From Thermodesulfobacteriota bacterium (GTDB lineage: Bacteria; Desulfobacterota; Binatia; Bin18): a stretch of 64,000 nucleotides of DNA. The notes below the pieces were generated by a model, which was not told the origin of the DNA, searched no databases, and saw only the letters and a program-made list of their open reading frames with translations. Of the stretch, positions 1 through 64,000 are shown in pieces. Made by a program: the position numbers and the translations under genes. The stretch is taken from the NCBI GenBank assembly GCA_964291405.2, contig OZ219926.1, positions 2,848,001 to 2,912,000 of the forward strand, written 5' to 3'. Position 1 is the first letter of the stretch. Every line of letters starts with the position of its first letter.

Positions 1-96
1 AGACGTGATGAGCGCCGCTGTCGCGCCAAGTATGGCGAGCTGTGGGAACGCTACACGCAGCAGGTGCGTTATTCGATGCTGCCGTTTGTTTATTGA
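1..96 (+). CDS. C-terminal end of an ERG4/ERG24/DHCR7-family sterol reductase (gene begins left of the window)
   Basis: Frame 1 reads RRDERRCRAKYGELWERYTQQVRYSMLPFVY*, matching the family C-terminal motif RDExxCxxKYGxxWxxYxxxVxYxxxPxxY; 8 nt upstream of CYP51; not in the ORF track. Confidence 0.85.
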   Translation, partial: RRDERRCRAKYGELWERYTQQVRYSMLPFVY

Positions 97-104
97 AGGC
101 AGGG

Positions 105-1514
105 ATGGCACAACAGTCTCACAATCTGGCAACCCGGCGTTCGGTGCAGCTCTCGCCAGCGGCGGCAAAAGCCGTTCCCGAGCTCGCGGGTGGGTGGCCG
201 TTAATTGGTCATCTGCTGGATTTTCAAAAGGATCCGGTCTCGATGTTGAGCCGCGGTTGGCGCGAGCGGGGCGAACTCGTCCGGTTCCGGCTCGGTCCCC
301 GCGAGTTTGTTCTCTTCACCGGACCCGAAGCCCACGACGTGTACTTCAGCGCGCCCGAGGATCAGCTGAACGCCAAAGCCGTCTATCAGTTCACGGTCCC
401 CATCTTCGGCCGCGGCGTGGCGTACGACGCCGCCCCCGAGCTCATGGACGAGCAACTCGGATTCCTGTTTCCGGCGCTTCGCGAAGCCGCGATGCGCCGG
501 TTTGCCCGCGTCATGTTCGAGGAGACCAGCCAGTTCGCCGACACGCTCGGCGAGGACGGGGAAGTCGATCTGCCGCTCGCGCTGAACGAGCTGACCGTCA
601 AGATCGCCAGTCGTTGCCTCATTGGAGAGGAAGTTCGGGAGCAGGTGGACGCGGGTTTTGCCGAGGCGTATCACGATCTGCAAAAAGGCATCAACACCCT
701 GGGATTTTTTCTCCCCAGACTTCCCACCCCAGCGCATCGAAGCCGCGACCGGGCCCGGCGACAAGTGGCCGCGCTCTTTAGCCGGATCATGACGGCCCGC
801 CGGCTTTCCGGGGCCCGGCCCGACGATTTCATGCAGACACTCATGCACGCCCGTTACAGGGATGGCCGCGTCTTGGACGACGACGAGATTACCGGAATCC
901 TGTTGACGGTGTTGTTCGCGGGCCAGCACACCAGCGCGGTGCTCGCAACCTGGACCGGTCTGGAGCTCCTGAGGACGCCATCATACCTGACGCGGGTAAG
1001 AGACGAGATACAAGACGTCTACCGCGAGGCAGGAGCCATGAGCCTGGCGAGTCTCAAACGACAAGAGGCGCTGGAACACGCCGTACGTGAGTGCGAGCGG
1101 CTGCACCCGCCATTGATAATGCTGATCCGCAAGGTCCTCAAACCCGTGCGTTACCGAGACTATATCGTGCCGGCCGACACCCTGGCCATGGTGTCGCCGG
1201 CGGTCTCTCACCGGTTGCCCCACGTGTTTGCCAACCCGGAGCGGTTTGCTCCGGACCGCTTTGCTGCCCCCGCTTGCGAGGACAAACAACACCAGTACGC
1301 CTTGATCGGTTTTGGCGGCGGCAAACACCGCTGCATGGGGAAACATTTTGCGTACCTGCAGCTGAAAGCGATCTGGACCGTGCTGCTCGATCGCTTCGAT
1401 TTTCATCTCGACACCGCGTTTCCCGCCCCGAATTACGGGAGCTGGGTGACGGGCCCCGAGACACCCTGCCGGCTCCGCTACCGCCGCCGCTCGCAAGGGA
1501 GCCTTGTCCGATGA
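105..1514 (+). CDS. cyp51: Sterol 14-alpha-demethylase (CYP51)
   Basis: CYP51 signatures YQFTVPIFGRGVAYD and I-helix AGQHTS; ExxR; heme motif FGGGKHRCMG; ATG at 105 preferred over 42. Confidence 0.9.
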   Translation: MAQQSHNLATRRSVQLSPAAAKAVPELAGGWPLIGHLLDFQKDPVSMLSRGWRERGELVRFRLGPREFVLFTGPEAHDVYFSAPEDQLNAKAVYQFTVPIFGRGVAYDAAPELMDEQLGFLFPALREAAMRRFARVMFEETSQFADTLGEDGEVDLPLALNELTVKIASRCLIGEEVREQVDAGFAEAYHDLQKGINTLGFFLPRLPTPAHRSRDRARRQVAALFSRIMTARRLSGARPDDFMQTLMHARYRDGRVLDDDEITGILLTVLFAGQHTSAVLATWTGLELLRTPSYLTRVRDEIQDVYREAGAMSLASLKRQEALEHAVRECERLHPPLIMLIRKVLKPVRYRDYIVPADTLAMVSPAVSHRLPHVFANPERFAPDRFAAPACEDKQHQYALIGFGGGKHRCMGKHFAYLQLKAIWTVLLDRFDFHLDTAFPAPNYGSWVTGPETPCRLRYRRRSQGSLVR

Positions 1515-4500
1515 GCGGCACCACGCTTCGGCCCTACGACGTCGCCATCGTCGGTGCGGGTCCGGTCGGTAGCGTGTGCGCGCTCGCTCACGCGCGCAAA
1601 GGTGCCCGGGTGGCTCTGCTCGAAGCAAATCCCAAAGCGTCCAGACGACTGGCGGGCGAATGGCTGCATCCGCCTGCTGTACAGATGTTACGTGATGTTG
1701 GAGTAGAGCTCGATACGCAGCCCCGCAGCGCCGCGGGTAAAGGATTTGTGGTGTTCCCGGAAGACGGCTCAGAGCCGATAGTGCTGCCTTATCCGGACGG
1801 AGTCCAGGGTTTGGTATGCGAGCATGCAGCACTCGTCTCGCGGCTGCGTGAAGCTATCGAAAACGAATCGGGTGTCGACTGTATGCTCCACGCGCGGGTC
1901 CGTGCGGTCGAAGACGGGCGGGTCACTTTTGCCCGGAACGGCGCCGATGAATCCGTGACCGCGGCACGGATTGTCGGTGCCGACGGCCGGGCCTCAATCG
2001 TGCGTCAGTCGCTGGGTTTATCGACACGCCCGATGACCTGCTCGCGGATGGTAGGGGTCATACTAAGGGGGGTGAGTTTACCGCTAGAGGGGTATGGGCA
2101 TGTGCTGTGTGGTGGACCGGGTCCAGTGCTCATATACCGTCTGGGAGAGCATTACGTCCGGGTCATCGTCGATGTCCCAATGGCCGGCTGGACCCCCGGG
2201 GACCGGATTGGCTTCCTGTCGGATGCGTATGCCGGTGTGTTGCCGGAAACAATGAGACCTGCGTTTATCGAAGCGCTGCGGGGGGGACAATTCAGCGTCG
2301 CGGTCAATAATTTGAGCCTGCGCGTCACATACGGGAGTCCACATCGAGTGCTTATTGGCGATGCGGCCGGGCACTACCATCCCCTGACGGCGGTGGGAAT
2401 GACCCTCGGTTTCGGCGATGCGCTTACGCTGGCCGAGGGCGAGAACTTTCACGACTTCACCGCTAAGCGTTTGCAGGCGACCCGCGCTCCGGAGTTCCTC
2501 GCCATGGGGTTCTACGAGGTCTTTGCCGATCATCGGGCCGAGGTGGTGGCGATCAGACACGCGGTCTACCGGCGTTGGCGGGCAAAATCCACGGTTCGCG
2601 ACCGGACCATGCGTTTACTCGCCTGTGAAGACACCTCGGCGGCCCATCTGGGTCGCGAGTTTGGCGTGACGATGGCCCGGGCGGTTGCCGGGGAGATGCC
2701 GCGATCCTCCGACCAGCTCGCTTGGCGCCGAGCCCGCGACATCGTTTATGCGACCGCTGTGCGCCTCTGGTGGCTCCTGCGTGGCCTTCGGCAGTTACAC
2801 AAGGCGAGAAGCGCGGGCGGAGAAAAAGACGGGCGATTTCGGGACACCTTGGCCCTCGCGTTTCCGGTCTCTATGCCATCGAGAGTGAGTGACCCCCAGC
2901 CCAGCCGCCCGAGGGAGGTTGCGTCACCCGAGGCCGGTCCGGCCTTGCGGCGGGCGAGCGCGCGCTTGTTACATCTCCAGGATGAGGAGGGCGGCTGGGA
3001 AGGTGAGATGGTTTGGTGTCCCATGCTGACCGCGCAATATGTGCTGTTGCACCACATTCTGGAGCGGCCGCTCGAGCCCGGCCGGCGTCGGCGTGTGCTG
3101 CGCTCCTTCGAACGGACCCGTCTCGAAGGGGGCTTATGGGGTTTACACGAGCACGCACCACCCTCCCTGTTTGTCACCACCCTGGTGTACGTCGCGACGA
3201 GATTACTCGGTATCGAGCGGGATGATCCGTTCATCGAGCCGGCCCGGCGATTCCTGCAAGCAGAGGGGGTTCTCGGTATCCCGAGCTGGGGAAAGTTCTG
3301 GCTGGCGCTCCTCAACCTCTACGACTGGCGCGGGGTAAACGCCATCCTACCGGAGCTGTGGAGCTTACCGCGCTGGATCGCGTTACATCCCTCGAACTGG
3401 TACTGCCATACTCGGCTCATCTACATGGCGATGGCGGCGATTTATCCGCATCGGTTCCAGGCCCCCGTCCCGCCCTCGATCGCGTCGCTGCGAGAGGAGC
3501 TATTCCCCCAGGGCTTTGCCAACGTCGATTTTTCCGCCGGCCGCAATCGCTTGCGAGATGCCGACCTCTACGCGCGACCCAGTGTGTGGCTCCGAGCCGG
3601 ATATGAGTGTGCGCGGTTAGTCGAACGGTTCCACGCCAAACGTCTGCGCACCCGATGTATGGAAGCGATCATCCGGCACATCAAATGGGAGTTGCAAACC
3701 ACCAACCATACGAGCATCTCTCCGGTCAGCGGTCTTCTCAACATCCTGGCCTTGTGGCTGCGCGATCCTCACGACACCGATGCCGCCCAGGCGCTCGCGA
3801 AGCTGGATGACTGGATCTGGGAAGACGAGGAGGGTGGAGCGCGCGTTACCGGAGCGAGAAGTACCTCGTGGGATACCGGATTCTCTCTGCAAGCGCTGGC
3901 GACAGTGCCCGAGCTTGACGGGGTTCAAAGCGCCCTCCAACGCGGCGCCGACTTCCTGCGCCGGCAACAAATCGGCACCAGTTTCGCAGGATTCCGCGAG
4001 GCATATCGGATCGACCCCAAAGGCGGCTGGTGTTTTGCCGGGGGATGGCATGGCTGGCCGGTGACGGACTGTACCGCGGAAGCGGTGCTCGGGCTTATCG
4101 CCGCCGACCGCGAGGCCACGAGCCCGGCAGCGCTCGGCGAAGCGATTCGGTTCATGTTGCGTGGTCAGAACCGCGATGGCGGTTTTGGCAGCTATGAGGC
4201 ACAGCGCTCCGTGGTTGGCCTCGAGTGGCTGAATCCGGCCGAGATGTTTGGCGACTCGATGACCGAGCATTCCTATGTCGAGTGCACCGCGTCCTGCCTC
4301 GCGGCGCTCGCCGCCTGTCAGGAGCACTTCCCGCAAATCACGAATGGGGCGGTGAGGCGCGCCATCGCACGGGCTGACACTTGGCTGCGCCGGACCCAGG
4401 CGAGCGATGGGTCGTGGCGCGGCGTGTGGGGCGTGCAGTTCATCTATGGCACTTTCTTCGGGGTCAGGGGGCTGCTTGCTGCCGGGGCTCGTCCCGGCGA

Positions 4501-4912
4501 CCCGGCGCTACGTCTGGCCTGCCGGTGGCTGCTGGACCGCCAGCATGAAGACGGGGGATGGGGTGAGCATCACAGCGGTTGCCTGACCGGCCGCTATGTC
4601 GCACATGAGGAAAGTCAGGTCATCCAAACCGCGTGGGCAATGATCGCGCTCCTCGAGGCAGACGATGCGGACTGGACCGCGATTGCGCGGGGTGCCCGGT
4701 TCTTGCTCAGCACCCAGGAGGCGGATGGGACATGGCCCAAGCAAGACATGGCCGGGGTCTTTTTTCGTACGGCGCTACTGGACTATGTCCTATATCGACA
4801 GTATTTTCCCCTGCACGCGCTCAGTCTCTACGAGCAGCGACGCCAAGCCCGGCTGGATCCGACGTCCCCCGTTCCACTTACCGCCGACGCGACTGGCTGG
4901 AGATGTTCTTAA
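1511..4912 (+). CDS. Squalene epoxidase - oxidosqualene cyclase fusion protein
   Basis: N-terminal GAGPVG FAD motif, RLAGEWLHP and GDAAGHYHPLTAVGMT (epoxidase-like); C-terminal QW repeats and catalytic DCTAE; ATG at 1511 overlaps the CYP51 stop (ATGA). Confidence 0.9.
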   Translation: MSGTTLRPYDVAIVGAGPVGSVCALAHARKGARVALLEANPKASRRLAGEWLHPPAVQMLRDVGVELDTQPRSAAGKGFVVFPEDGSEPIVLPYPDGVQGLVCEHAALVSRLREAIENESGVDCMLHARVRAVEDGRVTFARNGADESVTAARIVGADGRASIVRQSLGLSTRPMTCSRMVGVILRGVSLPLEGYGHVLCGGPGPVLIYRLGEHYVRVIVDVPMAGWTPGDRIGFLSDAYAGVLPETMRPAFIEALRGGQFSVAVNNLSLRVTYGSPHRVLIGDAAGHYHPLTAVGMTLGFGDALTLAEGENFHDFTAKRLQATRAPEFLAMGFYEVFADHRAEVVAIRHAVYRRWRAKSTVRDRTMRLLACEDTSAAHLGREFGVTMARAVAGEMPRSSDQLAWRRARDIVYATAVRLWWLLRGLRQLHKARSAGGEKDGRFRDTLALAFPVSMPSRVSDPQPSRPREVASPEAGPALRRASARLLHLQDEEGGWEGEMVWCPMLTAQYVLLHHILERPLEPGRRRRVLRSFERTRLEGGLWGLHEHAPPSLFVTTLVYVATRLLGIERDDPFIEPARRFLQAEGVLGIPSWGKFWLALLNLYDWRGVNAILPELWSLPRWIALHPSNWYCHTRLIYMAMAAIYPHRFQAPVPPSIASLREELFPQGFANVDFSAGRNRLRDADLYARPSVWLRAGYECARLVERFHAKRLRTRCMEAIIRHIKWELQTTNHTSISPVSGLLNILALWLRDPHDTDAAQALAKLDDWIWEDEEGGARVTGARSTSWDTGFSLQALATVPELDGVQSALQRGADFLRRQQIGTSFAGFREAYRIDPKGGWCFAGGWHGWPVTDCTAEAVLGLIAADREATSPAALGEAIRFMLRGQNRDGGFGSYEAQRSVVGLEWLNPAEMFGDSMTEHSYVECTASCLAALAACQEHFPQITNGAVRRAIARADTWLRRTQASDGSWRGVWGVQFIYGTFFGVRGLLAAGARPGDPALRLACRWLLDRQHEDGGWGEHHSGCLTGRYVAHEESQVIQTAWAMIALLEADDADWTAIARGARFLLSTQEADGTWPKQDMAGVFFRTALLDYVLYRQYFPLHALSLYEQRRQARLDPTSPVPLTADATGWRCS

Positions 4913-5643
4913 TGGAATTTGAATCCGATGCGGCGCACGACAGCACAGGAGGCAAATTGGAATCGACCATGCGGGTAGCGGTATTGACTGGATTGGTGAT
5001 TGCCGTAACCACGGCAGCCTCTATCGGCTTCGGCTATGCCGTGCACGGCAATCTGAACGCTTACTACGGCCTGCTGAGCCTGTTTTTCTGCATCAACCTG
5101 CCGATCTGCTACTGGGAGATCTGCCTGTTCCTGCGACGCGACGCCGTCGAGCGACGTGCGGACTACTGGCGCGCCAGACGAAGAAAGACTGGTCGAACGC
5201 CGGCCGTTGAGTTTCTGTTGAGTGAGATTCCGCTGAGCAAGGCATTGTCCCCGATCGTCTGGGCGGACGTGTGGGCCACCTATAGCATGTACGACGGATC
5301 CTATGCCGACCGACGCACGTTCGGCTTCAACGCAGATATCGCCAACGGCTTTTTCACGCCAATCCCGGCCCTGGTTCTGCACGCGACCTTTGCGGTCGGT
5401 TTTTTGCCTGCCCTACTGGCGGGCATCCTGGGTGTGATGCTGTTTTGGCAGTGGACCTACGTCACGTCGGTTTACTTGGTGAGCTTTTTCGTAGCCAGGC
5501 GGCATAAGCAAATCGCGCGGGGCGATCTGTGGCTCTACATCTGGAGTACGAACTCGCCGTGGGTGCTCTTCGCGCTTCTGGGGCTCTATGTTTCCGTTCG
5601 ACTGATTGTCGATGGCGATTACGAGGTTCTGGGCCACCGGTAA
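4912..5643 (+). CDS. EXPERA/EBP-like membrane protein, putative sterol delta8-delta7 isomerase
   Basis: Multi-TM protein with WATYSMYDGSY (WxxYxxxDxxY) and NSPW motifs; TAATG coupling to the cyclase stop. Confidence 0.6.
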   Translation: MEFESDAAHDSTGGKLESTMRVAVLTGLVIAVTTAASIGFGYAVHGNLNAYYGLLSLFFCINLPICYWEICLFLRRDAVERRADYWRARRRKTGRTPAVEFLLSEIPLSKALSPIVWADVWATYSMYDGSYADRRTFGFNADIANGFFTPIPALVLHATFAVGFLPALLAGILGVMLFWQWTYVTSVYLVSFFVARRHKQIARGDLWLYIWSTNSPWVLFALLGLYVSVRLIVDGDYEVLGHR

Positions 5644-5782
5644 CGTCCCGTTAGGCCACGCTCATTGCCTTCCTGCTCCCGACCCCGCGCGTGCGGCCCG
5701 AAAAAGCCGCAGTCCTCGGCGGATGCTTACGATGGGAATGGGCGACCTCGTGGAGGAACTCGGGGTCGAAAACCTACTTCGT

Positions 5783-6814
5783 TCAGTCTCCCGAGCGCCG
5801 GGGTTTACGGGCCAGGAAGAAATACATCGGTGTAAAAATACCGGACTCGCCACCGTCGACCAAGGCGTCCGCCGCCCTGTTTAACAGCGTGCTGACCGAG
5901 GCGGCGCCCTCCGGAAACACCCGCAACTTCTCGCCAACCCTCAACACCAGATTGGTCAAGGCGCGGCCAACGGGTGTGCGCGGAATACTCTTGAGACTGA
6001 GGTCGCGACCCTGCAAGGCGCGGTACCAGGGCGTTTCCGGATGCGATTCGGGGGCAAGGTCGTGGGATTCCAGGAGTTCGAATCCGGCCCCGCGCAATGC
6101 GGTGCATATCTCCGACGAGAAGGCGATATCCGGTAGTGCATCCCCCGCCATGATATCTTCCTTGATCCGCAGGTGCTCTGCGTTCCTCGGATCGAATTTC
6201 TCCGTGAGACACCAGTCGTAGCCCGCGAAACAAGCCCCCGGACGCAGGACGCGGAAGATCTCCCGGAACGCGGCAGTCTTGTCCGGTGCGTGGGGCATGG
6301 ACTCGATGGCAATGGCGGCATCGTAGTGGTCGTCACCTTCGGGAACGTGCATGTAGTCGCCGTGGATGAAACGGCACAACGACTGGACATCTCGGGTGTG
6401 CACTTTCGCGCGCTCGATCTGATAGGCGTTAGTGTTGATCCCGACGAAGCTGGCCCCGGAATAGCGGGCCAGATTGCCCATGGGCCCGCCTACCCCGCAC
6501 CCCGCATCGAGCACTTGCATCTCCGGTCCCAGGGACAGCCGATCGGCGAGAAAACGCTGGTGCCTGAGCAGCGACGCCTTGAAGCTCTCGCTCCGGCGCC
6601 GGGGAGCAAAGTGCCAGGACTGACCCCAGCCGAACTCGTAGAAATCGGTCACCAAGTCGTAGTAGTGATTGACGAGCAACTGATACCGCTCTTTTCTCCG
6701 CTCCGAGCCAGCATCGTGGAGCCCGGTGTATTGATCGACCACGGATTTCACTTCATCCGGGGCGAGATTCGCGAGGGAACGAGAGCTCGATCGTTTGGCG
6801 GGCGTACGGGTCAT
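5783..6814 (-). CDS. Sterol 24-C-methyltransferase (SMT/Erg6-like)
   Basis: YYDLVTDFYEFGWGQSWHFA (region I), LDAGCGVGGP (SAM binding), IESMPHAP (region III), YDW, C-terminal GIFTPMYFFLARKP. Confidence 0.9.
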   Translation of the reverse strand: MTRTPAKRSSSRSLANLAPDEVKSVVDQYTGLHDAGSERRKERYQLLVNHYYDLVTDFYEFGWGQSWHFAPRRRSESFKASLLRHQRFLADRLSLGPEMQVLDAGCGVGGPMGNLARYSGASFVGINTNAYQIERAKVHTRDVQSLCRFIHGDYMHVPEGDDHYDAAIAIESMPHAPDKTAAFREIFRVLRPGACFAGYDWCLTEKFDPRNAEHLRIKEDIMAGDALPDIAFSSEICTALRGAGFELLESHDLAPESHPETPWYRALQGRDLSLKSIPRTPVGRALTNLVLRVGEKLRVFPEGAASVSTLLNRAADALVDGGESGIFTPMYFFLARKPRRSGD

Positions 6815-6818
6815 TCGA

Positions 6819-7907
6819 TCATTCTCCGCTCTCCGTCCCGCGCGTCAAATACTCCCGCCACTTCCGCACCGTCACTTTTTGAAAAGCCCGGACCACCGGA
6901 TTGAGCTCGATAGGAGGGGCGTCCCAATGTCTCTCGTACCCCTGCTGCTCCGCTTCGACCGCAAATCGATCCTGGGCGAGTAAAGGGCCGATGAGCAGAC
7001 GGTTCGCGATCTTCAAAACCGTGGTCATGGCGAAACGGGGAATACGTACCGGCAGCAAAGGTATCTTCAGCGACTTGAAGTAGAACAGGAAGAACGTCCG
7101 GGTGGTCCGCTCATCGATTGGCAGCACAAAAAGCCAGTGTTTTATCTCGTCATCGGTGTTCGACCACTGATAGGGGTATTGAAAGCACAGCTCTATGTGA
7201 TTGGTGTCGAGCCGGTTGTGATCGACAAACAGCCCGGAGATACGCCCGCGTCCGACCCGCGTATCGTAGGCGAGGTGCACGTTGTCACCGACAGTCTCGC
7301 AACGGGTGAGGGTGGCGCCTTCGAAGGGACGGTATCGACGGTGCAGATGGGCGTGGGAGAAGTCGCTCACGTTGTCGATCACCATCGAGTGGTGGGCCGA
7401 CCAGGTGAAGCTGAGCGGGACACAGGCCCACCGCGCGGGTCCTTCGAGCTCGGGGATGTCCGGGATCTGGCGCCGCTGTGCCTGCTCCGGTTTCCCAGGG
7501 AACAACCAGATCAGACCGTAACGGACCGTCACGGGATAGGTCCTCAGCGAGACCTTCGGGAGACCTCGTCCGAAGCGGTCGTGGGGGATCTCGGCAAGGC
7601 GCCCGTTTTCATCATACTGCCAGCCATGGTAGGCGCACACGAGCCGGCAGCCTTGCACCTCGCCCAGGGAGAGTTTGAGCTGGCGATGCGCACAGCGATT
7701 CTCGACCGCGTGAAACGAGCCATCTATCCCGCGAAATAACGCAATGGAACGTTTCCAGAAAATGATCTCGACCACTGTGCCCGGTTTGACTCGGTGCGCT
7801 TCTTCAACCGCGTACCAGTAATCCGGGTCCAGACCCGCGGCGCGCGCTTGCTGACGCAAGCTGCCGGCCTCCTCGAAGCCGGAGGGCGCACTCGGTGCCG
7901 GGCTCAT
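6819..7907 (-). CDS. Rieske non-heme iron oxygenase, SdmA-like (candidate sterol C-4 methyl oxidase)
   Basis: CAHR...CAYHG Rieske motif, DNVSDFSHAHLH iron site; coupled to an SDR gene inside the sterol cluster. Confidence 0.7.
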   Translation of the reverse strand: MSPAPSAPSGFEEAGSLRQQARAAGLDPDYWYAVEEAHRVKPGTVVEIIFWKRSIALFRGIDGSFHAVENRCAHRQLKLSLGEVQGCRLVCAYHGWQYDENGRLAEIPHDRFGRGLPKVSLRTYPVTVRYGLIWLFPGKPEQAQRRQIPDIPELEGPARWACVPLSFTWSAHHSMVIDNVSDFSHAHLHRRYRPFEGATLTRCETVGDNVHLAYDTRVGRGRISGLFVDHNRLDTNHIELCFQYPYQWSNTDDEIKHWLFVLPIDERTTRTFFLFYFKSLKIPLLPVRIPRFAMTTVLKIANRLLIGPLLAQDRFAVEAEQQGYERHWDAPPIELNPVVRAFQKVTVRKWREYLTRGTESGE

Positions 7908-9049
7908 TTCGGACCCCCAACGGAAGGCATCTGTATGCCTTGGCTCGGTATGAGGTTTTCCACTTGTTCCGTGGCGTTCACGCGCGGGCGTTTCGCGAGC
8001 GGATTCGTGATCGCGTTGCGGTGGTAGTGAAAGGCGTAGGCCTCATGAACCGCAGCCTGGATACTGGTTGGCTGATAGCCGAGCTCCCGTCTCGCTTTGC
8101 CGGTGTCGGCGTGACGGCGCTTTTGTAACAGGCGGATGGCGCCAGGGGTAAAACGCTGGGGAAAGCTCGGATGAAACCGGCTCAGATAAAAGCTCGCCGC
8201 TTCCGAAAAGACGAGCATCAGGCGGGTCGGGATTCGCCGGTGCGGTCGCGGCACGCCTGAGACCTCCTCGAACAGATCCAAGATGTCCGAGATGGTCTTG
8301 TACTCGCTGCTAAAGATGTACTTTTCGCCCGAGCGTCCTCGGTGCATGCACAACAGATGTCCTTCGACAATGTCCCGTGCCGCGACAAACTCGAAACCGC
8401 CATCAACGTACGCATAGAGCTTGCCGTTCGTGTAATCGCATAAGGTCCTGCCCAACCGCGAGGGGAAAAAATCGCTGCCCCCGACCACCGCACAACACGT
8501 TGCGACCACAACATCTTGTCCCGCCGCCGCGGCGCGCCAGCACTCGTGCTCGACGAGTGCCTTGCTACGCTCGTAGGGCATCGTGCGTTCCATGGGATAG
8601 AACTGCATCGTCTCGTCGCTGGGCGCGGACGGATCATCCAAATCATAACCGACCGCACTGAAAGAGCCCGTCACCACCACCCGGCCGGCCCCCGCCTCCC
8701 GCGCCGCTTGCAGCACGTTGCGGGTACCGAGAACGTTGCACTCGAATACTTCCCGGCGATGAGCGCGGTTGCCTTCGATGGTTGAAACCTTGGCCGCGCA
8801 GTGATAGACGCCTTGACAGCCCGTGAGCGCATGCCTGGCGGCATTCAAATCTCGGATGTCACCAAACGCGCGTTCAACCTCGAGGCCTTCCAGTGCTTCG
8901 TTGTTGTCCTCGTGTCTCAGCAACACCCGGACTCGAACGCCGTCGTCGAGCAGTCGGCGCACGAGATTGGCGCCCACATGCCCGGCCGCGCCGGTGACGA
9001 GAACGGGTGGCGTCGATGAGCCAGCAGATGTGCTTGATCGTGAGGTCAT
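7904..9049 (-). CDS. NAD-dependent epimerase/3beta-HSD-like SDR, SdmB-like (candidate C-4 decarboxylase/reductase)
   Basis: TGAAGHVG Rossmann motif, YERSK catalytic motif; 4-nt overlap with the Rieske gene; start could be 9049 or 9100. Confidence 0.7.
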   Translation of the reverse strand: MTSRSSTSAGSSTPPVLVTGAAGHVGANLVRRLLDDGVRVRVLLRHEDNNEALEGLEVERAFGDIRDLNAARHALTGCQGVYHCAAKVSTIEGNRAHRREVFECNVLGTRNVLQAAREAGAGRVVVTGSFSAVGYDLDDPSAPSDETMQFYPMERTMPYERSKALVEHECWRAAAAGQDVVVATCCAVVGGSDFFPSRLGRTLCDYTNGKLYAYVDGGFEFVAARDIVEGHLLCMHRGRSGEKYIFSSEYKTISDILDLFEEVSGVPRPHRRIPTRLMLVFSEAASFYLSRFHPSFPQRFTPGAIRLLQKRRHADTGKARRELGYQPTSIQAAVHEAYAFHYHRNAITNPLAKRPRVNATEQVENLIPSQGIQMPSVGGPK

Positions 9050-9239
9050 CTCGTCTAGTGTACTGCTTCCAAAGATACCGCCTCCTTGAGGCCGGGTCAA
9101 TACGTGGGTAAACGGGGTAGTAGGTCAAGTTTGCGATGTAAGTTATTGTTTCTACTGGCTAAAAAATTTCAAAGCATGTAGCCAACGGGCGAGGAACGCG
9201 CTATCTTTCTCCCATGCGATACGACTGGAGAAAAGAATA

Positions 9240-10606
9240 GTGCCGCGGCGCATAGCCATTGTCGGCGGCGGCATATCAGGGCTGGCGGCCGCGTGGGCGC
9301 TGGATCACGACCCGGACCGATTCGATTTTCGGCTGTTTGAGGCGCAGGACCGGATTGGCGGAAACGCGATCACTGCCGATATGCCGCAGGATGACGGCAG
9401 CTTCATTCCTTTCGATATTTCCGTCACCGCTTGCATTTCGTCGGGGTACCACCACATCCTGCTGTTGATGAAAAAGTTCGGCATCGAACTGCTCGATACC
9501 AGATTCAGCTACAGTGTGAAGTACCGTGGCGGCGTGTACGCCCACGATTTCGACTCCGACATCCGAGAGCAACTGCAATCCGAAATTGCGAAGTTTCAAC
9601 GAATCCTGAGGCGTCTGAAGTGGTTCGGTTGGCTGAGCCGGTCCCAATCGAAGTTTCTGAACGCCCTCAATCCGTTCAACTACATCAGCATGGGGACGGT
9701 CCTGAATCTGGCCGGTTTCTCCGGGGACTTCCGGTACAAGATACTGAAGCCCATGTTCGTCAACTTCCTGATGGCGACCAATGTGTTCGATATGCCTGCA
9801 TCTCTCTTTACGCGGTATCTCGAATTCTTTGATATCGAAAGCGCCACGCCCATGCAGACGTGGGACCGGGGAACACGACGTATCTACGAAAACCTGTCGG
9901 CCAATTTCCGGGACAAGATATGCCTCAACCGGCCTGTCCGAAAGGTGTATCGCCAGTCGTCCGGCATCGTGGTCGAGGACGAGGACGGTGTACAGGAGAC
10001 GTTCGACGAGGTGATCTTCGCCTGCAATGCGAACCAGACGCTGATGATCCTCGACAACCCCACGATGCTGGAGCGCTATATTCTCTCGTCGATCCGGTAC
10101 GAGAGCGAACTGCACAACCATACGGTCGTGCATTCGGACGCCTCAGTCCTTCCGGACAACGCAGTGCAGCCCCTGAAAACGCGGAGCAATCATATCGAGC
10201 AATACGGCGCCCGACCGGACAATTATGAAATCACCTACATCATGCACAACCAGCAGCCGTGGGCCAATCGGTCTGACAAGCCTTGTCTGGTAACCTACAA
10301 CCCCATCAGCGAAATCGATGGGAAGAAGATTATCGGAAAGTGGTGGTTCCAGCACATTGTGCATGACGTGCGCCACGTCGCCCTGCTCGTTCCTTTGTTC
10401 CGCTTCATTCAGGGCAAGAAAGGCAAACCTGGCACTGTGGCGCCCATACGCTGATCAACAGCCAGGAAACCTGCTTTGTCAGCGGGCTCGCCGCTGCAAC
10501 ACAGATCGGTGTGGATTATCCCTTCGACGATCCCGGGGCGCGGCGGGCGTTCAACCATTACGGGAGTATCATGTATGGTCGGGGGTTCAGGAAGGCGAAG
10601 GGCTGA
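9240..10606 (+). pseudogene. FAD-dependent oxidoreductase (COG2907-like), frameshifted near 10420 (real lesion or assembly error)
   Basis: GGGISG...FEAQDRIGGNA N-terminus; after QGK the C-terminus RQTWHCGAHTLINSQETCFVSGLAAA...RKAKG* continues in another frame to TGA at 10604-10606. Confidence 0.75.
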
Positions 10607-10642
10607 AGACCGGTACGACCGCATCCGCCACAGGATCACGGC

Positions 10643-11722
10643 TCACGGATGGGTGGATTTGACCTTGCCCGATTCCAGCCTTTCCGGCTGAAGCTCCGGA
10701 TAGAACTGCCGACAATAGCGACGGTATTTCCCTATGGGGCCGTCCGTCTGGCACAGCCGCGGGGAAGACCGATGCCGCTTCCGGTCCCAGATCACCACGT
10801 CCTGCAGCACCTCCCGTTTTTGCCATGAAAGCAGAATGTGTTTCATCAGCCTTTGGCGCAACTTCATCGGTACGAAACCCAGACCCGAGATGAACCGTCG
10901 GGGCTTGCGGATTTCCCGCAGTTGGCCGACCAGCACAAGATCGATGAGGGTGCCATCGATGGGTGTGGGAAGTACCCACAATCTCGCATCCATATCGATG
11001 GTTTTCTCGTGGATTTCGACGAAGGAGTAGCCCAGTCCATAGATGTGAGTGACGGCCGAGACGTCATACACGAGGTCTTTTACACCCAGGAGCCTGTGAA
11101 CGCTTTTGAAGTCGAAGCAACTCTTCAGGTAGGCGCCGTCCACTGTTACCGAACCGACCGGACTCACATTGTCGTAGCCGTGTACGTGGCCCAGGTGTCC
11201 GAGGTCCACGGAATTCTCCGCTGTTTCCTGGGGATGGCCGCGGAATCGGAGGGTCCGGAATCCCAACTCGCTCCACTCCGCACCGGTGGGTGGGTCACCT
11301 GGAAGGTCCCAATGCGGAGGCCGGCCGCCGCTCCCGAACCAGGCGAAGACCAGACCGAGGATTTCTCTGGTCTGGTATACCTTCAGTTTCGCGGCTCTGG
11401 GTGCCGGGGCGTTCGGAGTCGCAACGCATTGGCCGGTCGTATCGTACTCAAACCCGTGAAACGGACAGACGAGGCGACCGTTGCATACCTGGCCGCCAGC
11501 CTCCGGCCCCAGGTACGAGCCCAGGTGCGGACAGACCGCGTCGGCCACGCAGACACGGCCATCCTCGTCGCACCAGGCGACGATTTCCTCGCCCAGCCAC
11601 GTCTTCTCGATCAGTTTCTCTCGCAGAATGGACTCGCGGCTTGCGACGAAATACCACCCCTCAGGGAACGCTGGTAGCTCATCCATGCTAGTCATGGACA
11701 GTCTTTTGGTGTTCCTAGTCAT
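10643..11722 (-). CDS. Rieske oxygenase of the Neverland (cholesterol 7-desaturase)/KshA type
   Basis: FPEGWY, CPHLG...CPFHG, ENSVDLGHLGHVHG, QDVVIWDRK, DGPIGKYRRYCRQFY. Confidence 0.75.
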   Translation of the reverse strand: MTRNTKRLSMTSMDELPAFPEGWYFVASRESILREKLIEKTWLGEEIVAWCDEDGRVCVADAVCPHLGSYLGPEAGGQVCNGRLVCPFHGFEYDTTGQCVATPNAPAPRAAKLKVYQTREILGLVFAWFGSGGRPPHWDLPGDPPTGAEWSELGFRTLRFRGHPQETAENSVDLGHLGHVHGYDNVSPVGSVTVDGAYLKSCFDFKSVHRLLGVKDLVYDVSAVTHIYGLGYSFVEIHEKTIDMDARLWVLPTPIDGTLIDLVLVGQLREIRKPRRFISGLGFVPMKLRQRLMKHILLSWQKREVLQDVVIWDRKRHRSSPRLCQTDGPIGKYRRYCRQFYPELQPERLESGKVKSTHP

Positions 11723-11967
11723 GAGTCCAGAGCTCCTTTCAAATTCACAACTCTCTCATCCGCTCCACACCCAACTCCTCCAGGCGCGTCGCCATCGTTT
11801 ACCCAGCGCTGGAAACGACGATGGCAGGTCTGGTAGGAGGATAGGGGTCGGGGAGGTCGTGCCACGGAGCACCTATTCTGAGTATCTACAGTATACCACT
11901 CAGCACCTCCCGGCTCGACCGCTACGGGCGATTATTCACAACGAGAGCGTTCATTCCCGGTAAAGCC

Positions 11968-12450
11968 ATGACGCCAGCCATTCAGGCCCTCAAACATGCT
12001 CGGATTCCCTATCGCCTGTATGAATATCATCACGACCCGGCTGCCTCGTCTTACGGGCTGGAGGCTGCTGAAGCGCTCGGCGTTGACGCGGCTCAGGTCT
12101 TGAAAACGCTCATCGTCAAACCCGCTGCCAGCGCGCTTGTTGCTGCACTGATCCCCGTCTCCACTCAGCTCAACCTCAAGGCGGTCGCCCAGGCAGTTGG
12201 GGTAAAGAAAGCCATCTTAGCCGACCCAAGAGAAGCCGAACGGGCAACCGGCTATGTGGTTGGTGGCATCAGTCCGCTCGGCCAACGCCGTGACCTCGTC
12301 ACGCTGATAGACGAGTCAGCACTCAGCCACGCCAGCGTCTACGTCAGCGCCGGGCGCCGTGGACTCGATATTGCCCTGAGCCCGCAGGATTTGATTCAAC
12401 TGACCCAGGCACGGATCGCCCGTATCGCAGTGTGGCGTGGAGCGGGGTAG
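11968..12450 (+). CDS. ybaK: Cys-tRNA(Pro) deacylase YbaK
   Basis: MTPAI start, KTL, GYVVGGISPLGQ, SAGRRG. Confidence 0.9.
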   Translation: MTPAIQALKHARIPYRLYEYHHDPAASSYGLEAAEALGVDAAQVLKTLIVKPAASALVAALIPVSTQLNLKAVAQAVGVKKAILADPREAERATGYVVGGISPLGQRRDLVTLIDESALSHASVYVSAGRRGLDIALSPQDLIQLTQARIARIAVWRGAG

Positions 12451-12562
12451 AAGCGGTCCAGCATCCTGGGTCCCGGAAAAATCCTTTCCCCCATTTACAT
12501 CTGCTGCCACAGCGCTAGAGTGAGTACAAGAAGACCCACATGTTTCTTCATGGAGGACGCTT

Positions 12563-13984
12563 ATGGCAGATCACGCATTTCCTCCCATGACGAGCGGCGG
12601 CGTTCCCGTTCTGGGACACGCGCTTCAATTCCTACGCGACCCGACGGCCCTCATAGAACGGGGCTATCATGAGCACGGCTCGATTTTCTCCTTCCAACTC
12701 GGGCTGAAACGGGCGGTCGTTCTGGTCGGACCGGAGAACAATCGCTTCTTTTTTAGTGAGACAGACAAATTGCTCTCCATCCGCGAGAGCTATCCCTTCT
12801 TCATCAAGATGTTCCACGAACGCTTCTATGTCTTCGCCGAGTTCGAGGAATACCTGGAACAGCGAGCCATTATCATGCCGCGGTTTCAGCCCCAGCAGAT
12901 GCACCAGTATGTCACCACCATGGCTAACGAAACGTTTGCCCTGATGGAACGTCTGGGCGAGGAGGGGTCCTGTGATCTGATTCCAACCCTGGGTCCACTG
13001 GTGATGCATATTGCCGCGCACGCCTTTCTGGGCGACGATTTTCGACAGCGTCTGGGCAGTCATTTCTTCCAGGACTTCCGCAATTTTTCGGGAGGGATAG
13101 AGCCGCTTCTACCCCTCTGGCTGCCACTGCCTAGACTGATTCGGAGTCAACGGGCCAAAAGAAAATTGCACAAAATCCTGGGCGAACTCATAGAAGAGCG
13201 CCGTCACAGTCCGGTCGACCCGCCGGATTTTTTACAGACGTTGATTGCGTCCCACTACTCTGACGGGAGGCCGATTGACGACGTGTTAATTATTAATCTG
13301 ATCCTCCTGCTGGTATGGGCCGGACACGAGACAACCGCCGGGCATATCAGCTGGGGTCTGATTGACCTGCTCCTCCACCCGACCTATCTCCAGTCTGTGC
13401 GCGACGAACAGGCTGATATTCTTGACAATGGCCGGGATCTCTCGATGACAGAGGTGCGTCAACTGCGACGGATTGAGTGGGCGCTCAAAGAAACCGAGCG
13501 GCTCCATCCGGTCGCCTTTGTCCTCATGCGCAAGGCCGCCGAGACCTTTGCCTGGCAGGGCTTCCGCATTCCTCAGGACGCCATGGTGTTTATTGCCCCG
13601 CTTCTCTCGCATCGGATGCCCGAGATATTCCCGGACCCCGACCAGTATCGTCCGGAACGGTTCTCCCCGGAGCACGATGAGTCTCGTCAGCCCCATAGCC
13701 TGATTGGGTTTGGAGGGGGCGTGCACCGTTGCGCTGGGGTTCATTTTGCCTATCTTGAGATGAAAATCGTCCTCTCCCTCCTCCTCCAGCAGTATGAATT
13801 CACCCTGCTTGACCCCGAGCCCAAACCGGTCAGCGGAACAAAAACGAAATGGCCGTCCAGTCCGTGTCGGGTCCAATACCGGCGACGGGCTGACATGCCA
13901 CCCAAGGTGCCGCGTCATTTGCCTCCCGTTGGGGAAGCCCACCCCGTCGGCCCACCGGCAGCGCACTGTCCGGTTCCGCACTAA
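12563..13984 (+). CDS. Cytochrome P450, divergent CYP51-like
   Basis: AGHETT I-helix, KETERLHP, FGGGVHRCAG; clearly similar to the CYP51 at 105 but lacks the canonical B' signature; GGAGG RBS. Confidence 0.85.
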   Translation: MADHAFPPMTSGGVPVLGHALQFLRDPTALIERGYHEHGSIFSFQLGLKRAVVLVGPENNRFFFSETDKLLSIRESYPFFIKMFHERFYVFAEFEEYLEQRAIIMPRFQPQQMHQYVTTMANETFALMERLGEEGSCDLIPTLGPLVMHIAAHAFLGDDFRQRLGSHFFQDFRNFSGGIEPLLPLWLPLPRLIRSQRAKRKLHKILGELIEERRHSPVDPPDFLQTLIASHYSDGRPIDDVLIINLILLLVWAGHETTAGHISWGLIDLLLHPTYLQSVRDEQADILDNGRDLSMTEVRQLRRIEWALKETERLHPVAFVLMRKAAETFAWQGFRIPQDAMVFIAPLLSHRMPEIFPDPDQYRPERFSPEHDESRQPHSLIGFGGGVHRCAGVHFAYLEMKIVLSLLLQQYEFTLLDPEPKPVSGTKTKWPSSPCRVQYRRRADMPPKVPRHLPPVGEAHPVGPPAAHCPVPH

Positions 13985-14063
13985 GCGTTTTCGTGCTTAG
14001 CTAGGGATTCCGCCATCCGCTGCATGATAAGGATGGGTGTGTGCGAAGCACGGGAGGAGACGT

Positions 14064-15215
14064 ATGAGCATCAAAGGAAAAGCGGCAATCTCCGGGTTTG
14101 CCGAAATGCCGCCCCAAAAAGGCGCCGGGAATATTACGCCGCTGGGGATTATTGCCAATGTGGCGCGTGAGGCAATCGCCGATGCCGGTCTGGAAAAGAG
14201 CGATATTGATGGGCTGCTGACCGGCTGGGCGCTGAGCGACTATAGCGTGCTGTGGCCTTCGGTGGTGGCCGACTACCTGCAAATCCGCCCCACCTATTTT
14301 AATCAGGTCGAGCTGGGCGGCGCCTCTGCCGCCGGTATGGTCTGGCGGGCAGCGGCCGCCATTGAAGCCGGGATGTGCAACTCCGTGCTGTGCGTCGTGG
14401 GTGACCGGCGGGCCCGGGCGCGACAGATGCCGCCCTTCCCGAGCATTGAGGCGGAATTCGATGCACCCTACGGCCTGATTGCCGCCAACCCCGGCTATGC
14501 GCTCATCGCCCAACGCCATAAATATGAATACGACACCACCGCGGAACAAATGGCCAAGGTTGCGGTAGACCAACGCAAGAGCGCCTGCCAAAACCCGAGC
14601 GCCTTATTCGGGAACAAAGAAATCGACATTGATGACGTGCTGAACTCCCGCATGATTGTTGACCCCCTACACCTGCTTGAGATCGTCAGTCCGTGTACCG
14701 GGGGCGGCGCGTTTATTGTCACCAGTACCGAACGCGCCAAAGACGGCCCTCACAAGCCCGTAGTCTTGCTCGGAGCGGGTGAGGCCGGCGGCCATTCGAG
14801 CATTACCCATGCGCGCAGCCTGACGACGTCGTTAGTCAAACCGGCTGCGGAATCTGCCTTTCACATGGCCGGAGTCACACCGCAGGATATGGACTTTGTG
14901 CAACCCTACGACTGCTACACCATCACCGTGATCGTGACTCTTGAAGACGCCGGCTTTTGTGAAAAAGGCGAGGGGGGTCGGTTTGTTGAAGACCACGACC
15001 TGTCATACGCGGGCGACTTTCCGTGCAATACCCACGGCGGCCAACTGTCTTTTGGGCAACCGGGGCTCGCCGGTGGTATGAGCCATGTTATTGAGGGCGC
15101 ACGGCAGCTCATGGGACGCGGGGAAGGGCGGCAGGTCAAAGATGCCTCTATCGGCTATGTGAACGGTAACGGTGGAATCATGGCCGAGCAGTGCAGCCTC
15201 GTCTTGGGTGTGTAG
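14064..15215 (+). CDS. SCP-x/Ltp2-type thiolase-like protein
   Basis: GGASA, YDCYT, NTHGGQLS motifs; GGAGGAG RBS before ATG 14064. Confidence 0.85.
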   Translation: MSIKGKAAISGFAEMPPQKGAGNITPLGIIANVAREAIADAGLEKSDIDGLLTGWALSDYSVLWPSVVADYLQIRPTYFNQVELGGASAAGMVWRAAAAIEAGMCNSVLCVVGDRRARARQMPPFPSIEAEFDAPYGLIAANPGYALIAQRHKYEYDTTAEQMAKVAVDQRKSACQNPSALFGNKEIDIDDVLNSRMIVDPLHLLEIVSPCTGGGAFIVTSTERAKDGPHKPVVLLGAGEAGGHSSITHARSLTTSLVKPAAESAFHMAGVTPQDMDFVQPYDCYTITVIVTLEDAGFCEKGEGGRFVEDHDLSYAGDFPCNTHGGQLSFGQPGLAGGMSHVIEGARQLMGRGEGRQVKDASIGYVNGNGGIMAEQCSLVLGV

Positions 15216-15233
15216 CGGACGGAAAGGAAAACC

Positions 15234-15641
15234 ATGGGCGAGTATAACAAACCCCTCCCTCATCCCAATGAGATCTCTCAGCCCTTTTGGGATGCGGCCA
15301 AACGGCACGAACTCCAGATCCAACGCTGCAATGCGTGTGGGACTCATATCTTTTACCCGCGCGAAGCCTGCTCGGAATGCTTGGCCGCCGACCTCGTCTG
15401 GATTCCCGTATCCGGCAAGGGCAAGCTGTATTCCTACACCATTGCCCAGGCTCCGACGCACCCGGCCTTTGCCGATGATGTGCCCTACGTTATTGCCATT
15501 GTTGAGCTCGCAGAAGGTCCGCATATCACCACCAATCTGGTCGGCTGCCAGCCCGACCAGGTGACTATAGGCATGCCGGTTTTGGCATCCTTTGAGGATG
15601 TGAGTGAGGAAATGACCCTGGTCAAGTTCCGGCCCGAATAG
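15234..15641 (+). CDS. Zn-ribbon/OB-fold DUF35 protein (thiolase partner)
   Basis: PFWDAA...QRCNACG...PREACSEC, ELAEGP. Confidence 0.85.
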   Translation: MGEYNKPLPHPNEISQPFWDAAKRHELQIQRCNACGTHIFYPREACSECLAADLVWIPVSGKGKLYSYTIAQAPTHPAFADDVPYVIAIVELAEGPHITTNLVGCQPDQVTIGMPVLASFEDVSEEMTLVKFRPE

Positions 15642-15716
15642 GCAGGGGCAGGACGGGAAAAGACGACTGAAGGGAGTTGTAAAAATAGTCGCGCGGCAAT
15701 AGGCAATGCCGGCGGA

Positions 15717-15824
15717 TTAGTGTTTGTGCTGCCTATTGGCCGTTTTGTCCTGCACGTAGATATACAGGCTAAGTGCGAGGACAATGATGGTGCCGACGAA
15801 GAATATCCAGCCGATAGCGGTCAT
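15717..15824 (-). CDS. 35-aa single-TM small protein at the end of the bat operon
   Basis: MTAIGWIFFVGTIIVLALSLYIYVQDKTANRQHKH*, AAAGGA RBS, starts 8 nt after the batE stop; not in the ORF track. Confidence 0.6.
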   Translation of the reverse strand: MTAIGWIFFVGTIIVLALSLYIYVQDKTANRQHKH

Positions 15825-15832
15825 GGTTCCTT

Positions 15833-16627
15833 TTATAGCTCTTCAAGGGCATCCTTTTCTATCCATCCGCGCCGCCCATCGCAGCGGGCGACCTGCCACC
15901 AGCCTTCTCGGACATCGAGCAGTCGGACCCGCGTGCCCTGGGGGACGGAGAAATGGACCGTGCCGCTCGGAGCCGGCTCAAAACGCACTGGAGTATCCTC
16001 TTGTTTGAGTACCACAGCGTGTCGCTGCCAATCGCTCGTCCGTAGCTGCTGTACCAGCGAGAGCGTTATTACCACCAGGCAGGCAGTGACCCCCCAGCCC
16101 ACGGAGAGGAGCCATTGGGGCTGCCGCGGCCACAGACGGTACACGGCAAAAACCCCGAAGAGCAATGTATAGGCCGCACTAGTGAGCCACACCAATTGGT
16201 CTGTCGCGACTCGATGGGCAAGCGGAAAGACAAGGCGTTGCCAGAGGGGCGGCTGGCAGACTTCAGCGTCCGTGAGTGAGTGGGCGAAGCGCAGGTTGGC
16301 TTCCAGGTCCGGGTCACTGGGGAGGAAGCGCCGTGCCCGCTCGTAATTCAGAATGGCCTTTCCCACTCGTCCTGCCTTGAAATAGGCGTTGCCGAGGTTG
16401 AAATAGAGATTGCCGCTGACGAAGCCGGACTGAAGCACGGCTTCGTAGGCCTCCACTGCCTCGGCGTACTGACCTTGCGTGTAGAGCGTATTCGCATGAA
16501 AAAAAGCGGTCTGAGGGGTTGTTGGCGCCGCGGCTGCCAGGGAGGGCGCCCAGCAGAGACAGACACCGCAAAGAGTAAATCGCAAGCCTCGAAATGGCCG
16601 AAGTCGGAGAAATTGCGGCAGCCTCAT
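15833..16627 (-). CDS. batE: BatE-like TPR + SH3 protein
   Basis: YFNLGNAYFK...AILNYERA TPR, TM segments, C-terminal SH3b. Confidence 0.8.
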   Translation of the reverse strand: MRLPQFLRLRPFRGLRFTLCGVCLCWAPSLAAAAPTTPQTAFFHANTLYTQGQYAEAVEAYEAVLQSGFVSGNLYFNLGNAYFKAGRVGKAILNYERARRFLPSDPDLEANLRFAHSLTDAEVCQPPLWQRLVFPLAHRVATDQLVWLTSAAYTLLFGVFAVYRLWPRQPQWLLSVGWGVTACLVVITLSLVQQLRTSDWQRHAVVLKQEDTPVRFEPAPSGTVHFSVPQGTRVRLLDVREGWWQVARCDGRRGWIEKDALEEL

Positions 16628-18534
16628 GGTCCTGTAATGCTAAGCGGCTTGCGTCGCCCCCCTTTTTTGGGGGGCTGCCGAAGGCGAGGGGGCAAAACAA
16701 CAAACTGGCGGTGAGTGCGTTCAAGCTGGTCAATAATCTGACGGACGAGGGATAGGGTCTCGTGACTCTTGTCCCGCATGGATGCCGGTGTTCCTTGGGC
16801 GAAACGCACCTGCTCGCAGGTCTCCTCAACTCGTTCAATCTGATCCAGGCTCGTCTGAGAGACGCCACGCTCGCGGAGCGCCTGTGTATCAACGCCACCA
16901 GGGGGCAGATCGAACTTGGCGGATATATAGGCTTGGAGCGTACGAGCCAGCATTGTGTACAAGGCGGGATACTCCTCCTGGGTGAGATGGTGCTCCGCTT
17001 GGGCCAGGCTCTGCCGTGCCTGTTTCCCCGCCACTGTAAAACGGGCATAGCGACTATCGGCGTGCAGTCGGCGACGACGCTGGTCGTACCACCAGACACC
17101 CAGGAAGAGCAGCACCGGCAGGGGCTGCCACAGGAGAAAACCAAGGCTGCGATACCACGGCCCGGCGTGCGGAACCAGAGAGCCGGGCTCGTCTTTGATA
17201 TAGACAATGTCCTGACCCAGTGCTTCCTGCTCGTCCTGACTGCGTGCCGATGGTGCGCCCGGGTGGCCGGTTACGACTGTTTTTCGTGTTGTAGTTTTCG
17301 GGGGACGAACGACAAGGGCAACAGGCTGGCTTTCGAGCGTCCGGTAGCGCCGGGCCTGAGGATCAAAATAACTGAACTGAGCCGCGGGAACGGCATCCAG
17401 GGTCTGGTCCTGTGGAATGAGCACCTGCTCAAAGGATTTTGTTGACCCCTGCGTTTTCCCGGCAAGCGGTTCATACACACGGAAACCATCAGTCTGCACA
17501 AATGCGGGCGCGGCGGCATCGGCAAGATAGCCCGTGCCTTCGATGCGCATATGGACAGTAATCGGGTCTCCGACAGGAAGGTCCTGCGGAGTTGCTTTCA
17601 CGTCCAACTCAAACGAGCCGACCGCGCCTGAAAAATTGTCCGGTCTGCTGGTTGCCGGTAGCGGTTGCACGCTGAGCGTCAGGGAATCGGAACGCAGGGT
17701 GAGCTGCCGCCGCTCGGAGGAAAACGTCGAAAAGAAGTCACTCTGAAAAAAACGATCAAAGAACGGGTCGCTGAAAGGCGAACCGCCCCGGCGGCGCGTG
17801 AGGACGTTGAGCTGGAGGCTCGCCGGTCCGAGCGCCAGGCTCCCGGAGCGGAGGGGAATAACCTCGGTGTCAAAATGCAAAACAGTGAATGTCTGTCCGT
17901 CCAGCGTCTGTTGCTGTTGTGTGGGTTCGGAAAACGGCTCGACAGAGAACCCGTCTTTACTGAATTGCGGATACTGAACATCGGATACGCGGGCCGCCCC
18001 AATATAAAGCTTGACCACAATGGGAACACGCTCGTGGAGATAGACTTCGTGGCGTGGAACGGAAAGCTGAAGACTCAGCCCGTTTTGGCCGCTCGTGGCT
18101 TGAGGACGTTGTTGAGCCGGAGAGGACGGTCTGCCCGACGGAGAAGGTGATGGCTGGGCGGCCGCAATCGTGACGTTAAGCGGGCCGGTGTAATACTGCC
18201 GCCCTTGATATTCCACGGGAAATGGACCCAGGGTGAACTGTCCTGGCTCGAGCGGGAGGAGAGAGTAGCGATGCTGCACAGACGCCGCGACTTGCCCATC
18301 CCTGATAGACACCTGAGTCGAGGGACCGAGATAGCGACTCTCGAAGCCGTCGATATCGAGAGTCGGGGCCGGCGTGTCCTGAGCCCCCCTGACCTGAATG
18401 GACAGCGTCAACGCTTCACCGAGCGTCGCACGCTGCGGGTGAATGGAGGCGTGGACACTCACCTCCGAGGCATCAGCCGGACAAACCAGCCCGAACAGCA
18501 GGCAGAGGAAAGGAATACACGCGCTCCTTCTCAT
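16624..18534 (-). CDS. batD: BatD-like protein
   Basis: Signal peptide, FSGAVGSF, FSYFDP; operon position. Confidence 0.8.
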   Translation of the reverse strand: MRRSACIPFLCLLFGLVCPADASEVSVHASIHPQRATLGEALTLSIQVRGAQDTPAPTLDIDGFESRYLGPSTQVSIRDGQVAASVQHRYSLLPLEPGQFTLGPFPVEYQGRQYYTGPLNVTIAAAQPSPSPSGRPSSPAQQRPQATSGQNGLSLQLSVPRHEVYLHERVPIVVKLYIGAARVSDVQYPQFSKDGFSVEPFSEPTQQQQTLDGQTFTVLHFDTEVIPLRSGSLALGPASLQLNVLTRRRGGSPFSDPFFDRFFQSDFFSTFSSERRQLTLRSDSLTLSVQPLPATSRPDNFSGAVGSFELDVKATPQDLPVGDPITVHMRIEGTGYLADAAAPAFVQTDGFRVYEPLAGKTQGSTKSFEQVLIPQDQTLDAVPAAQFSYFDPQARRYRTLESQPVALVVRPPKTTTRKTVVTGHPGAPSARSQDEQEALGQDIVYIKDEPGSLVPHAGPWYRSLGFLLWQPLPVLLFLGVWWYDQRRRRLHADSRYARFTVAGKQARQSLAQAEHHLTQEEYPALYTMLARTLQAYISAKFDLPPGGVDTQALRERGVSQTSLDQIERVEETCEQVRFAQGTPASMRDKSHETLSLVRQIIDQLERTHRQFVVLPPRLRQPPKKGGRRKPLSITGP

Positions 18535-18543
18535 TCTTCTTCC

Positions 18544-19335
18544 CTACCAATCCCGTAAGGGTTCGGCCACGCCGCCGCGTTGGGCCTGCCGGGCAAACTC
18601 CTCCGGGCTGAGTTCTTCGTTACGGGCCGTATCGATCACTGACTGCGCTTCGTCCGTGGACATCTCGTTGGGCTGGTCTTGTCCAGCCTGTCTTTCCTGC
18701 TCCGCCCCAGAGGGAGCCTCTGGCTGTTCTCCGGCGTGTTGCTGGTCTTGTCCGTTCTGCTGCTGTTGCCCGTCGTCTTGTTCGGCTTGTGGCCGCTCTT
18801 CTTGTTCGGGTTGATTTGGCTGGCTGGGTTGGGGTTGATGCTCAAGTTTCTCTTGCAGGGCTTCAAGCCTTTTGGTCACAAACTCATAGTTGAACTTTAC
18901 ATCCTGATCTGTCGGGTCGGCACCAAGCGCCCGCCGATACGCGGCCAAGGCGTTGGTATAGGCGGTGAGAGCTGCCTGCGGATTCTGTTCCTCTGCCTGC
19001 GCGCCCATTTTATACTGGGTATTCCCCATGTTATAGGCGGTCCTGGCGGCCCGTTCGGCATCCTTATCGGAGTCTTCAGGGCTTGCCTGCACGCGTGAGA
19101 AAGAGGACAGCGCTTGCGTGTACTTGCCCGCTTTATAGTGCGCTGTTCCCATATTGAAATTGAGAAGCGGGGAATCGGGATGATCGACTAATGCCTGGCC
19201 ATACGATTCGGTCGCATCACTAAATTTGCCTTCGGAGAATAATCGGTTTCCCTCGACAACTTGGCTGCGCAGACTATCAGTCCAGGCGACACAGAGGAGG
19301 GCACAGCTCAGCAGCAGTCGCTGTACGGTGTTCAC
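18544..19335 (-). CDS. batC: BatC-like TPR protein
   Basis: TPRs, Q-rich linker, C-terminal RDW. Confidence 0.75.
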   Translation of the reverse strand: MNTVQRLLLSCALLCVAWTDSLRSQVVEGNRLFSEGKFSDATESYGQALVDHPDSPLLNFNMGTAHYKAGKYTQALSSFSRVQASPEDSDKDAERAARTAYNMGNTQYKMGAQAEEQNPQAALTAYTNALAAYRRALGADPTDQDVKFNYEFVTKRLEALQEKLEHQPQPSQPNQPEQEERPQAEQDDGQQQQNGQDQQHAGEQPEAPSGAEQERQAGQDQPNEMSTDEAQSVIDTARNEELSPEEFARQAQRGGVAEPLRDW

Positions 19336-20402
19336 GACTCGTTCTCCCTTTCTCTCGGGAATAAGGAGCGACTCAACTGCTCGGGAGGCGCTCCGTCTCC
19401 GACCGCTTGTGAACGCCGGTTCCGGATACAGGCTTCCAGGACGAGGAGGAGAAGGCCCACGGCGAGCGGGAGCTGAAAGCGCTCCGCATAGCGACGCTCC
19501 AGGGTTGAGGTGAGGTCTCGCTTCTCGAGCTGGCTCAGATAGCGCGTATAGATTTCCTCCAGACCCAGACTCGGGCCGGTATCGTAGACATAGGCGCCGC
19601 CCGTTGTCAGCGCAATCTGCTGCAAAGTCTCCGTATCCAAACGCGACTTGACGACCTGCCCCTGGCGGTCTTTCAGAAAACTGCGTCTTCCATCCACGTT
19701 GAGCGGAATCAGTTCGCCTTCCGGGCTGCCGACCCCGACGGTGTAGATTTTGATTCCTTTTGCGGCTGCCTGCTGACTGGCCGCCTGAATCTGTCCGTCA
19801 TGGTCTTCACCATCGGTGATAATCAGCAGGGCGTGATGGTGACCGGGCTGGTTCTCAAAGGCCGCCAGCCCGGTTCTGATGGCCTCGCCCAAGGCGGTTC
19901 CGCCCTTGGGGATAATACCGACCGTGACGGAACGCAGGCTCTCTAAAAATGCTCCGTAATCCAGCGTCAAGGGGCACTGGATAAAAGCCGAGCCCGCAAA
20001 AGCGACCAGTCCAATCCGGTCTCCCTGAAGGTGCTGTACGAAATCCCGAAGGGCGAGTTTAGCACGATCCAGCCGTGTCGGGGTGATATCCGTTGCGAGC
20101 ATGCTGCGCGAGGTGTCAAGCGCGACAACGATATCCGCCCCCTCACGGCGCACCTCTTCCCACTGAAACCCCCAGCGCGGCCCTGCCAGGGCAAGGATCA
20201 GGAAGGTGAGCGCCCCGACCAACAGGCCGACTCGCCAGCGGTGGCCGCGCTGATCCGTATCAGGCGTCAGAACGGGTAGGAGACTGGCCTGGGCGAATTG
20301 TTCCAAGGCGCGCCGTCGCCGTCGCAGGGCCCATATCAGGAGGCCGGCAACAAGCGGAACGCAGAACAACAGCCACAGAAACTGCGGGGTACGCCAAACC
20401 AT
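19332..20402 (-). CDS. batB: BatB-like VWA protein
   Basis: DTSRSM MIDAS, CPLTLDY, TDGED; ATG at 20402 overlaps the batA stop. Confidence 0.8.
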   Translation of the reverse strand: MVWRTPQFLWLLFCVPLVAGLLIWALRRRRRALEQFAQASLLPVLTPDTDQRGHRWRVGLLVGALTFLILALAGPRWGFQWEEVRREGADIVVALDTSRSMLATDITPTRLDRAKLALRDFVQHLQGDRIGLVAFAGSAFIQCPLTLDYGAFLESLRSVTVGIIPKGGTALGEAIRTGLAAFENQPGHHHALLIITDGEDHDGQIQAASQQAAAKGIKIYTVGVGSPEGELIPLNVDGRRSFLKDRQGQVVKSRLDTETLQQIALTTGGAYVYDTGPSLGLEEIYTRYLSQLEKRDLTSTLERRYAERFQLPLAVGLLLLVLEACIRNRRSQAVGDGAPPEQLSRSLFPRERENES

Positions 20403-21397
20403 TAGGGCAGCTTTCGGAGGAGAGTGTGATTCAGGCCCGTTTCCAGACCAGCCAGGGTAAGCGCCAACAGAAGACACCAGGGATAGAGCTCGTCATAATC
20501 GAGGTATAGGGGAGCCCGAAACGGAGTGCGCTCCAACTGGCTAATTGTTTCGTAAACGGCCTGGAGGCTGGCCGTGTCCGTTGCGCGGAAATAGCGCCCT
20601 CCCGTGGTCTGCGCAATATTCGACAGCGTCTCCTCGTCAATATCAACCTGGATGGGACGATAGACGGTATTGCCAAACAGATCCCGGGTCGGATAGGGCG
20701 CCATGCCGCGGGTGCCCGCCCCTATGGTGTATACTTTGATGCCCAGAGTGTGGGCCGCGTCCGCCGCGGTCAGTGGAGAGATCCGGCCCGCATTGTTCTG
20801 TCCATCGGTGAGCAGAATCACGAGCTTGCTCTTGGCCTCCGAGTGCTCCAGACGACCGGTCGCGGTGGCCAGGGCAGAGCCAATGGCTGTACCATCCTCA
20901 ATCATCCCAATCTCGGCTCGGTCCAAATTCTGCAACAGCCAGCCATGATCAAGGGTGAGCGGACACTGGGTATAGGGACGGGCGCTGAACAGGACCAGCC
21001 CAATCCGATCCCCGCCCCGGGCGGTCACAAAATCCCTGACCACAGACTTCACCACCTCCAGCCGATTGGCTCGACCGGTATCCAGACTGAAGTCTTCGGA
21101 CAGCATGCTGCTCGAAATATCAACGGCCAGCACGATATCGATACCTTCACCGTAAGACTGACTCTCGGCTTTGCCGAGTTGCGGACGGGCAAGGGCGAGG
21201 ACGAGGAGAAAGAGGACCGTCCCCCGCAACACCGGTAAAATCCAACGCCAGTTTCGTTTCCCCATATGTGTCAGGGAACGCAGGACAACCAAGCTGGGAT
21301 AACGGACTGCTGCCCCCTGGGTACCCCGCCGTTGGAACCAGAAGACGAGCGGGATGAGGAGCCAGATCAGCAGCACCCAGGGATCATGCAGCCGCAT
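20402..21397 (-). CDS. batA: BatA-like VWA protein
   Basis: DISSSM MIDAS, GTAIG, TDGQNNAG; AGGAGG RBS. Confidence 0.85.
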   Translation of the reverse strand: MRLHDPWVLLIWLLIPLVFWFQRRGTQGAAVRYPSLVVLRSLTHMGKRNWRWILPVLRGTVLFLLVLALARPQLGKAESQSYGEGIDIVLAVDISSSMLSEDFSLDTGRANRLEVVKSVVRDFVTARGGDRIGLVLFSARPYTQCPLTLDHGWLLQNLDRAEIGMIEDGTAIGSALATATGRLEHSEAKSKLVILLTDGQNNAGRISPLTAADAAHTLGIKVYTIGAGTRGMAPYPTRDLFGNTVYRPIQVDIDEETLSNIAQTTGGRYFRATDTASLQAVYETISQLERTPFRAPLYLDYDELYPWCLLLALTLAGLETGLNHTLLRKLP

Positions 21398-22520
21398 GTC
21401 GCTCCTCCTGTGGCCAGTCGCGCTCGTCAGCAAGTGCCTGAGCGTTCTCTGGTCGTGTTTCGTCCACAAAGCGTTTAGCCGCCTCATAGGCGACATCGCT
21501 CTCGTCCAGGCTGGGTCGATGCCGGGCGAATTTGACTAAATCCGCCTGGGCTAAGAACGTACCGAGCAGGTGCTGGTGGGTCGACGGGAGACGGCTGGGG
21601 TGGCCCCCCCTTCCCTTGGGGGGCCGCCGAGCGGAGCGAGAGCGAGGGACAGAAGAATCGCGTGTGACTGCCATCAGGAATTCTTCGGTTGTCATTTCCG
21701 GGGCGCGTACCTGGAGTCCGTCTTCCAGATAGGTCCGAACAATAGCGGACAGGGCAACATAATACGCCTCGAACTGACCGGCTTGCGGGAGGCGCTTGGC
21801 ACGCAGGTGGGACAGGGCCTCAAGTGCGACCTCGTGAGCCGGCCGGGGTGGAAGAACCGCTGCTCGACGGAATCGGTTCAGAAAATAGTAGAGGGCAAGA
21901 CCAATGCCAATCAGCGCGACCAGGATCGCTCCGCCCACGAGGACAGGCCGCCAGTTAAAGGGGACGTCTTCAGGTGGTTTGATATCGCGGATATCGGTCG
22001 GTTGCCCTTCCTGCGTAAGCAAGCTCGCCACATGAACCCGGAGCGCCTCGCCTGTGGTCTCGTGCTGGGTGCCGTCAGACGTTGTATAGGATACGCGCGG
22101 TGCCGGGAGCAGATGATAGCCTGTGGTGAAAATGGTGAGCGTATACCACTGGGTGATGGTGGTTCGTTCCGCCTGCGGCTGGTCTGGCACCCGACCAAAG
22201 TCGATAATATCAAAGTCGCCGATGCGCTCGTGGAACAGTGGGACGGAGACGTCCACGCCCGTCTCCGCGCTGATCGTAATCGTATAGCGAAGATGGTCAC
22301 CTATGGTGATTTCGTCCCGATCGACGCTGGTTTGAAGGTCAACCGGGCCGGTTGGTTTCTCTCCGTCCATAGCGGCCCGGACCACAGATGGCAGATTGAG
22401 GAGGGGCCACGCGGCGATCAGCAGAGCCAGCAGTACTTCTCGGGCAAAAAGAGTAAACGTGCCAGCAGCTTTGTATAACTTGGAGGGCACGTTCACTCTT
22501 TCACGGGGGGGGTGTCTCAT
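21384..22520 (-). CDS. bat-operon membrane protein (DUF4381/BatD-like)
   Basis: DIRDIK, TM segment, EMTTEEF, ADLVKFA. Confidence 0.7.
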   Translation of the reverse strand: MRHPPRERVNVPSKLYKAAGTFTLFAREVLLALLIAAWPLLNLPSVVRAAMDGEKPTGPVDLQTSVDRDEITIGDHLRYTITISAETGVDVSVPLFHERIGDFDIIDFGRVPDQPQAERTTITQWYTLTIFTTGYHLLPAPRVSYTTSDGTQHETTGEALRVHVASLLTQEGQPTDIRDIKPPEDVPFNWRPVLVGGAILVALIGIGLALYYFLNRFRRAAVLPPRPAHEVALEALSHLRAKRLPQAGQFEAYYVALSAIVRTYLEDGLQVRAPEMTTEEFLMAVTRDSSVPRSRSARRPPKGRGGHPSRLPSTHQHLLGTFLAQADLVKFARHRPSLDESDVAYEAAKRFVDETRPENAQALADERDWPQEERHAAA

Positions 22521-22529
22521 GAGGAACTT

Positions 22530-23405
22530 CTAATGCCGCTGTTCGCGCCTGCGAAAAAAGCGCAGCAAAGCGTCTACATACGGCTGGTCAGTGCGCACCG
22601 TAATGGTATCCGTATGCGCACGCTGCAACATGCGCGCTCTGTCGTCCCGGGCCGCTGCCGCCTGCCGGGCGAACTCTTCCCGGACACGCCGGTCACCAGT
22701 ATCGACCAGCTCTCGCTCTCCGGTTTCGGCATCTTGGAGCTCAATCAGACCGATGTTCGGCAGGGTCAGCTCGCGAGGGTCGTCTAACACAATGGCAATC
22801 ACGTCATGGCGACGATTGGCAATAGTGAGCGCAAAGGCGGCGTGCGGGTCGAGCCAATCGGAAATGAGAAAGACCACTGCGCGTCGCTTGCTGACATGAT
22901 TCAGATGTTCCAGGGCGGCCGTAATCTTTGTGCCGCGCTGCTGACTCTGGAAGGAGAGCACCTCACGAATTACCCGTAGAACGTGGCGGAGCCCCTTCTT
23001 CGGCGGGAGCGACAGCTCGACTTCGTTACTGAATATCACCAGCCCGACTTTGTCATTATTGGTGATGGCCGAGAAGGCAAACAGGGCCGCCATCTCTGCT
23101 GCCATCGTACTCTTTAGCTGAGACACGGTTCCAAACCGAGTCGAGGCGCTGGCGTCCACCAAGAGCATTACCGTGAGTTCTCGCTCTTCGCTAAACCGTT
23201 TGACGTGCGGGACGCCCGTCCGGGCGGTGACGTTCCAGTCTATGGTCCGGACATCATCACCGGGGAAGTATTGTCGGACCTCGGCAAACTCCATGCCGTG
23301 GCCCTTGAATGCGCTCTGGTACTGGCCGGCAAACATATCGTTGACCAAATGGCTGGTCCGAATATGAATCTTACGGACCGCTTTGAGTTGTTCCGAAGTG
23401 AGCAT
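22530..23405 (-). CDS. DUF58 family protein
   Basis: GMEFAEVRQYFPGDDVRTIDWNVTAR, EERE. Confidence 0.9.
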   Translation of the reverse strand: MLTSEQLKAVRKIHIRTSHLVNDMFAGQYQSAFKGHGMEFAEVRQYFPGDDVRTIDWNVTARTGVPHVKRFSEERELTVMLLVDASASTRFGTVSQLKSTMAAEMAALFAFSAITNNDKVGLVIFSNEVELSLPPKKGLRHVLRVIREVLSFQSQQRGTKITAALEHLNHVSKRRAVVFLISDWLDPHAAFALTIANRRHDVIAIVLDDPRELTLPNIGLIELQDAETGERELVDTGDRRVREEFARQAAAARDDRARMLQRAHTDTITVRTDQPYVDALLRFFRRREQRH

Positions 23406-23408
23406 AAG

Positions 23409-24398
23409 CTAGGGTACGGGCACGCCGTCAAAGATGTGTTTCAGGACGCTGTCCGCGGTCAGCTCTTCGGCCTCGGCCTCATAGGTAATAATGACCCGGT
23501 GGCGTAGAATATCCGGGCCGATGGATTTTACATCCTGCGGCGTGACGTAGCCGCGTCCCTGGAGCAAGGCATACGCTTTGGCGGCGACGGTCAATGACAA
23601 GGTGGCTCGCGGTGAAGCGCCGTACTGAATAAAACGCTGGACATCGATGTCGTAGGCCGCGGGATCGCGCGTGGCAAAGACCAGATCAATAATGTAGTCC
23701 TTGATTTTATCGTCCAGATAAATCTGGTCGGTCAGGGCACGCAACCGCACAACGTCCTCCGTGCTCAGTACGGGACTGGCGGCGGCGGGCTGAGCGGTGG
23801 ATGCCATACGGTCCAAGATCTGCCGCTCTTCTGCCTTCGAAGGATAGGTGACCCACAGCTTCAGCATGAAACGATCGACCTGGGCCTCTGGCAGGGGATA
23901 CGTGCCTTCCTGCTCAATGGGATTCTGGGTGGCCAGAACGAGGAAGGGCGCTGGCAGGAGATGGGTCTCCTCACCTATGGTGACCTGACGTTCCTGCATA
24001 GCCTCCAACAAGGCGCTTTGAACCTTGGCCGGTGCCCGGTTAATCTCATCCGCCAGAACGATATTGGCAAAGACCGGCCCTTTCTTGGTGGTAAACGTCC
24101 CCTCGCGAGGATTGTAAATCAGCGTCCCGATAAGGTCTGCGGGCAGGAGGTCCGGGGTAAATTGGAGCCGCTGAAAGCGGGCGCTGATTGCTTGGGCTAG
24201 GGTCTTCACCGACAGGGTCTTGGCCAGGCCGGGGACACCTTCCAACAGGACGTGACCGTTTGCCAACAGACCGACAATCAAGCGGTCCACGAGATACTGC
24301 TGACCGATAATGACCTGGCCAATAGCGTCTCGTAAGCGCGCCAGTGATGCCGCTTCTTCTCTCACGCGTTCGTTCAGAGCCGAAATATCTCCGTCCAT
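23409..24398 (-). CDS. moxR: MoxR family AAA+ ATPase
   Basis: GVPGLAKT, DEINRAPAKVQSALLEAMQE, ATQNPIEQEGTYPLPEAQVDRF. Confidence 0.95.
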   Translation of the reverse strand: MDGDISALNERVREEAASLARLRDAIGQVIIGQQYLVDRLIVGLLANGHVLLEGVPGLAKTLSVKTLAQAISARFQRLQFTPDLLPADLIGTLIYNPREGTFTTKKGPVFANIVLADEINRAPAKVQSALLEAMQERQVTIGEETHLLPAPFLVLATQNPIEQEGTYPLPEAQVDRFMLKLWVTYPSKAEERQILDRMASTAQPAAASPVLSTEDVVRLRALTDQIYLDDKIKDYIIDLVFATRDPAAYDIDVQRFIQYGASPRATLSLTVAAKAYALLQGRGYVTPQDVKSIGPDILRHRVIITYEAEAEELTADSVLKHIFDGVPVP

Positions 24399-24528
24399 GT
24401 CTCTGGATGTTCTCCTCAGTCGGGGCTGTCACAGGTAATCTGTAGACGGTAATAGACGATGACAAGCCTGAATTTCTTCATTGATTTGAGTTGTTTGTTT
24501 GTCCGAGACTGCCCGTCTCTGATGCGGA

Positions 24529-24557
24529 AAAGTAAGAACCGAAACCACGGGTGTCAA
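24529..24557 (-). promoter_or_regulatory. Putative sigma70 promoter of the moxR-bat operon
   Basis: TTGACA-17 nt-TACTTT on the minus strand. Confidence 0.5.
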
Positions 24558-24662
24558 GGGTACTCAAGAAGAGCAGGACTCTTGAGCCACAGCCAATAAA
24601 TAGGCTATGTTTCTGTCCTTCAAGCCTTTTTGACAAGGGCTCTGGTCCGGGCAGGGGAGATA

Positions 24663-26354
24663 ATGAAACAGAACGGGGAGCGCGGCAGAAAACGTCCACG
24701 GGGTCTTCGCACTCGGCCGAAAGGGCGCAGTGTTGACCCTCAGGCCCTCCGAGAAGTCCAAACGTTGCTGGCCGATGCCCCACGCCGGCGGGACCTCCTG
24801 ATCGAACATCTGCATCTCATCCAGGATCGCTATGGCCACCTGTCTGCGGCTCACTTGGTTGCCCTCGCCCACGAAATGCAGCTCGCTCCAGTCGAAGTGT
24901 ACGAGGTTGCCAGCTTTTACCATCATTTCGATGTGGTCAAAGAAGGAGAGACCCCGCCACCGGCGCTCACCGTTCGCGTGTGTGACTCGGTCAGTTGTGA
25001 GTTGGCCGGAGCAGAGCAATTGATTCCCGCCCTAGAGCGAGAATTCGGTAAAACGGTGCGGGTCCAGCGCGTTCCCTGCGTAGGTCGGTGTGAAACCGCA
25101 CCGGTCGCGGTGGTCGGCCAGAACCCAATCGGTACGGCCAGCCTGGAGCAGGTGAGACAAGCCATCGAACACAAGGCGACCCAAGCCAGCTTGCCGGCGG
25201 ACACGGTTGACTATCAGGCCTATCAGGCGGCCGGCGGATATCATATCCTGGGTGAGTGTCTCAACGGCAGCCGCGATGTCGATTCAGTTTTGCGCGCTCT
25301 GGAGGATTCCGGCTTACGCGGCCTTGGCGGTGCCGGCTTTCCCGCCGGACGCAAGTGGCGCATCGTCCGTGGTTACGAGGGGCCGCGCCTCTTGGCGGTC
25401 AATATTGACGAGGGCGAGCCAGGCACCTTTAAGGACCGCTATTATCTTGAACGCGACCCGTGTCGTTTTCTGGAAGGGATGTTGATCGCTGCTTGGGCGG
25501 CTGAAATCGATACCATCTATATCTATATCCGGGATGAATACCCGGCCTGTCTTCAGATTCTCAAGAACGCGATTGCCGCCCTGGAGGCCGACCCGCCGAT
25601 GGCGCTCCCCGCTATCCATCTCCGCCGTGGGGCGGGTGCGTATATCTGTGGCGAAGAGTCGGGCATGATCGAGTCCATCGAGGGCAAACGCGGCATGCCG
25701 CGGCTACGGCCACCGTATGTGGCCGAGGTCGGCTTGTTCGGACGCCCGACACTGGAGCATAATTTTGAAACCCTGTATTGGGTGCGCGATATTCTGGAGC
25801 GCGGACCGGAGTGGTTTGCGAGTCAGGGGCGGAGAGGGCGTAAGGGGCTCCGTTCGTTTTCCGTCAGCGGTCGCGTCCAAAAGCCGGGGGTGCACTTGGC
25901 CCCGGCCGGCATCAGTCTGCGTGAGCTGATCGACGAGTATTGCGAGGGTATGCTGCCCGGACACGAGCTGTACGCCTACTTTCCCGGTGGCGCGTCCGGC
26001 GGTATTTTGCCCGCCACGCTGGCCGACCTACCGCTCGACTTCGACACCCTGCAACCCTACGGCTGTTTCATCGGCTCCGCGGCGATTATCGTTTTGTCCG
26101 ATAAAGACAGCGCCAAGACCGCGGCGCTCAATGCCATGCGCTTTTTCTCGCATGAATCCTGCGGGAAATGTACGCCGTGTCGCGTGGGGACACGGAAAGC
26201 AGCCGGGCTAATGGCGCAAGACCGCTGGGATGTGCCCCTGCTTGAGGAGTTGGCTCAAGTCATGGGCGACGCCTCGATCTGTGGCCTAGGCCAGGCCGCG
26301 CCCAACCCGCTACGCAGCATCATCCAACACTTCTCAGAGGAGCTTGCCTCATGA
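24663..26354 (+). CDS. NAD-dependent formate dehydrogenase diaphorase subunit (NuoE+NuoF-like fusion)
   Basis: GLRGLGGAGFP, DEGEPGTFKD, GAYICGEE, ESCGKCTPCR, with an N-terminal 2Fe-2S domain. Confidence 0.85.
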   Translation: MKQNGERGRKRPRGLRTRPKGRSVDPQALREVQTLLADAPRRRDLLIEHLHLIQDRYGHLSAAHLVALAHEMQLAPVEVYEVASFYHHFDVVKEGETPPPALTVRVCDSVSCELAGAEQLIPALEREFGKTVRVQRVPCVGRCETAPVAVVGQNPIGTASLEQVRQAIEHKATQASLPADTVDYQAYQAAGGYHILGECLNGSRDVDSVLRALEDSGLRGLGGAGFPAGRKWRIVRGYEGPRLLAVNIDEGEPGTFKDRYYLERDPCRFLEGMLIAAWAAEIDTIYIYIRDEYPACLQILKNAIAALEADPPMALPAIHLRRGAGAYICGEESGMIESIEGKRGMPRLRPPYVAEVGLFGRPTLEHNFETLYWVRDILERGPEWFASQGRRGRKGLRSFSVSGRVQKPGVHLAPAGISLRELIDEYCEGMLPGHELYAYFPGGASGGILPATLADLPLDFDTLQPYGCFIGSAAIIVLSDKDSAKTAALNAMRFFSHESCGKCTPCRVGTRKAAGLMAQDRWDVPLLEELAQVMGDASICGLGQAAPNPLRSIIQHFSEELAS

Positions 26355-29104
26355 CCGCCGTTCCCGAAAGCGCAAAGCCGACCTCCTTTCTCCTGGACGG
26401 GCGGGCGGTCGACGCCCTGCCTGGCGAAACCATTCTCCAGGCCGCCCGTCGTCATGGCGTTGATATTCCTCATCTGTGCTATAAAGACGGGCTCCGACCG
26501 GACGGAAATTGTCGCGCCTGTGTGGTGGAAGTGAAGGGGGAGCGTCCCCTTGCGCCGGCCTGCTGCCGGACACCGCAGGAGGGCATGGAGGTGGCGAGCA
26601 CGAGTGAGCGCGCCCGCCTCTCCCAGAAGATGGTGCTCGAACTGCTGCTCTCGGACGTTGTCGACACCCCCTATACCCGCGACTCCGAACTGGCGACCTG
26701 GGCACGCGTACTGGAAGTCGGCCCACCGCGCTTCGCCCCGCGCCGGCAGCCGCAAGCGGATGGGTCTCACCCGGCCATCGCCGTGAATCTCGACGCCTGT
26801 ATTCAGTGCACCCGTTGTCAGCGTGCCTGTCGTGAGGAGCAGGTGAACGATGTCATTGGCTACGCCCTGCGCGGCAGCCAGGCTAAGATCGTCTTTGATG
26901 TGGACGACCCCATGGGCAGCAGCTCCTGCGTTGGCTGTGGTGAATGTGTCCAGGCCTGTCCCACGGGTGCGCTCATGCCAGCCAAGGAGGTGGGACTGGT
27001 TGAGCCGGACAAAACAGTGGATTCCGTGTGCCCCTATTGCGGAGTGGGCTGTCTGCTCACCTATCACGTCAAAGACAACACAATTCTACAGGTCACCGGG
27101 CGTGACGGCCCGTCCAACCACGGCCGGCTGTGCGTAAAAGGCCGCTACGGCTTTGACTATATCACCCATCCGCACCGGCTCACCCAACCCTTGATACGAA
27201 AACCGGGGGTCCCCAAGTCTACCGAGATCACGATCGACCCGGCTGATCCTTCGGATGTCTTTCGTGTAGCCTCCTGGGAAGAGGCGCTCGACTGTGCTGC
27301 GAGTGGCCTTAAAAAAATCCGTGACGAAAAGGGCGGTCAGGCGCTGGCCGGATTTGGCTCGGCCAAAGGCAGCAATGAAGAAGCCTATCTTTTCCAAAAG
27401 CTGGTGCGGACCGGATTCGGGACGAACAACGTCGATCACTGCACGCGGCTGTGCCACGCCTCGTCGGTCGCCGCTCTGCTGGAAGGCATCGGGTCGGGCG
27501 CGGTTTCCAACCAAGTGGCAGACGTGGCGCAGGCGGAGTGCATTATCGTCATTGGCTCCAACGCCTCGGAGAACCATCCGGTTGCGGCGACCTTTATGAA
27601 GAATGCGGCCAAAGCGGGTAAGACGCTGGTGGTCATGGACCCCCGTCGGACCGAGCTCGCCCGCCACGCGTCATATTATCTCCAGTTCAAACCGGACACT
27701 GATGTGGCCCTGCTCAACGCCATGATGCACACCATCATCGAGGAAGGCTTGGTACACCGGGAATTTATCGAGCAGCGCACTGCCGGGTTTGAGCTCATCA
27801 AGCAAAACGTGGCCGGTTTTAGCCCCGAAGAGATGGAGCCCGTATGCGGGATTGCCGCCGAGACCATTCGAGAAGTTGCTCGTCGCTATGCTACCGCGTC
27901 CGGTTCCATGATTTTCTGGGGGATGGGCGTTTCGCAACATATCCACGGCACGGACAACGCGCGCTGTCTCATCGCGCTCGCGCTGATGACCGGACAGATC
28001 GGTCGTCCTGGGACCGGACTCCATCCGTTACGCGGCCAAAACAATGTCCAGGGGGCGTCTGACGCCGGCCTGATTCCCATGATGTTCCCCGACTACCAGC
28101 GGGTCGATAACGAGGAGATACGTCAGCGCTTCGAGGCCCTGTGGGACGTCTCCCTGGACCCGCAAGCCGGTCTGACCGTGGTCGAGATCATGGACGCCAT
28201 TCTCGACGACCGGCTGCACGGCATGTACATCATGGGCGAAAACCCGGCCATGTCCGACCCCAACCTGCACCACGCGCGGCAAGCGTTGGCCAAGCTCGAC
28301 CATCTGGTCGTGCAGGATTTGTTTCTGACCGAGACCGCGGCGTTTGCCGACGTGGTCCTGCCGGCGTCCGCACTCCCGGAGAAGACCGGCACGTTCACCA
28401 ACACCGACCGGCGCGTCCAGCTCGCCCGTAAAGCGCTTGACCCGCCAGGCCAGGCCCGTCAGGACCTGGACATCATTCAAGACATGGCCCGCCGTCTGGG
28501 ACTGGACTGGCAGTACCGCGACACCGCGGCGGTCTACGAAGAGATGCGTCAGGCTATTTCCGCCCTCGGGGGGATCAGCTGGTCGCGGCTCGAAAGCCAA
28601 GACTCCGTCACCTACCCCTGCTGGACCGAAGACGACCCGGGCCGGCCGGTGGTGTTTCAAAAGAATTTTCCGACCTCGGACGGCATAGGCCGGTTCGTCC
28701 CCGCGCGCCTGATTCACGCCGACGAACTGCCTGATACCGAGTTTCCGTTTGTACTGATTACCGGCCGCCAGCTCGAACACTGGCATACCGGCGCGATGAC
28801 CCGCCGGGCAAGCGTCCTGGACGCCATCGAACCGCAGCCCGTGATCAACGTCCATCCTGAAGACCTGGTCGCGCTGGACGGAGCGGAAGGAGACCTCCTG
28901 ACCATTGCCTCCCGCCGGGGTGAGATTACCGCCTACGCACGAGTGGATGCCGGCCTGCAACGCAACGAGATTTTCATCCCCTTCTGCTATCAGGAAGCCG
29001 CCGCAAACCTGCTGACGAACGAAGCGCTGGACCCCTACGGGAAAATTCCCGAGTTCAAATACTGCGCGGTCCGAGTCAGCGTCAATCGCACCGCGGAAGC
29101 CTGA
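26351..29104 (+). CDS. Formate dehydrogenase alpha subunit (Mo/W-bis-PGD, Cys ligand)
   Basis: Fe-S motifs, CPYCGVGC, HCTRLCHASS, PLRGQNNVQG, KIPEFKYCA. Confidence 0.9.
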   Translation: MTAVPESAKPTSFLLDGRAVDALPGETILQAARRHGVDIPHLCYKDGLRPDGNCRACVVEVKGERPLAPACCRTPQEGMEVASTSERARLSQKMVLELLLSDVVDTPYTRDSELATWARVLEVGPPRFAPRRQPQADGSHPAIAVNLDACIQCTRCQRACREEQVNDVIGYALRGSQAKIVFDVDDPMGSSSCVGCGECVQACPTGALMPAKEVGLVEPDKTVDSVCPYCGVGCLLTYHVKDNTILQVTGRDGPSNHGRLCVKGRYGFDYITHPHRLTQPLIRKPGVPKSTEITIDPADPSDVFRVASWEEALDCAASGLKKIRDEKGGQALAGFGSAKGSNEEAYLFQKLVRTGFGTNNVDHCTRLCHASSVAALLEGIGSGAVSNQVADVAQAECIIVIGSNASENHPVAATFMKNAAKAGKTLVVMDPRRTELARHASYYLQFKPDTDVALLNAMMHTIIEEGLVHREFIEQRTAGFELIKQNVAGFSPEEMEPVCGIAAETIREVARRYATASGSMIFWGMGVSQHIHGTDNARCLIALALMTGQIGRPGTGLHPLRGQNNVQGASDAGLIPMMFPDYQRVDNEEIRQRFEALWDVSLDPQAGLTVVEIMDAILDDRLHGMYIMGENPAMSDPNLHHARQALAKLDHLVVQDLFLTETAAFADVVLPASALPEKTGTFTNTDRRVQLARKALDPPGQARQDLDIIQDMARRLGLDWQYRDTAAVYEEMRQAISALGGISWSRLESQDSVTYPCWTEDDPGRPVVFQKNFPTSDGIGRFVPARLIHADELPDTEFPFVLITGRQLEHWHTGAMTRRASVLDAIEPQPVINVHPEDLVALDGAEGDLLTIASRRGEITAYARVDAGLQRNEIFIPFCYQEAAANLLTNEALDPYGKIPEFKYCAVRVSVNRTAEA

Positions 29105-29149
29105 CCGGCACTCCTCGTCACGCGCCGTTCAGGCACCGGAAGGGCCTCC

Positions 29150-29521
29150 CTAATGCAGGTCCCGGGCGTATTCTTTCAGCAGCGCCAGGGGAATATGTTC
29201 GAGGGTGGCCTCGTGGGTGGAGGCTAGTATCACGACGGGTGCGGCCCCGGCCTCATAGGCTTCTTTCCAGCGCAGCGCACACAGACACCAGCAGTCTCCG
29301 GGCTGGAGGCCGGCAAAGCCAAGCTCCGGGCGGGGCGTGCTCAGGTCGTTGCCCTTCGCCTTGGAGAAGGCCAGAAATTCTTCGGTAACTTGGGTACACA
29401 CGGTATGCAGGCCGACATCTTCCCTGCCGGTATTGCAGCAGCCGTCTCGATAAAAACCGGTTAACGGCCGCGAACTGCACACTTCAAGTTTTTCGCCTAA
29501 GACATTTTTTGATTCGTACAT
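29150..29521 (-). CDS. DUF2237 family protein
   Basis: NVLGEKL..C...PLTGFYRDGCC, GNDLSTP, WCLCA. Confidence 0.85.
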   Translation of the reverse strand: MYESKNVLGEKLEVCSSRPLTGFYRDGCCNTGREDVGLHTVCTQVTEEFLAFSKAKGNDLSTPRPELGFAGLQPGDCWCLCALRWKEAYEAGAAPVVILASTHEATLEHIPLALLKEYARDLH

Positions 29522-29575
29522 AATGAAGATATCTCTCCCATGCTCCGTGTATGAACATCTTTCTCAGAGACACAA

Positions 29576-29698
29576 CTATTGCGTTGGTTTCTCAGGTTTC
29601 TGAGGGGATGATTTGCGGGCATGGGAAATCGCCTCGCCGGCCACGATACCGAGACCGGTCAGAAAGACGGCAAAAGCAAAGATGACAAGCCAGTCCAT
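29576..29698 (-). CDS. 40-aa small membrane protein
   Basis: MDWLVIFAFAVFLTGLGIVAGEAISHARKSSPQKPEKPTQ*; TAATG coupling and GGAGG RBS. Confidence 0.5.
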   Translation of the reverse strand: MDWLVIFAFAVFLTGLGIVAGEAISHARKSSPQKPEKPTQ

Positions 29699-29925
29699 TA
29701 CAGGTCCTCCAGTTCGTCAATTTTTCGATATGCAATGTGGTTGACTCATACAGTCCCAAGGGTAACGCCGACGACCGCAAGAACACAAGCCAGGACGAGT
29801 GCGGAACTGGCTTGACCCACGTTCTGGACGAGCCATGCGATCATGGAAATGTCGGTAGCCACAAAAATACCAAAAACGACCTTGAGCCAGCCGATTTCTT
29901 CCTTCAGTCTTTCTGCCTTTGACAT
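29698..29925 (-). pseudogene. Small 2-TM protein with an in-frame TGA at codon 60
   Basis: MSKAERLKEEIGWLKVVFGIFVATDIS...TV*VNHIAYRKIDELEDL*; the frame stays protein-like past TGA 29746-29748. Confidence 0.55.
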
Positions 29926-29930
29926 TGACT

Positions 29931-31733
29931 TCAGAGCCCTAATTCCCGTTTTTTCTCTTCCCTGACCAATCCCTCTTCGTTCCAGCCTCGGGCGGCATAA
30001 TAGCTTTGAATCATCAGGCGGAGCTCATCCGGGGTCAGGCTCACTCCCTGAACAACGCCGCTCGACAACGGCTCGGTTAAGAGGCGGGGCGGCAGCCAGT
30101 CGTCCTCGGGCTGCCAGCCCTCGCGCATATTAAACAATTTCTTGATCGTATTGATACGTTCGCCAACCTGTCTGAGGTCTGCGGAAGTATACTTCCAGCC
30201 CGTCACCGCGCTCATAAGCCGGGCTGCTTCGACGTAAAAATCATCGAAACACTTGCGTAAAAACTTACACACAATCAGTGAGTCCAGGACCGCGGAGAAG
30301 TCCTCGGACGCGGCAACCAGCGCTCCGCGACCCGTATCGGCTTGTAGGCGATCAACCTGGCCCGAGAAATCCGCCTCATACGCTCCTGAGCGGTTATGGC
30401 AGGCTCCGCGTGGGCTGACCGCCAAACCGAGCGCCATGGTCTTGAGGCTGCGCGGCTCGTAGCCCGGCAACTCCATACCTTTGACATGCATGGCGAAGCT
30501 CTCGGCTTCTGCCCCGATGTGGGTAGCCGCCCGCCGCGAGCCCTCGGCCAGAACCGCCCCCACTCCTCGTCTGTGGGCAATATCCGCAATCAGACCGAGA
30601 AACGCCTCCGCCTTGCCGAAGGCCAGCCCTGTCGCGCGCAGCTCGGGCCAGAGGTCCTTGTCCGCACATTCCGCCGCCCAGGCGATGGTGCCGCCGGTAC
30701 TAATAGTGTCCAGTCCGTACTGGTCACATAGCCGGGCGGCCCGCAGGACCGCGTCCGGCTCCTCGATGCCGCACAGCGGACCAAGTGCAAAGAGGGTCTC
30801 ATATTCAAGCCGTTGGGCCTCGCCACTCAGGGATCGAAAGAGGCGCTCACAGCGAATCGTGCACGCAGCGCAGCCGTGCGTCTGGCTGAAACTATTGGTG
30901 ATAAAAGATTCTCCGCTGAGCGCTTCCGCCTGGGCGAGTGGGGCATTCTGGAAGTTATAGGTCGGCAGACTCCCCAGCCGATCGAAGACCGCCAGGTTCG
31001 CCACCGTTCCAATTTCGCGGTATTTTGCCGTCTGCGGTCCCACACTCCGCTTGCGTAATGTGGCGGCAATTTTTTCCACCGCCTCCGTATCGGCCACTGC
31101 CACCCGACAATGACCCCGCAGGGCCACGGCCTTGAGTTTCTTGGCGCCAAACACCGCTCCGACGCCACCCCGTCCGGCGTGCCGACCCTCGTTGCTGAGG
31201 GTCGCAAACCGCACGAGATGTTCTCCCGCCCGCCCGATGGCGGCCACCCGGGTCTCCGTCTCTTTTTCCGTGCGTTCTGCGAGTCGAATACGTTCTTCGG
31301 TTTCTTGGGCGCTCAGCCCCGTCAGATGGCTTGCCGTTCGGAACTCGACTCCATCGTCCGTTATCAGGAGATAGGTGGGCCGCTCGGCCGCGCCGGTAAT
31401 CACCAGCGCATCGACCCCGACCCGCTTGAGCTCCAGGGCGAAAAAACTGGAGGAGAGCGAGTCCGCAATAAAACCGGTCAGGGGTGATTTGGTGACAACC
31501 GCATACTTGGCGGTAGTGGTCAGGCCCGTTCCGACCAACGGGGCGCTGGTAAAAATGAGCGGATTGTCGGCCGAGAACGGCTCCACGCCAGGAGGTGCGT
31601 GATCGTACAACAGAGACGCGCCCAGGCCCACACCGCCCAGCACCGCGGTAAGCCTGGACGCTTCGATGTCCTGCCAGGTGTACGACTGCGTGGTGAGGTC
31701 TATACGGAGCAGACGACCGTGGAAACCGTACAT
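29931..31733 (-). CDS. aor: Aldehyde:ferredoxin oxidoreductase (tungstopterin AOR family)
   Basis: KSPLTG, AGRGGVGAVFGAKKLKA, CAACTIRC, EYET, GLDTIS, RGACH. Confidence 0.9.
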   Translation of the reverse strand: MYGFHGRLLRIDLTTQSYTWQDIEASRLTAVLGGVGLGASLLYDHAPPGVEPFSADNPLIFTSAPLVGTGLTTTAKYAVVTKSPLTGFIADSLSSSFFALELKRVGVDALVITGAAERPTYLLITDDGVEFRTASHLTGLSAQETEERIRLAERTEKETETRVAAIGRAGEHLVRFATLSNEGRHAGRGGVGAVFGAKKLKAVALRGHCRVAVADTEAVEKIAATLRKRSVGPQTAKYREIGTVANLAVFDRLGSLPTYNFQNAPLAQAEALSGESFITNSFSQTHGCAACTIRCERLFRSLSGEAQRLEYETLFALGPLCGIEEPDAVLRAARLCDQYGLDTISTGGTIAWAAECADKDLWPELRATGLAFGKAEAFLGLIADIAHRRGVGAVLAEGSRRAATHIGAEAESFAMHVKGMELPGYEPRSLKTMALGLAVSPRGACHNRSGAYEADFSGQVDRLQADTGRGALVAASEDFSAVLDSLIVCKFLRKCFDDFYVEAARLMSAVTGWKYTSADLRQVGERINTIKKLFNMREGWQPEDDWLPPRLLTEPLSSGVVQGVSLTPDELRLMIQSYYAARGWNEEGLVREEKKRELGL

Positions 31734-31736
31734 GGT

Positions 31737-32660
31737 TTATCCGCCCGCATCGCTCGACAAGATCAACAGGCTGTCACCCGCCCGGAGACGGGTGTGCGCG
31801 TCCCGAACAAAATCTTTCCCATTGATGTTGCAGGTATATCCGCTCCGTAAGCTGGTATGTCCCGTATCATCCGCGGACAGCACCGTGCCCAGGAGGGCGG
31901 GACATTCCGCCCCTAAGACAGCCAGTGCGTCACCCAGGGTTGCCTCGGCCGAAAGGGTCAACGGGACGCGTGGGGTGCGGGCGGTCAGGCGCGCAACGCC
32001 GAATAACTCCACCGTGCAGGAAATGGGCGCAGACAGCGTCCGCCACCGGACCAGGGCGGCTTGATAGTCCGCCTGGGTATTCATATTGAGGAAACTCAGC
32101 CCCTCGGGGTCAAAGCGTTTGATTTCCGCTGGCGACACTTTTCGGGTTGGCACGGTGTCGTACAAATAGACCGGCCGGAGGCGTTGGGCGGCGAGCTGTT
32201 CTTGCAAATGGGGAACGACACGCCGACGATACACGGCGTGCAGCGGCTGAAGCCGGTCCTGCCAAACGGGGACGACCACATCATAGGCACGGCCGTTGTG
32301 ATCGAGCTGCGAGACGAGATAGTCGATGAACGGCAACTGGAGAAAGGGCACGTCGCACGACGTGACAAAGGCTGCCGTACCGCGGATCGCTCGCAGGCCG
32401 TAGTATATGCCTCCGACCGGACCCTGATAGGCCACGGCATCGTGCACCAGCGTGACCGGCAAGGACGGCAATGTCTGGTCCGGTGCGGCGACCACCACGA
32501 TATCGGAAAAGCGTTGGGACAGCCGCTGAACCAAGTAAGAGATAAGCGGCTTATCGTCAAAGGGCAGCAGCGCCTTCGGTCTCCCCATGCGCGAGCTTTT
32601 TCCTCCGCTCAAAATAATCGCCGAAAGGGCAGGACTACGGGTCGAGGCTTGCGTATCCAT
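31737..32660 (-). CDS. mobA: MobA (Mo cofactor guanylyltransferase) fused to a MoaD/ThiS-like domain
   Basis: LSGGKSSRMGRPKA, CDVP, NMNT; C-terminal beta-grasp domain ending DAGG. Confidence 0.85.
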   Translation of the reverse strand: MDTQASTRSPALSAIILSGGKSSRMGRPKALLPFDDKPLISYLVQRLSQRFSDIVVVAAPDQTLPSLPVTLVHDAVAYQGPVGGIYYGLRAIRGTAAFVTSCDVPFLQLPFIDYLVSQLDHNGRAYDVVVPVWQDRLQPLHAVYRRRVVPHLQEQLAAQRLRPVYLYDTVPTRKVSPAEIKRFDPEGLSFLNMNTQADYQAALVRWRTLSAPISCTVELFGVARLTARTPRVPLTLSAEATLGDALAVLGAECPALLGTVLSADDTGHTSLRSGYTCNINGKDFVRDAHTRLRAGDSLLILSSDAGG

Positions 32661-32859
32661 GCTGTACCAAAGCGCCGTACCAGGTTGGAATCCATTCAGA
32701 ACAAAAATGCTATCATCTCAGCAGTAGAGGAACAATGAATTCTTCGGTCTTCCCTCTTTCCTTTTTTATTGTAATCAAAATGAGAATTTGCTACCTTCCA
32801 CCTCCACCTCAGGATCGACAGGGTAGATAAGATGAAACGGCACGAGAGGAGACATATTT

Positions 32860-33486
32860 TTGGCTGTTAAACTATACATTGGCAATCTCCCCCCCATGCT
32901 CTGCTTTCCCGAGCTTGAAGACTTATTCACCCCATTTGGGAGCCTTCAGTCTGCCGAACTCATCACCGACCCGGCCACCGGTCTGTCGCGGGGGTTTGGT
33001 TTCATCGAAATGGAGACGGAAACTGCCGCCCAGGCGGCCATCTCAGACCTGAACGGCAAAGAAGTCGATGGGCAGTCCCTCACTGTCAATGAGGTCAAAC
33101 CCGGTCGGGGTGGTCCCTCACCCATTCGGGATAGCGGACGTGGCAGACCTTCCCCGGTTGCGAATCGCCCGCCCTCACAGCCCCGTCAGCCATCCGGCAC
33201 GCGACTCTTTGTCGGCAACCTGCCCTATTCCGCGGGCAACACCGACCTGGAAAAAGTCTTTGCCGAGGTTGGCACGGTCAGTTCGGTCAGCGTTGTCACC
33301 GACCGCTTCTCCGGGCAATCAAAGGGCTTCGCCTTTGTCGAAATGGGCTCGAAGGAAGAGGCTGACGCGATTATTGAAAAATTTAACGGCCAAGAGGTCC
33401 TTGGTCGGGTCCTGAAGGTCAACGCCGCGCGCCCACCGGAACGACGGCGATTTGGCGGCGGTGGCGGCGGCGGCCGACGATTCTGA
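32860..33486 (+). CDS. RNA-binding protein with two RRM domains
   Basis: KLYIGNL/RGFGFIEM and RLFVGNL/KGFAFVEM; Gly-rich tail; TTG start with GAGGAG RBS. Confidence 0.85.
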   Translation: MAVKLYIGNLPPMLCFPELEDLFTPFGSLQSAELITDPATGLSRGFGFIEMETETAAQAAISDLNGKEVDGQSLTVNEVKPGRGGPSPIRDSGRGRPSPVANRPPSQPRQPSGTRLFVGNLPYSAGNTDLEKVFAEVGTVSSVSVVTDRFSGQSKGFAFVEMGSKEEADAIIEKFNGQEVLGRVLKVNAARPPERRRFGGGGGGGRRF

Positions 33487-33509
33487 GCGGCGTTCCGGTC
33501 CTGATCCGC

Positions 33510-34787
33510 CTAGCTCTGTTCCAGGTGGTAAAACACCAGACCGGTCAACAGCTTGGGATAGAAGTAGGTTGACTTCTGCGGCATGGTCTCGCCGCCTGCA
33601 CAGACCTGTTGAATCTGCTCAAAGGTTGTTGAGCGCAGGAGAAAGGCGGCCTGAGCGTCTCCGGTGCTCACACGTTGCAGCGCCTCGTCGGTATCGCTCG
33701 TATACGAGACGGCCTGCTTTTGGACGGCAGGCGGTAAACCCAGAAAACGCTCGAAGAGCACATCGTGCAACACGGTGACATCCAGCGCCCGCATGGCCGC
33801 CGAAGCGGGCAGGCCCTGCGTGACACGCTCATCGAAGGATAACAGCCAGTCGTGCTCGGCCCCGGCCATGACACAGCCGATACGCCGCTCCGGGCCGGGC
33901 GCCGAAAGGGCATTCAGAAACGCCGGGCGTTGGGCCGGAGCATAACGGGTCAGTCGAAAGTCGCGCTTGAGAACGGCTTGCAGATTGGTCGGGCTGGGCA
34001 GACGGGTCTGCCGAATCAGGCGATGGGTTGGGAGAATAGTCAGGCCGCTATCCTCGGCACTGGTCAAATACGCCAGGACGTAATGAAAGGGCCGGTCCTC
34101 GTCTGTGCCGGTTTCCGCCGTCCGCTCGCGGCTGTATTGCAGCGCGGTTTCATAGCGGTGATGGCCGTCAGCGATAATCAGCGATTTGTCCGAGAGTTGC
34201 GCCGTAATGTCCGCAACGACCGCCGGGTCCCGAACGGGCCACAGCCGGTGGGTGACACCCGCGTCGTCCGCGATCTCAACCGCTGCCGGTTGGGCGAGTG
34301 CATCTCGGAGGGTGTGTTCGAGCGACCAGCCCGCGCCAGCGTATAGACAGAAGATCGAGCTCAGATGCGCCCGGCAGGCGCGCAGCAGGGCAAGCCGATC
34401 TTTTTTGGCTCGCTCAAAGGTGCGCTCGTGCGGGCGAATGACCCCGGACTCGAAATCTTCAACCCGTAGCGCGGCAAAAATACCGGTCCGGCGACGTGGC
34501 TGGCCGTCCTGGAGCGTGTACTCCTGGGTGTAGCAGTAGAAGCCGGGCTCCGGGTCGGGCTGCACAACCTGCTGGGACAGCCAATCCTGAAAAGTCTGAG
34601 CCGCTGCCGTATAGGGGTCGTCCGCCTTGTTGAAGTCGAGATGGGTGGCGTTATACGGACTCTGGAGATGGAGGAGCGTTTGTTGTTCCGGACTGATCAC
34701 GTCGTACGGCGGGGAGACGACTTTTTTCAAATCGCCAACAACCGCCGGATTATAGCACAACGCGCGAAAGGGACGAATCTGTGCCAT
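33510..34787 (-). CDS. DUF1015 family protein
   Basis: PPYDVIS, PHERT, IADGHHRYET, MPQKSTYFYPK. Confidence 0.9.
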   Translation of the reverse strand: MAQIRPFRALCYNPAVVGDLKKVVSPPYDVISPEQQTLLHLQSPYNATHLDFNKADDPYTAAAQTFQDWLSQQVVQPDPEPGFYCYTQEYTLQDGQPRRRTGIFAALRVEDFESGVIRPHERTFERAKKDRLALLRACRAHLSSIFCLYAGAGWSLEHTLRDALAQPAAVEIADDAGVTHRLWPVRDPAVVADITAQLSDKSLIIADGHHRYETALQYSRERTAETGTDEDRPFHYVLAYLTSAEDSGLTILPTHRLIRQTRLPSPTNLQAVLKRDFRLTRYAPAQRPAFLNALSAPGPERRIGCVMAGAEHDWLLSFDERVTQGLPASAAMRALDVTVLHDVLFERFLGLPPAVQKQAVSYTSDTDEALQRVSTGDAQAAFLLRSTTFEQIQQVCAGGETMPQKSTYFYPKLLTGLVFYHLEQS

Positions 34788-34847
34788 GGTTCTTTTGCCC
34801 CCTGCCCTTTCGGGCTTCCCCCTTAAAAAAAGGGGGGACCTTCGGTT

Positions 34848-36119
34848 TTAGTTTGCCAGTGCTCGTTGACCAATATCCCGCCGGTAGTGCATGTCAGGCC
34901 ACGAAATGCGTTGCACCGCCTGATAGGTCGTCGCAATGGCCTGACGAATATCCGCACCCGTCGCGGTTACACCCAGAACGCGACCCCCATTGGTGACCAG
35001 CGCATCTGCCTGTCGTTTTGTGCCGGCATGGAAAACCGCCCCGTCCTGCCAGTCGGCGAACTGCTCCAGCCCGGCAATCGTTTGCCCTTTCTCATAGCTG
35101 CCCGGATAGCCTCCGGCCGTGAGCACGACACATACCGCGGCGCGGTCATCCCAGTCGAGGCTCACCCGGTCGAGACGTTCGTCAACCACGGCCTCCATGA
35201 CCTCGACCAGGTCCGACTTGAGGCGCAGCATGAGCGGCTGACATTCCGGGTCGCCAAAGCGGACATTGAATTCAAGGACTTTCGCCTGCCCCTGGTGGAT
35301 CATCAGGCCAGCGTACAGGACACCTTTATATACGATATTACGTTGTCTGAGTCCGTGGACGACCGGGCTGAGGATGTCCTGCACAATCCGGTCGGTCAAC
35401 GCCGAGGTGACGACCGGTGCCGGCGAGTAGGCTCCCATCCCGCCGGTATTCGGCCCCCGGTCGCCGTCAAAGACCTGCTTGTGATCCTGAGAAGAAGCCA
35501 GGGGAAGAATATGGGAGCCATCCGTCAACGCCAGAAACGAGGCCTCTTCGCCGCGTAAAAACTCTTCAATCACCACCTGGTCGCCCGCCGCGCCAAACTG
35601 ACGCTCGCGCATAATGGTTGTGATTGCGGCCTGGGCTTCGGCCTGGGTGGCGCATAACAGGACGCCTTTCCCCGCGGCGAGGCCGTCGGCTTTAACCACA
35701 ATCGGCGCTCCGACTTCTTCGATATAGCGGCTGGCTTCGTCCGGGTCGTGAAACACGCCAAAGGCGGCGGTGGGCACGCCCTGCTGCTGCAAGAGTGCCT
35801 TGGTAAAGGCTTTGCTGCCTTCGAGTTGAGCAGCAGCCCGGTTCGGGCCAAACACGCGCAGACCCCGCGACTTAAACAGATCGACGATCCCGAGACTCAA
35901 GGGCAACTCAGGACCGACAACCGTCAACCCGATCCGTTCTTCTTCAGCAAAGGCACACAACCCATCAATATCGTCCGCGGCCAGCGCAACCAGCTCGGCG
36001 TGCTCGGCAATCCCGGCGTTGCCCGGCGCACAGTAGATTTTCGAGACGCGCGGACTCTGGCGAATCTTCCACACCAGGGCGTGTTCCCGGCCGCCGCTGC
36101 CGATCACCAGTATTTTCAT
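34848..36119 (-). CDS. purD: Phosphoribosylamine-glycine ligase
   Basis: MKILVIGSGGREHAL, KADGLAAGKGV, GPNTGGMGAY, EFNVRFGDPE. Confidence 0.95.
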   Translation of the reverse strand: MKILVIGSGGREHALVWKIRQSPRVSKIYCAPGNAGIAEHAELVALAADDIDGLCAFAEEERIGLTVVGPELPLSLGIVDLFKSRGLRVFGPNRAAAQLEGSKAFTKALLQQQGVPTAAFGVFHDPDEASRYIEEVGAPIVVKADGLAAGKGVLLCATQAEAQAAITTIMRERQFGAAGDQVVIEEFLRGEEASFLALTDGSHILPLASSQDHKQVFDGDRGPNTGGMGAYSPAPVVTSALTDRIVQDILSPVVHGLRQRNIVYKGVLYAGLMIHQGQAKVLEFNVRFGDPECQPLMLRLKSDLVEVMEAVVDERLDRVSLDWDDRAAVCVVLTAGGYPGSYEKGQTIAGLEQFADWQDGAVFHAGTKRQADALVTNGGRVLGVTATGADIRQAIATTYQAVQRISWPDMHYRRDIGQRALAN

Positions 36120-36138
36120 TGCTAACGCCGAGTCATGG

Positions 36139-37725
36139 CTAATGCCGAAAATGCCGCATGCCGGTGACAAGCATGGCCATGCCGTGCTCATCTGCGGCCG
36201 CGATAACATCCTTGTCCCGCAGGCTGCCGCCGGGCTGAATCGCGGCGGTTGCGCCGGCCTGAGCCACCACGTCGAGCCCGTCGCGAAAGGGAAAAAACGC
36301 GTCCGAGCCGACCACGCTGCCGTGGGTGTCCAGCCCGAGGTCGTGTGCCCGGGAGACGGCGATCTTGGCCGAGTCAACCCGGCTCATCTGACCGGCGCCC
36401 ACACCAACAACCTGATCGCTTGAGGTTAGCACAATAGCGTTGGACTTGACGTGTTTGCACACCCGCCAGGCAAAGGCCAATGCCTGGTACTCCGCGTCGG
36501 TCGGCCGACGCTTGGTCACGACCTCGCAGTCTCTGACATTGACCTGGCCGGTATCGCGCTCCTGATACAGCAGGCCGCCGGCAATCGGCTTGGCCTCGTA
36601 GCGGGCCGGCTGGGCGTCTACGATCTCCGGGATTTCCAGCAACCGGATGTTCTGGAGGCGTTTGGACGAGGCCAACATTTCCAGGGCCGGAGCCGCATAG
36701 CCGGGGGCCAGGACAATCTCAAGAAAGCCCTGTTCGTACAGGTTCAGGATTTCCTGCGCGGTTGCCGTATCAACCTCACGGTTCAAACCCACAATCCCGC
36801 CAAAAATGGAAATCGGATCGCAGGCACGCGTCTTCCGAAAGGCGTCGGCCAGAGACTCCGTTGAGGTCGCCACGCCACACGGGTTGGTATGCTTAATGGC
36901 CACCGCGGCAGTTTCATCAAACTCCTGGAGCAGGGCAAACGCGGCATTGGCATCCACAATATTATTATACGACAGCGCCTTGCCCTGGAGCTGTTTGGCG
37001 TTGGCAATACACGCTTCCCGGACGACCGGGCTGCGGTAAAAAGCCGCGGACTGGTGCGGGTTCTCTCCGTAGCGGAGGTCCTGGGCCTTGACGTATTGCA
37101 GGTGCAGGGTTTCACCAAAAGGCCGGCGTTCTTCTCCGTCGAGGCCGCCCAGGTAGTCGGCAATGGCGCCGTCGTAGCGGGCGGTTAACCGGAAGGCTTT
37201 CTTGGCCAGGGCGAGCTTGTGCTCGGCAGACAGGGTGCCGTCTGCTGTGAGCGCGGTCAGAACGGCCGGATAATCGTCCGGGTCCACAACGACGCCCACG
37301 TCGGCGTGATTCTTGGCTGAAGCACGCAACAGGGACGGCCCGCCGATATCGATGTTTTCAATCGCGTCGGCAAAGCCACAGTCCGGCTTGGCTACGGTTT
37401 GTTCAAACGGATAGAGGTTGACCACAACCAGATCAATGGCTTTGAGGTTATGCTGGGTCATAGCCGCAAGATGGCCGGGATCGCTCCGGCGGTGCAGAAT
37501 GCCGGCATGGATACGGGGGTGCAGGGTCTTCACCCGGCCGTCGAGCATTTCGGGAAAGCCGGTAAAGTCTTCGACCGGGGTCACGGCAAGGCCGGCTGCG
37601 GTCAGCGCTTTGGCCGTGCCGCCGGTTGAGAGGATTTCAATATTAAGTGCAGCCAGGCCGCGAGCCAGATCAACGATGCCACGTTTGTCGCTCACGCTAA
37701 TCAGGGCGCGGGTGACAGTAGCCAT
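36139..37725 (-). CDS. purH: Bifunctional AICAR transformylase/IMP cyclohydrolase
   Basis: [37 protein letters not shown]. Confidence 0.95.
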
Positions 37726-37839
37726 GGGATACTCCTTGGTGATAACGGGTTGGAAAGCTGTCCATCTGGAGGCAGACAGGGGAATACCAGAAGCCTCCTG
37801 GGTTGTAAAGGGAAACCCGTGGGCATATGGTGGGCCGCA

Positions 37840-38043
37840 ATGACACTGCGGCTCAACGGCGACGTGCGGGAGTGCCAAGAGGGCATCACAGTCGCAGCCT
37901 TAGTCGAAGAACTCGGCCTTGGAAACAAGCGGATTGCGGTTGAGGTCAACCGGGATATTATCCCCCGCGACGAGTACGCCAACTGCGAACTGAAAGTGGA
38001 TGACGAGGTTGAAATCGTCCATTTTGTTGGCGGAGGCTGCTAG
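37840..38043 (+). CDS. thiS: Sulfur carrier protein ThiS
   Basis: [16 protein letters not shown]; upstream of thiG. Confidence 0.9.
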
Positions 38044-38078
38044 TCAGAGCGCGCACAGATCAACACAGTGAGGACGCC

Positions 38079-38861
38079 ATGCCAGGCCTTAAAGACCCCT
38101 TTGTACTCGCAGGCAAGGAATATCATTCCAGGCTTATTGTCGGCACGGGAAAGTATAAGGATTTTGCGGAAACCAAACGGGCGATTGAGGCCTCGGGGGC
38201 CGAGATTGTGACGGTGGCGGTCCGCCGCGTAAATATCACCGATCCCAACCAGGAGAATCTGCTCGACTATATTGACCCCAAGCACTACACTATTCTGCCC
38301 AACACCGCCGGGTGCTATAACGCCGCGGACGCAGTGCGGACCTGTCGCCTGGCCCGCGAGGCCGGGGTCGGCAATATGGTCAAGCTGGAAGTCATTGGCG
38401 ATGACAAGACCCTCTTTCCCGACATTCCGGGGACGCTTGAGGCGGCCAAGACCCTGGTTGACGAGGGCTTTATTGTTCTGCCCTATATTCATGACGACCC
38501 GATCTCCTGCCAAAAACTCGAAGACATGGGCTGCGCCGCGGTCATGCCGCTGGCGGCGCCCATCGGGTCCGGGCTGGGCATCCGCAATCCGTACAATATC
38601 CGTATCATCCTCGAACACAGCAGCGTGCCGGTGATTGTTGACGCCGGAGTGGGCACGGCCTCGGATGCCGCGGTTGCCCTGGAGATGGGCTGTGACGCGG
38701 TGCTGATGAATACGGCCATTGCCGCAGCCAAAGACCCGATTCTTATGGCGGATGCCATGCGCCAAGGGGTGGAAGCGGGAAGAAAAGCCTATCTGGCCGG
38801 GCGCATGGGCAAAAAGCTGTACGCCACCGCCTCCAGTCCGCTCGACGGGATGATCGCCTAG
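38079..38861 (+). CDS. thiG: Thiazole synthase
   Basis: [34 protein letters not shown]. Confidence 0.95.
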
Positions 38862-38929
38862 CCAATCACCACCCCCTCTTGGGAGAGGTGGCCGAAGGCC
38901 GGGGCAGAGTTCCTCAGGCCGTCCGACCG

Positions 38930-39541
38930 ATGCTCAACTTCCGCCTGTATTTCGTCACCGACCGTCAACAAACCGCCAACCGGCCCCTCACCGATGTCGT
39001 GCACGCCGCTCTCGACGGTGGGGTGCAGGCCGTCCAACTCCGAGAAAAAGACCTCGAAGGCCGCGAGCTGTACACATTGGCCGAGCGGCTTCGGGCGCTG
39101 ACCCTGCGCTACCAGGCGCACCTGCTGATCAACGACCGCCTCGACGTCGCCCTGGCGGTTGAGGCCGACGGCGTCCATCTCGGACAGCACTCCTTTGCGG
39201 TCGAAGACGCGCGCCGTCTGCTGGGAGCCGGGAAACTCATCGGCGTTTCAACCCATTCCCGGCACGAAATCACCGCGGCCCAGGGGGCCGATTTCATGGT
39301 CTTCGGCCCGGTCTATTACACGCCCTCAAAGGCCGCCTATGGCGAGCCGCAGGGGCTCGACCGCCTGCGCGCAGCGGTTGCCTACAGTGCGGTACCGGTT
39401 TTTGCGATTGGCGGTATCAAGACCGAGCGTGTGGCTGAAGTCCTGGAGACCGGCGCGCATGGGATTGCCATGATTTCGGCCATCAGCGCGGCAACCAACC
39501 CCACTCAGGCCGCGCATGAGTTATTGCGGCAGCTCGACTGA
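38930..39541 (+). CDS. thiE: Thiamine-phosphate synthase (ThiE/TenI family)
   Basis: VQLREK, INDR, GVHLG, GVSTHS, TPSK, AIGGI. Confidence 0.85.
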   Translation: MLNFRLYFVTDRQQTANRPLTDVVHAALDGGVQAVQLREKDLEGRELYTLAERLRALTLRYQAHLLINDRLDVALAVEADGVHLGQHSFAVEDARRLLGAGKLIGVSTHSRHEITAAQGADFMVFGPVYYTPSKAAYGEPQGLDRLRAAVAYSAVPVFAIGGIKTERVAEVLETGAHGIAMISAISAATNPTQAAHELLRQLD

Positions 39542-39553
39542 AGCGCATCGGGC

Positions 39554-39583
39554 TTGCCCCGCGGTTCGCCTCACTGGTAGAAT
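39554..39583 (+). promoter_or_regulatory. Putative promoter of tRNA-Thr
   Basis: TTGCCC-18 nt-TAGAAT with extended TG. Confidence 0.5.
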
Positions 39584-39596
39584 CCCCGCAATCTAC

Positions 39597-39669
<73 letters not shown>

Positions 39670-39675
39670 CTGCCC

Positions 39676-39702
39676 AAGCCCTTGTGTCTGCAAGGGCTTT
39701 TT
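39676..39702 (+). terminator. Intrinsic terminator after the tRNA
   Basis: AAGCCCTTG-6 nt-CAAGGGCTT followed by T run. Confidence 0.75.
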
Positions 39703-39776
39703 CTTGCTAAACTTCCCCCGACTCGTTGGGTTTGATTCATTCTTTTGCAGCGTTGTTCACGTGTCAGGGGGAGGCT

Positions 39777-40841
39777 ATGCCGAACGAGCGGGGAGAGCCA
39801 AAATTGCGACTCGACCATTTAGCGGTCTGGGTAGAAGACATCGATAAAACGGTTGCGTTCCTGACCGAGACGGTTGGCTGGAAGCACCACCCCATGGTGG
39901 TTGAGGTCAGCACGGAAGACGAAACAACGGGTGGCATGAAAGCGGCCTTCGTTCATGGCGGTGGCTTGTGGTTGGAGCTGGTTTTACCAACCTCCCCCGG
40001 ACCCGGCATGGACATATTGAAAGAGGTTGGTCAGGGCGCCATTGTTGAGGTGAATTTTGAAGCGGTCGATGCGGACTATCGAAAAGTGCTTGAGGAGATG
40101 GACGCAAAAGGCATTCAGATGCTCAGCATGGACGGCTCTCCACTCAAAGATGGTGGCAGAATCCAGGAAAGCGTACGTGGGGATGCGGCGACCGCGGCGA
40201 CCGGACAGCTCATTGCCTACTGGCCGGCAGACGTCAGTTGTGGGACGACCATTGAAGTCTACGAGCGGCGGCTGGACGATGCGACCAACCTCCTAAACAT
40301 TCGCGACGAGGCATGGGCGAATGAAAAACCCAGGCCGCATAGTCCGCGCATTGATCGCGTGTGCATTCTCGTCGAAGACCTGTCGAAGACGGCGGAATTC
40401 TATACCGAAGTCATGGGGCTCAAGCGCCATCCCGCCGAATTTCGCCTTGACGGGGGTGCGCACAACCTTGGCGATATGCAGTGCGCGTTTATTGAGGCCA
40501 ATGGCGTTTGGGTGCAATTGGTTCAGCCGACGTCAGCCGGGTATGTGCTGGATCTTCTCAAAGAAAAAGGTGATGGCTATGCCCTGGAAGTGGCCGCTGA
40601 AGTGGACGACCTCGATGCGTTCTACGACCACATGGCGGCCAAGGGCATTACCATGGTCAACGGTGATGGGACTCCGTTGGCACCTGGAGCGAAGGGGCTC
40701 ACGGTCGAGCCGTCCGGTGACCGGCATCACTATTTCCCGTTGAACGAGAGTCAAGGGATGCGGATTATGGTATATGAACGTGGTCCCCGTCATACCAGTA
40801 TGCTGCATCGCCGTGATGACATTTGGGCGCGCGTTTCCTGA
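39777..40841 (+). CDS. Two-domain VOC/glyoxalase family protein
   Basis: LDHLAVWVED...LELV and IDRVCILVED...VQLV internal duplication. Confidence 0.75.
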   Translation: MPNERGEPKLRLDHLAVWVEDIDKTVAFLTETVGWKHHPMVVEVSTEDETTGGMKAAFVHGGGLWLELVLPTSPGPGMDILKEVGQGAIVEVNFEAVDADYRKVLEEMDAKGIQMLSMDGSPLKDGGRIQESVRGDAATAATGQLIAYWPADVSCGTTIEVYERRLDDATNLLNIRDEAWANEKPRPHSPRIDRVCILVEDLSKTAEFYTEVMGLKRHPAEFRLDGGAHNLGDMQCAFIEANGVWVQLVQPTSAGYVLDLLKEKGDGYALEVAAEVDDLDAFYDHMAAKGITMVNGDGTPLAPGAKGLTVEPSGDRHHYFPLNESQGMRIMVYERGPRHTSMLHRRDDIWARVS

Positions 40842-40876
40842 CCGGAACATACATGCAGGTGGACAGTAAGCCTGGT

Positions 40877-40975
40877 CAGAAAAAAACGCAAAAGACAGCC
40901 AAGCAAGACATTGAAATCGGCCAGCAGCGATATCGAATCGTGCAGCGGCATCAGCAAGCTCGAGAACGGGGGTAA
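40877..40975 (+). pseudogene. 3' remnant of a RelE/Gp49-like toxin
   Basis: QKKTQKTAKQDIEIGQQRYR...*, no start, 4 nt before the antitoxin ATG. Confidence 0.7.
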
Positions 40976-40979
40976 GGTC

Positions 40980-41267
40980 ATGAGTGTCACACGAGGCCAG
41001 GACAATGTCTTTGAGGACCTGGGGTTTGATGCAGAAGAAGCGGCCAACTTGAAAGTCCGCGCCGACCTCATGCTCGACCTACGGCAATACATTCAAGACC
41101 GGGACTGGACACAGGCTGAAGCCGCGGCCTTCTTTGGTGAGACTCAGCCTCGTATCAGCAATTTGATGAAGGGAGAGATTAGTCGCTTTAGCATCGATAA
41201 ACTGATCAACATGTTAGCTCGGGCCGGCTTGCGTGTCCGGTTCGAGATCGAAGCAAAAGCGGCTTAG
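40980..41267 (+). CDS. XRE HTH antitoxin (HTH_37 type)
   Basis: NVFEDLGF..EEAANLK, TQAEAA, QPRISNL, FSIDKL. Confidence 0.85.
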   Translation: MSVTRGQDNVFEDLGFDAEEAANLKVRADLMLDLRQYIQDRDWTQAEAAAFFGETQPRISNLMKGEISRFSIDKLINMLARAGLRVRFEIEAKAA

Positions 41268-41282
41268 CCGGACAGTCAAAAT

Positions 41283-41552
41283 ATGGAACGGATTGACAGC
41301 TTTCCTTCCGCGCGTCATGCTGAGGCAACCGAATCCGAACAATTGCTCCAGGCGCTGGTGGACCATACCTGTCAGCCGCCGCGCGTCTATCATCACCGGT
41401 GGACGGTCGGCGACGCCGTGCTATGGGACAACCGCCGCCTGCTGCACCAGTCCTGCCCCTGGGACATGACCGAAGCACGGGTGATGTACCACGCCCGAAT
41501 CGCCGGCGACCCCGCGTCCGAATTCGCCGGCCCCGGTTCTCCCAGCCTGTAA
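41283..41552 (+). pseudogene. C-terminal fragment of a TauD/TfdA dioxygenase
   Basis: HRWTVGDAVLWDNRRLLH...RVMYHARIAGD; only 89 aa. Confidence 0.75.
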
Positions 41553-41699
41553 TAGCATCTCTCCCACCCTTCTCATCCCCTCTTGCCGGAGGGAAAGAGG
41601 AAACGGTCCATCTTTGCTTTGCCAAATGGAGGACCGTCGGGCATGTACCGAACGCGCGCCCGCGGGGTGGGTTCTCTAGCCGGCCCAGCACACAGCCCG

Positions 41700-41799
41700 G
41701 CCCGTGCCAACCGCGTCAACGCCTCCGTAATCAGCCGCACCGCCTCTTCAAGGTCTGCGTCGGTGGTGCCAAAGGCGAGGCTGGACGGATTGAGCTTGC
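41700..41799 (-). pseudogene. 3' remnant of an IscS/DndA-like cysteine desulfurase
   Basis: ASSIR(x)SLAFGTTDADLEEAVRLITEAL after correcting one missing base. Confidence 0.5.
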
Positions 41800-41868
41800 T
41801 GCGGATGCTAGAAGACTGTTGGCAAGGCATCAATTCGGCTATAGACCTTCCATCGTCGTCTTGCGATT

Positions 41869-42844
41869 GTGAACCGTAACGAATTTCTTCAGAAGCTCGG
41901 CCAGGTAAAATTCTGGCGGACGCGCGGACAGCGCGCGCCACATAAGCCGCTACTGGTTCTGCTCGCGCTTGGCCGGGTCGCTCAGGGAGAGAAGCGCTTA
42001 GCTCGCTACGAACAGGACATTGAACGTCCACTGACAGACTTGCTGGAGCGCTTTGGACCGCCTCGCAAGAAAATTCACCCTGAGTATCCGTTCGGCCGTC
42101 TGAAAAATGATGGGCTATGGGAAATCCCGGACGGAGAATCGTTACCCACTACCGGGAAAGGAGATTTACACCGAAGTGGACTCATTAAACACTCTGTGAC
42201 GGGCGGTTTTCCCGAGCCAATCTACGAACTGCTCTTCTCCGATTCCGAACTCGTACAGCAGGCCGCTCAAGCGCTCCTCTACGAACATTTTCCCTATTCA
42301 CTACACGATGACATCCGCACCGCAGCCGGTTTCCCTACTGAATTTCTAGTACAGGAGTCCCCTAGTCCTCCTTATGGCTTGGTGGTGCCACGCCCTCCTG
42401 CCCGCACACGAGACCGGAACTTTCGTCACGCCGTCCTCCGCGCGTACGAGTGCCGTTGCGCTGTGTGTGGATTCGATCTCCGCCTGGAAAATGAACTCCT
42501 TGGATTAGAGGCCGCGCATATCAAGTGGCATTCGGCTGGTGGCCCGAGCAAGGTTCCGAACGGGTTGGCGCTATGCAGCATGCAACCATCATAAGGCGCT
42601 TGATCGGGGGGCACTCGGCTTGGCACCGGTCGCCAGGGGGTTCAAAGTACTCATTTCGGCCAAAGTCCACGGTGAAAGCGATGCGACGCGGTGGTTCTGG
42701 GATTGTCACAATGCGCCGCTCAGCCGTCCCCGCAGTGGTGAGTTCAAACCGAAAGCCGAGTTCGTGAAATGGCATACACGCGAGGTCTTTCGTAAAGGGC
42801 CACCACGGGATTCGTCGAGCCAGCCGACTGATGGCAGTTCATAG
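41869..42844 (+). pseudogene. SBD-HNH phosphorothioate-dependent restriction endonuclease, frameshifted at ~42582
   Basis: RAPHKPLLVLLAL and EYPFGRL (sulfur-binding-domain-like), CAVCG, EAAHIKWH, NGLALC; HHKALDRG continues in another frame. Confidence 0.75.
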
Positions 42845-42874
42845 ATACATATGCTGCTGGACTCTCCCGTCCGA

Positions 42875-42988
42875 TTACAGTTTTGGAAGAACACAGAGGA
42901 GATACAGTGTTCGATTACCTAGCGGACGCAGTAGTCGAGATGATGGAAAGCTAACAAGTGCGGACGTGTGACAGATGACGGCGGGCAT
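42875..42988 (-). pseudogene. 5' remnant of a DUF3368 (PIN-like) toxin
   Basis: MPAVICHTSAL overlapping the end of the UPF0175 gene, then degenerates. Confidence 0.45.
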
Positions 42989-43235
42989 GGGTCATATCTC
43001 GTCGAAGCTCTTCGTCCGACAGGTCGAAGGTATCGACGCCATAGTCCGCCAGTTTTGTCAGAAATAATGGCTTGGGTACACCGGCAAACTTCGCTGCCGC
43101 ACCGGTGGATAATCGACCCATCTCATAGAGCTTGACGGCGATAAGAATCTTCGCCTCTTCGCGGAACTGGTCTGGCGACAGGCCAAGCGCCAACAAAACC
43201 TCATCGCCATAGTCAATGGTCAGGGACCTCGTCAT
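42951..43235 (-). CDS. UPF0175 family antitoxin
   Basis: AVKLYEMGRLSTGAAAKFAGVPKPLFL..L..YGV. Confidence 0.85.
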   Translation of the reverse strand: MTRSLTIDYGDEVLLALGLSPDQFREEAKILIAVKLYEMGRLSTGAAAKFAGVPKPLFLTKLADYGVDTFDLSDEELRRDMTHARRHLSHVRTC

Positions 43236-43329
43236 CTCCTGCTCCAGGCTGATGCCAAGTGAATATGAGAGAGCCTAGCAGAATATGCCTTTACGTACCA
43301 TGTCGTCTCGTCCAAATGGAAATAATCAG

Positions 43330-43648
43330 GATACTCACTTACTCGCAGGCATGGAAAAATCCGTATTATCTCGGTACAGGTTCCGTAGAATAGAGGTTCC
43401 TCATCTATGAAAGCTAAAGAGTTCGACAAGAAATTCGACGATGGAGCGGTCGATATTGTCCAAGATTTGGACCTGACAACCGCACGGCGTCCGAATCAGC
43501 GCCTAGAGTAAGGGTCAACGTTGATTTCCCCGTGTGGATGATAGCCTCACTCGATAAAGAAGCGGCGCGCATTGGCGTTACTCGTCAATCCCTTATCAAG
43601 CTGTGGTTGGCGGAACGCCTCGAACAAGCGGCCCACAAGGCCCGCTAG
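43330..43648 (+). pseudogene. Degenerate BrnT remnant plus frameshifted BrnA/CopG antitoxin (43407-43648)
   Basis: GKIRIISV remnant; MKAKEFDKKFDDG...RRPNQ, frameshift near 43510, then RVNVDFPVWMIASLDKEAARIGVTRQSLIKLWLAERL. Confidence 0.75.
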
Positions 43649-43697
43649 TCAGACGACCGTTTTTGCGTACAGGATCAGGTTACAGAGACATCTGGCG

Positions 43698-44033
43698 CTA
43701 TAACGACCCCTGTTGGCCTTCAACCTCGGGCTTGCCGGGGAAGCGTTCGACCTTGATCGCGCTTTCCCTTTGTCGAGCCTGGGCAATATCGTAGCTATTC
43801 TGCATTCGCATGAGCGTGTCCATGCCAACACCGAAAGCCTTCTCGATACGCAGAGCCATTTCCGGGGAAAGCGAGGCGCGCTCGTTCAGAAGTGCCGAGA
43901 GCGCGGGCCGCGTGACGCCCAGCGCCCTTGCGGCTTCCGTAACGGAGAGCTTGAGCGGCTCGATAATTTCGGTTTTGACAAATCCACCCGGATGAGGCGG
44001 ATTCTTCAGCCTGTGGTTTTTGGATGTCTTCAT
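43698..44033 (-). CDS. higA: HigA family antitoxin
   Basis: NPPHPG, LSVTEAARALGVTRPALS, SPEMALRIEKAFG. Confidence 0.9.
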   Translation of the reverse strand: MKTSKNHRLKNPPHPGGFVKTEIIEPLKLSVTEAARALGVTRPALSALLNERASLSPEMALRIEKAFGVGMDTLMRMQNSYDIAQARQRESAIKVERFPGKPEVEGQQGSL

Positions 44034-44046
44034 TGGTTTCACCCTT

Positions 44047-44145
44047 TCAGTGGTAGTCCTCGTAGTCGAGGTCAACAATAGCGGTTTTTGTCTGGTCGAT
44101 CCGAAAAGTAATGCGCCAATTGCGAGAAACGAAGAGGCTCCAGGT
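44047..44145 (-). pseudogene. 3' remnant of a HigB toxin
   Basis: TWSLFVSRNWRITFRID...VDLDYEDYH*; N-terminus missing. Confidence 0.8.
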
Positions 44146-44153
44146 GAGCCAGC

Positions 44154-45608
44154 CTAACGCGCAGCCTGACGCATCAGCCGATGTCCGGCCAGACGGAGGC
44201 CGCGAGCGGCCAGGGCGGTCTGCCAGCCTTCTCGGGTGCCGATCAACTCGGGCTTTTCGTACAGTCCCTTTTTCTCCTCCTGGCGGGTCAGGCGGGCGAA
44301 TTTTTCATGCAGGGGATGGTCGGTGGCGATAAAGGTTTCCTTGCGGTGCAGAATCGGCGGGTTGGGCGACTCCCGGTAGGTGCGGTAGCGAATCTTGAAC
44401 GTCTGCAAGGGCACGAGCAGCGAGCTGGCCAGGGCCGGATGGGGGTCGCGCTCGAAGTCCGGGTACGAAAGATAAGAGACCTGGGGCTGGTCGCGGTGCA
44501 GTTTGATGATATTCGCACCCTCCACCACCCCGATATACGCCCGCGCACACCCCTCAAAGGCGCGCAGAATGGGCGGGAGTTGAGACAGGGCCGATTCGTG
44601 CACGTATAAGGCCTGACGCGTCAGTTTGCCGACAGCGGCGCTCCGGCAGGCCTGATCGACCGCGACACGGTCGCCGGCGGAGAACAGCAGATCGTCGGCC
44701 AGCGAGCAGGCCCGGTTATAGGACGAGAAAAACACGCGCACATCCCGCTGGAGGTCGCGCGGGAGCTGGGTAAAGCGCGGGCGGCCCTCGAAGCGTACGA
44801 GCGCGAGATAGAGGAGCAGGTCCTGCTGGCGCTCGGCCCGGATGCTGTTCCACTCCTCATCGCCGGTGACGCGGCGGATGATGCCATAGGCCCGTTTGAG
44901 GCTGCCCAACGCCTGGCAAATCGCGTCGGTCTCGGGCAGCTCGGTGTCCTCGGGTAAGCGCCCGCGGGTGGTCAGGAATCCGATCAGCGGCTCCAGGAGT
45001 TCCTTGTGTTGCTCGAACAGAACCTCGCTGAGACGCTGGCGCGGCACCGTAAACTGGCGTCGATAGCGCGCGGCGGCAAAAGACTGGCGTTGCTGCGGGT
45101 CCCGGAACACATAGAAAATCCCCGGTCCGGCCGGCACGCTCGAAGCGCCGAGTACAGTGTCGATCCACTCGCGGAGTTCCTGCTGTTCAAAGAATTTCTG
45201 GAAGGTCCCGCGACGGGTAATGCCGCCGTCGGTGTGGGGGGTCAGCGTATCGAGCGCCGCCTCCAGGCTGAGGCGGGCGGACACGATCAGCACTTTGCGG
45301 GCCAACGCCCAGGCCCGCCGCAGAGCGTCGGTGCGCTCTCTTGGGTTTTCGATCACGTTGACCACATAGCCCAGATTCACAATATCGGCCCGTGTTCGCT
45401 CGTTGTCCGGGAAATAGGCCGGGTCCCAACCCTGGCAGGCAATCTCCCGATGTTGGAGATGCAGGATATCCGTGCCCCGCCCGCAGCCATAATCAAAGAC
45501 GCTTGTCTCTCGGGTGATGAGGCCGTCCTCAAGCGCGAGACGGACCGGACGGGAGAGGTCGGTCCGCGTGATTGCGGTACGGTGTCGCTCAATCGTGGGC
45601 GCTGCCAT
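44154..45608 (-). CDS. DNA phosphorothioation-associated putative methyltransferase
   Basis: RHRTAI.R..LSRP, FDYGCGRG, GWDP, VNLGYVVNVIE, TFQKFF, PILHRKETF; start 45608 or 45632. Confidence 0.85.
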   Translation of the reverse strand: MAAPTIERHRTAITRTDLSRPVRLALEDGLITRETSVFDYGCGRGTDILHLQHREIACQGWDPAYFPDNERTRADIVNLGYVVNVIENPRERTDALRRAWALARKVLIVSARLSLEAALDTLTPHTDGGITRRGTFQKFFEQQELREWIDTVLGASSVPAGPGIFYVFRDPQQRQSFAAARYRRQFTVPRQRLSEVLFEQHKELLEPLIGFLTTRGRLPEDTELPETDAICQALGSLKRAYGIIRRVTGDEEWNSIRAERQQDLLLYLALVRFEGRPRFTQLPRDLQRDVRVFFSSYNRACSLADDLLFSAGDRVAVDQACRSAAVGKLTRQALYVHESALSQLPPILRAFEGCARAYIGVVEGANIIKLHRDQPQVSYLSYPDFERDPHPALASSLLVPLQTFKIRYRTYRESPNPPILHRKETFIATDHPLHEKFARLTRQEEKKGLYEKPELIGTREGWQTALAARGLRLAGHRLMRQAAR

Positions 45609-45782
45609 CGGCTCGTCGGCTGCTCGCGACATGAATTGCCGAGCAGAGTTCTCCGGCTGGTCACTATAATCCTGGTCCAACACGTTCTCAATATCGCGCT
45701 GTTGCTGCCTGACCCCTTGCACACTTTTGTCCGGCCTGACTACAATGGCTAACCGAATCGAGGAGCAAAGGAGGGACTCGGA

Positions 45783-46298
45783 ATGGCAAAAGCGAAACAA
45801 GTATTTGATGCGTTGGATGCGGCCCTGGTGCGGACCGATGCAGAAGAGTGGATTCAGAGCGGCGACGGGAATCAGTTCAAGGTGCTGCGGATCAGTAAAG
45901 AGACGGGTGCCTGGAGTGCGCTTATCAAGGCCGACAAGGGCCAGGTGAATCCGCCCCATACGCATCTGGGCGCGGCCGACTTCTACGTCATCTCCGGGGG
46001 CTTCGACTACCGGGGCGGGTCTGCGCGGGCCGGAGACTGGGTCTACGAACCGGCCGGTGCGGTGCATGAAGCAACTTCCCATCCGGTTGATACCATCTAT
46101 CTGGCCAACGTCTATGGGCCGGTCGGCTTCCACGACGAGAACGGCAATATCGCCCATGTGCTGGACTGGCGGACGATTCAGCTCATGGTTGATGAGGCCA
46201 AAAAGAAGCGGACTAAAGCCAAGGCCAAGCGGAGCACCAAAAAGCGCGCGACCGCGAAAGCCGCCAAAACCACCCGGAGCCGGAGAAAAGCCGCCTAG
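45783..46298 (+). CDS. ChrR-like cupin (2,4'-dihydroxyacetophenone dioxygenase-like) with a basic tail
   Basis: PHTH...YEPAGAVHE; K/R/A-rich C-terminus. Confidence 0.75.
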   Translation: MAKAKQVFDALDAALVRTDAEEWIQSGDGNQFKVLRISKETGAWSALIKADKGQVNPPHTHLGAADFYVISGGFDYRGGSARAGDWVYEPAGAVHEATSHPVDTIYLANVYGPVGFHDENGNIAHVLDWRTIQLMVDEAKKKRTKAKAKRSTKKRATAKAAKTTRSRRKAA

Positions 46299-46321
46299 CA
46301 GACAGAGAAGCAGAGGAACAC

Positions 46322-47959
46322 ATGGCAACGTCTTCTCACGATCCGCAGCCCGTCGGCACCCAGGCGGCCGATCAGTTTGACGCCATCGTCATCGGGGCCG
46401 GGGTGGCCGGTCTGTACCAGCTCTACCGACTGCGGGAGCTGGGGCTCTCGGTACGGGTGTACGAGACCGGCACCGGTGTGGGCGGGACCTGGTATTGGAA
46501 CCGCTATCCGGGCGCGCGTTTCGATTCCGAGAGCTATACCTATGGCTATTCGTTCTCGGAGGAACTCTTGCAGGAGTGGGACTGGAGCGAACACTTTGCC
46601 GGCCAGCCCGAGACCGAGCGCTATCTCAATCATGTGGCGGACAAGTTCGATCTCCGCCGCGACATCCGGTTCAGCACCCGCGTCACTGCGGCAAGCTATG
46701 ACGAGGCCACACACTGCTGGCAGGTCCGGACCGACACCGGCGAGCGGGTGCAGGCGCGATTTCTGATTACCGCCATCGGCGTCCTGTCCGCGCCGTATAC
46801 TCCCGACTTTGCGGGCCGTGACAGCTTTACCGGCCCGAGTTTCCATACGGGCCAGTGGCCCAAGGAGCCCCTGGACTTCAGCGACAAGCGGGTGTGTGTC
46901 ATCGGCACCGGTGCGACCGCCGTCCAACTCATCACCGAAGTCGCCAAGAATGTAGGCCAGTTGACCGTGTTCCAGCGCACGCCCAATTACTGCGCGCCGC
47001 TGAGGAACGGACCGATAGACCCCGAGACCCAGCAGCAAATCAAAGCCAACTATCCCGAGATTTTCAAACGCTGCCGGGAGACCTTTGCCAGCTTTCTGCA
47101 CGACTTTGATACGCGCTCGGCGCTCGAAGTGTCCGAGGAAGAACGGCTGGCGCGCTACGAAGAGCTGTGGGCCCAGCCCGGTTTCGCCAAATGGTTCGGC
47201 AACTTCGGCGACACCATGTCTGACCTGAAGGCCAACGCCACCATGACGGAGTTTGTCCGCAATAAGATCCGCGAGCGGGTCAACGACCCGGTGGTCGCCG
47301 AAAAGCTGGTGCCCAAGGACCACCCCTGGGGAACCAAGCGCGTCCCCTTAGAGAGCGGCTATTACGAGGCGTATAATCGGGACAACGTGGTCCTGGTTGA
47401 CCTCAACGAGACCCCGATCGAACGCATCACCCCCACGGGCGTCAAGACCAGCGACGCCGAGTATGCGTGCGATGTCATCGTGTACGCCACGGGCTTCGAT
47501 GCGGTCACCGGAGCGTTTAATAAGATCGATATTCGCGGGGTAGGCGGCCGGACGCTCAAGGACAAGTGGGCCGACGGGCCGCGCACCTATCTCGGCTTGC
47601 AGAGTGCCGGCTTCCCCAACCTGTTCACGGTTGTCGGTCCTCACAACGGGGCCACCTTCTGCAATATCCCGCGCTGTATCGAGCAGAACGTCGAGTGGGT
47701 GACCGATTGCCTGCGCTATATGCGCGAGCACGATTATGCCCAGATCGTTGCGACCCCGGAGGCCGAAGCCGACTGGACGGCTCACGTCGATGAGGTGGCC
47801 CAGGACACGATTCTACTCGATACCCCCTCCTGGTTTGTGGGGGCGAATATCCCCGGCAAAAAACGGACCTTCCTCATGTATGCCGGCGGCTCCCCGGCCT
47901 ACCGGAAAAAATGCGACGAGGTTGCGGAACAGGGCTACGACGGGTTTGTGTTGAAATAA
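46322..47959 (+). CDS. Type I Baeyer-Villiger monooxygenase
   Basis: GGTWYWNRYPGARFD, FTGPSFHTGQWP fingerprint, GTGAT, ATGFD. Confidence 0.95.
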   Translation: MATSSHDPQPVGTQAADQFDAIVIGAGVAGLYQLYRLRELGLSVRVYETGTGVGGTWYWNRYPGARFDSESYTYGYSFSEELLQEWDWSEHFAGQPETERYLNHVADKFDLRRDIRFSTRVTAASYDEATHCWQVRTDTGERVQARFLITAIGVLSAPYTPDFAGRDSFTGPSFHTGQWPKEPLDFSDKRVCVIGTGATAVQLITEVAKNVGQLTVFQRTPNYCAPLRNGPIDPETQQQIKANYPEIFKRCRETFASFLHDFDTRSALEVSEEERLARYEELWAQPGFAKWFGNFGDTMSDLKANATMTEFVRNKIRERVNDPVVAEKLVPKDHPWGTKRVPLESGYYEAYNRDNVVLVDLNETPIERITPTGVKTSDAEYACDVIVYATGFDAVTGAFNKIDIRGVGGRTLKDKWADGPRTYLGLQSAGFPNLFTVVGPHNGATFCNIPRCIEQNVEWVTDCLRYMREHDYAQIVATPEAEADWTAHVDEVAQDTILLDTPSWFVGANIPGKKRTFLMYAGGSPAYRKKCDEVAEQGYDGFVLK

Positions 47960-47999
47960 AGTGGCGCTGTCAGATTCTCAAACGAGGCCATTGAACACC

Positions 48000-49175
48000 T
48001 CAGTGCGGAGAGTCTGCTGTTCGCTCGGCTCCTGATTGTTGAGTGGTTGGGGGTAGGTGTACCCCATCAAGATACACCGCCACCGGCCGGGAAAGCGTCA
48101 GAAGATCGCGTTCAGGGTCTGCGTCGAGAATGAGAAAGCTGGCGGCGTGCCCGGCGGCGAGGGTACCAAGACCGTCCCCGAAACCCCAAAATTGTGCTGG
48201 TATCGTCGTCCCGGCAGCGAGAATTGCTTCATTATCAAGACCGGCCTTGCCCAAGAGTTCGAGCTCCTGGGGATTAATCCCAGGGAAGGTCGTATAGCCC
48301 ATGTCCGTACCGTACAGCACGGTGGCCCCGCCGGCCCGCAAACGGCGCAGGTTCTCCGCCGGCTCGGCTAAATCGGGGAAGGCGGCCAGGGTGGAAATGA
48401 CCGCGCGTCCGGACCACGCCTGCACTGTCGGATCGCTGAGGGGGTCGGTTGGGGTATGTGCCAGCACATCGACCCCAGCCACCGCCGCTCGCAGCACATC
48501 AATATCATTAAGCGCGTGCGCGACAACGCGCATGCCATATGAATGCGCTTGGTCGGCAATGGCCTTCATTTCCTGATCGCTGAGTATGGAGGGGTTTTTC
48601 GCCATTGAGAGGGCGCCCCCACCTGTTGCGTCGCCAACCGGCAGCTTGATAACCCGCGCTCCTGCCGCATGCAGGTGGTCCACCGCTGCTCGGGCCGCCT
48701 GCACCCCACTAATTTCCATTCCGTAGCCATCGCTTCCCCAGCTCCGGGTTGGGTAGCCGGTGAGGGCGGTCACCATCGGGCCGGCAAGTAGTGTTTGGAG
48801 CGGACTCAGATTTTTGGTCAGGAACGCAATCGGAGCGGCCAAATCAACCGCCGCCGCGATACCCCCACGCGCGAGTTCAGGAGCACTGAAGCGGTAGGCT
48901 AAATGCACGTGGCTGTCGATAAAGGCGGGCGCAAGATAACGGCCGGTGGCGTTCACGGTGCGTAGAGTATTGCTGGGCGCTGCCGATGTAATCTCTTCGA
49001 TGCGGCCAGCCCGAACGACCAGCGTTGCTTTCCCGTGGCCCACAATATGTCCACCGACCACCGCAAAGGTTGGGGTATTTTCTTCGTGAGGGGATACGCG
49101 CTCGTCAGCCAAGAGCGTGGACGCCATCATCAGAGCACTCAAGGCAGCATAGAAGATTGCTGCGTACATAGACAA
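48000..49175 (-). CDS. Amidohydrolase family protein, predicted secreted
   Basis: Signal peptide, DSHVH, AHA, GTD. Confidence 0.75.
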   Translation of the reverse strand: MSMYAAIFYAALSALMMASTLLADERVSPHEENTPTFAVVGGHIVGHGKATLVVRAGRIEEITSAAPSNTLRTVNATGRYLAPAFIDSHVHLAYRFSAPELARGGIAAAVDLAAPIAFLTKNLSPLQTLLAGPMVTALTGYPTRSWGSDGYGMEISGVQAARAAVDHLHAAGARVIKLPVGDATGGGALSMAKNPSILSDQEMKAIADQAHSYGMRVVAHALNDIDVLRAAVAGVDVLAHTPTDPLSDPTVQAWSGRAVISTLAAFPDLAEPAENLRRLRAGGATVLYGTDMGYTTFPGINPQELELLGKAGLDNEAILAAGTTIPAQFWGFGDGLGTLAAGHAASFLILDADPERDLLTLSRPVAVYLDGVHLPPTTQQSGAERTADSPH

Positions 49176-49243
49176 AAACCTCTGCCTTTCAAGCGGACGG
49201 ATGGAGGGATGCCGGCCTGCATCCGCTCGCAGAGCGAGGGCGT

Positions 49244-50026
49244 CTATCGGCGATCAATGAAGACGCGCTCTTTGGCTATCCACATGGCCGAGCGCGGAAA
49301 ATCAATGAAGTGGGACTCATCCTCGACCGCGATCTCCATGGCCCGTTTGGCTTCCGGGATGTTGGCCAGCGTGGCCAGGTCGGCCCGGTTGAACCAGGCT
49401 TCGGCGTGGCCGGTGTAGGGTGGGGTGGTTGTCCCGCGGCTGGCCCGCAGCTGGTCTTCCAACTCGTCTGCGTAGTAGTGCACCTGGAAATAGCGCTGCA
49501 TGCCCATGCCCTGGGCTACGCCTCGAATGACCGGGCCGTGGTTGGTACGCCAGTAGAGCTGGGCCTGTTCGAGGCTGAGATGCTCCGGATGGCGCAAACA
49601 AAAGAAAATTTTCACCAACGGGCCGGATTCTCGGGCCACCATTTCTTCCGGTATCGGGTTGACCTGCGGGTATTCGTAGTTGAACCACAACGGCGAATGG
49701 GCCAGGTCGATGAAGCGCGCCTCATCCTCGACGAGTTCTTTTGCCGCGGCCCGGCCGTCCGCGTTGTCCAGGCCTGAGGTGAGCGCCGCGCGGTTGGGCC
49801 ACCACACCTCCGCCACGCCGTCATAGGGTTCCTCCATGCCGCCTCGGGCTTCCGCGAGCTGGTCGTTAATGGGGTCGTCCAGGGTGTGCACCTGGACGTA
49901 GCGCAGCATGTTCAGCGCGGTGGAACTCTTTGCCACTAGGGGGCCGTGGACGTTACGCCAGTACTCTTGGAATTCGGCCCGTGACATCTCCGGTTTGCGA
50001 CGCAGGACAAAGGTCAAACGAATCAT
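49244..50026 (-). CDS. Tandem EthD-domain protein
   Basis: EFQEYWRNVHGPL, YDGVAEVW, EDEARFID, repeated twice. Confidence 0.85.
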   Translation of the reverse strand: MIRLTFVLRRKPEMSRAEFQEYWRNVHGPLVAKSSTALNMLRYVQVHTLDDPINDQLAEARGGMEEPYDGVAEVWWPNRAALTSGLDNADGRAAAKELVEDEARFIDLAHSPLWFNYEYPQVNPIPEEMVARESGPLVKIFFCLRHPEHLSLEQAQLYWRTNHGPVIRGVAQGMGMQRYFQVHYYADELEDQLRASRGTTTPPYTGHAEAWFNRADLATLANIPEAKRAMEIAVEDESHFIDFPRSAMWIAKERVFIDRR

Positions 50027-50152
50027 GTGATACCTCCTTTTTTTGGTCAGGACAGCGGAGCGTCGAGTGGTGAGTCGTCACCTGGGCCGCCGGTGTCCAG
50101 CCGCCGTCATAGCGCGTCGGACCGGGGCCGTAAAGCGTTGGGCGAGTCCGCC

Positions 50153-51418
50153 TCAACCCAGCAGGTCCTCATCCCGGCGTACATAGAGGTCTGCCGCTGC
50201 CTGGACCTCGGCCTGATTATCGGGTCGGCCGTTGCTCACCAGAATCGGCGAGTCGCCGGTGCTACCGAGATCGTTGGCAAGCACACGGGCGGTGACCTTA
50301 TTCCGGCTGGTGTGACTGTGCGCCGTTCCGCCTGCGCCCTGCATGACAACGGCCGGAGACTTGCCGTTGAAAACATTCCGGGAGAGCGTCGCGACAACCT
50401 CGTTGTCCGTGGTCTCGACGTTGTCCAGGCCGGACCCACCGACCAGACGGACCGCGTGTGCCTTCCAGTCGGCGATCTCATTCCGATCAATCACAATGCG
50501 ACAGGTGTTATGCCGGGCCTCTCCCAGCGCCCCGTGAACGGCGATGCCCACCGGACTGTTGGTAATCGTATTGCCCGAAAGCAGGGCGGTGAGCTGGCCG
50601 TGCTGGGGTACTTTCTCCGCCAGGGGAATGGCGGTCAGGATGTTGATACCAAACTGCTTGTTACCCCGGAGGGTGTTGTCCGCGACGGTCAGCGCCTGCC
50701 GATTGGACGACGGTCCGAAAGAACACGAGAACAGCAGGCCGCCCCGTTCACAGTCTTCAATCGTATTGCGCAGGATCGCGGCGTCAAAGGACACCGCGTC
50801 CGGTTCGGGAAAGAAACAGATAAAGGCGAGACCGTCGGCAAAGCAGCGGCGCATGGTATTGCCGGTAATGAGGAGATGGTTGCGCTGGTCGGCCCGGGCT
50901 TCGGCAAAAATATGGTGGCCCTGGCGCGCGCCCGTTCCGCGCGGCAGGGATGGCTCGAAGCGTTCCAGTCCGTTGTCTGAAAAATCACAGTCTGTTATGG
51001 TCGCCGCAGTGACCCCGCATAAGAAAATACCGTGATCCCCGTGGTTGCTGATCGTGCACGCGCGAACCGTAACCGAGGCGGACGGGGGAACGCCAATTCC
51101 GTGCCCACCGCCCTGGGTGACGGTCACGCCACTCAGACTCGTCCCGTCTGCGAGGACGACGACCGACTGCTCCGGTTGGATCGGATGAAAGGACGGGGCG
51201 AAGTGTCCCTCTCCGTCAATAATGCATTCCTGTCTGGCAGCGCCTTGAACCCGGACGCCGGGCGGAACGGTTAAGGGCAAACGCTCTCCGGTCAGAGACG
51301 GGGAGTAGCGGCCGGGCTCGATCAGGATAACATCGTCCGGCTGAGCCTGCCGGAGGGCTTCTGAGAGCGAACGCGCATCGGCATGAGCCGCGTGAGGCGA
51401 GACAAAAATCGTCTTCAT
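50153..51418 (-). CDS. Right-handed beta-helix protein (DUF1565-like)
   Basis: PGRYS...GERLPL N-terminus; repeated I.GN.I turns. Confidence 0.7.
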   Translation of the reverse strand: MKTIFVSPHAAHADARSLSEALRQAQPDDVILIEPGRYSPSLTGERLPLTVPPGVRVQGAARQECIIDGEGHFAPSFHPIQPEQSVVVLADGTSLSGVTVTQGGGHGIGVPPSASVTVRACTISNHGDHGIFLCGVTAATITDCDFSDNGLERFEPSLPRGTGARQGHHIFAEARADQRNHLLITGNTMRRCFADGLAFICFFPEPDAVSFDAAILRNTIEDCERGGLLFSCSFGPSSNRQALTVADNTLRGNKQFGINILTAIPLAEKVPQHGQLTALLSGNTITNSPVGIAVHGALGEARHNTCRIVIDRNEIADWKAHAVRLVGGSGLDNVETTDNEVVATLSRNVFNGKSPAVVMQGAGGTAHSHTSRNKVTARVLANDLGSTGDSPILVSNGRPDNQAEVQAAADLYVRRDEDLLG

Positions 51419-51490
51419 CGTTCTTCCTTAAAGGTGCCGGTCGGCATGAAAAAGGTACTGAAACGCCTGGAAAACATACGGAGAAGGGTC

Positions 51491-51570
51491 AAAAAAAGGC
51501 CCGAATGAAAACATCCGGGCCTAGGGCTCAAGACGGCGGGGTTCCCACACTCCGGACGTCTCTACGCACC
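51491..51570 (-). ncRNA. Predicted ~80-nt small RNA (RNA-A)
   Basis: TTGACC (51603-51598)-17 nt-TAGGGT (51580-51575) promoter; terminator AGGCCCGGATG-TTTT-CATTCGGGCCT plus T run (51522-51491); no ORF. Confidence 0.55.
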
Positions 51571-51817
51571 CAGCACCCTAGCGAACTCCACCCCCAGGGT
51601 CAATACCTGAAGATTCACAAAAAGTATTGTTTGTGTCGCATTGGTCCAGAGCTGCGGGGCGAATTTAGAACATTCTGTTATTTTGGGACAGCTATTTTTA
51701 ACAACACCATTTTAAGTTGACGAACTCCTTATTTCAAAAGGACTTTTTTTTGAAAAAACTTTTCCAAAATGCCATTTGGTTATTGACGCTTTTCTGTTGT
51801 TTTGGTAAAAAATTGTT

Positions 51818-52047
51818 CCAGAAAGAGCTTTGCCTAGGGTTCACGGTCAGGAATGGGGTTCCCAACCAAGAATGGAAGTCGTTGAAAATGAGCGTAAGGG
51901 AGCGAATGCGCTTCCCTAGCGGTTCTTTGAACTTCCACACTCCGGACGCGGACGCTACTGCGAGGTAGACAGGATCAACCCGGAAGTTGATCCACAGGCG
52001 AGCGAATTCAAACGAGGAAGGCCCTGTGAAGGGCCTTCCTATTTTTT
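51818..52047 (+). ncRNA. Predicted ~230-nt structured RNA or leader (RNA-B)
   Basis: TTGACG (51783)-17 nt-TAAAAA (51806) with extended TG; several hairpins; ends at a strong terminator. Confidence 0.55.
52015..52047 (+). terminator. Intrinsic terminator or attenuator just upstream of the 52060 gene
   Basis: AGGAAGGCCCT-GTGA-AGGGCCTTCCT-ATTTTTT. Confidence 0.8.
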
Positions 52048-52059
52048 AGGTAGTAACTC

Positions 52060-52443
52060 ATGGCAACCGATCCAACCGAAAAGCTTCCCAAAATCAAGGT
52101 CTCCAGCGCCTATCCGGGCGAGTGGTATATCGTTGAGGTAGACGGTGGCGATGGTGACTTATCCATGGAGCTGCGTCGTCCGGTGGGTGAGGAGGACTCA
52201 GATGTCTTCCACCTCACGATTACAACAACGGCGCGGCCGTTTGATGTCAAAAGCGCGCGTGACGGCGGAGAGGCGCATACCCACGAAGGCGCTCATTCGA
52301 CCCACCTGACCTTTACCAGTCCCCAGGCGGTCTGGCCGGATTTTGTCCGCTGTGTGCAAGCCCTTGCCAGCATCTTTGATACGCTGGCAACCACGCCGCT
52401 CGACCGCGAAAAGGTCCGCGAGAATCTGCTGAAGAAAAAATAA
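52060..52443 (+). CDS. Hypothetical protein
   Basis: 127-aa ORF with plausible composition; no recognised motif. Confidence 0.65.
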   Translation: MATDPTEKLPKIKVSSAYPGEWYIVEVDGGDGDLSMELRRPVGEEDSDVFHLTITTTARPFDVKSARDGGEAHTHEGAHSTHLTFTSPQAVWPDFVRCVQALASIFDTLATTPLDREKVRENLLKKK

Positions 52444-52529
52444 TGGGGCCGAGCCGTCCGTCTCCGTCGCGCTATAAAGAGTAAACGTGTCCAGCATTAT
52501 CCATGCTCATTGGAGGACACGTTCACTCT

Positions 52530-53675
52530 TTACTCGGCCACGTAGCCCTTTTGCGTGCGGATCACGACGTCGGGCCGGGTGCTCTCTACGCGGACACTCC
52601 GGTACTGATTGCCACTCCCCGAGGACACATAGCCGAGGCTGTACTGGAAGCGGAGTTCGCGCGAGATCGTCTGGGTCGCCGTATCAAGCACGGTTCTGCT
52701 GCTGAGCACATCCCGGGTATTGAGCAGGAAGTGGCGTCCGCCGGTTTCATCACTCAACCGCCGCAACGTTCGTGAATCCACCCGCTCATCATGCCCACCA
52801 ACGACAACACCGAATGGACCGATGGCGAAACCGCTTCCACCGGGCGTGAGGCGATGGTGCGGATTACCGATCCCAATCGTGTAAATCAGCACGCCGGCCC
52901 GTTGCGAGACGGCAATCGTTTGCGCGAGGGAGGACAGACTTGCGGTATCCATGCCGTCTGTCATCACAATCAGGGCTTTCTTGCGGTGTTTGCCCTGCCG
53001 CATCCGTCGCAGGCCGGTGAGAATCGCGTCGTACAGGGAGGTCCCGCCCCGTGGACGGAGGAGGCCGATGCCCTGGGCCAGGAGCATCCGACTGTCAGTG
53101 AAGTCTTGCAGCACAAACGGCTGGGCGCTGAACCCGACCAGGAAGCCCTCATCCTGCGGCTTAATCGAGCTGATAAACCGCTGTAGGGCGTGGCGGGCAT
53201 GCCCGATTTTATTCTGCATACTGCCGCTCGAATCCACGATTAAGCCCAGACTGACCGGTTCATTCTCACCGGTATTGAAGTAGGTAATCTCCTGGCGCGT
53301 ATCGCCCTCGTACACCACGAAATCGCCCGTTTGCAGGCCGGGCACGTAGCCGCCGTTTTGATCTGTCACGGTGACGGTCACGAGTTGCTTGGGAGGCGGG
53401 CGGAGGGGCTGGGAACGCGGCGGAAGACTCGCTTGCTGACTCGGCGGCGGCAGGGCGGGACGTTGGGGCTGAACGGGAATTTCGAGCACCTGCTTACCGG
53501 TGGGAGCCAGCCGTTGGGGGGCTGGAGTGGGGGTTCGCTGCTCCACAGGCGGTGGCCGCTTGCCTTGCCAGCCTTCGGTTTGCAGCGTTCTCTCCTGGGT
53601 GAAAACCTGGGTCGCGCTCAGGAGGACAAGTCCTGCCCCACACACGAGGCTAGCGAAAAGAGAAGTCCGGCTCAT
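52530..53675 (-). CDS. Exported VWA domain protein (Acidobacterial VWFA-related type)
   Basis: VTVTDQNG, DSSGSM, GGTSLYDA, TDGMD, QYSLGY. Confidence 0.8.
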   Translation of the reverse strand: MSRTSLFASLVCGAGLVLLSATQVFTQERTLQTEGWQGKRPPPVEQRTPTPAPQRLAPTGKQVLEIPVQPQRPALPPPSQQASLPPRSQPLRPPPKQLVTVTVTDQNGGYVPGLQTGDFVVYEGDTRQEITYFNTGENEPVSLGLIVDSSGSMQNKIGHARHALQRFISSIKPQDEGFLVGFSAQPFVLQDFTDSRMLLAQGIGLLRPRGGTSLYDAILTGLRRMRQGKHRKKALIVMTDGMDTASLSSLAQTIAVSQRAGVLIYTIGIGNPHHRLTPGGSGFAIGPFGVVVGGHDERVDSRTLRRLSDETGGRHFLLNTRDVLSSRTVLDTATQTISRELRFQYSLGYVSSGSGNQYRSVRVESTRPDVVIRTQKGYVAE

Positions 53676-53830
53676 GGTACGCCTGCTTTCGTCTCTGTGT
53701 TTGACCTTAAACTCTTCTCTACACGGGAACAAGAGGGAATGGGGCATGGACTGGCCATCCCGCCATAGGCCAGTCTCCTTGACCCAGGGTAAGGCAGCGC
53801 TTAAGACGATCCGACAGAACGGAGAGGGCT

Positions 53831-54349
53831 ATGATTATCACACACCACGGGATGACCCCTGAGATCGATTCCAGCGCCTATATCCAGCAGAGTGCCCAGA
53901 TTATCGGCGATGTTCGGATCGGTCCGGAATCCAGTGTCTGGTTTAATGCCGTGGTCCGTGGTGATGTGTGCGCGATCCGCATTGGGGCACGGGTTAACAT
54001 CCAGGACAACACCACTGTTCATGTCTTTAGCGGTGGCATCCCAACTATTCTCGGGGACGGCGTGTCGGTCGCCCATAATGTCGTGGTCCATGCCTGCACC
54101 ATTGGTGATTTTACCCTGGTCGGCATGGGCGCGATTGTCCTGGACGGGGCTGAAGTGGGGAAAGAGTGTCTGATTGGCGCCGGCGCGGTGGTTACCCCGC
54201 GAACGAAGATCCCACCCCATTCGTTGGTACTTGGGAATCCGGGTAAGGTCGTACGTTCACTCACACCCGAGGAAGTTGCCTCGCTCCACCGCTCGGCGAA
54301 TAATTATGTCCGGTTTTCCCGTGAGTATATTGAGCAGGGCATTGCCTAG
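53831..54349 (+). CDS. Gamma carbonic anhydrase family protein
   Basis: IIGDV, VRGD, NIQDN, hexapeptide repeats. Confidence 0.9.
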   Translation: MIITHHGMTPEIDSSAYIQQSAQIIGDVRIGPESSVWFNAVVRGDVCAIRIGARVNIQDNTTVHVFSGGIPTILGDGVSVAHNVVVHACTIGDFTLVGMGAIVLDGAEVGKECLIGAGAVVTPRTKIPPHSLVLGNPGKVVRSLTPEEVASLHRSANNYVRFSREYIEQGIA

Positions 54350-54396
54350 CGGTTTCTTTATACAAGACATCTGCGCCGCGGCCTGGTTACAGAGGC

Positions 54397-55071
54397 TCAA
54401 CGGAGGCGAGAGCGTCGAACCGGCAAAAGCAGAAGTGCCCCGACAGCAAAACCACCGACGTGTGCCCACCACGCTACCCCGCCGCTTATGTTGACGGTTG
54501 CAGTAGTCAGACCCTGCACCAACTGTACCAGGAACCACAGTGCGAGAAAGATGACAGCCGGGACCGAGATGATCTGAAAGAAGAAAAGAATGGGAATGAG
54601 GGTCACCACGCGGGCACGAGGGAAGAGCACGAAATAGCCGCCCATGACGCCGGCAATCGCCCCGCTCGCGCCGACAACAGGCAGGTGGGAGTCCGGTGCG
54701 GTCAGCGCGTGCAAAGAGGTCGCGGCCACGCCGCAGCCGAGGTAATAGGCCAGATAGCGTCCTTTCCCCAGGCGATCTTCAACATTGTCGCCAAAGATCC
54801 ACAGCATCCACATATTACCGATCAGGTGCAACCAGCCGCCGTGGATAAACATGGCGCTGAACAGCGGGCCAAAGCGCGTCAGGAGATTCCACGGTTCGGT
54901 TTCGGAGAGATAAAAGTAGCGGACGGGCACAAAGCCGTACACGGCGATAAATCGTCCCAGGCTTGTCCCCAACCCCAGCTCATAGACAAAGACGAGAACA
55001 TTCAGACCGATACAGCTGAGGGTCACCAGGGGAAACGATTGGGCCGGGACCGTGTCACGGAGCGGAATCAT
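54397..55071 (-). CDS. Rhomboid intramembrane serine protease
   Basis: HGGWLHLIGNM, GASGAIA, AHVGGF. Confidence 0.9.
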   Translation of the reverse strand: MIPLRDTVPAQSFPLVTLSCIGLNVLVFVYELGLGTSLGRFIAVYGFVPVRYFYLSETEPWNLLTRFGPLFSAMFIHGGWLHLIGNMWMLWIFGDNVEDRLGKGRYLAYYLGCGVAATSLHALTAPDSHLPVVGASGAIAGVMGGYFVLFPRARVVTLIPILFFFQIISVPAVIFLALWFLVQLVQGLTTATVNISGGVAWWAHVGGFAVGALLLLPVRRSRLR

Positions 55072-55197
55072 AACACTATCACTTCGGTCTACAGTGCGTG
55101 AGAACGACCGGAAAAGAAAGCCTCCGCTGGCGGGCAATGATGCTTCTGTGTCACTCTCCCCACTACCCTCCGATGGAAGAGGTGGTAAGGTAACGGC

Positions 55198-55752
55198 ATG
55201 CCGGATGTGTCTGCTCTCACGCTGTTCCTGAGCCTGTGCTTTCTGGCCATCAGTATTGGCCTCGTTTATCTCTTGGGCAAGGTTTTTCTAGGGGGATTCC
55301 GTGCTTCCTTTGGCGGCCTGTTCGAACGGGCGGCTTTTCGCCGTCAGAGTCTGCGCTGTCAGCGCGGCGATGAACTGCTTGAACAAGGCGACCTGACCGG
55401 GGCGGCCCAGGCGTTTGGGAGCGCCTTTTTTCTTAAACCCATCCGCCAAGACGCGTCCCTGCTGACCGAAGTCGGCAAATACCACACCGGCTTACTCAAC
55501 CGTTTGCTGACTGTTGCGGATGAACTGGACACTGGACGCCTCAGTCTGCCCGCCTTGGCGGATACGGATCGTTTACTTGCCGAGCGCCTGGAAATCCAGC
55601 TCGACGCCTTCCGGGAGCGAGCCGGAGAGAGCCGACCAAGTGCTGACGTAGAGCCTCGGCTCAAAGAGAATGAGCGCCAGCTTCGGATCGCCATTGACCG
55701 CCTACTGAGTGCCATTACCTCGTCCGGTGAAGAGCGCGTGGTGTATCATTAA
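55198..55752 (+). CDS. Hypothetical membrane-anchored protein
   Basis: N-terminal TM followed by a helical domain. Confidence 0.6.
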   Translation: MPDVSALTLFLSLCFLAISIGLVYLLGKVFLGGFRASFGGLFERAAFRRQSLRCQRGDELLEQGDLTGAAQAFGSAFFLKPIRQDASLLTEVGKYHTGLLNRLLTVADELDTGRLSLPALADTDRLLAERLEIQLDAFRERAGESRPSADVEPRLKENERQLRIAIDRLLSAITSSGEERVVYH

Positions 55753-55842
55753 AGTCAAGCTGCGCATGGTCTTTATTGACAAATGCGTCGAGCCAACCGA
55801 TGGTGGGCGAAGTTTGACAGCACTGGTGCTTTGGGAGGGCGT

Positions 55843-57060
55843 ATGTTTGACGTAAACGCGGTACGCACGGATTTTCCGGGAACAACGCAACAGGTCTATC
55901 TGAACGCTGCCGGGATTGGGCTGCCGCCGAAGTCGGCAACCCAGGCCGTCCAACGCGCAGCGACTCTGCTCGGTCAGGGGCCGGCCGAGATGGGTTACCC
56001 AGCCTATTATCAGGCGCTCGGCAAACCGAGCGTTCAGGCCAGACAGGAAGCCGCTCGGCTGCTCAGGGCTCAGCCCACGGAAATCGCCTTTACCGACGAC
56101 ACCACCATGGGGTTGAATACCGCCCTGGCCGCCATCCCTTTTGCCCCTGGTGACAATATCGTGCTGTGCGACCTGGAGTATCCGCAGGTTGCCATCAGCG
56201 CCGCCCACTCCCAGAAGCACCAGGCGGTTGAGGTTCGGGTTGCGCGTCATCGGGACGGCTTGATTGGTGTGGATGACTATGCCCGGTTGATAGACCAACA
56301 TACCCGCGCGATTGTGGTGAGCTCGGTGCAATGGATCAACGGCCTGCGTATGGATCTGGCCGCGTTTTCACACCTGGCCGAAGAGCGGGGCTGTTTTCTG
56401 GTGGTGGATGCCATTCAGCAGTTGGGCGCCCTGCCGCTCGATGTCTCCACGCTACGCGTCGACTTCCTGGCCGCGGGTGCCCAGAAATGGTTGAACGCGC
56501 CGTTTAATATCGGGCTCTTATACATCCGTTCGGAGGTCCAGGAGCAGGTCGAACCCGGATTGGCTCATGGCCTGTTCGCGCTGGCCGAGCCGCCGGAAGG
56601 GTGGCTTCGCTATCTTGGCGACCCAGGGCTGACGCCCTTTATGTCCCTGCCCCTGGCCTCGGACGCCCGCCGGTTTGAGGTCCATGGCATGCCCAAGAAC
56701 CTTGGGACCGCAGGCCTGGCAGAGTCGCTGGCCTATGTCAATCAACTCGACTCGACCGCCGTCACCGAGCATATTCTGTCGCTGGGCGACTTTCTGATAG
56801 AAGAGCTGAGACGCCGCGACATCAAGGTCTGGACTCAAGAGGCGCACGCGCTGCGCTCGGGCATTGTTACCTGCGAGCCGTTTCCGGACGCGGACCGGGT
56901 CCATCAACTCAACCAGGCGCTGGAAGCCCGGAACATCTATCCGACCGTGCGGTACTGCTCCGGGGTCGGCGGGCTGCGGGTCTCGATTCATTACTATACC
57001 AGCCGGGACGATATTGACGCCTTACTGACCGCGCTGGACGAGATACTGAAGACGGCCTAG
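55843..57060 (+). CDS. Aminotransferase class V PLP enzyme
   Basis: YLNAAG, VDAIQ, QKWL, RVSIHYY. Confidence 0.85.
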   Translation: MFDVNAVRTDFPGTTQQVYLNAAGIGLPPKSATQAVQRAATLLGQGPAEMGYPAYYQALGKPSVQARQEAARLLRAQPTEIAFTDDTTMGLNTALAAIPFAPGDNIVLCDLEYPQVAISAAHSQKHQAVEVRVARHRDGLIGVDDYARLIDQHTRAIVVSSVQWINGLRMDLAAFSHLAEERGCFLVVDAIQQLGALPLDVSTLRVDFLAAGAQKWLNAPFNIGLLYIRSEVQEQVEPGLAHGLFALAEPPEGWLRYLGDPGLTPFMSLPLASDARRFEVHGMPKNLGTAGLAESLAYVNQLDSTAVTEHILSLGDFLIEELRRRDIKVWTQEAHALRSGIVTCEPFPDADRVHQLNQALEARNIYPTVRYCSGVGGLRVSIHYYTSRDDIDALLTALDEILKTA

Positions 57061-57064
57061 CCGG

Positions 57065-57772
57065 ATGGATATTCGCGTTGTATTTTTTGACGCCGCGGGC
57101 ACGCTGTTACGCGTCAACGGTTCGGTCGGCGAGACCTACGCTCGGCTGGCCCGTGAGCACGGCAAGGCCGTCAGTGTCCGGGCCCTGGAAGACGGCTTTC
57201 GACGCTGCTTTGCCACCGCGCCGCCCATGGCCTTTCCCGGTGCGGAAGCGGACCAGATTCCACGACTGGAGAAAGCCTGGTGGCACGACGTGGTCCAGCA
57301 GGTCTTTGCCCCGCTCGGCCCGTTTCCCGGTTTTGAAGCCTACTTTAACGCCCTGTACGATTTCTTTGCCGAACCGCAGGCGTGGCAACTTTATCCGGAA
57401 GCCCGCCGGACGCTGGCGGCCCTGCACGCGCGTGGGTATCGTCTCGGGGTGATTTCAAATTTCGACGCCCGCCTGTTTGGCGTGCTTAACGGCTTGGACA
57501 TCGGCCACTTCTTCGACCCTATTATTGCCTCGACGCGCGCCGGGGCGGCCAAGCCCGAGCCCGCCATCTTTCAGAAAGCACTCACGGAGTGTGATCTTCG
57601 CCCGCAAGAAGCCCTGCATATCGGTGACAGCTATGAGCTGGATATTGTCGGGGCGCAGCAGGCCGGACTTACCCCGGTCCTGATTCACCGCTCCGGCCGC
57701 CAGCAGAGCACCGACGACTACCACGTTGTCCGCGGTTTGGACGAGCTGCTGACGGTGCTTGAATCCCTCTAG
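57065..57772 (+). CDS. HAD-IA family hydrolase
   Basis: FDAAGTL, SNFD, KP, HIGDS. Confidence 0.9.
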   Translation: MDIRVVFFDAAGTLLRVNGSVGETYARLAREHGKAVSVRALEDGFRRCFATAPPMAFPGAEADQIPRLEKAWWHDVVQQVFAPLGPFPGFEAYFNALYDFFAEPQAWQLYPEARRTLAALHARGYRLGVISNFDARLFGVLNGLDIGHFFDPIIASTRAGAAKPEPAIFQKALTECDLRPQEALHIGDSYELDIVGAQQAGLTPVLIHRSGRQQSTDDYHVVRGLDELLTVLESL

Positions 57773-57861
57773 AGAAGACCGCTCCTGAGCGGAAGCGTCC
57801 ACTACAAGCGCTGCTCCGGCTCCGCTATAACAACGGCATATTCCAAAAAAGGAGGGCGAGT

Positions 57862-58800
57862 ATGCCTGGACGCGAAGCCATACCAAAAGTCTCAAACTGG
57901 GGTCGGTGGGGAACGGATGATGAAAAGGGGACGGCCAATTTCATTACGCCGGAGGTGATTGTCGCCGCGGCCAGACTGGTTCGCAAGGGGCAGGTCTTCT
58001 GCTGCTGCATTCCGATTGATCAGGATGGACCGGTCTTTCCTACCCGCACCCCGCCCCAGCGGTTTATGTCGATCCTCAACGTCCCGGTCAAGGAAGTCGG
58101 TCTGGCGGGTTCCGCCATTGCCAACGACGACTATATCACCATGTATCTGCAAGGCTCGACCCAGTGGGACAGCCTGGCCCATGTGGGCTACGACGGCAAG
58201 TATTACAACGACGTGCCGGCCAGCGCCATCACCGCCCACGGTGGGGCGTCCAAGAACGATATTGGCAAGCTCTACCAGTCGTTTGTCACCCGAGGTGTGC
58301 TGCTCGACATGGTCCGCTACAAAGGCTGCGAAGCCGACGGACATCTCCCGGCTGATTATCCGATTACGGTCGAAGACCTGGACGGCTGCTGCCGGGCGCA
58401 GAACGTCGAGGTCAAAAGTGGCGACGCGCTATGCGTGCGTACCGGCTGGGTGCCGTATTGGTATACGCTCGAAACACCGGAACAGAAGGAAGCCTACTTC
58501 CACGCCCAGCCCGGCGTTTCGGTCTCAACCGCGGAATGGATACATCGGAAGGAAATTGCCTGCATTGCCGTGGACAATATCGCCGTCGAACGGCTGCCGT
58601 CCGAAGTGGACGACGAATTCATCCCCTTTCATCAGGTCGCCATCCGTGACCTCGGTCTCTCGCTGGGTGAGATTTTTACGTTCGAAGCCCTGGCAGAAGA
58701 CTGCGCCGATGACGGCGTGTACGAATTCCTGTGGGTCGCCCCGCCGCTCAACATCCCCAACGCGGTCGGCAGCCCGCTCAACCCCTTGGCGGTGAAGTGA
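57862..58800 (+). CDS. Cyclase family (kynurenine formamidase-like) protein
   Basis: NWGRWG.DDEKGTAN, STQWDSLAH, GSPLNPLA. Confidence 0.85.
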   Translation: MPGREAIPKVSNWGRWGTDDEKGTANFITPEVIVAAARLVRKGQVFCCCIPIDQDGPVFPTRTPPQRFMSILNVPVKEVGLAGSAIANDDYITMYLQGSTQWDSLAHVGYDGKYYNDVPASAITAHGGASKNDIGKLYQSFVTRGVLLDMVRYKGCEADGHLPADYPITVEDLDGCCRAQNVEVKSGDALCVRTGWVPYWYTLETPEQKEAYFHAQPGVSVSTAEWIHRKEIACIAVDNIAVERLPSEVDDEFIPFHQVAIRDLGLSLGEIFTFEALAEDCADDGVYEFLWVAPPLNIPNAVGSPLNPLAVK

Positions 58801-58811
58801 ACGACCAAAAA

Positions 58812-58838
58812 AGGGCAGCCATACAAGGCTGCCCCTAC
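58812..58838. repeat. REP-like palindrome between convergent genes
   Basis: GGGCAGCC-6 nt-GGCTGCCC-CTAC; same family as 61403-61459. Confidence 0.6.
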
Positions 58839-58862
58839 ATATGATCGTGAAAATCGAGGCCG

Positions 58863-59714
58863 TTACGCCATGCGTCCGGACATCGCCCGCAGCCGTGCGA
58901 TACGCTCTTCCAGCGGCGGATGGGTGGTAAACAGCCCTGCCATGGACCGCCCGGACAGCGGGTTGACGATAAAGAAGTGGGCCGTCTGAGGCGAGGCCTC
59001 CATGGGAGTGCGCTCGGACGCGAAGCCGAGCTTTTCCAGAGCTGAAGCCAGACCCTCGGGGTCGCCGCTCATCTGGGCGCCGCTCCGGTCCGCGGCGTAT
59101 TCGCGCGTGCGAGAGATGGCCATCTGGATAATCGTGGCCGCCAGCGGCGCCAGGATGGCCATCAGAATGAGACCCAGCATCCCGCCGCCGCCTTCGTCGT
59201 CATCGCTGCGGCTGAACCCGCCAAAAATAGCGGCCCACTGGGCCATGTTGGCAATTATCATGATGACCCCGGCCAGGGTCGCGGCAATGGAACTGATGAG
59301 GATGTCGCGATTCTTCACATGGGCGAGTTCATGCGCCAGGACGCCGGTCAACTCGCGCTCATTCATGACACGCAGAATACCCTGGGTGACCGCCACGGCC
59401 GCGTTTTCGGGATTCCGACCCGTAGCAAAAGCGTTCGCCCCCTCGGAGGGGATAATATACAGCTTGGGCATGGGCAGCCCGGCCCGAACGGTCAGGGCGT
59501 GAACAATGCGGTGGAGTTGCGGGGCGTCGGCTTCCGAGACCTGCTGACCGCCGTACATTTTGAGGACGATCTTGTCCGAAAACCAGTAGCTGCCGAAGTT
59601 CATGATGACGGCAAAGATAAAGGCAATGGTCAGCCCCTGAGAGCCGCCGAAATACTGTCCGATCAGCATGATCAGGCCGGTCAGGGCACCGAGTAAAAGC
59701 GTGGTGCGTAGCAT
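58863..59714 (-). CDS. htpX: Zinc metalloprotease HtpX
   Basis: [25 protein letters not shown]. Confidence 0.95.
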
Positions 59715-59818
59715 GGCTGTCTTCTCCTCCGCGCTCAATTTCAGCCGAGGCGAGCGCTCACTAGTCGTATAAGTATACGCTAAGTCTGCCCGGAGGTGAT
59801 GTCAATTCCACGCCGCTG

Positions 59819-60733
59819 CTAGCCGACGAAGCGGCTGAGCAGGAGACCGACAATCAGCAGGGCGCCGTATTCGAGGTGCAGCTTTGCCGTCTGCTCGTCT
59901 ATACCGAGCAGTTCGTCTTCTTGAAACACGCGCCGCACCGCCGGAATCGCCAGCCGAACGGATAAAAACGTCAGCACAATCGACCACGGCGCATAGCCGG
60001 AAAAGACGAGGAGCCCGGTCAGGATGAACGCGCCATAGATCAAGACGGCGAGTTCCCAGTTGGCCGCGCGACGCCCGACCAGCGTCGCCAGCGTATTTTT
60101 GCCGTGGGAGGTGTCGGCCTCAATGTCTCGGATATTATTGGCCTGTAAAATGGCGGCAACCAGACAGCCGACCGGCAGCGAGATCAGCACCGGAGCCAGG
60201 GCAAACGCCTCACGCTGGACATAATAGGCGCCGATAATAATCACCGTTCCCATGAAGACAAACACGGTGGCTTCACCCAGCGCAATATAAGCGAGCGAGA
60301 GCGGCCTGGCCGTATAAAAATACCCGGCCAGCACGCTGGCCACACCCAGGGCGAGAATGGGCCAGCCACACAGCCAGACCAGCGCCAGACCGAAGACACT
60401 GCCAAGGACAAAGGCGATAATCCCGCCCCAATACATTTCGTCGGGCGAGAGCAATTGGCGCGGCAGGACCTGACTGCCGCTCTGGGATGCCAGCGTATCC
60501 ACGCCGCTTTGATGGTCGTAGTAGTCGTTGACCATATTGGTCCCAATATGAATAAAGAGCGCGCCACACAGCGCCACAAAAAAGCGTCCCCAGGAAAAAG
60601 GGCCGTCCAGCGCGCCCAAGACCGATCCGATCACCACGGGCGTCACAGAAGCGGTGAACGAAAAGGGACGAGAGGCTTCAATCCAGACTTTAAGTCGGCT
60701 TGGGGCCGGACCGCTCGGCAGGGCATGCTCCAT
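59819..60733 (-). CDS. menA: 1,4-dihydroxy-2-naphthoate prenyltransferase (UbiA family)
   Basis: NDYYD...GVD, NNIRDIEAD, GKNTLA. Confidence 0.85.
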   Translation of the reverse strand: MEHALPSGPAPSRLKVWIEASRPFSFTASVTPVVIGSVLGALDGPFSWGRFFVALCGALFIHIGTNMVNDYYDHQSGVDTLASQSGSQVLPRQLLSPDEMYWGGIIAFVLGSVFGLALVWLCGWPILALGVASVLAGYFYTARPLSLAYIALGEATVFVFMGTVIIIGAYYVQREAFALAPVLISLPVGCLVAAILQANNIRDIEADTSHGKNTLATLVGRRAANWELAVLIYGAFILTGLLVFSGYAPWSIVLTFLSVRLAIPAVRRVFQEDELLGIDEQTAKLHLEYGALLIVGLLLSRFVG

Positions 60734-60896
60734 AGGTCGGTCTCCTTTCGCCCGCATTATGGACCAGCCGCGGGGAAACAGTAAAGGGGAAAAGCGCGGC
60801 GTACCTCTCTTGCCTTCAACGGTCCAAACACGCTACACCCTCTCCGAGCGCGGCAGGCGTAAAGCCTGTCCTGAGCCTAGTCGAAGGGGAGGAGCC

Positions 60897-61346
60897 ATGG
60901 CAGAGGACAGCCCACCACTTGGCCGGCTGGATCACGTCGGCATTGCAGTGCGCAGCATCGAACAGGCGCGGACGTTTTTTGAGGGGATACTCGGGGCAAA
61001 GTTCGTGTTTGAACGTGTTGAGCGCAGCGGCACGTTTCGCTTTATGGTTTTTGACCTCCAGGGCTTCACGATCGAACTCCTGGAGCCGATCGATCCGGAT
61101 GGCTTTCTCGCCAAATTCCTCGAAAAGCGGGGTGAGGGCATACATCATATCACGCTCCAAACCCCGGACCTCAAAGAAAAAGTTTCGTTTCTCGAAGGCA
61201 AAGGGGTGCGTGTGGTCGATAAGCATCTGGACGAGTCGGATTTCCGTGACGCCTTTATCTCGCCGAAAAGCGCGTGTGGCGTGCTGTTTCAACTCAGTGA
61301 CACCAAACCACCGCTCGATACCGAGCCGTATTGGGAAAAAGAGTAA
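60897..61346 (+). CDS. VOC protein, methylmalonyl-CoA epimerase-like
   Basis: LDHVGIAV, IELLEP, FLEKRGEGIHHI. Confidence 0.8.
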   Translation: MAEDSPPLGRLDHVGIAVRSIEQARTFFEGILGAKFVFERVERSGTFRFMVFDLQGFTIELLEPIDPDGFLAKFLEKRGEGIHHITLQTPDLKEKVSFLEGKGVRVVDKHLDESDFRDAFISPKSACGVLFQLSDTKPPLDTEPYWEKE

Positions 61347-61402
61347 ACGTATCCTCCAATACCCACTGAGATGTTGATACGTTTACTCTTTCAAGGAAAA
61401 TT

Positions 61403-61459
61403 GTAGGGGCAACCCCCCGTGGTTGCCCTGTTTGGGCAGGCACAGGAGCCTGCCCCTAC
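61403..61459. repeat. REP doublet (GTAG-type)
   Basis: GTAGGGGCAACC...GGTTGCCC and GGGCAGGC...GCCTGCCCCTAC in inverted arrangement. Confidence 0.7.
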
Positions 61460-61465
61460 CCGGTT

Positions 61466-63589
61466 ATGAACGTCAAACGCGCCTTGATTCTGACCCCCCT
61501 GATACTGCTTGTGCTCTTGTTGCAGTCGTACTTCTGGGTGCCGAGCTATGAAAAGCAGTCGGTGGGCAATCCGGCCCGGCTGCGCACCTATATCGAGGGG
61601 TCTATTGCCGACGCCAAGATTCTGAATCCCATTCTGAACGCGGATGGGGCGAGCAGCCGCATTACGGATTTCGTCTTCGACGGCCTGCTCGATATGGACG
61701 AAAACCTGAACCTGCGCGGCCGGCTGGCGACTGACTGGTCGATTACCGAAAAAGCCTACCTGCTTGCCCGGCCCGAGATGACCCTGCCGGACGGGAGCCC
61801 TGCGACTGGGGAGCGGCTGATTGAGGTCCTCTCCCAGGCGCAGGCGAACGGCAGCCTGCCCGAACTGGACGGCCTGCTCCTCTCTTTCCAACTCCTGCCT
61901 GCCGAGGAAAAAAACGAGACGCTCACCCTTGTGGAACCGGACGCCCAGGGAAACCCGTCTCCAACCCCGGTTGAGGTGACGATTCGGACTCCGCAGCGGG
62001 TCGAGTTCATCCTCAGCAGGGTGGACCAGGACTTCTTTACGCGCCTGACCCCGCTCCTGGGTGCAGCCTATTTCCAGGATTTCCCCTACGCCGATCACAT
62101 CACGCTTGCCGATGCCGCCCTGCGCGAGAAAGTGCAGCCGCAGTTTCCGGCATTATTGCCCGTGGCGGAGCATAACCCGATCATTTTGTTTCATTTGCGA
62201 CAGGACGCCCGCTTTCATGACGGCCATCCGTTCGACGCCGGCGATGTCAAGTTCACGTATGAAGCCATTATGAACCCGCGCAATATCTCACCCCGGACCT
62301 CGGACTATGAGCCGATTAAACGGATTGACATTCTCGATCCCCATACGGTCCAAGTCACCTATAAGCGCCTGTATTCGCCGGCCATTAACGCCTGGATGAT
62401 GGGAATTCTGCCCGAGCATTTGCTGAATGAGGCGGCAATGGAAAAAGAAATGGCCGAGCGCGGGCTGTCGGACGCGGCACGCGCCAGTTTTGGAATGCGC
62501 GACAGCCAGTTTAACCGTCAGCCGCTCGGGACCGGTCCCTTCCGGTTTGTCGAGTGGCAGGGAGATGAGTTTATCCATCTCGTTCGTAACGAAGATTACT
62601 GGGAGCGTGCCCCCGAGTACGAACACTATTATTTCCGCGTCATCCCCGAGCTGCTGACCCAAGAGGTTGAATTCAAGAGTGGCGCCATCGACGCCTACGG
62701 CGTGCAGCCGCACCAGGTGGCCCGATACAAACACGAGGAAGCGTATCAGTCGTTTTCCAGCCTGGGCTTTGGCTATTCCTATATCGGCTATAATAATCGC
62801 AACCCCTTATTTGCCGATAAGCGGGTGCGGCGCGCCCTGGGCATGGCCATTAATGTCGATGAGATCATTACCTATCTGCTGTACGGAGAAGGCGAGCAGA
62901 TCACCGGGCCCTACCCGCGTCAGACCGAGTGGTATAACCCGACGATTCCTCCCATCCCGTATGACCCGGAGGGCGCGCAACGCCTGCTCGAAGAAGTGGG
63001 CTGGCAACGCAATAGCGAGGGCTGGCTGGAGAAAGACGGGCAGGTGTTTGAATTCAATCTCATCACCAACAACGGTAACCTGATCCGTGCCAATATCATG
63101 ACCATCGCTCAGGACGCCTGGAAAAATATCGGGGTCAAATGCAATACCCAGGTCTTTGAGTGGGCGGTTTTCCTCAAGGACTTCGTCAATACCGGCTCGT
63201 TTGACGCGGTTGTCCTGGGCTGGAGTATGGGCATCGATCCCGACCTGTATCAAATTTTTCACTCCAGTCAGGCCGGGCCCCAGCAGTTGAATTTTGTCGG
63301 CTATACCAGCGCAGAGGCAGACGCGCTGATCGTCCGTATCCGCCAGGAGTATGACCTCGACCAACAGCGCGCCCTGTCCCATCGCCTGCACCAGGTGATT
63401 GCCGAAGACCAACCCTACACCTTTCTGTACGTCGGGCTGGCAACTCGCGTCCTGGACAAAAAAATTGTCCTGGTCGAAAGAGCGACCGACGGTCGTGAGC
63501 GCTATGAAAAAATCTACCCCACCAAAAGCGGCAGCATTGCCTTTTATTTCAACAAGTGGCGTAAACTCGAATTTACGCCCGACTTTTAA
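61466..63589 (+). CDS. Peptide ABC transporter substrate-binding protein (family 5)
   Basis: LNPIL, FHDG..FDAGDVKFT, GTGPF, N..YW. Confidence 0.9.
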   Translation: MNVKRALILTPLILLVLLLQSYFWVPSYEKQSVGNPARLRTYIEGSIADAKILNPILNADGASSRITDFVFDGLLDMDENLNLRGRLATDWSITEKAYLLARPEMTLPDGSPATGERLIEVLSQAQANGSLPELDGLLLSFQLLPAEEKNETLTLVEPDAQGNPSPTPVEVTIRTPQRVEFILSRVDQDFFTRLTPLLGAAYFQDFPYADHITLADAALREKVQPQFPALLPVAEHNPIILFHLRQDARFHDGHPFDAGDVKFTYEAIMNPRNISPRTSDYEPIKRIDILDPHTVQVTYKRLYSPAINAWMMGILPEHLLNEAAMEKEMAERGLSDAARASFGMRDSQFNRQPLGTGPFRFVEWQGDEFIHLVRNEDYWERAPEYEHYYFRVIPELLTQEVEFKSGAIDAYGVQPHQVARYKHEEAYQSFSSLGFGYSYIGYNNRNPLFADKRVRRALGMAINVDEIITYLLYGEGEQITGPYPRQTEWYNPTIPPIPYDPEGAQRLLEEVGWQRNSEGWLEKDGQVFEFNLITNNGNLIRANIMTIAQDAWKNIGVKCNTQVFEWAVFLKDFVNTGSFDAVVLGWSMGIDPDLYQIFHSSQAGPQQLNFVGYTSAEADALIVRIRQEYDLDQQRALSHRLHQVIAEDQPYTFLYVGLATRVLDKKIVLVERATDGRERYEKIYPTKSGSIAFYFNKWRKLEFTPDF

Positions 63590-63609
63590 GACAGACGGCT
63601 GAGACAACC

Positions 63610-64000
63610 ATGTGGGTTTTTCTGTTGCGTGCCATTCTCCAACGCCTGGTTCTGCTGGTCGTCATTTCGATGATCGCCTTCTCGATCGTCCATCTCGCGC
63701 CCGGTGAACCCAGCGAGGTCGATCCCGCCAACCCGCGCATGAAACCCGAGGACATCGCACGCATTCGTGCCGCCTTCCATTTGGACGAACCCCTGTCCGT
63801 GCAGTACGTTTACTGGCTGCGCGACCTGGCAACCGGCGAGCTGAAATCATTTAAGGACAGCCAGCCGGTGCTGCCAAAAATCTGGCGCCGGTTTCTCAAC
63901 TCCCTGCCGCTCTTCATTTGTGCCACGCTGATTGTGTGGAGCCTGTCCTTTCCGACCGGCATTCAGGCCGCCATCCAGCGCGGCTCTCCATTTGATCGCA
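63610..64000 (+). CDS. Peptide ABC transporter permease (partial, runs off the window)
   Basis: MWVFLLRAILQRL...HLAPGEP...LDEPLSVQYVYWL (OppB-like). Confidence 0.85.
   Translation, partial: MWVFLLRAILQRLVLLVVISMIAFSIVHLAPGEPSEVDPANPRMKPEDIARIRAAFHLDEPLSVQYVYWLRDLATGELKSFKDSQPVLPKIWRRFLNSLPLFICATLIVWSLSFPTGIQAAIQRGSPFDR

Follow-up and report, generated by a model that had tools for sequence, protein, structure and literature searches.

The locus lies in a MAG of an uncultured Candidatus Binatia organism (4,947,718 bases, 97.5% complete), within a 64,000-nucleotide stretch of DNA that we refer to as the window. Two short units diverge from a control region common to both promoters (51611 to 51782), which carries A/T tracts and conserved boxes. 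The minus-strand unit of ~78 nt (51491 to 51568), hereafter the sRNA, has a 421-aa beta-helix gene (DUF1565/NosD-like; 50153 to 51418, minus strand) downstream of it. The plus-strand unit of ~229 nt (51819 to 52047), hereafter the long RNA, is followed by a 127-aa gene whose function is unassigned (52060 to 52443, plus strand), which belongs to no Pfam family and has 42 related loci. A likeness of the 127-aa protein to TumE-containing clusters (protein atlas, 0.80) was dropped, as shuffled proteins reach such a score one-third of the time.

The original prediction described three direct-repeat blocks with one copy in each unit, and we confirmed all three. Block 1 (51519-51530 / 51832-51843) is 11/12 identical, with the single difference giving a G.U pair between both RNAs, block 2 (51538-51547 / 51855-51864) is 10/10 identical and block 3 (51545-51558 / 51935-51948) is 14/14 identical. 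The blocks are colinear, keeping the same order in the short and the long unit, and the block 3 14-mer occurs only twice when both strands of the 4,947,718-base genome are counted, both times at the locus. The predicted layout of divergent, terminator-ended units with transcripts complementary in three places is supported.

Each unit had also been credited with its own promoter and terminator and with a length of ~80 or ~230 nt. Strands and terminators stand as described: the sRNA ends in a hairpin (51522 to 51497, minus strand) followed by T7 (element 51491 to 51522), with a compensatory GC/AU pair in the stem, and the long unit ends in a hairpin (52015 to 52040, plus strand) followed by T6 (element to 52047), with compensatory pairs in its stem as well. 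As for the promoters, both sets of hexamers are conserved, yet a consensus promoter scan of the locus flagged neither, its sole match being on the minus strand at 51737 to 51709. The putative promoter of the sRNA (51575 to 51603, minus strand) is of the sigma-70 type, with TTGACC (51603-51598), a 17-nt spacer and TAGGGT (51580-51575). Its mean pairwise identity is 0.97 among 14 sequences of the genus, and across genera the -35 hexamer is invariant and the -10 is kept as TAnnnT. The putative promoter of the long unit (51783 to 51811, plus strand) consists of TTGACG (51783-51788), 17 nt and TAAAAA (51806-51811), has an A/T-rich tract upstream and is conserved in 29/29 aligned loci. We infer transcription start sites from these hexamers, including the sRNA 5′ end from its -10, and the lengths of ~78 and ~229 nt derive from them. 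Between the promoters, positions 51666-51782 have an identity of 0.92, and RNAalifold on the inter-promoter region returned no conserved fold (0.0 kcal/mol for the plus and -0.8 kcal/mol for the minus strand).

Neither unit matched an Rfam family. Across the whole window at gathering thresholds the sole match was a tRNA at 39597-39669, and for 51300-52200 at E values up to 10 the best score, 21.4 bits, came from the terminator and fell short of the cut-off of 112. Contigs from RNA libraries, which are uninformative on strand, ends and level and whose gaps or depth measure neither absence nor expression, include a 194-nt contig of library X2 at 51825-52018 (its only contig in 51200-52500), three low-depth pieces of library X1 (51273-51428, 51400-51550 and 51583-51785) and, in library X4 from a relative at ~89% identity, coverage of nearly all of the region.

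The short RNA and its distribution

From its 5′ end, the sRNA is made up of an anti-RBS stretch (51554 to 51566), a stem-loop that bears the seed (51538 to 51558), a single-stranded linker holding block 1 (51519 to 51530) and the terminator, all on the minus strand. The seed comprises blocks 2 and 3, overlapping by 3 nt, and the sRNA carries the complement of this plus-strand text. The anti-RBS stretch is complementary to the Shine-Dalgarno-to-AUG region of Lys/Ala-rich protein genes and matches RBS text in other genera at 12/13 positions. The predicted fold has an energy of -39.1 kcal/mol (z -4.2), and in an alignment of 29 distinct homologues the consensus fold includes a terminator pair with GC/AU/GU variants.

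A DNA search located the sRNA in 22/28 genomes of the genus and a covariance model located it in 37/55 genomes of the family. When a class-wide sample of 151 genomes was searched, the 12 strong matches (66-107 bits) all fell in the host family, with the next best at 33 bits. A metagenome scan for further copies gave 4 loci, and since 3 were near-duplicates of loci in the set it brought no gain in statistical power. A search for Hfq (PF17209) in the host genome (97.5% complete) found nothing, with controls positive in 5 known genomes, and the lack of an Hfq gene in this search fits chaperone-independent pairing by a long duplex. The sRNA is probably an Hfq-independent, family-specific RNA of the antisense type.

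The short unit could also belong to the beta-helix gene, as its 5′ leader or attenuator, with no free-standing sRNA. In every locus, those of G003 and G009 described below included, 73 nt separate it from that gene, which lies downstream on the same strand, and an RNA-library contig spans the gene through the short unit to 51672. Against this, a strong terminator with T7 closes the short unit, conservation is poor between it and the gene (spacer identity 0.65), and G013, from which both RNAs are absent, keeps the beta-helix gene. Co-evolution with an unlinked gene (see below) would also be unexpected for a cis leader, and we regard this reading as very improbable.

The long RNA and its coding relatives

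In the host genus the long RNA is non-coding. No conserved ORF was found in 51819-52047, indels in an alignment of 20 genus homologues are not multiples of 3, and a 9-codon ATG ORF in the hairpin is absent from relatives. The original prediction saw no hydrophobic toxin ORF in this unit, and that observation was borne out. The plus-strand unit is coding in sister genera, where it is the mRNA of an 18-22 aa Lys/Ala-rich peptide: 9/10 distinct sister-genus loci carry blocks 1 and 2 at their mRNA 5′ end, a strong Shine-Dalgarno and the 18-22 aa ORF, which has been lost in the host genus. Among differing codons in three in-register pairs of these ORFs, 18 changes are synonymous and 1 is nonsynonymous. 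The peptide is polycationic, about half Lys, and has no hydrophobic stretch; a Pfam search with a 20-aa sister-genus peptide found nothing. We read the long RNA as an ORF-less paralogue of mRNAs for Lys/Ala-rich proteins.

The predicted fold of the long RNA has an energy of -88.6 kcal/mol (z -4.06), and the minimum-energy structure contains a hairpin closed by TGGAAGT/ACTTCCA. A 3′ element (51996 to 52003, plus strand) pairs with the 5′ end to form a closing stem, whose pairs (alignment columns 2-10 / 193-200) are kept in 20/20 sequences. The same arrangement is found in the sister-genus mRNAs and beside the H1-like gene described below, and the 3′ end of the long RNA is homologous to the 3′UTRs of its protein-coding relatives.

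Conservation along the long RNA is uneven. The 5′ 45 nt (51826-51870), which include blocks 1 and 2 (51832 to 51864, plus strand), have an identity of 0.97. Identity falls to 0.75, near the neutral level, in the variable hairpin between blocks 2 and 3 (51871 to 51934, plus strand). From 51935 to 52012 it is 0.875, a segment that begins with block 3 (51935 to 51948, plus strand), which sits where the ribosome-binding site formerly was. For comparison, third codon positions have identities of 0.75-0.78 and the spacer between the sRNA and the beta-helix gene has 0.65. Because conservation of the pairing parts far exceeds that of third codon positions, the sequence comparison indicates that the long RNA is under selection.

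The divergent layout, the pairing to a 5′UTR and the 5′-3′ closing stem, which several type I toxin mRNAs also have, would fit a toxin ORF hidden in the long RNA, making this a type I toxin-antitoxin locus of the classical sort. The indels, the loss of the 9-codon ORF in relatives and the lack of a conserved ORF all speak against a hidden toxin, as does the polycationic, not hydrophobic, character of the sister-genus peptide. We consider such a locus extremely unlikely here.

Predicted pairing between the two RNAs

When the sRNA and the long RNA were cofolded, the ddG was -19.9 kcal/mol, compared to -4.0 +- 2.5 kcal/mol for a null of 60 mononucleotide shuffles of sRNA nt 1-50, with 0/60 as low. 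It had been proposed that the short RNA would bridge the base of the TGGAAGT/ACTTCCA hairpin; this agrees with the cofold, as the hairpin is kept in the predicted complex. Across the alignment 704/720 cells are paired, and compensated double changes occur at two positions. Covariation of the blocks in relatives, which the original prediction put forward as a check, was not statistically significant in this alignment. Within the genus, shuffled columns equaled the mismatch count in 79/500 trials and column shuffles matched the number of doubly changed pairs in 64/500, neither being significant. Most variants are of a G.U-compatible kind, and 17 of 25 distinct variant pair states keep pairing and 8 break it.

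Duplex energies were also compared to a null of 3,998 sampled genomic windows and did not discriminate, with p = 0.018 per window for the H1-like site and p 0.06-0.07 per window for the long RNA. As they did not separate targets from random genomic windows, duplex energies were set aside in favor of exact matches, cofolds with shuffles, and evolution. RNAduplex on full-length RNAs gave duplexes of unrealistic length.

The long-unit promoter and terminator are kept in 19/21 sRNA-plus genomes of the genus, and two sRNA-plus genomes of the genus, G003 and G009, lack the long RNA. An alternative reading is that a small-protein gene survives in the long unit only as a decaying relic, its blocks left over from common descent and former sRNA control and now functionless. 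The ORF is gone in the host genus and present in 9/10 sister-genus loci, the central hairpin evolves near-neutrally, the unit is lost from G003 and G009 and crossed by a deletion in G022, and covariation with the sRNA is not significant. Pointing the other way are the identities of the 5′ 45 nt and of 51935-52012, which exceed those of third codon positions and of the spacer, and the retention of promoter and terminator in most sRNA-plus genomes. In addition, complementarity was extended after the ORF was lost (block 3 is 14-16 nt), and the X2 contig maps to the long unit. Weighing these points, we think a relic quite unlikely.

The T-run of the long-unit terminator reaches to 52047, with the ATG of the 127-aa gene following at 52060. 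As this start lies only 12 nt past the terminator, the gene is probably expressed by read-through. Another alternative is that the long unit mainly works in cis on the 127-aa gene, as its leader or attenuator, and that the sRNA acts in trans on this leader to alter read-through or leader stability, with no titration. The short gap leaves no space for a promoter, and G013 has the long-unit promoter directly before the 127-aa gene. The leader also contains three GGAAG and several CUUCC stretches, making alternative pairings possible, and the partner of CAACUUC depends on whether a single sequence or the alignment is folded. However, the terminator hairpin is unaltered in the predicted complex of sRNA and leader, no CAACUUC alternative was seen to compete with the terminator, and in sister genera the spacing from terminator to gene ranges from ~45 to several hundred nt. 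An attenuator acting without titration is, in our view, unlikely.

A predicted unlinked histone H1-like target

Genome-wide, the longest match to the sRNA seed outside the locus is a perfect 15-nt match at G000:C3:1557329, and the chance expectation for a single match of this length is an estimated ~0.4 per genome. Shorter 11-mer seed matches are unenriched across the genome (105 observed vs ~103 expected). The 15-nt site lies 19 nt upstream of the Shine-Dalgarno of an 85-aa Lys/Ala-rich ORF (G000:C3:1557362-1557619), so that the 5′UTR bears the first 15 nt of the 51538 to 51558 text. We call the protein histone H1-like for its likeness in composition; Pfam HC2 (PF07382) gave E = 0.034 and 14.7 bits, below the cut-off of 40. 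Its RBS text and 3′UTR are homologous to those of neighbor units at the locus. Cofolding of the sRNA with this mRNA gave a ddG of -21.5 kcal/mol compared to -8.6 +- 3.2 kcal/mol for shuffled sequences (0/60 as low), and the predicted pairing spans the seed site, the Shine-Dalgarno and the AUG. On these sequence grounds, the unlinked H1-like gene is the best-supported target of the sRNA in the same genome. The 85-aa gene came to light through the seed match; an ORF search of the rest of the genome, limited to 45 aa, returned 3 unconvincing Lys/Ala-rich ORFs and missed it.

Site and sRNA occur together. Among 55 genomes of the family, which are kin and not independent, so that the co-occurrence rests on few loss events, a seed-type site before a Shine-Dalgarno is present in 34/37 sRNA-plus genomes vs 3/18 sRNA-minus genomes. 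The three sRNA-minus genomes with a site are 80-82% complete, and of the 11 sRNA-minus genomes with a completeness of 95% or more, none has it. In 27/27 genomes read, the sRNA and the H1 5′UTR agree on an extra A in the seed, both having it or both lacking it, a pattern that rests on perhaps one indel event; a metagenome locus of the sister type is without the extra A. In G019 the sRNA is absent and the H1-like gene is a pseudogene. In G022 the sRNA is removed by a deletion that spans the long unit too, the H1-like ORF is truncated to 22 aa, and the site is mutated. The H1-like gene has thus decayed or been re-wired in these two sRNA-less genomes, an indirect hint that its protein may be toxic when unrepressed. 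This conservation and co-loss suggests that the sRNA and its H1-like target depend on each other.

Alternatively, the repeated box GGGGTTCCCACAC could act as DNA, being the operator through which a transcription factor controls three loci together, with RNA pairing incidental. The box is located just downstream of three putative promoters, and the indel common to two loci could track a shifted protein specificity. An operator would leave unexplained the complementary stretches of block 1 and the anti-RBS, the terminator-ended 78-nt unit, and the excess of G.U-compatible variants (17 keeping pairing, 8 breaking it). We find this idea highly doubtful.

Proposed model and comparison with known systems

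On balance we favor a model in which the sRNA represses mRNAs of H1-like proteins and an ORF-less paralogue of its target has been kept as a decoy, a leader or both. The main role of the sRNA would be to block translation of very basic Lys/Ala-rich, histone H1-like proteins, with the seed in its first stem-loop pairing to the conserved 5′UTR site of their mRNAs and its 5′ end pairing to the region of the Shine-Dalgarno and start codon. The long unit would descend from one such target, having lost its ORF and ribosome-binding site in the host genus. The sRNA-binding blocks would have been retained and lengthened into a split 21-nt mimic, brought together by the hairpin. As the ORF was lost and the binding blocks were kept and lengthened, the long RNA is most likely a decoy, or sponge, which would titrate the sRNA off the 85-aa H1-like mRNA; it may also be a terminator-bearing leader of the 127-aa gene. 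Such a decoy would be dispensable, since G003 and G009 have the sRNA without the long RNA. The idea of an sRNA-sponge pair survives from the original prediction and is how we prefer to read the long RNA, whose predicted copy of the target site holds the text of the 15-nt H1-like site as 10 + 14 nt around the hairpin. The idea of a two-piece RNA found no support, and that of a trans-acting attenuator keeps a small probability, as only 12 nt part the long-unit terminator from the 127-aa start codon.

Target-site mimicry is known from sponges and anti-sRNAs such as AgvB vs GcvB, SroC, the 3′ETS of leuZ, and chb mRNA vs ChiX. The long RNA resembles them in being non-coding and bearing a copy of the target's sRNA-binding site, so that titration is possible. 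Unlike these, the Binatia mimic comes from an ORF-less paralogous target gene and is encoded beside the sRNA gene. It is also split by a hairpin, so that binding would form a three-way junction. In the divergent type I toxin-antitoxin pairs tisB/istR-1 and zorO/orzO, short direct repeats give complementarity in the target 5′UTR, and type I toxins are usually small hydrophobic membrane peptides. The Binatia locus is similar in its divergent sRNA and repeat blocks, in the predicted antisense pairing with the long RNA (12, 10 and 14 nt; ddG -19.9) and in a sister-genus target that encodes a very small protein. It differs in its long RNA, which lacks an ORF, in the polycationic nature of the sister-genus peptide and in a further, unlinked target predicted for the sRNA.

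A further close parallel is Chlamydia IhtA, an sRNA reported (PMC4355289; PMC3469542; PMC8343073) to repress translation of hctA (histone-like Hc1) by pairing at the initiation region, with a second basic-protein target also. PMC4355289 gives the functional contact as only 6-7 nt around the AUG. Both systems set an sRNA against a small, very basic, Lys/Ala-rich histone-like protein, with pairing over Shine-Dalgarno and AUG predicted for Binatia. The predicted Binatia contact differs in combining a 15-nt 5′UTR seed with the Shine-Dalgarno-AUG region. The Rfam scan, in which no family matched at the locus, detected no sequence relation between the two sRNAs. The Binatia system also differs in its phylum and in having an adjacent ORF-less target paralogue.

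We also entertain, tentatively and with more doubt than belief, a three-part circuit in which a potentially harmful, nucleoid-condensing polycationic H1-like protein is held off by the sRNA and an adjacent mRNA-derived decoy releases it on induction. The loss of the ORF and the lengthening of the binding site would then have produced the split mimic that forms the three-way junction. If this circuit is true, the switch could drive a dormant or compacted-chromosome state, like the histones of Chlamydia. A full-text literature search found no paper on small RNAs of the uncultured Binatia, and the locus offers an sRNA that can be tested on one defined class of targets, tiny histone-like proteins rich in Lys/Ala. 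It may also be a natural example of a sponge RNA born of a target gene that lost its coding function, with the ancestral coding state visible in sister genera. Confirmation would extend the control of bacterial histone-like proteins by sRNAs beyond Chlamydia. Both the sister-genus mRNA state and the H1-like gene lie outside the window on which the original prediction was made.

Layout and predicted signals of the locus

The 640-nt intergenic gap between a beta-helix gene (minus strand, 50153-51418) and a gene for a 127-aa protein (plus strand, 52060-52443) contains three direct-repeat blocks, exactly where the original prediction had placed them: block 1 (51519/51832, 11/12 identical), block 2 (51538/51855, 10/10) and block 3 (51545/51935, 14/14). 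The block-3 14-mer occurs only twice in the 4.95-Mb genome, both times at this locus. The left copies were proposed to lie in a short minus-strand RNA (51491-51568, ~78 nt, here the sRNA) and the right copies in a long plus-strand RNA (51819-52047, ~229 nt), each with its own promoter and terminator. A terminator scan recovered both terminators, at 51522..51497 plus T7 on the minus strand and at 52015..52040 plus T6 on the plus strand. Neither promoter was flagged by a consensus promoter scan, but conserved hexamers are visible at both putative sites, TTGACC-17 nt-TAGGGT for the sRNA (51603-51575, minus) and TTGACG-17 nt-TAAAAA for the long unit (51783-51811, plus), and we infer the transcription start sites of both units.

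Both RNAs are predicted to be much more stably folded than shuffled sequences (short, -39.1 kcal/mol, z -4.2; long, -88.6 kcal/mol, z -4.06). That the repeat box is instead a DNA operator seems highly improbable. An Rfam search of the window matched neither RNA to a family. The sole match at gathering thresholds was a tRNA gene (39597-39669).

Library contigs reveal neither strand nor ends. In X2, an RNA run on record as a metatranscriptome, one 194-nt contig covers 51825-52018, from just past the proposed long-RNA start to the terminator foot. In X3, from a relative (~93% identical), a contig runs from the beta-helix gene across the sRNA to 51672 and then into Illumina adaptor. This hints at an RNA end at 51672; no promoter matching that end was identified. 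The X3 contig joins the short unit to the beta-helix gene, with the minus-strand terminator lying between them, and we consider it very unlikely that the short unit is a leader of that gene.

The 117 nt between the promoters (51666-51782) can be recognised in other genera and share 92% identity inside the genus. Within them are a T8-G-A6 tract and the box TAGAACAnnCTGTTA; they have no conserved RNA fold and are presumably regulatory DNA of one or both promoters. In sister genera a near-consensus sigma-54-type promoter (TGGGAC, 5 nt, TTGCA; GG/GC 10 nt apart) lies on the plus strand ~170 nt upstream of block 1, at L085:980-1000 and at the same place in loci L069, L070, L071, L077 and L082. The motif is gone in the window's genus, leaving a degenerate counterpart at 51640-51662, and the region downstream is still conserved.

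The long unit is a small-protein mRNA in sister genera

Of ten distinct loci in the family's other genera, nine retain blocks 1 and 2 at the 5' end of the plus-strand unit, followed by a strong Shine-Dalgarno sequence and an ORF of 18-22 aa in which lysine makes up about half of the residues (type MAAKKAAAKKPAKK...). Among differing codons in three in-register ORF pairs, 18 were synonymous and one nonsynonymous, arguing that the ORF is a real gene. The sRNA 5' end is complementary to the Shine-Dalgarno-to-AUG stretch of this gene. An AGGCGG-like element and the terminator make up the unit's 3' end, which is homologous to that of the window's long RNA; in both, the 3' end is able to pair with the 5' end. 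The small ORF is absent from the window's genus and from one other lineage (L070), and block 3 of the long RNA occupies the former ribosome-binding-site position.

An ORF-less unit might be a relic, which we regard as quite unlikely. Mean pairwise identity among 14 genus sequences is 0.97 at 51826-51870 (blocks 1 and 2) and 0.875 at 51935-52012, against 0.75 in the central hairpin, 0.75-0.78 at third codon positions of the two flanking genes and 0.65 in the spacer, indicating purifying selection on the ends of the long RNA.

The divergent layout resembles that of the type I toxin-antitoxin pairs tisB/istR-1 and zorO/orzO. Unlike those, the window locus has no toxin ORF, and the sister-genus peptide is polycationic rather than hydrophobic. 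As the defining ORF is absent from the window's long RNA, a hidden type I toxin is extremely unlikely.

The sRNA is predicted to pair with the long RNA

Cofolding placed the sRNA on blocks 1, 2 and 3 with the hairpin still folded, as originally pictured (ddG -19.9 kcal/mol vs -4.0 ± 2.5 for 60 shuffles). Counted over 36 paired positions in 20 distinct sRNA-long RNA pairs, the states comprise 653 Watson-Crick pairs, 51 G.U pairs, 14 mismatches and 2 gaps; 17 of 25 distinct variant pair states preserve pairing and 8 break it. Covariation had been suggested earlier as a check. Compensated double changes were found at two positions (one in block 1 of L016, for which L015 has a wobble intermediate, and one in block 3 of L029), but the signal is not significant, column shuffles attaining the observed values in 79/500 and 64/500 cases.

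An unlinked H1-like gene is a candidate target

We scanned the whole window genome (G000) for matches to the sRNA pairing text. The longest outside the locus, 15 nt at G000:C3:1557329, lies 19 nt upstream of the Shine-Dalgarno/start text also seen in the sister-genus genes. This text opens an 85-aa Lys/Ala-rich, histone-H1-like ORF (G000:C3:1557362-1557619), whose 3'UTR is also homologous; in Pfam, the protein's match to chlamydial HC2 is sub-threshold and compositional only. By our own estimate ~0.4 such 15-nt matches are expected per genome by chance, so the match is not significant alone and the weight of the argument falls on evolution. Matches to 11-mers of the seed (blocks 2 and 3 of the sRNA) are not enriched genome-wide (105 seen vs ~103 expected). 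Four further 13-nt matches, at G000:C3:3245869(-), 4401146(-), 456080(-) and 2608903(+), are about the chance number. Cofolding of the sRNA with the H1-like mRNA gave a ddG of -21.5 vs -8.6 ± 3.2 for shuffles, the predicted pairing spanning seed, Shine-Dalgarno and AUG.

Records with the neighbouring 127-aa gene comprise 42 loci, titled Candidatus Binatia MAGs. The whole gap is conserved in 19/24 other genus genomes and 0/16 outside the genus; the short unit alone has a match in 22/28 genus genomes, that in G022 being 29 nt only. With 29 distinct copies as input, a covariance model found the sRNA in 37/55 family genomes. Among 151 genomes sampled across the class it gave 12 strong matches (66-107 bits), all within the family; the next best (33 bits) looks terminator-like. 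Four loci from more distant genera (L074, L075, L078, L079) have the beta-helix and 127-aa genes and no recognisable sRNA. Their shorter gap (~1330-1440) has a minus-strand terminator-like hairpin and a plus-strand stretch similar to the sRNA-sense seed (CTGGAGTGTGGCAGG).

Within the H1-like 5'UTR the site is a conserved island in otherwise variable sequence. Scored as seed-type text at most 38 nt from a Shine-Dalgarno sequence, it is present in 34/37 genomes with the sRNA, including 21/21 of the genus, and in 3/18 without it, those three being only 80-82% complete; among sRNA-minus genomes of at least 95% completeness the count is 0/11. G019 lacks the sRNA, and in its H1-like gene the Shine-Dalgarno, the start codon and most of the ORF are gone. 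In G022 a deletion between the two copies of block 2 has removed the sRNA together with both promoters; its H1-like ORF is shortened to 22 aa and its site has four changes. In G012 and G016 the gene stands behind a different 5'UTR. An extra seed A (CACAAC vs CACAC) is concordant between sRNA and H1-like 5'UTR in 27/27 genomes where both were read (20 without, 7 with); one metagenome locus of sister type is without it. Since the genomes are kin, the pattern rests on a few events. In the G022 locus (L017, ~1480-1510 re-oriented) the deletion junction falls in the block-2 repeat, fusing the left side of the short unit to the long unit, so these direct repeats can recombine.

Proposed mechanism and precedents

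In the model proposed here, pairing, repression, titration and any toxicity are inferred. Through a long two-part duplex, the sRNA would block translation of Lys/Ala-rich, histone-like proteins, and would do so independently of Hfq, as Hfq (PF17209) was not detected in the 97.5% complete G000. The long RNA is probably a paralogue of one of these targets that has lost its ORF and is retained for sRNA binding, and would most simply serve as a decoy; its blocks 2 and 3 form a split 21-nt mimic, which exceeds in length the 15-nt site in the H1-like 5'UTR. This putative decoy resembles known target-mimic sponges and differs from them in deriving from a paralogous target gene and in having its mimic split by a hairpin.

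A full-text search found no paper on Binatia small RNA or Binatota sRNA. The closest functional parallel is the Chlamydia pair IhtA/hctA: the sRNA pairs at the start codon to repress a histone-like protein, and a second basic protein is also under its control (PMC4355289, PMC3469542, PMC8343073). No sequence relation between IhtA and the window's sRNA was detected.

The 127-aa gene begins 12 nt past the long-unit terminator, with no space for its own promoter, so the long RNA is probably also its leader. The alternative that the long unit is a leader or attenuator under sRNA control seems unlikely. The 127-aa gene invariably follows the Lys/Ala-rich unit or a relic of it. Its product is net acidic by eye, belongs to no family in a Pfam search, and in a protein atlas gives a weak lead (score 0.80) to clusters of whose members 24-38% carry TumE.
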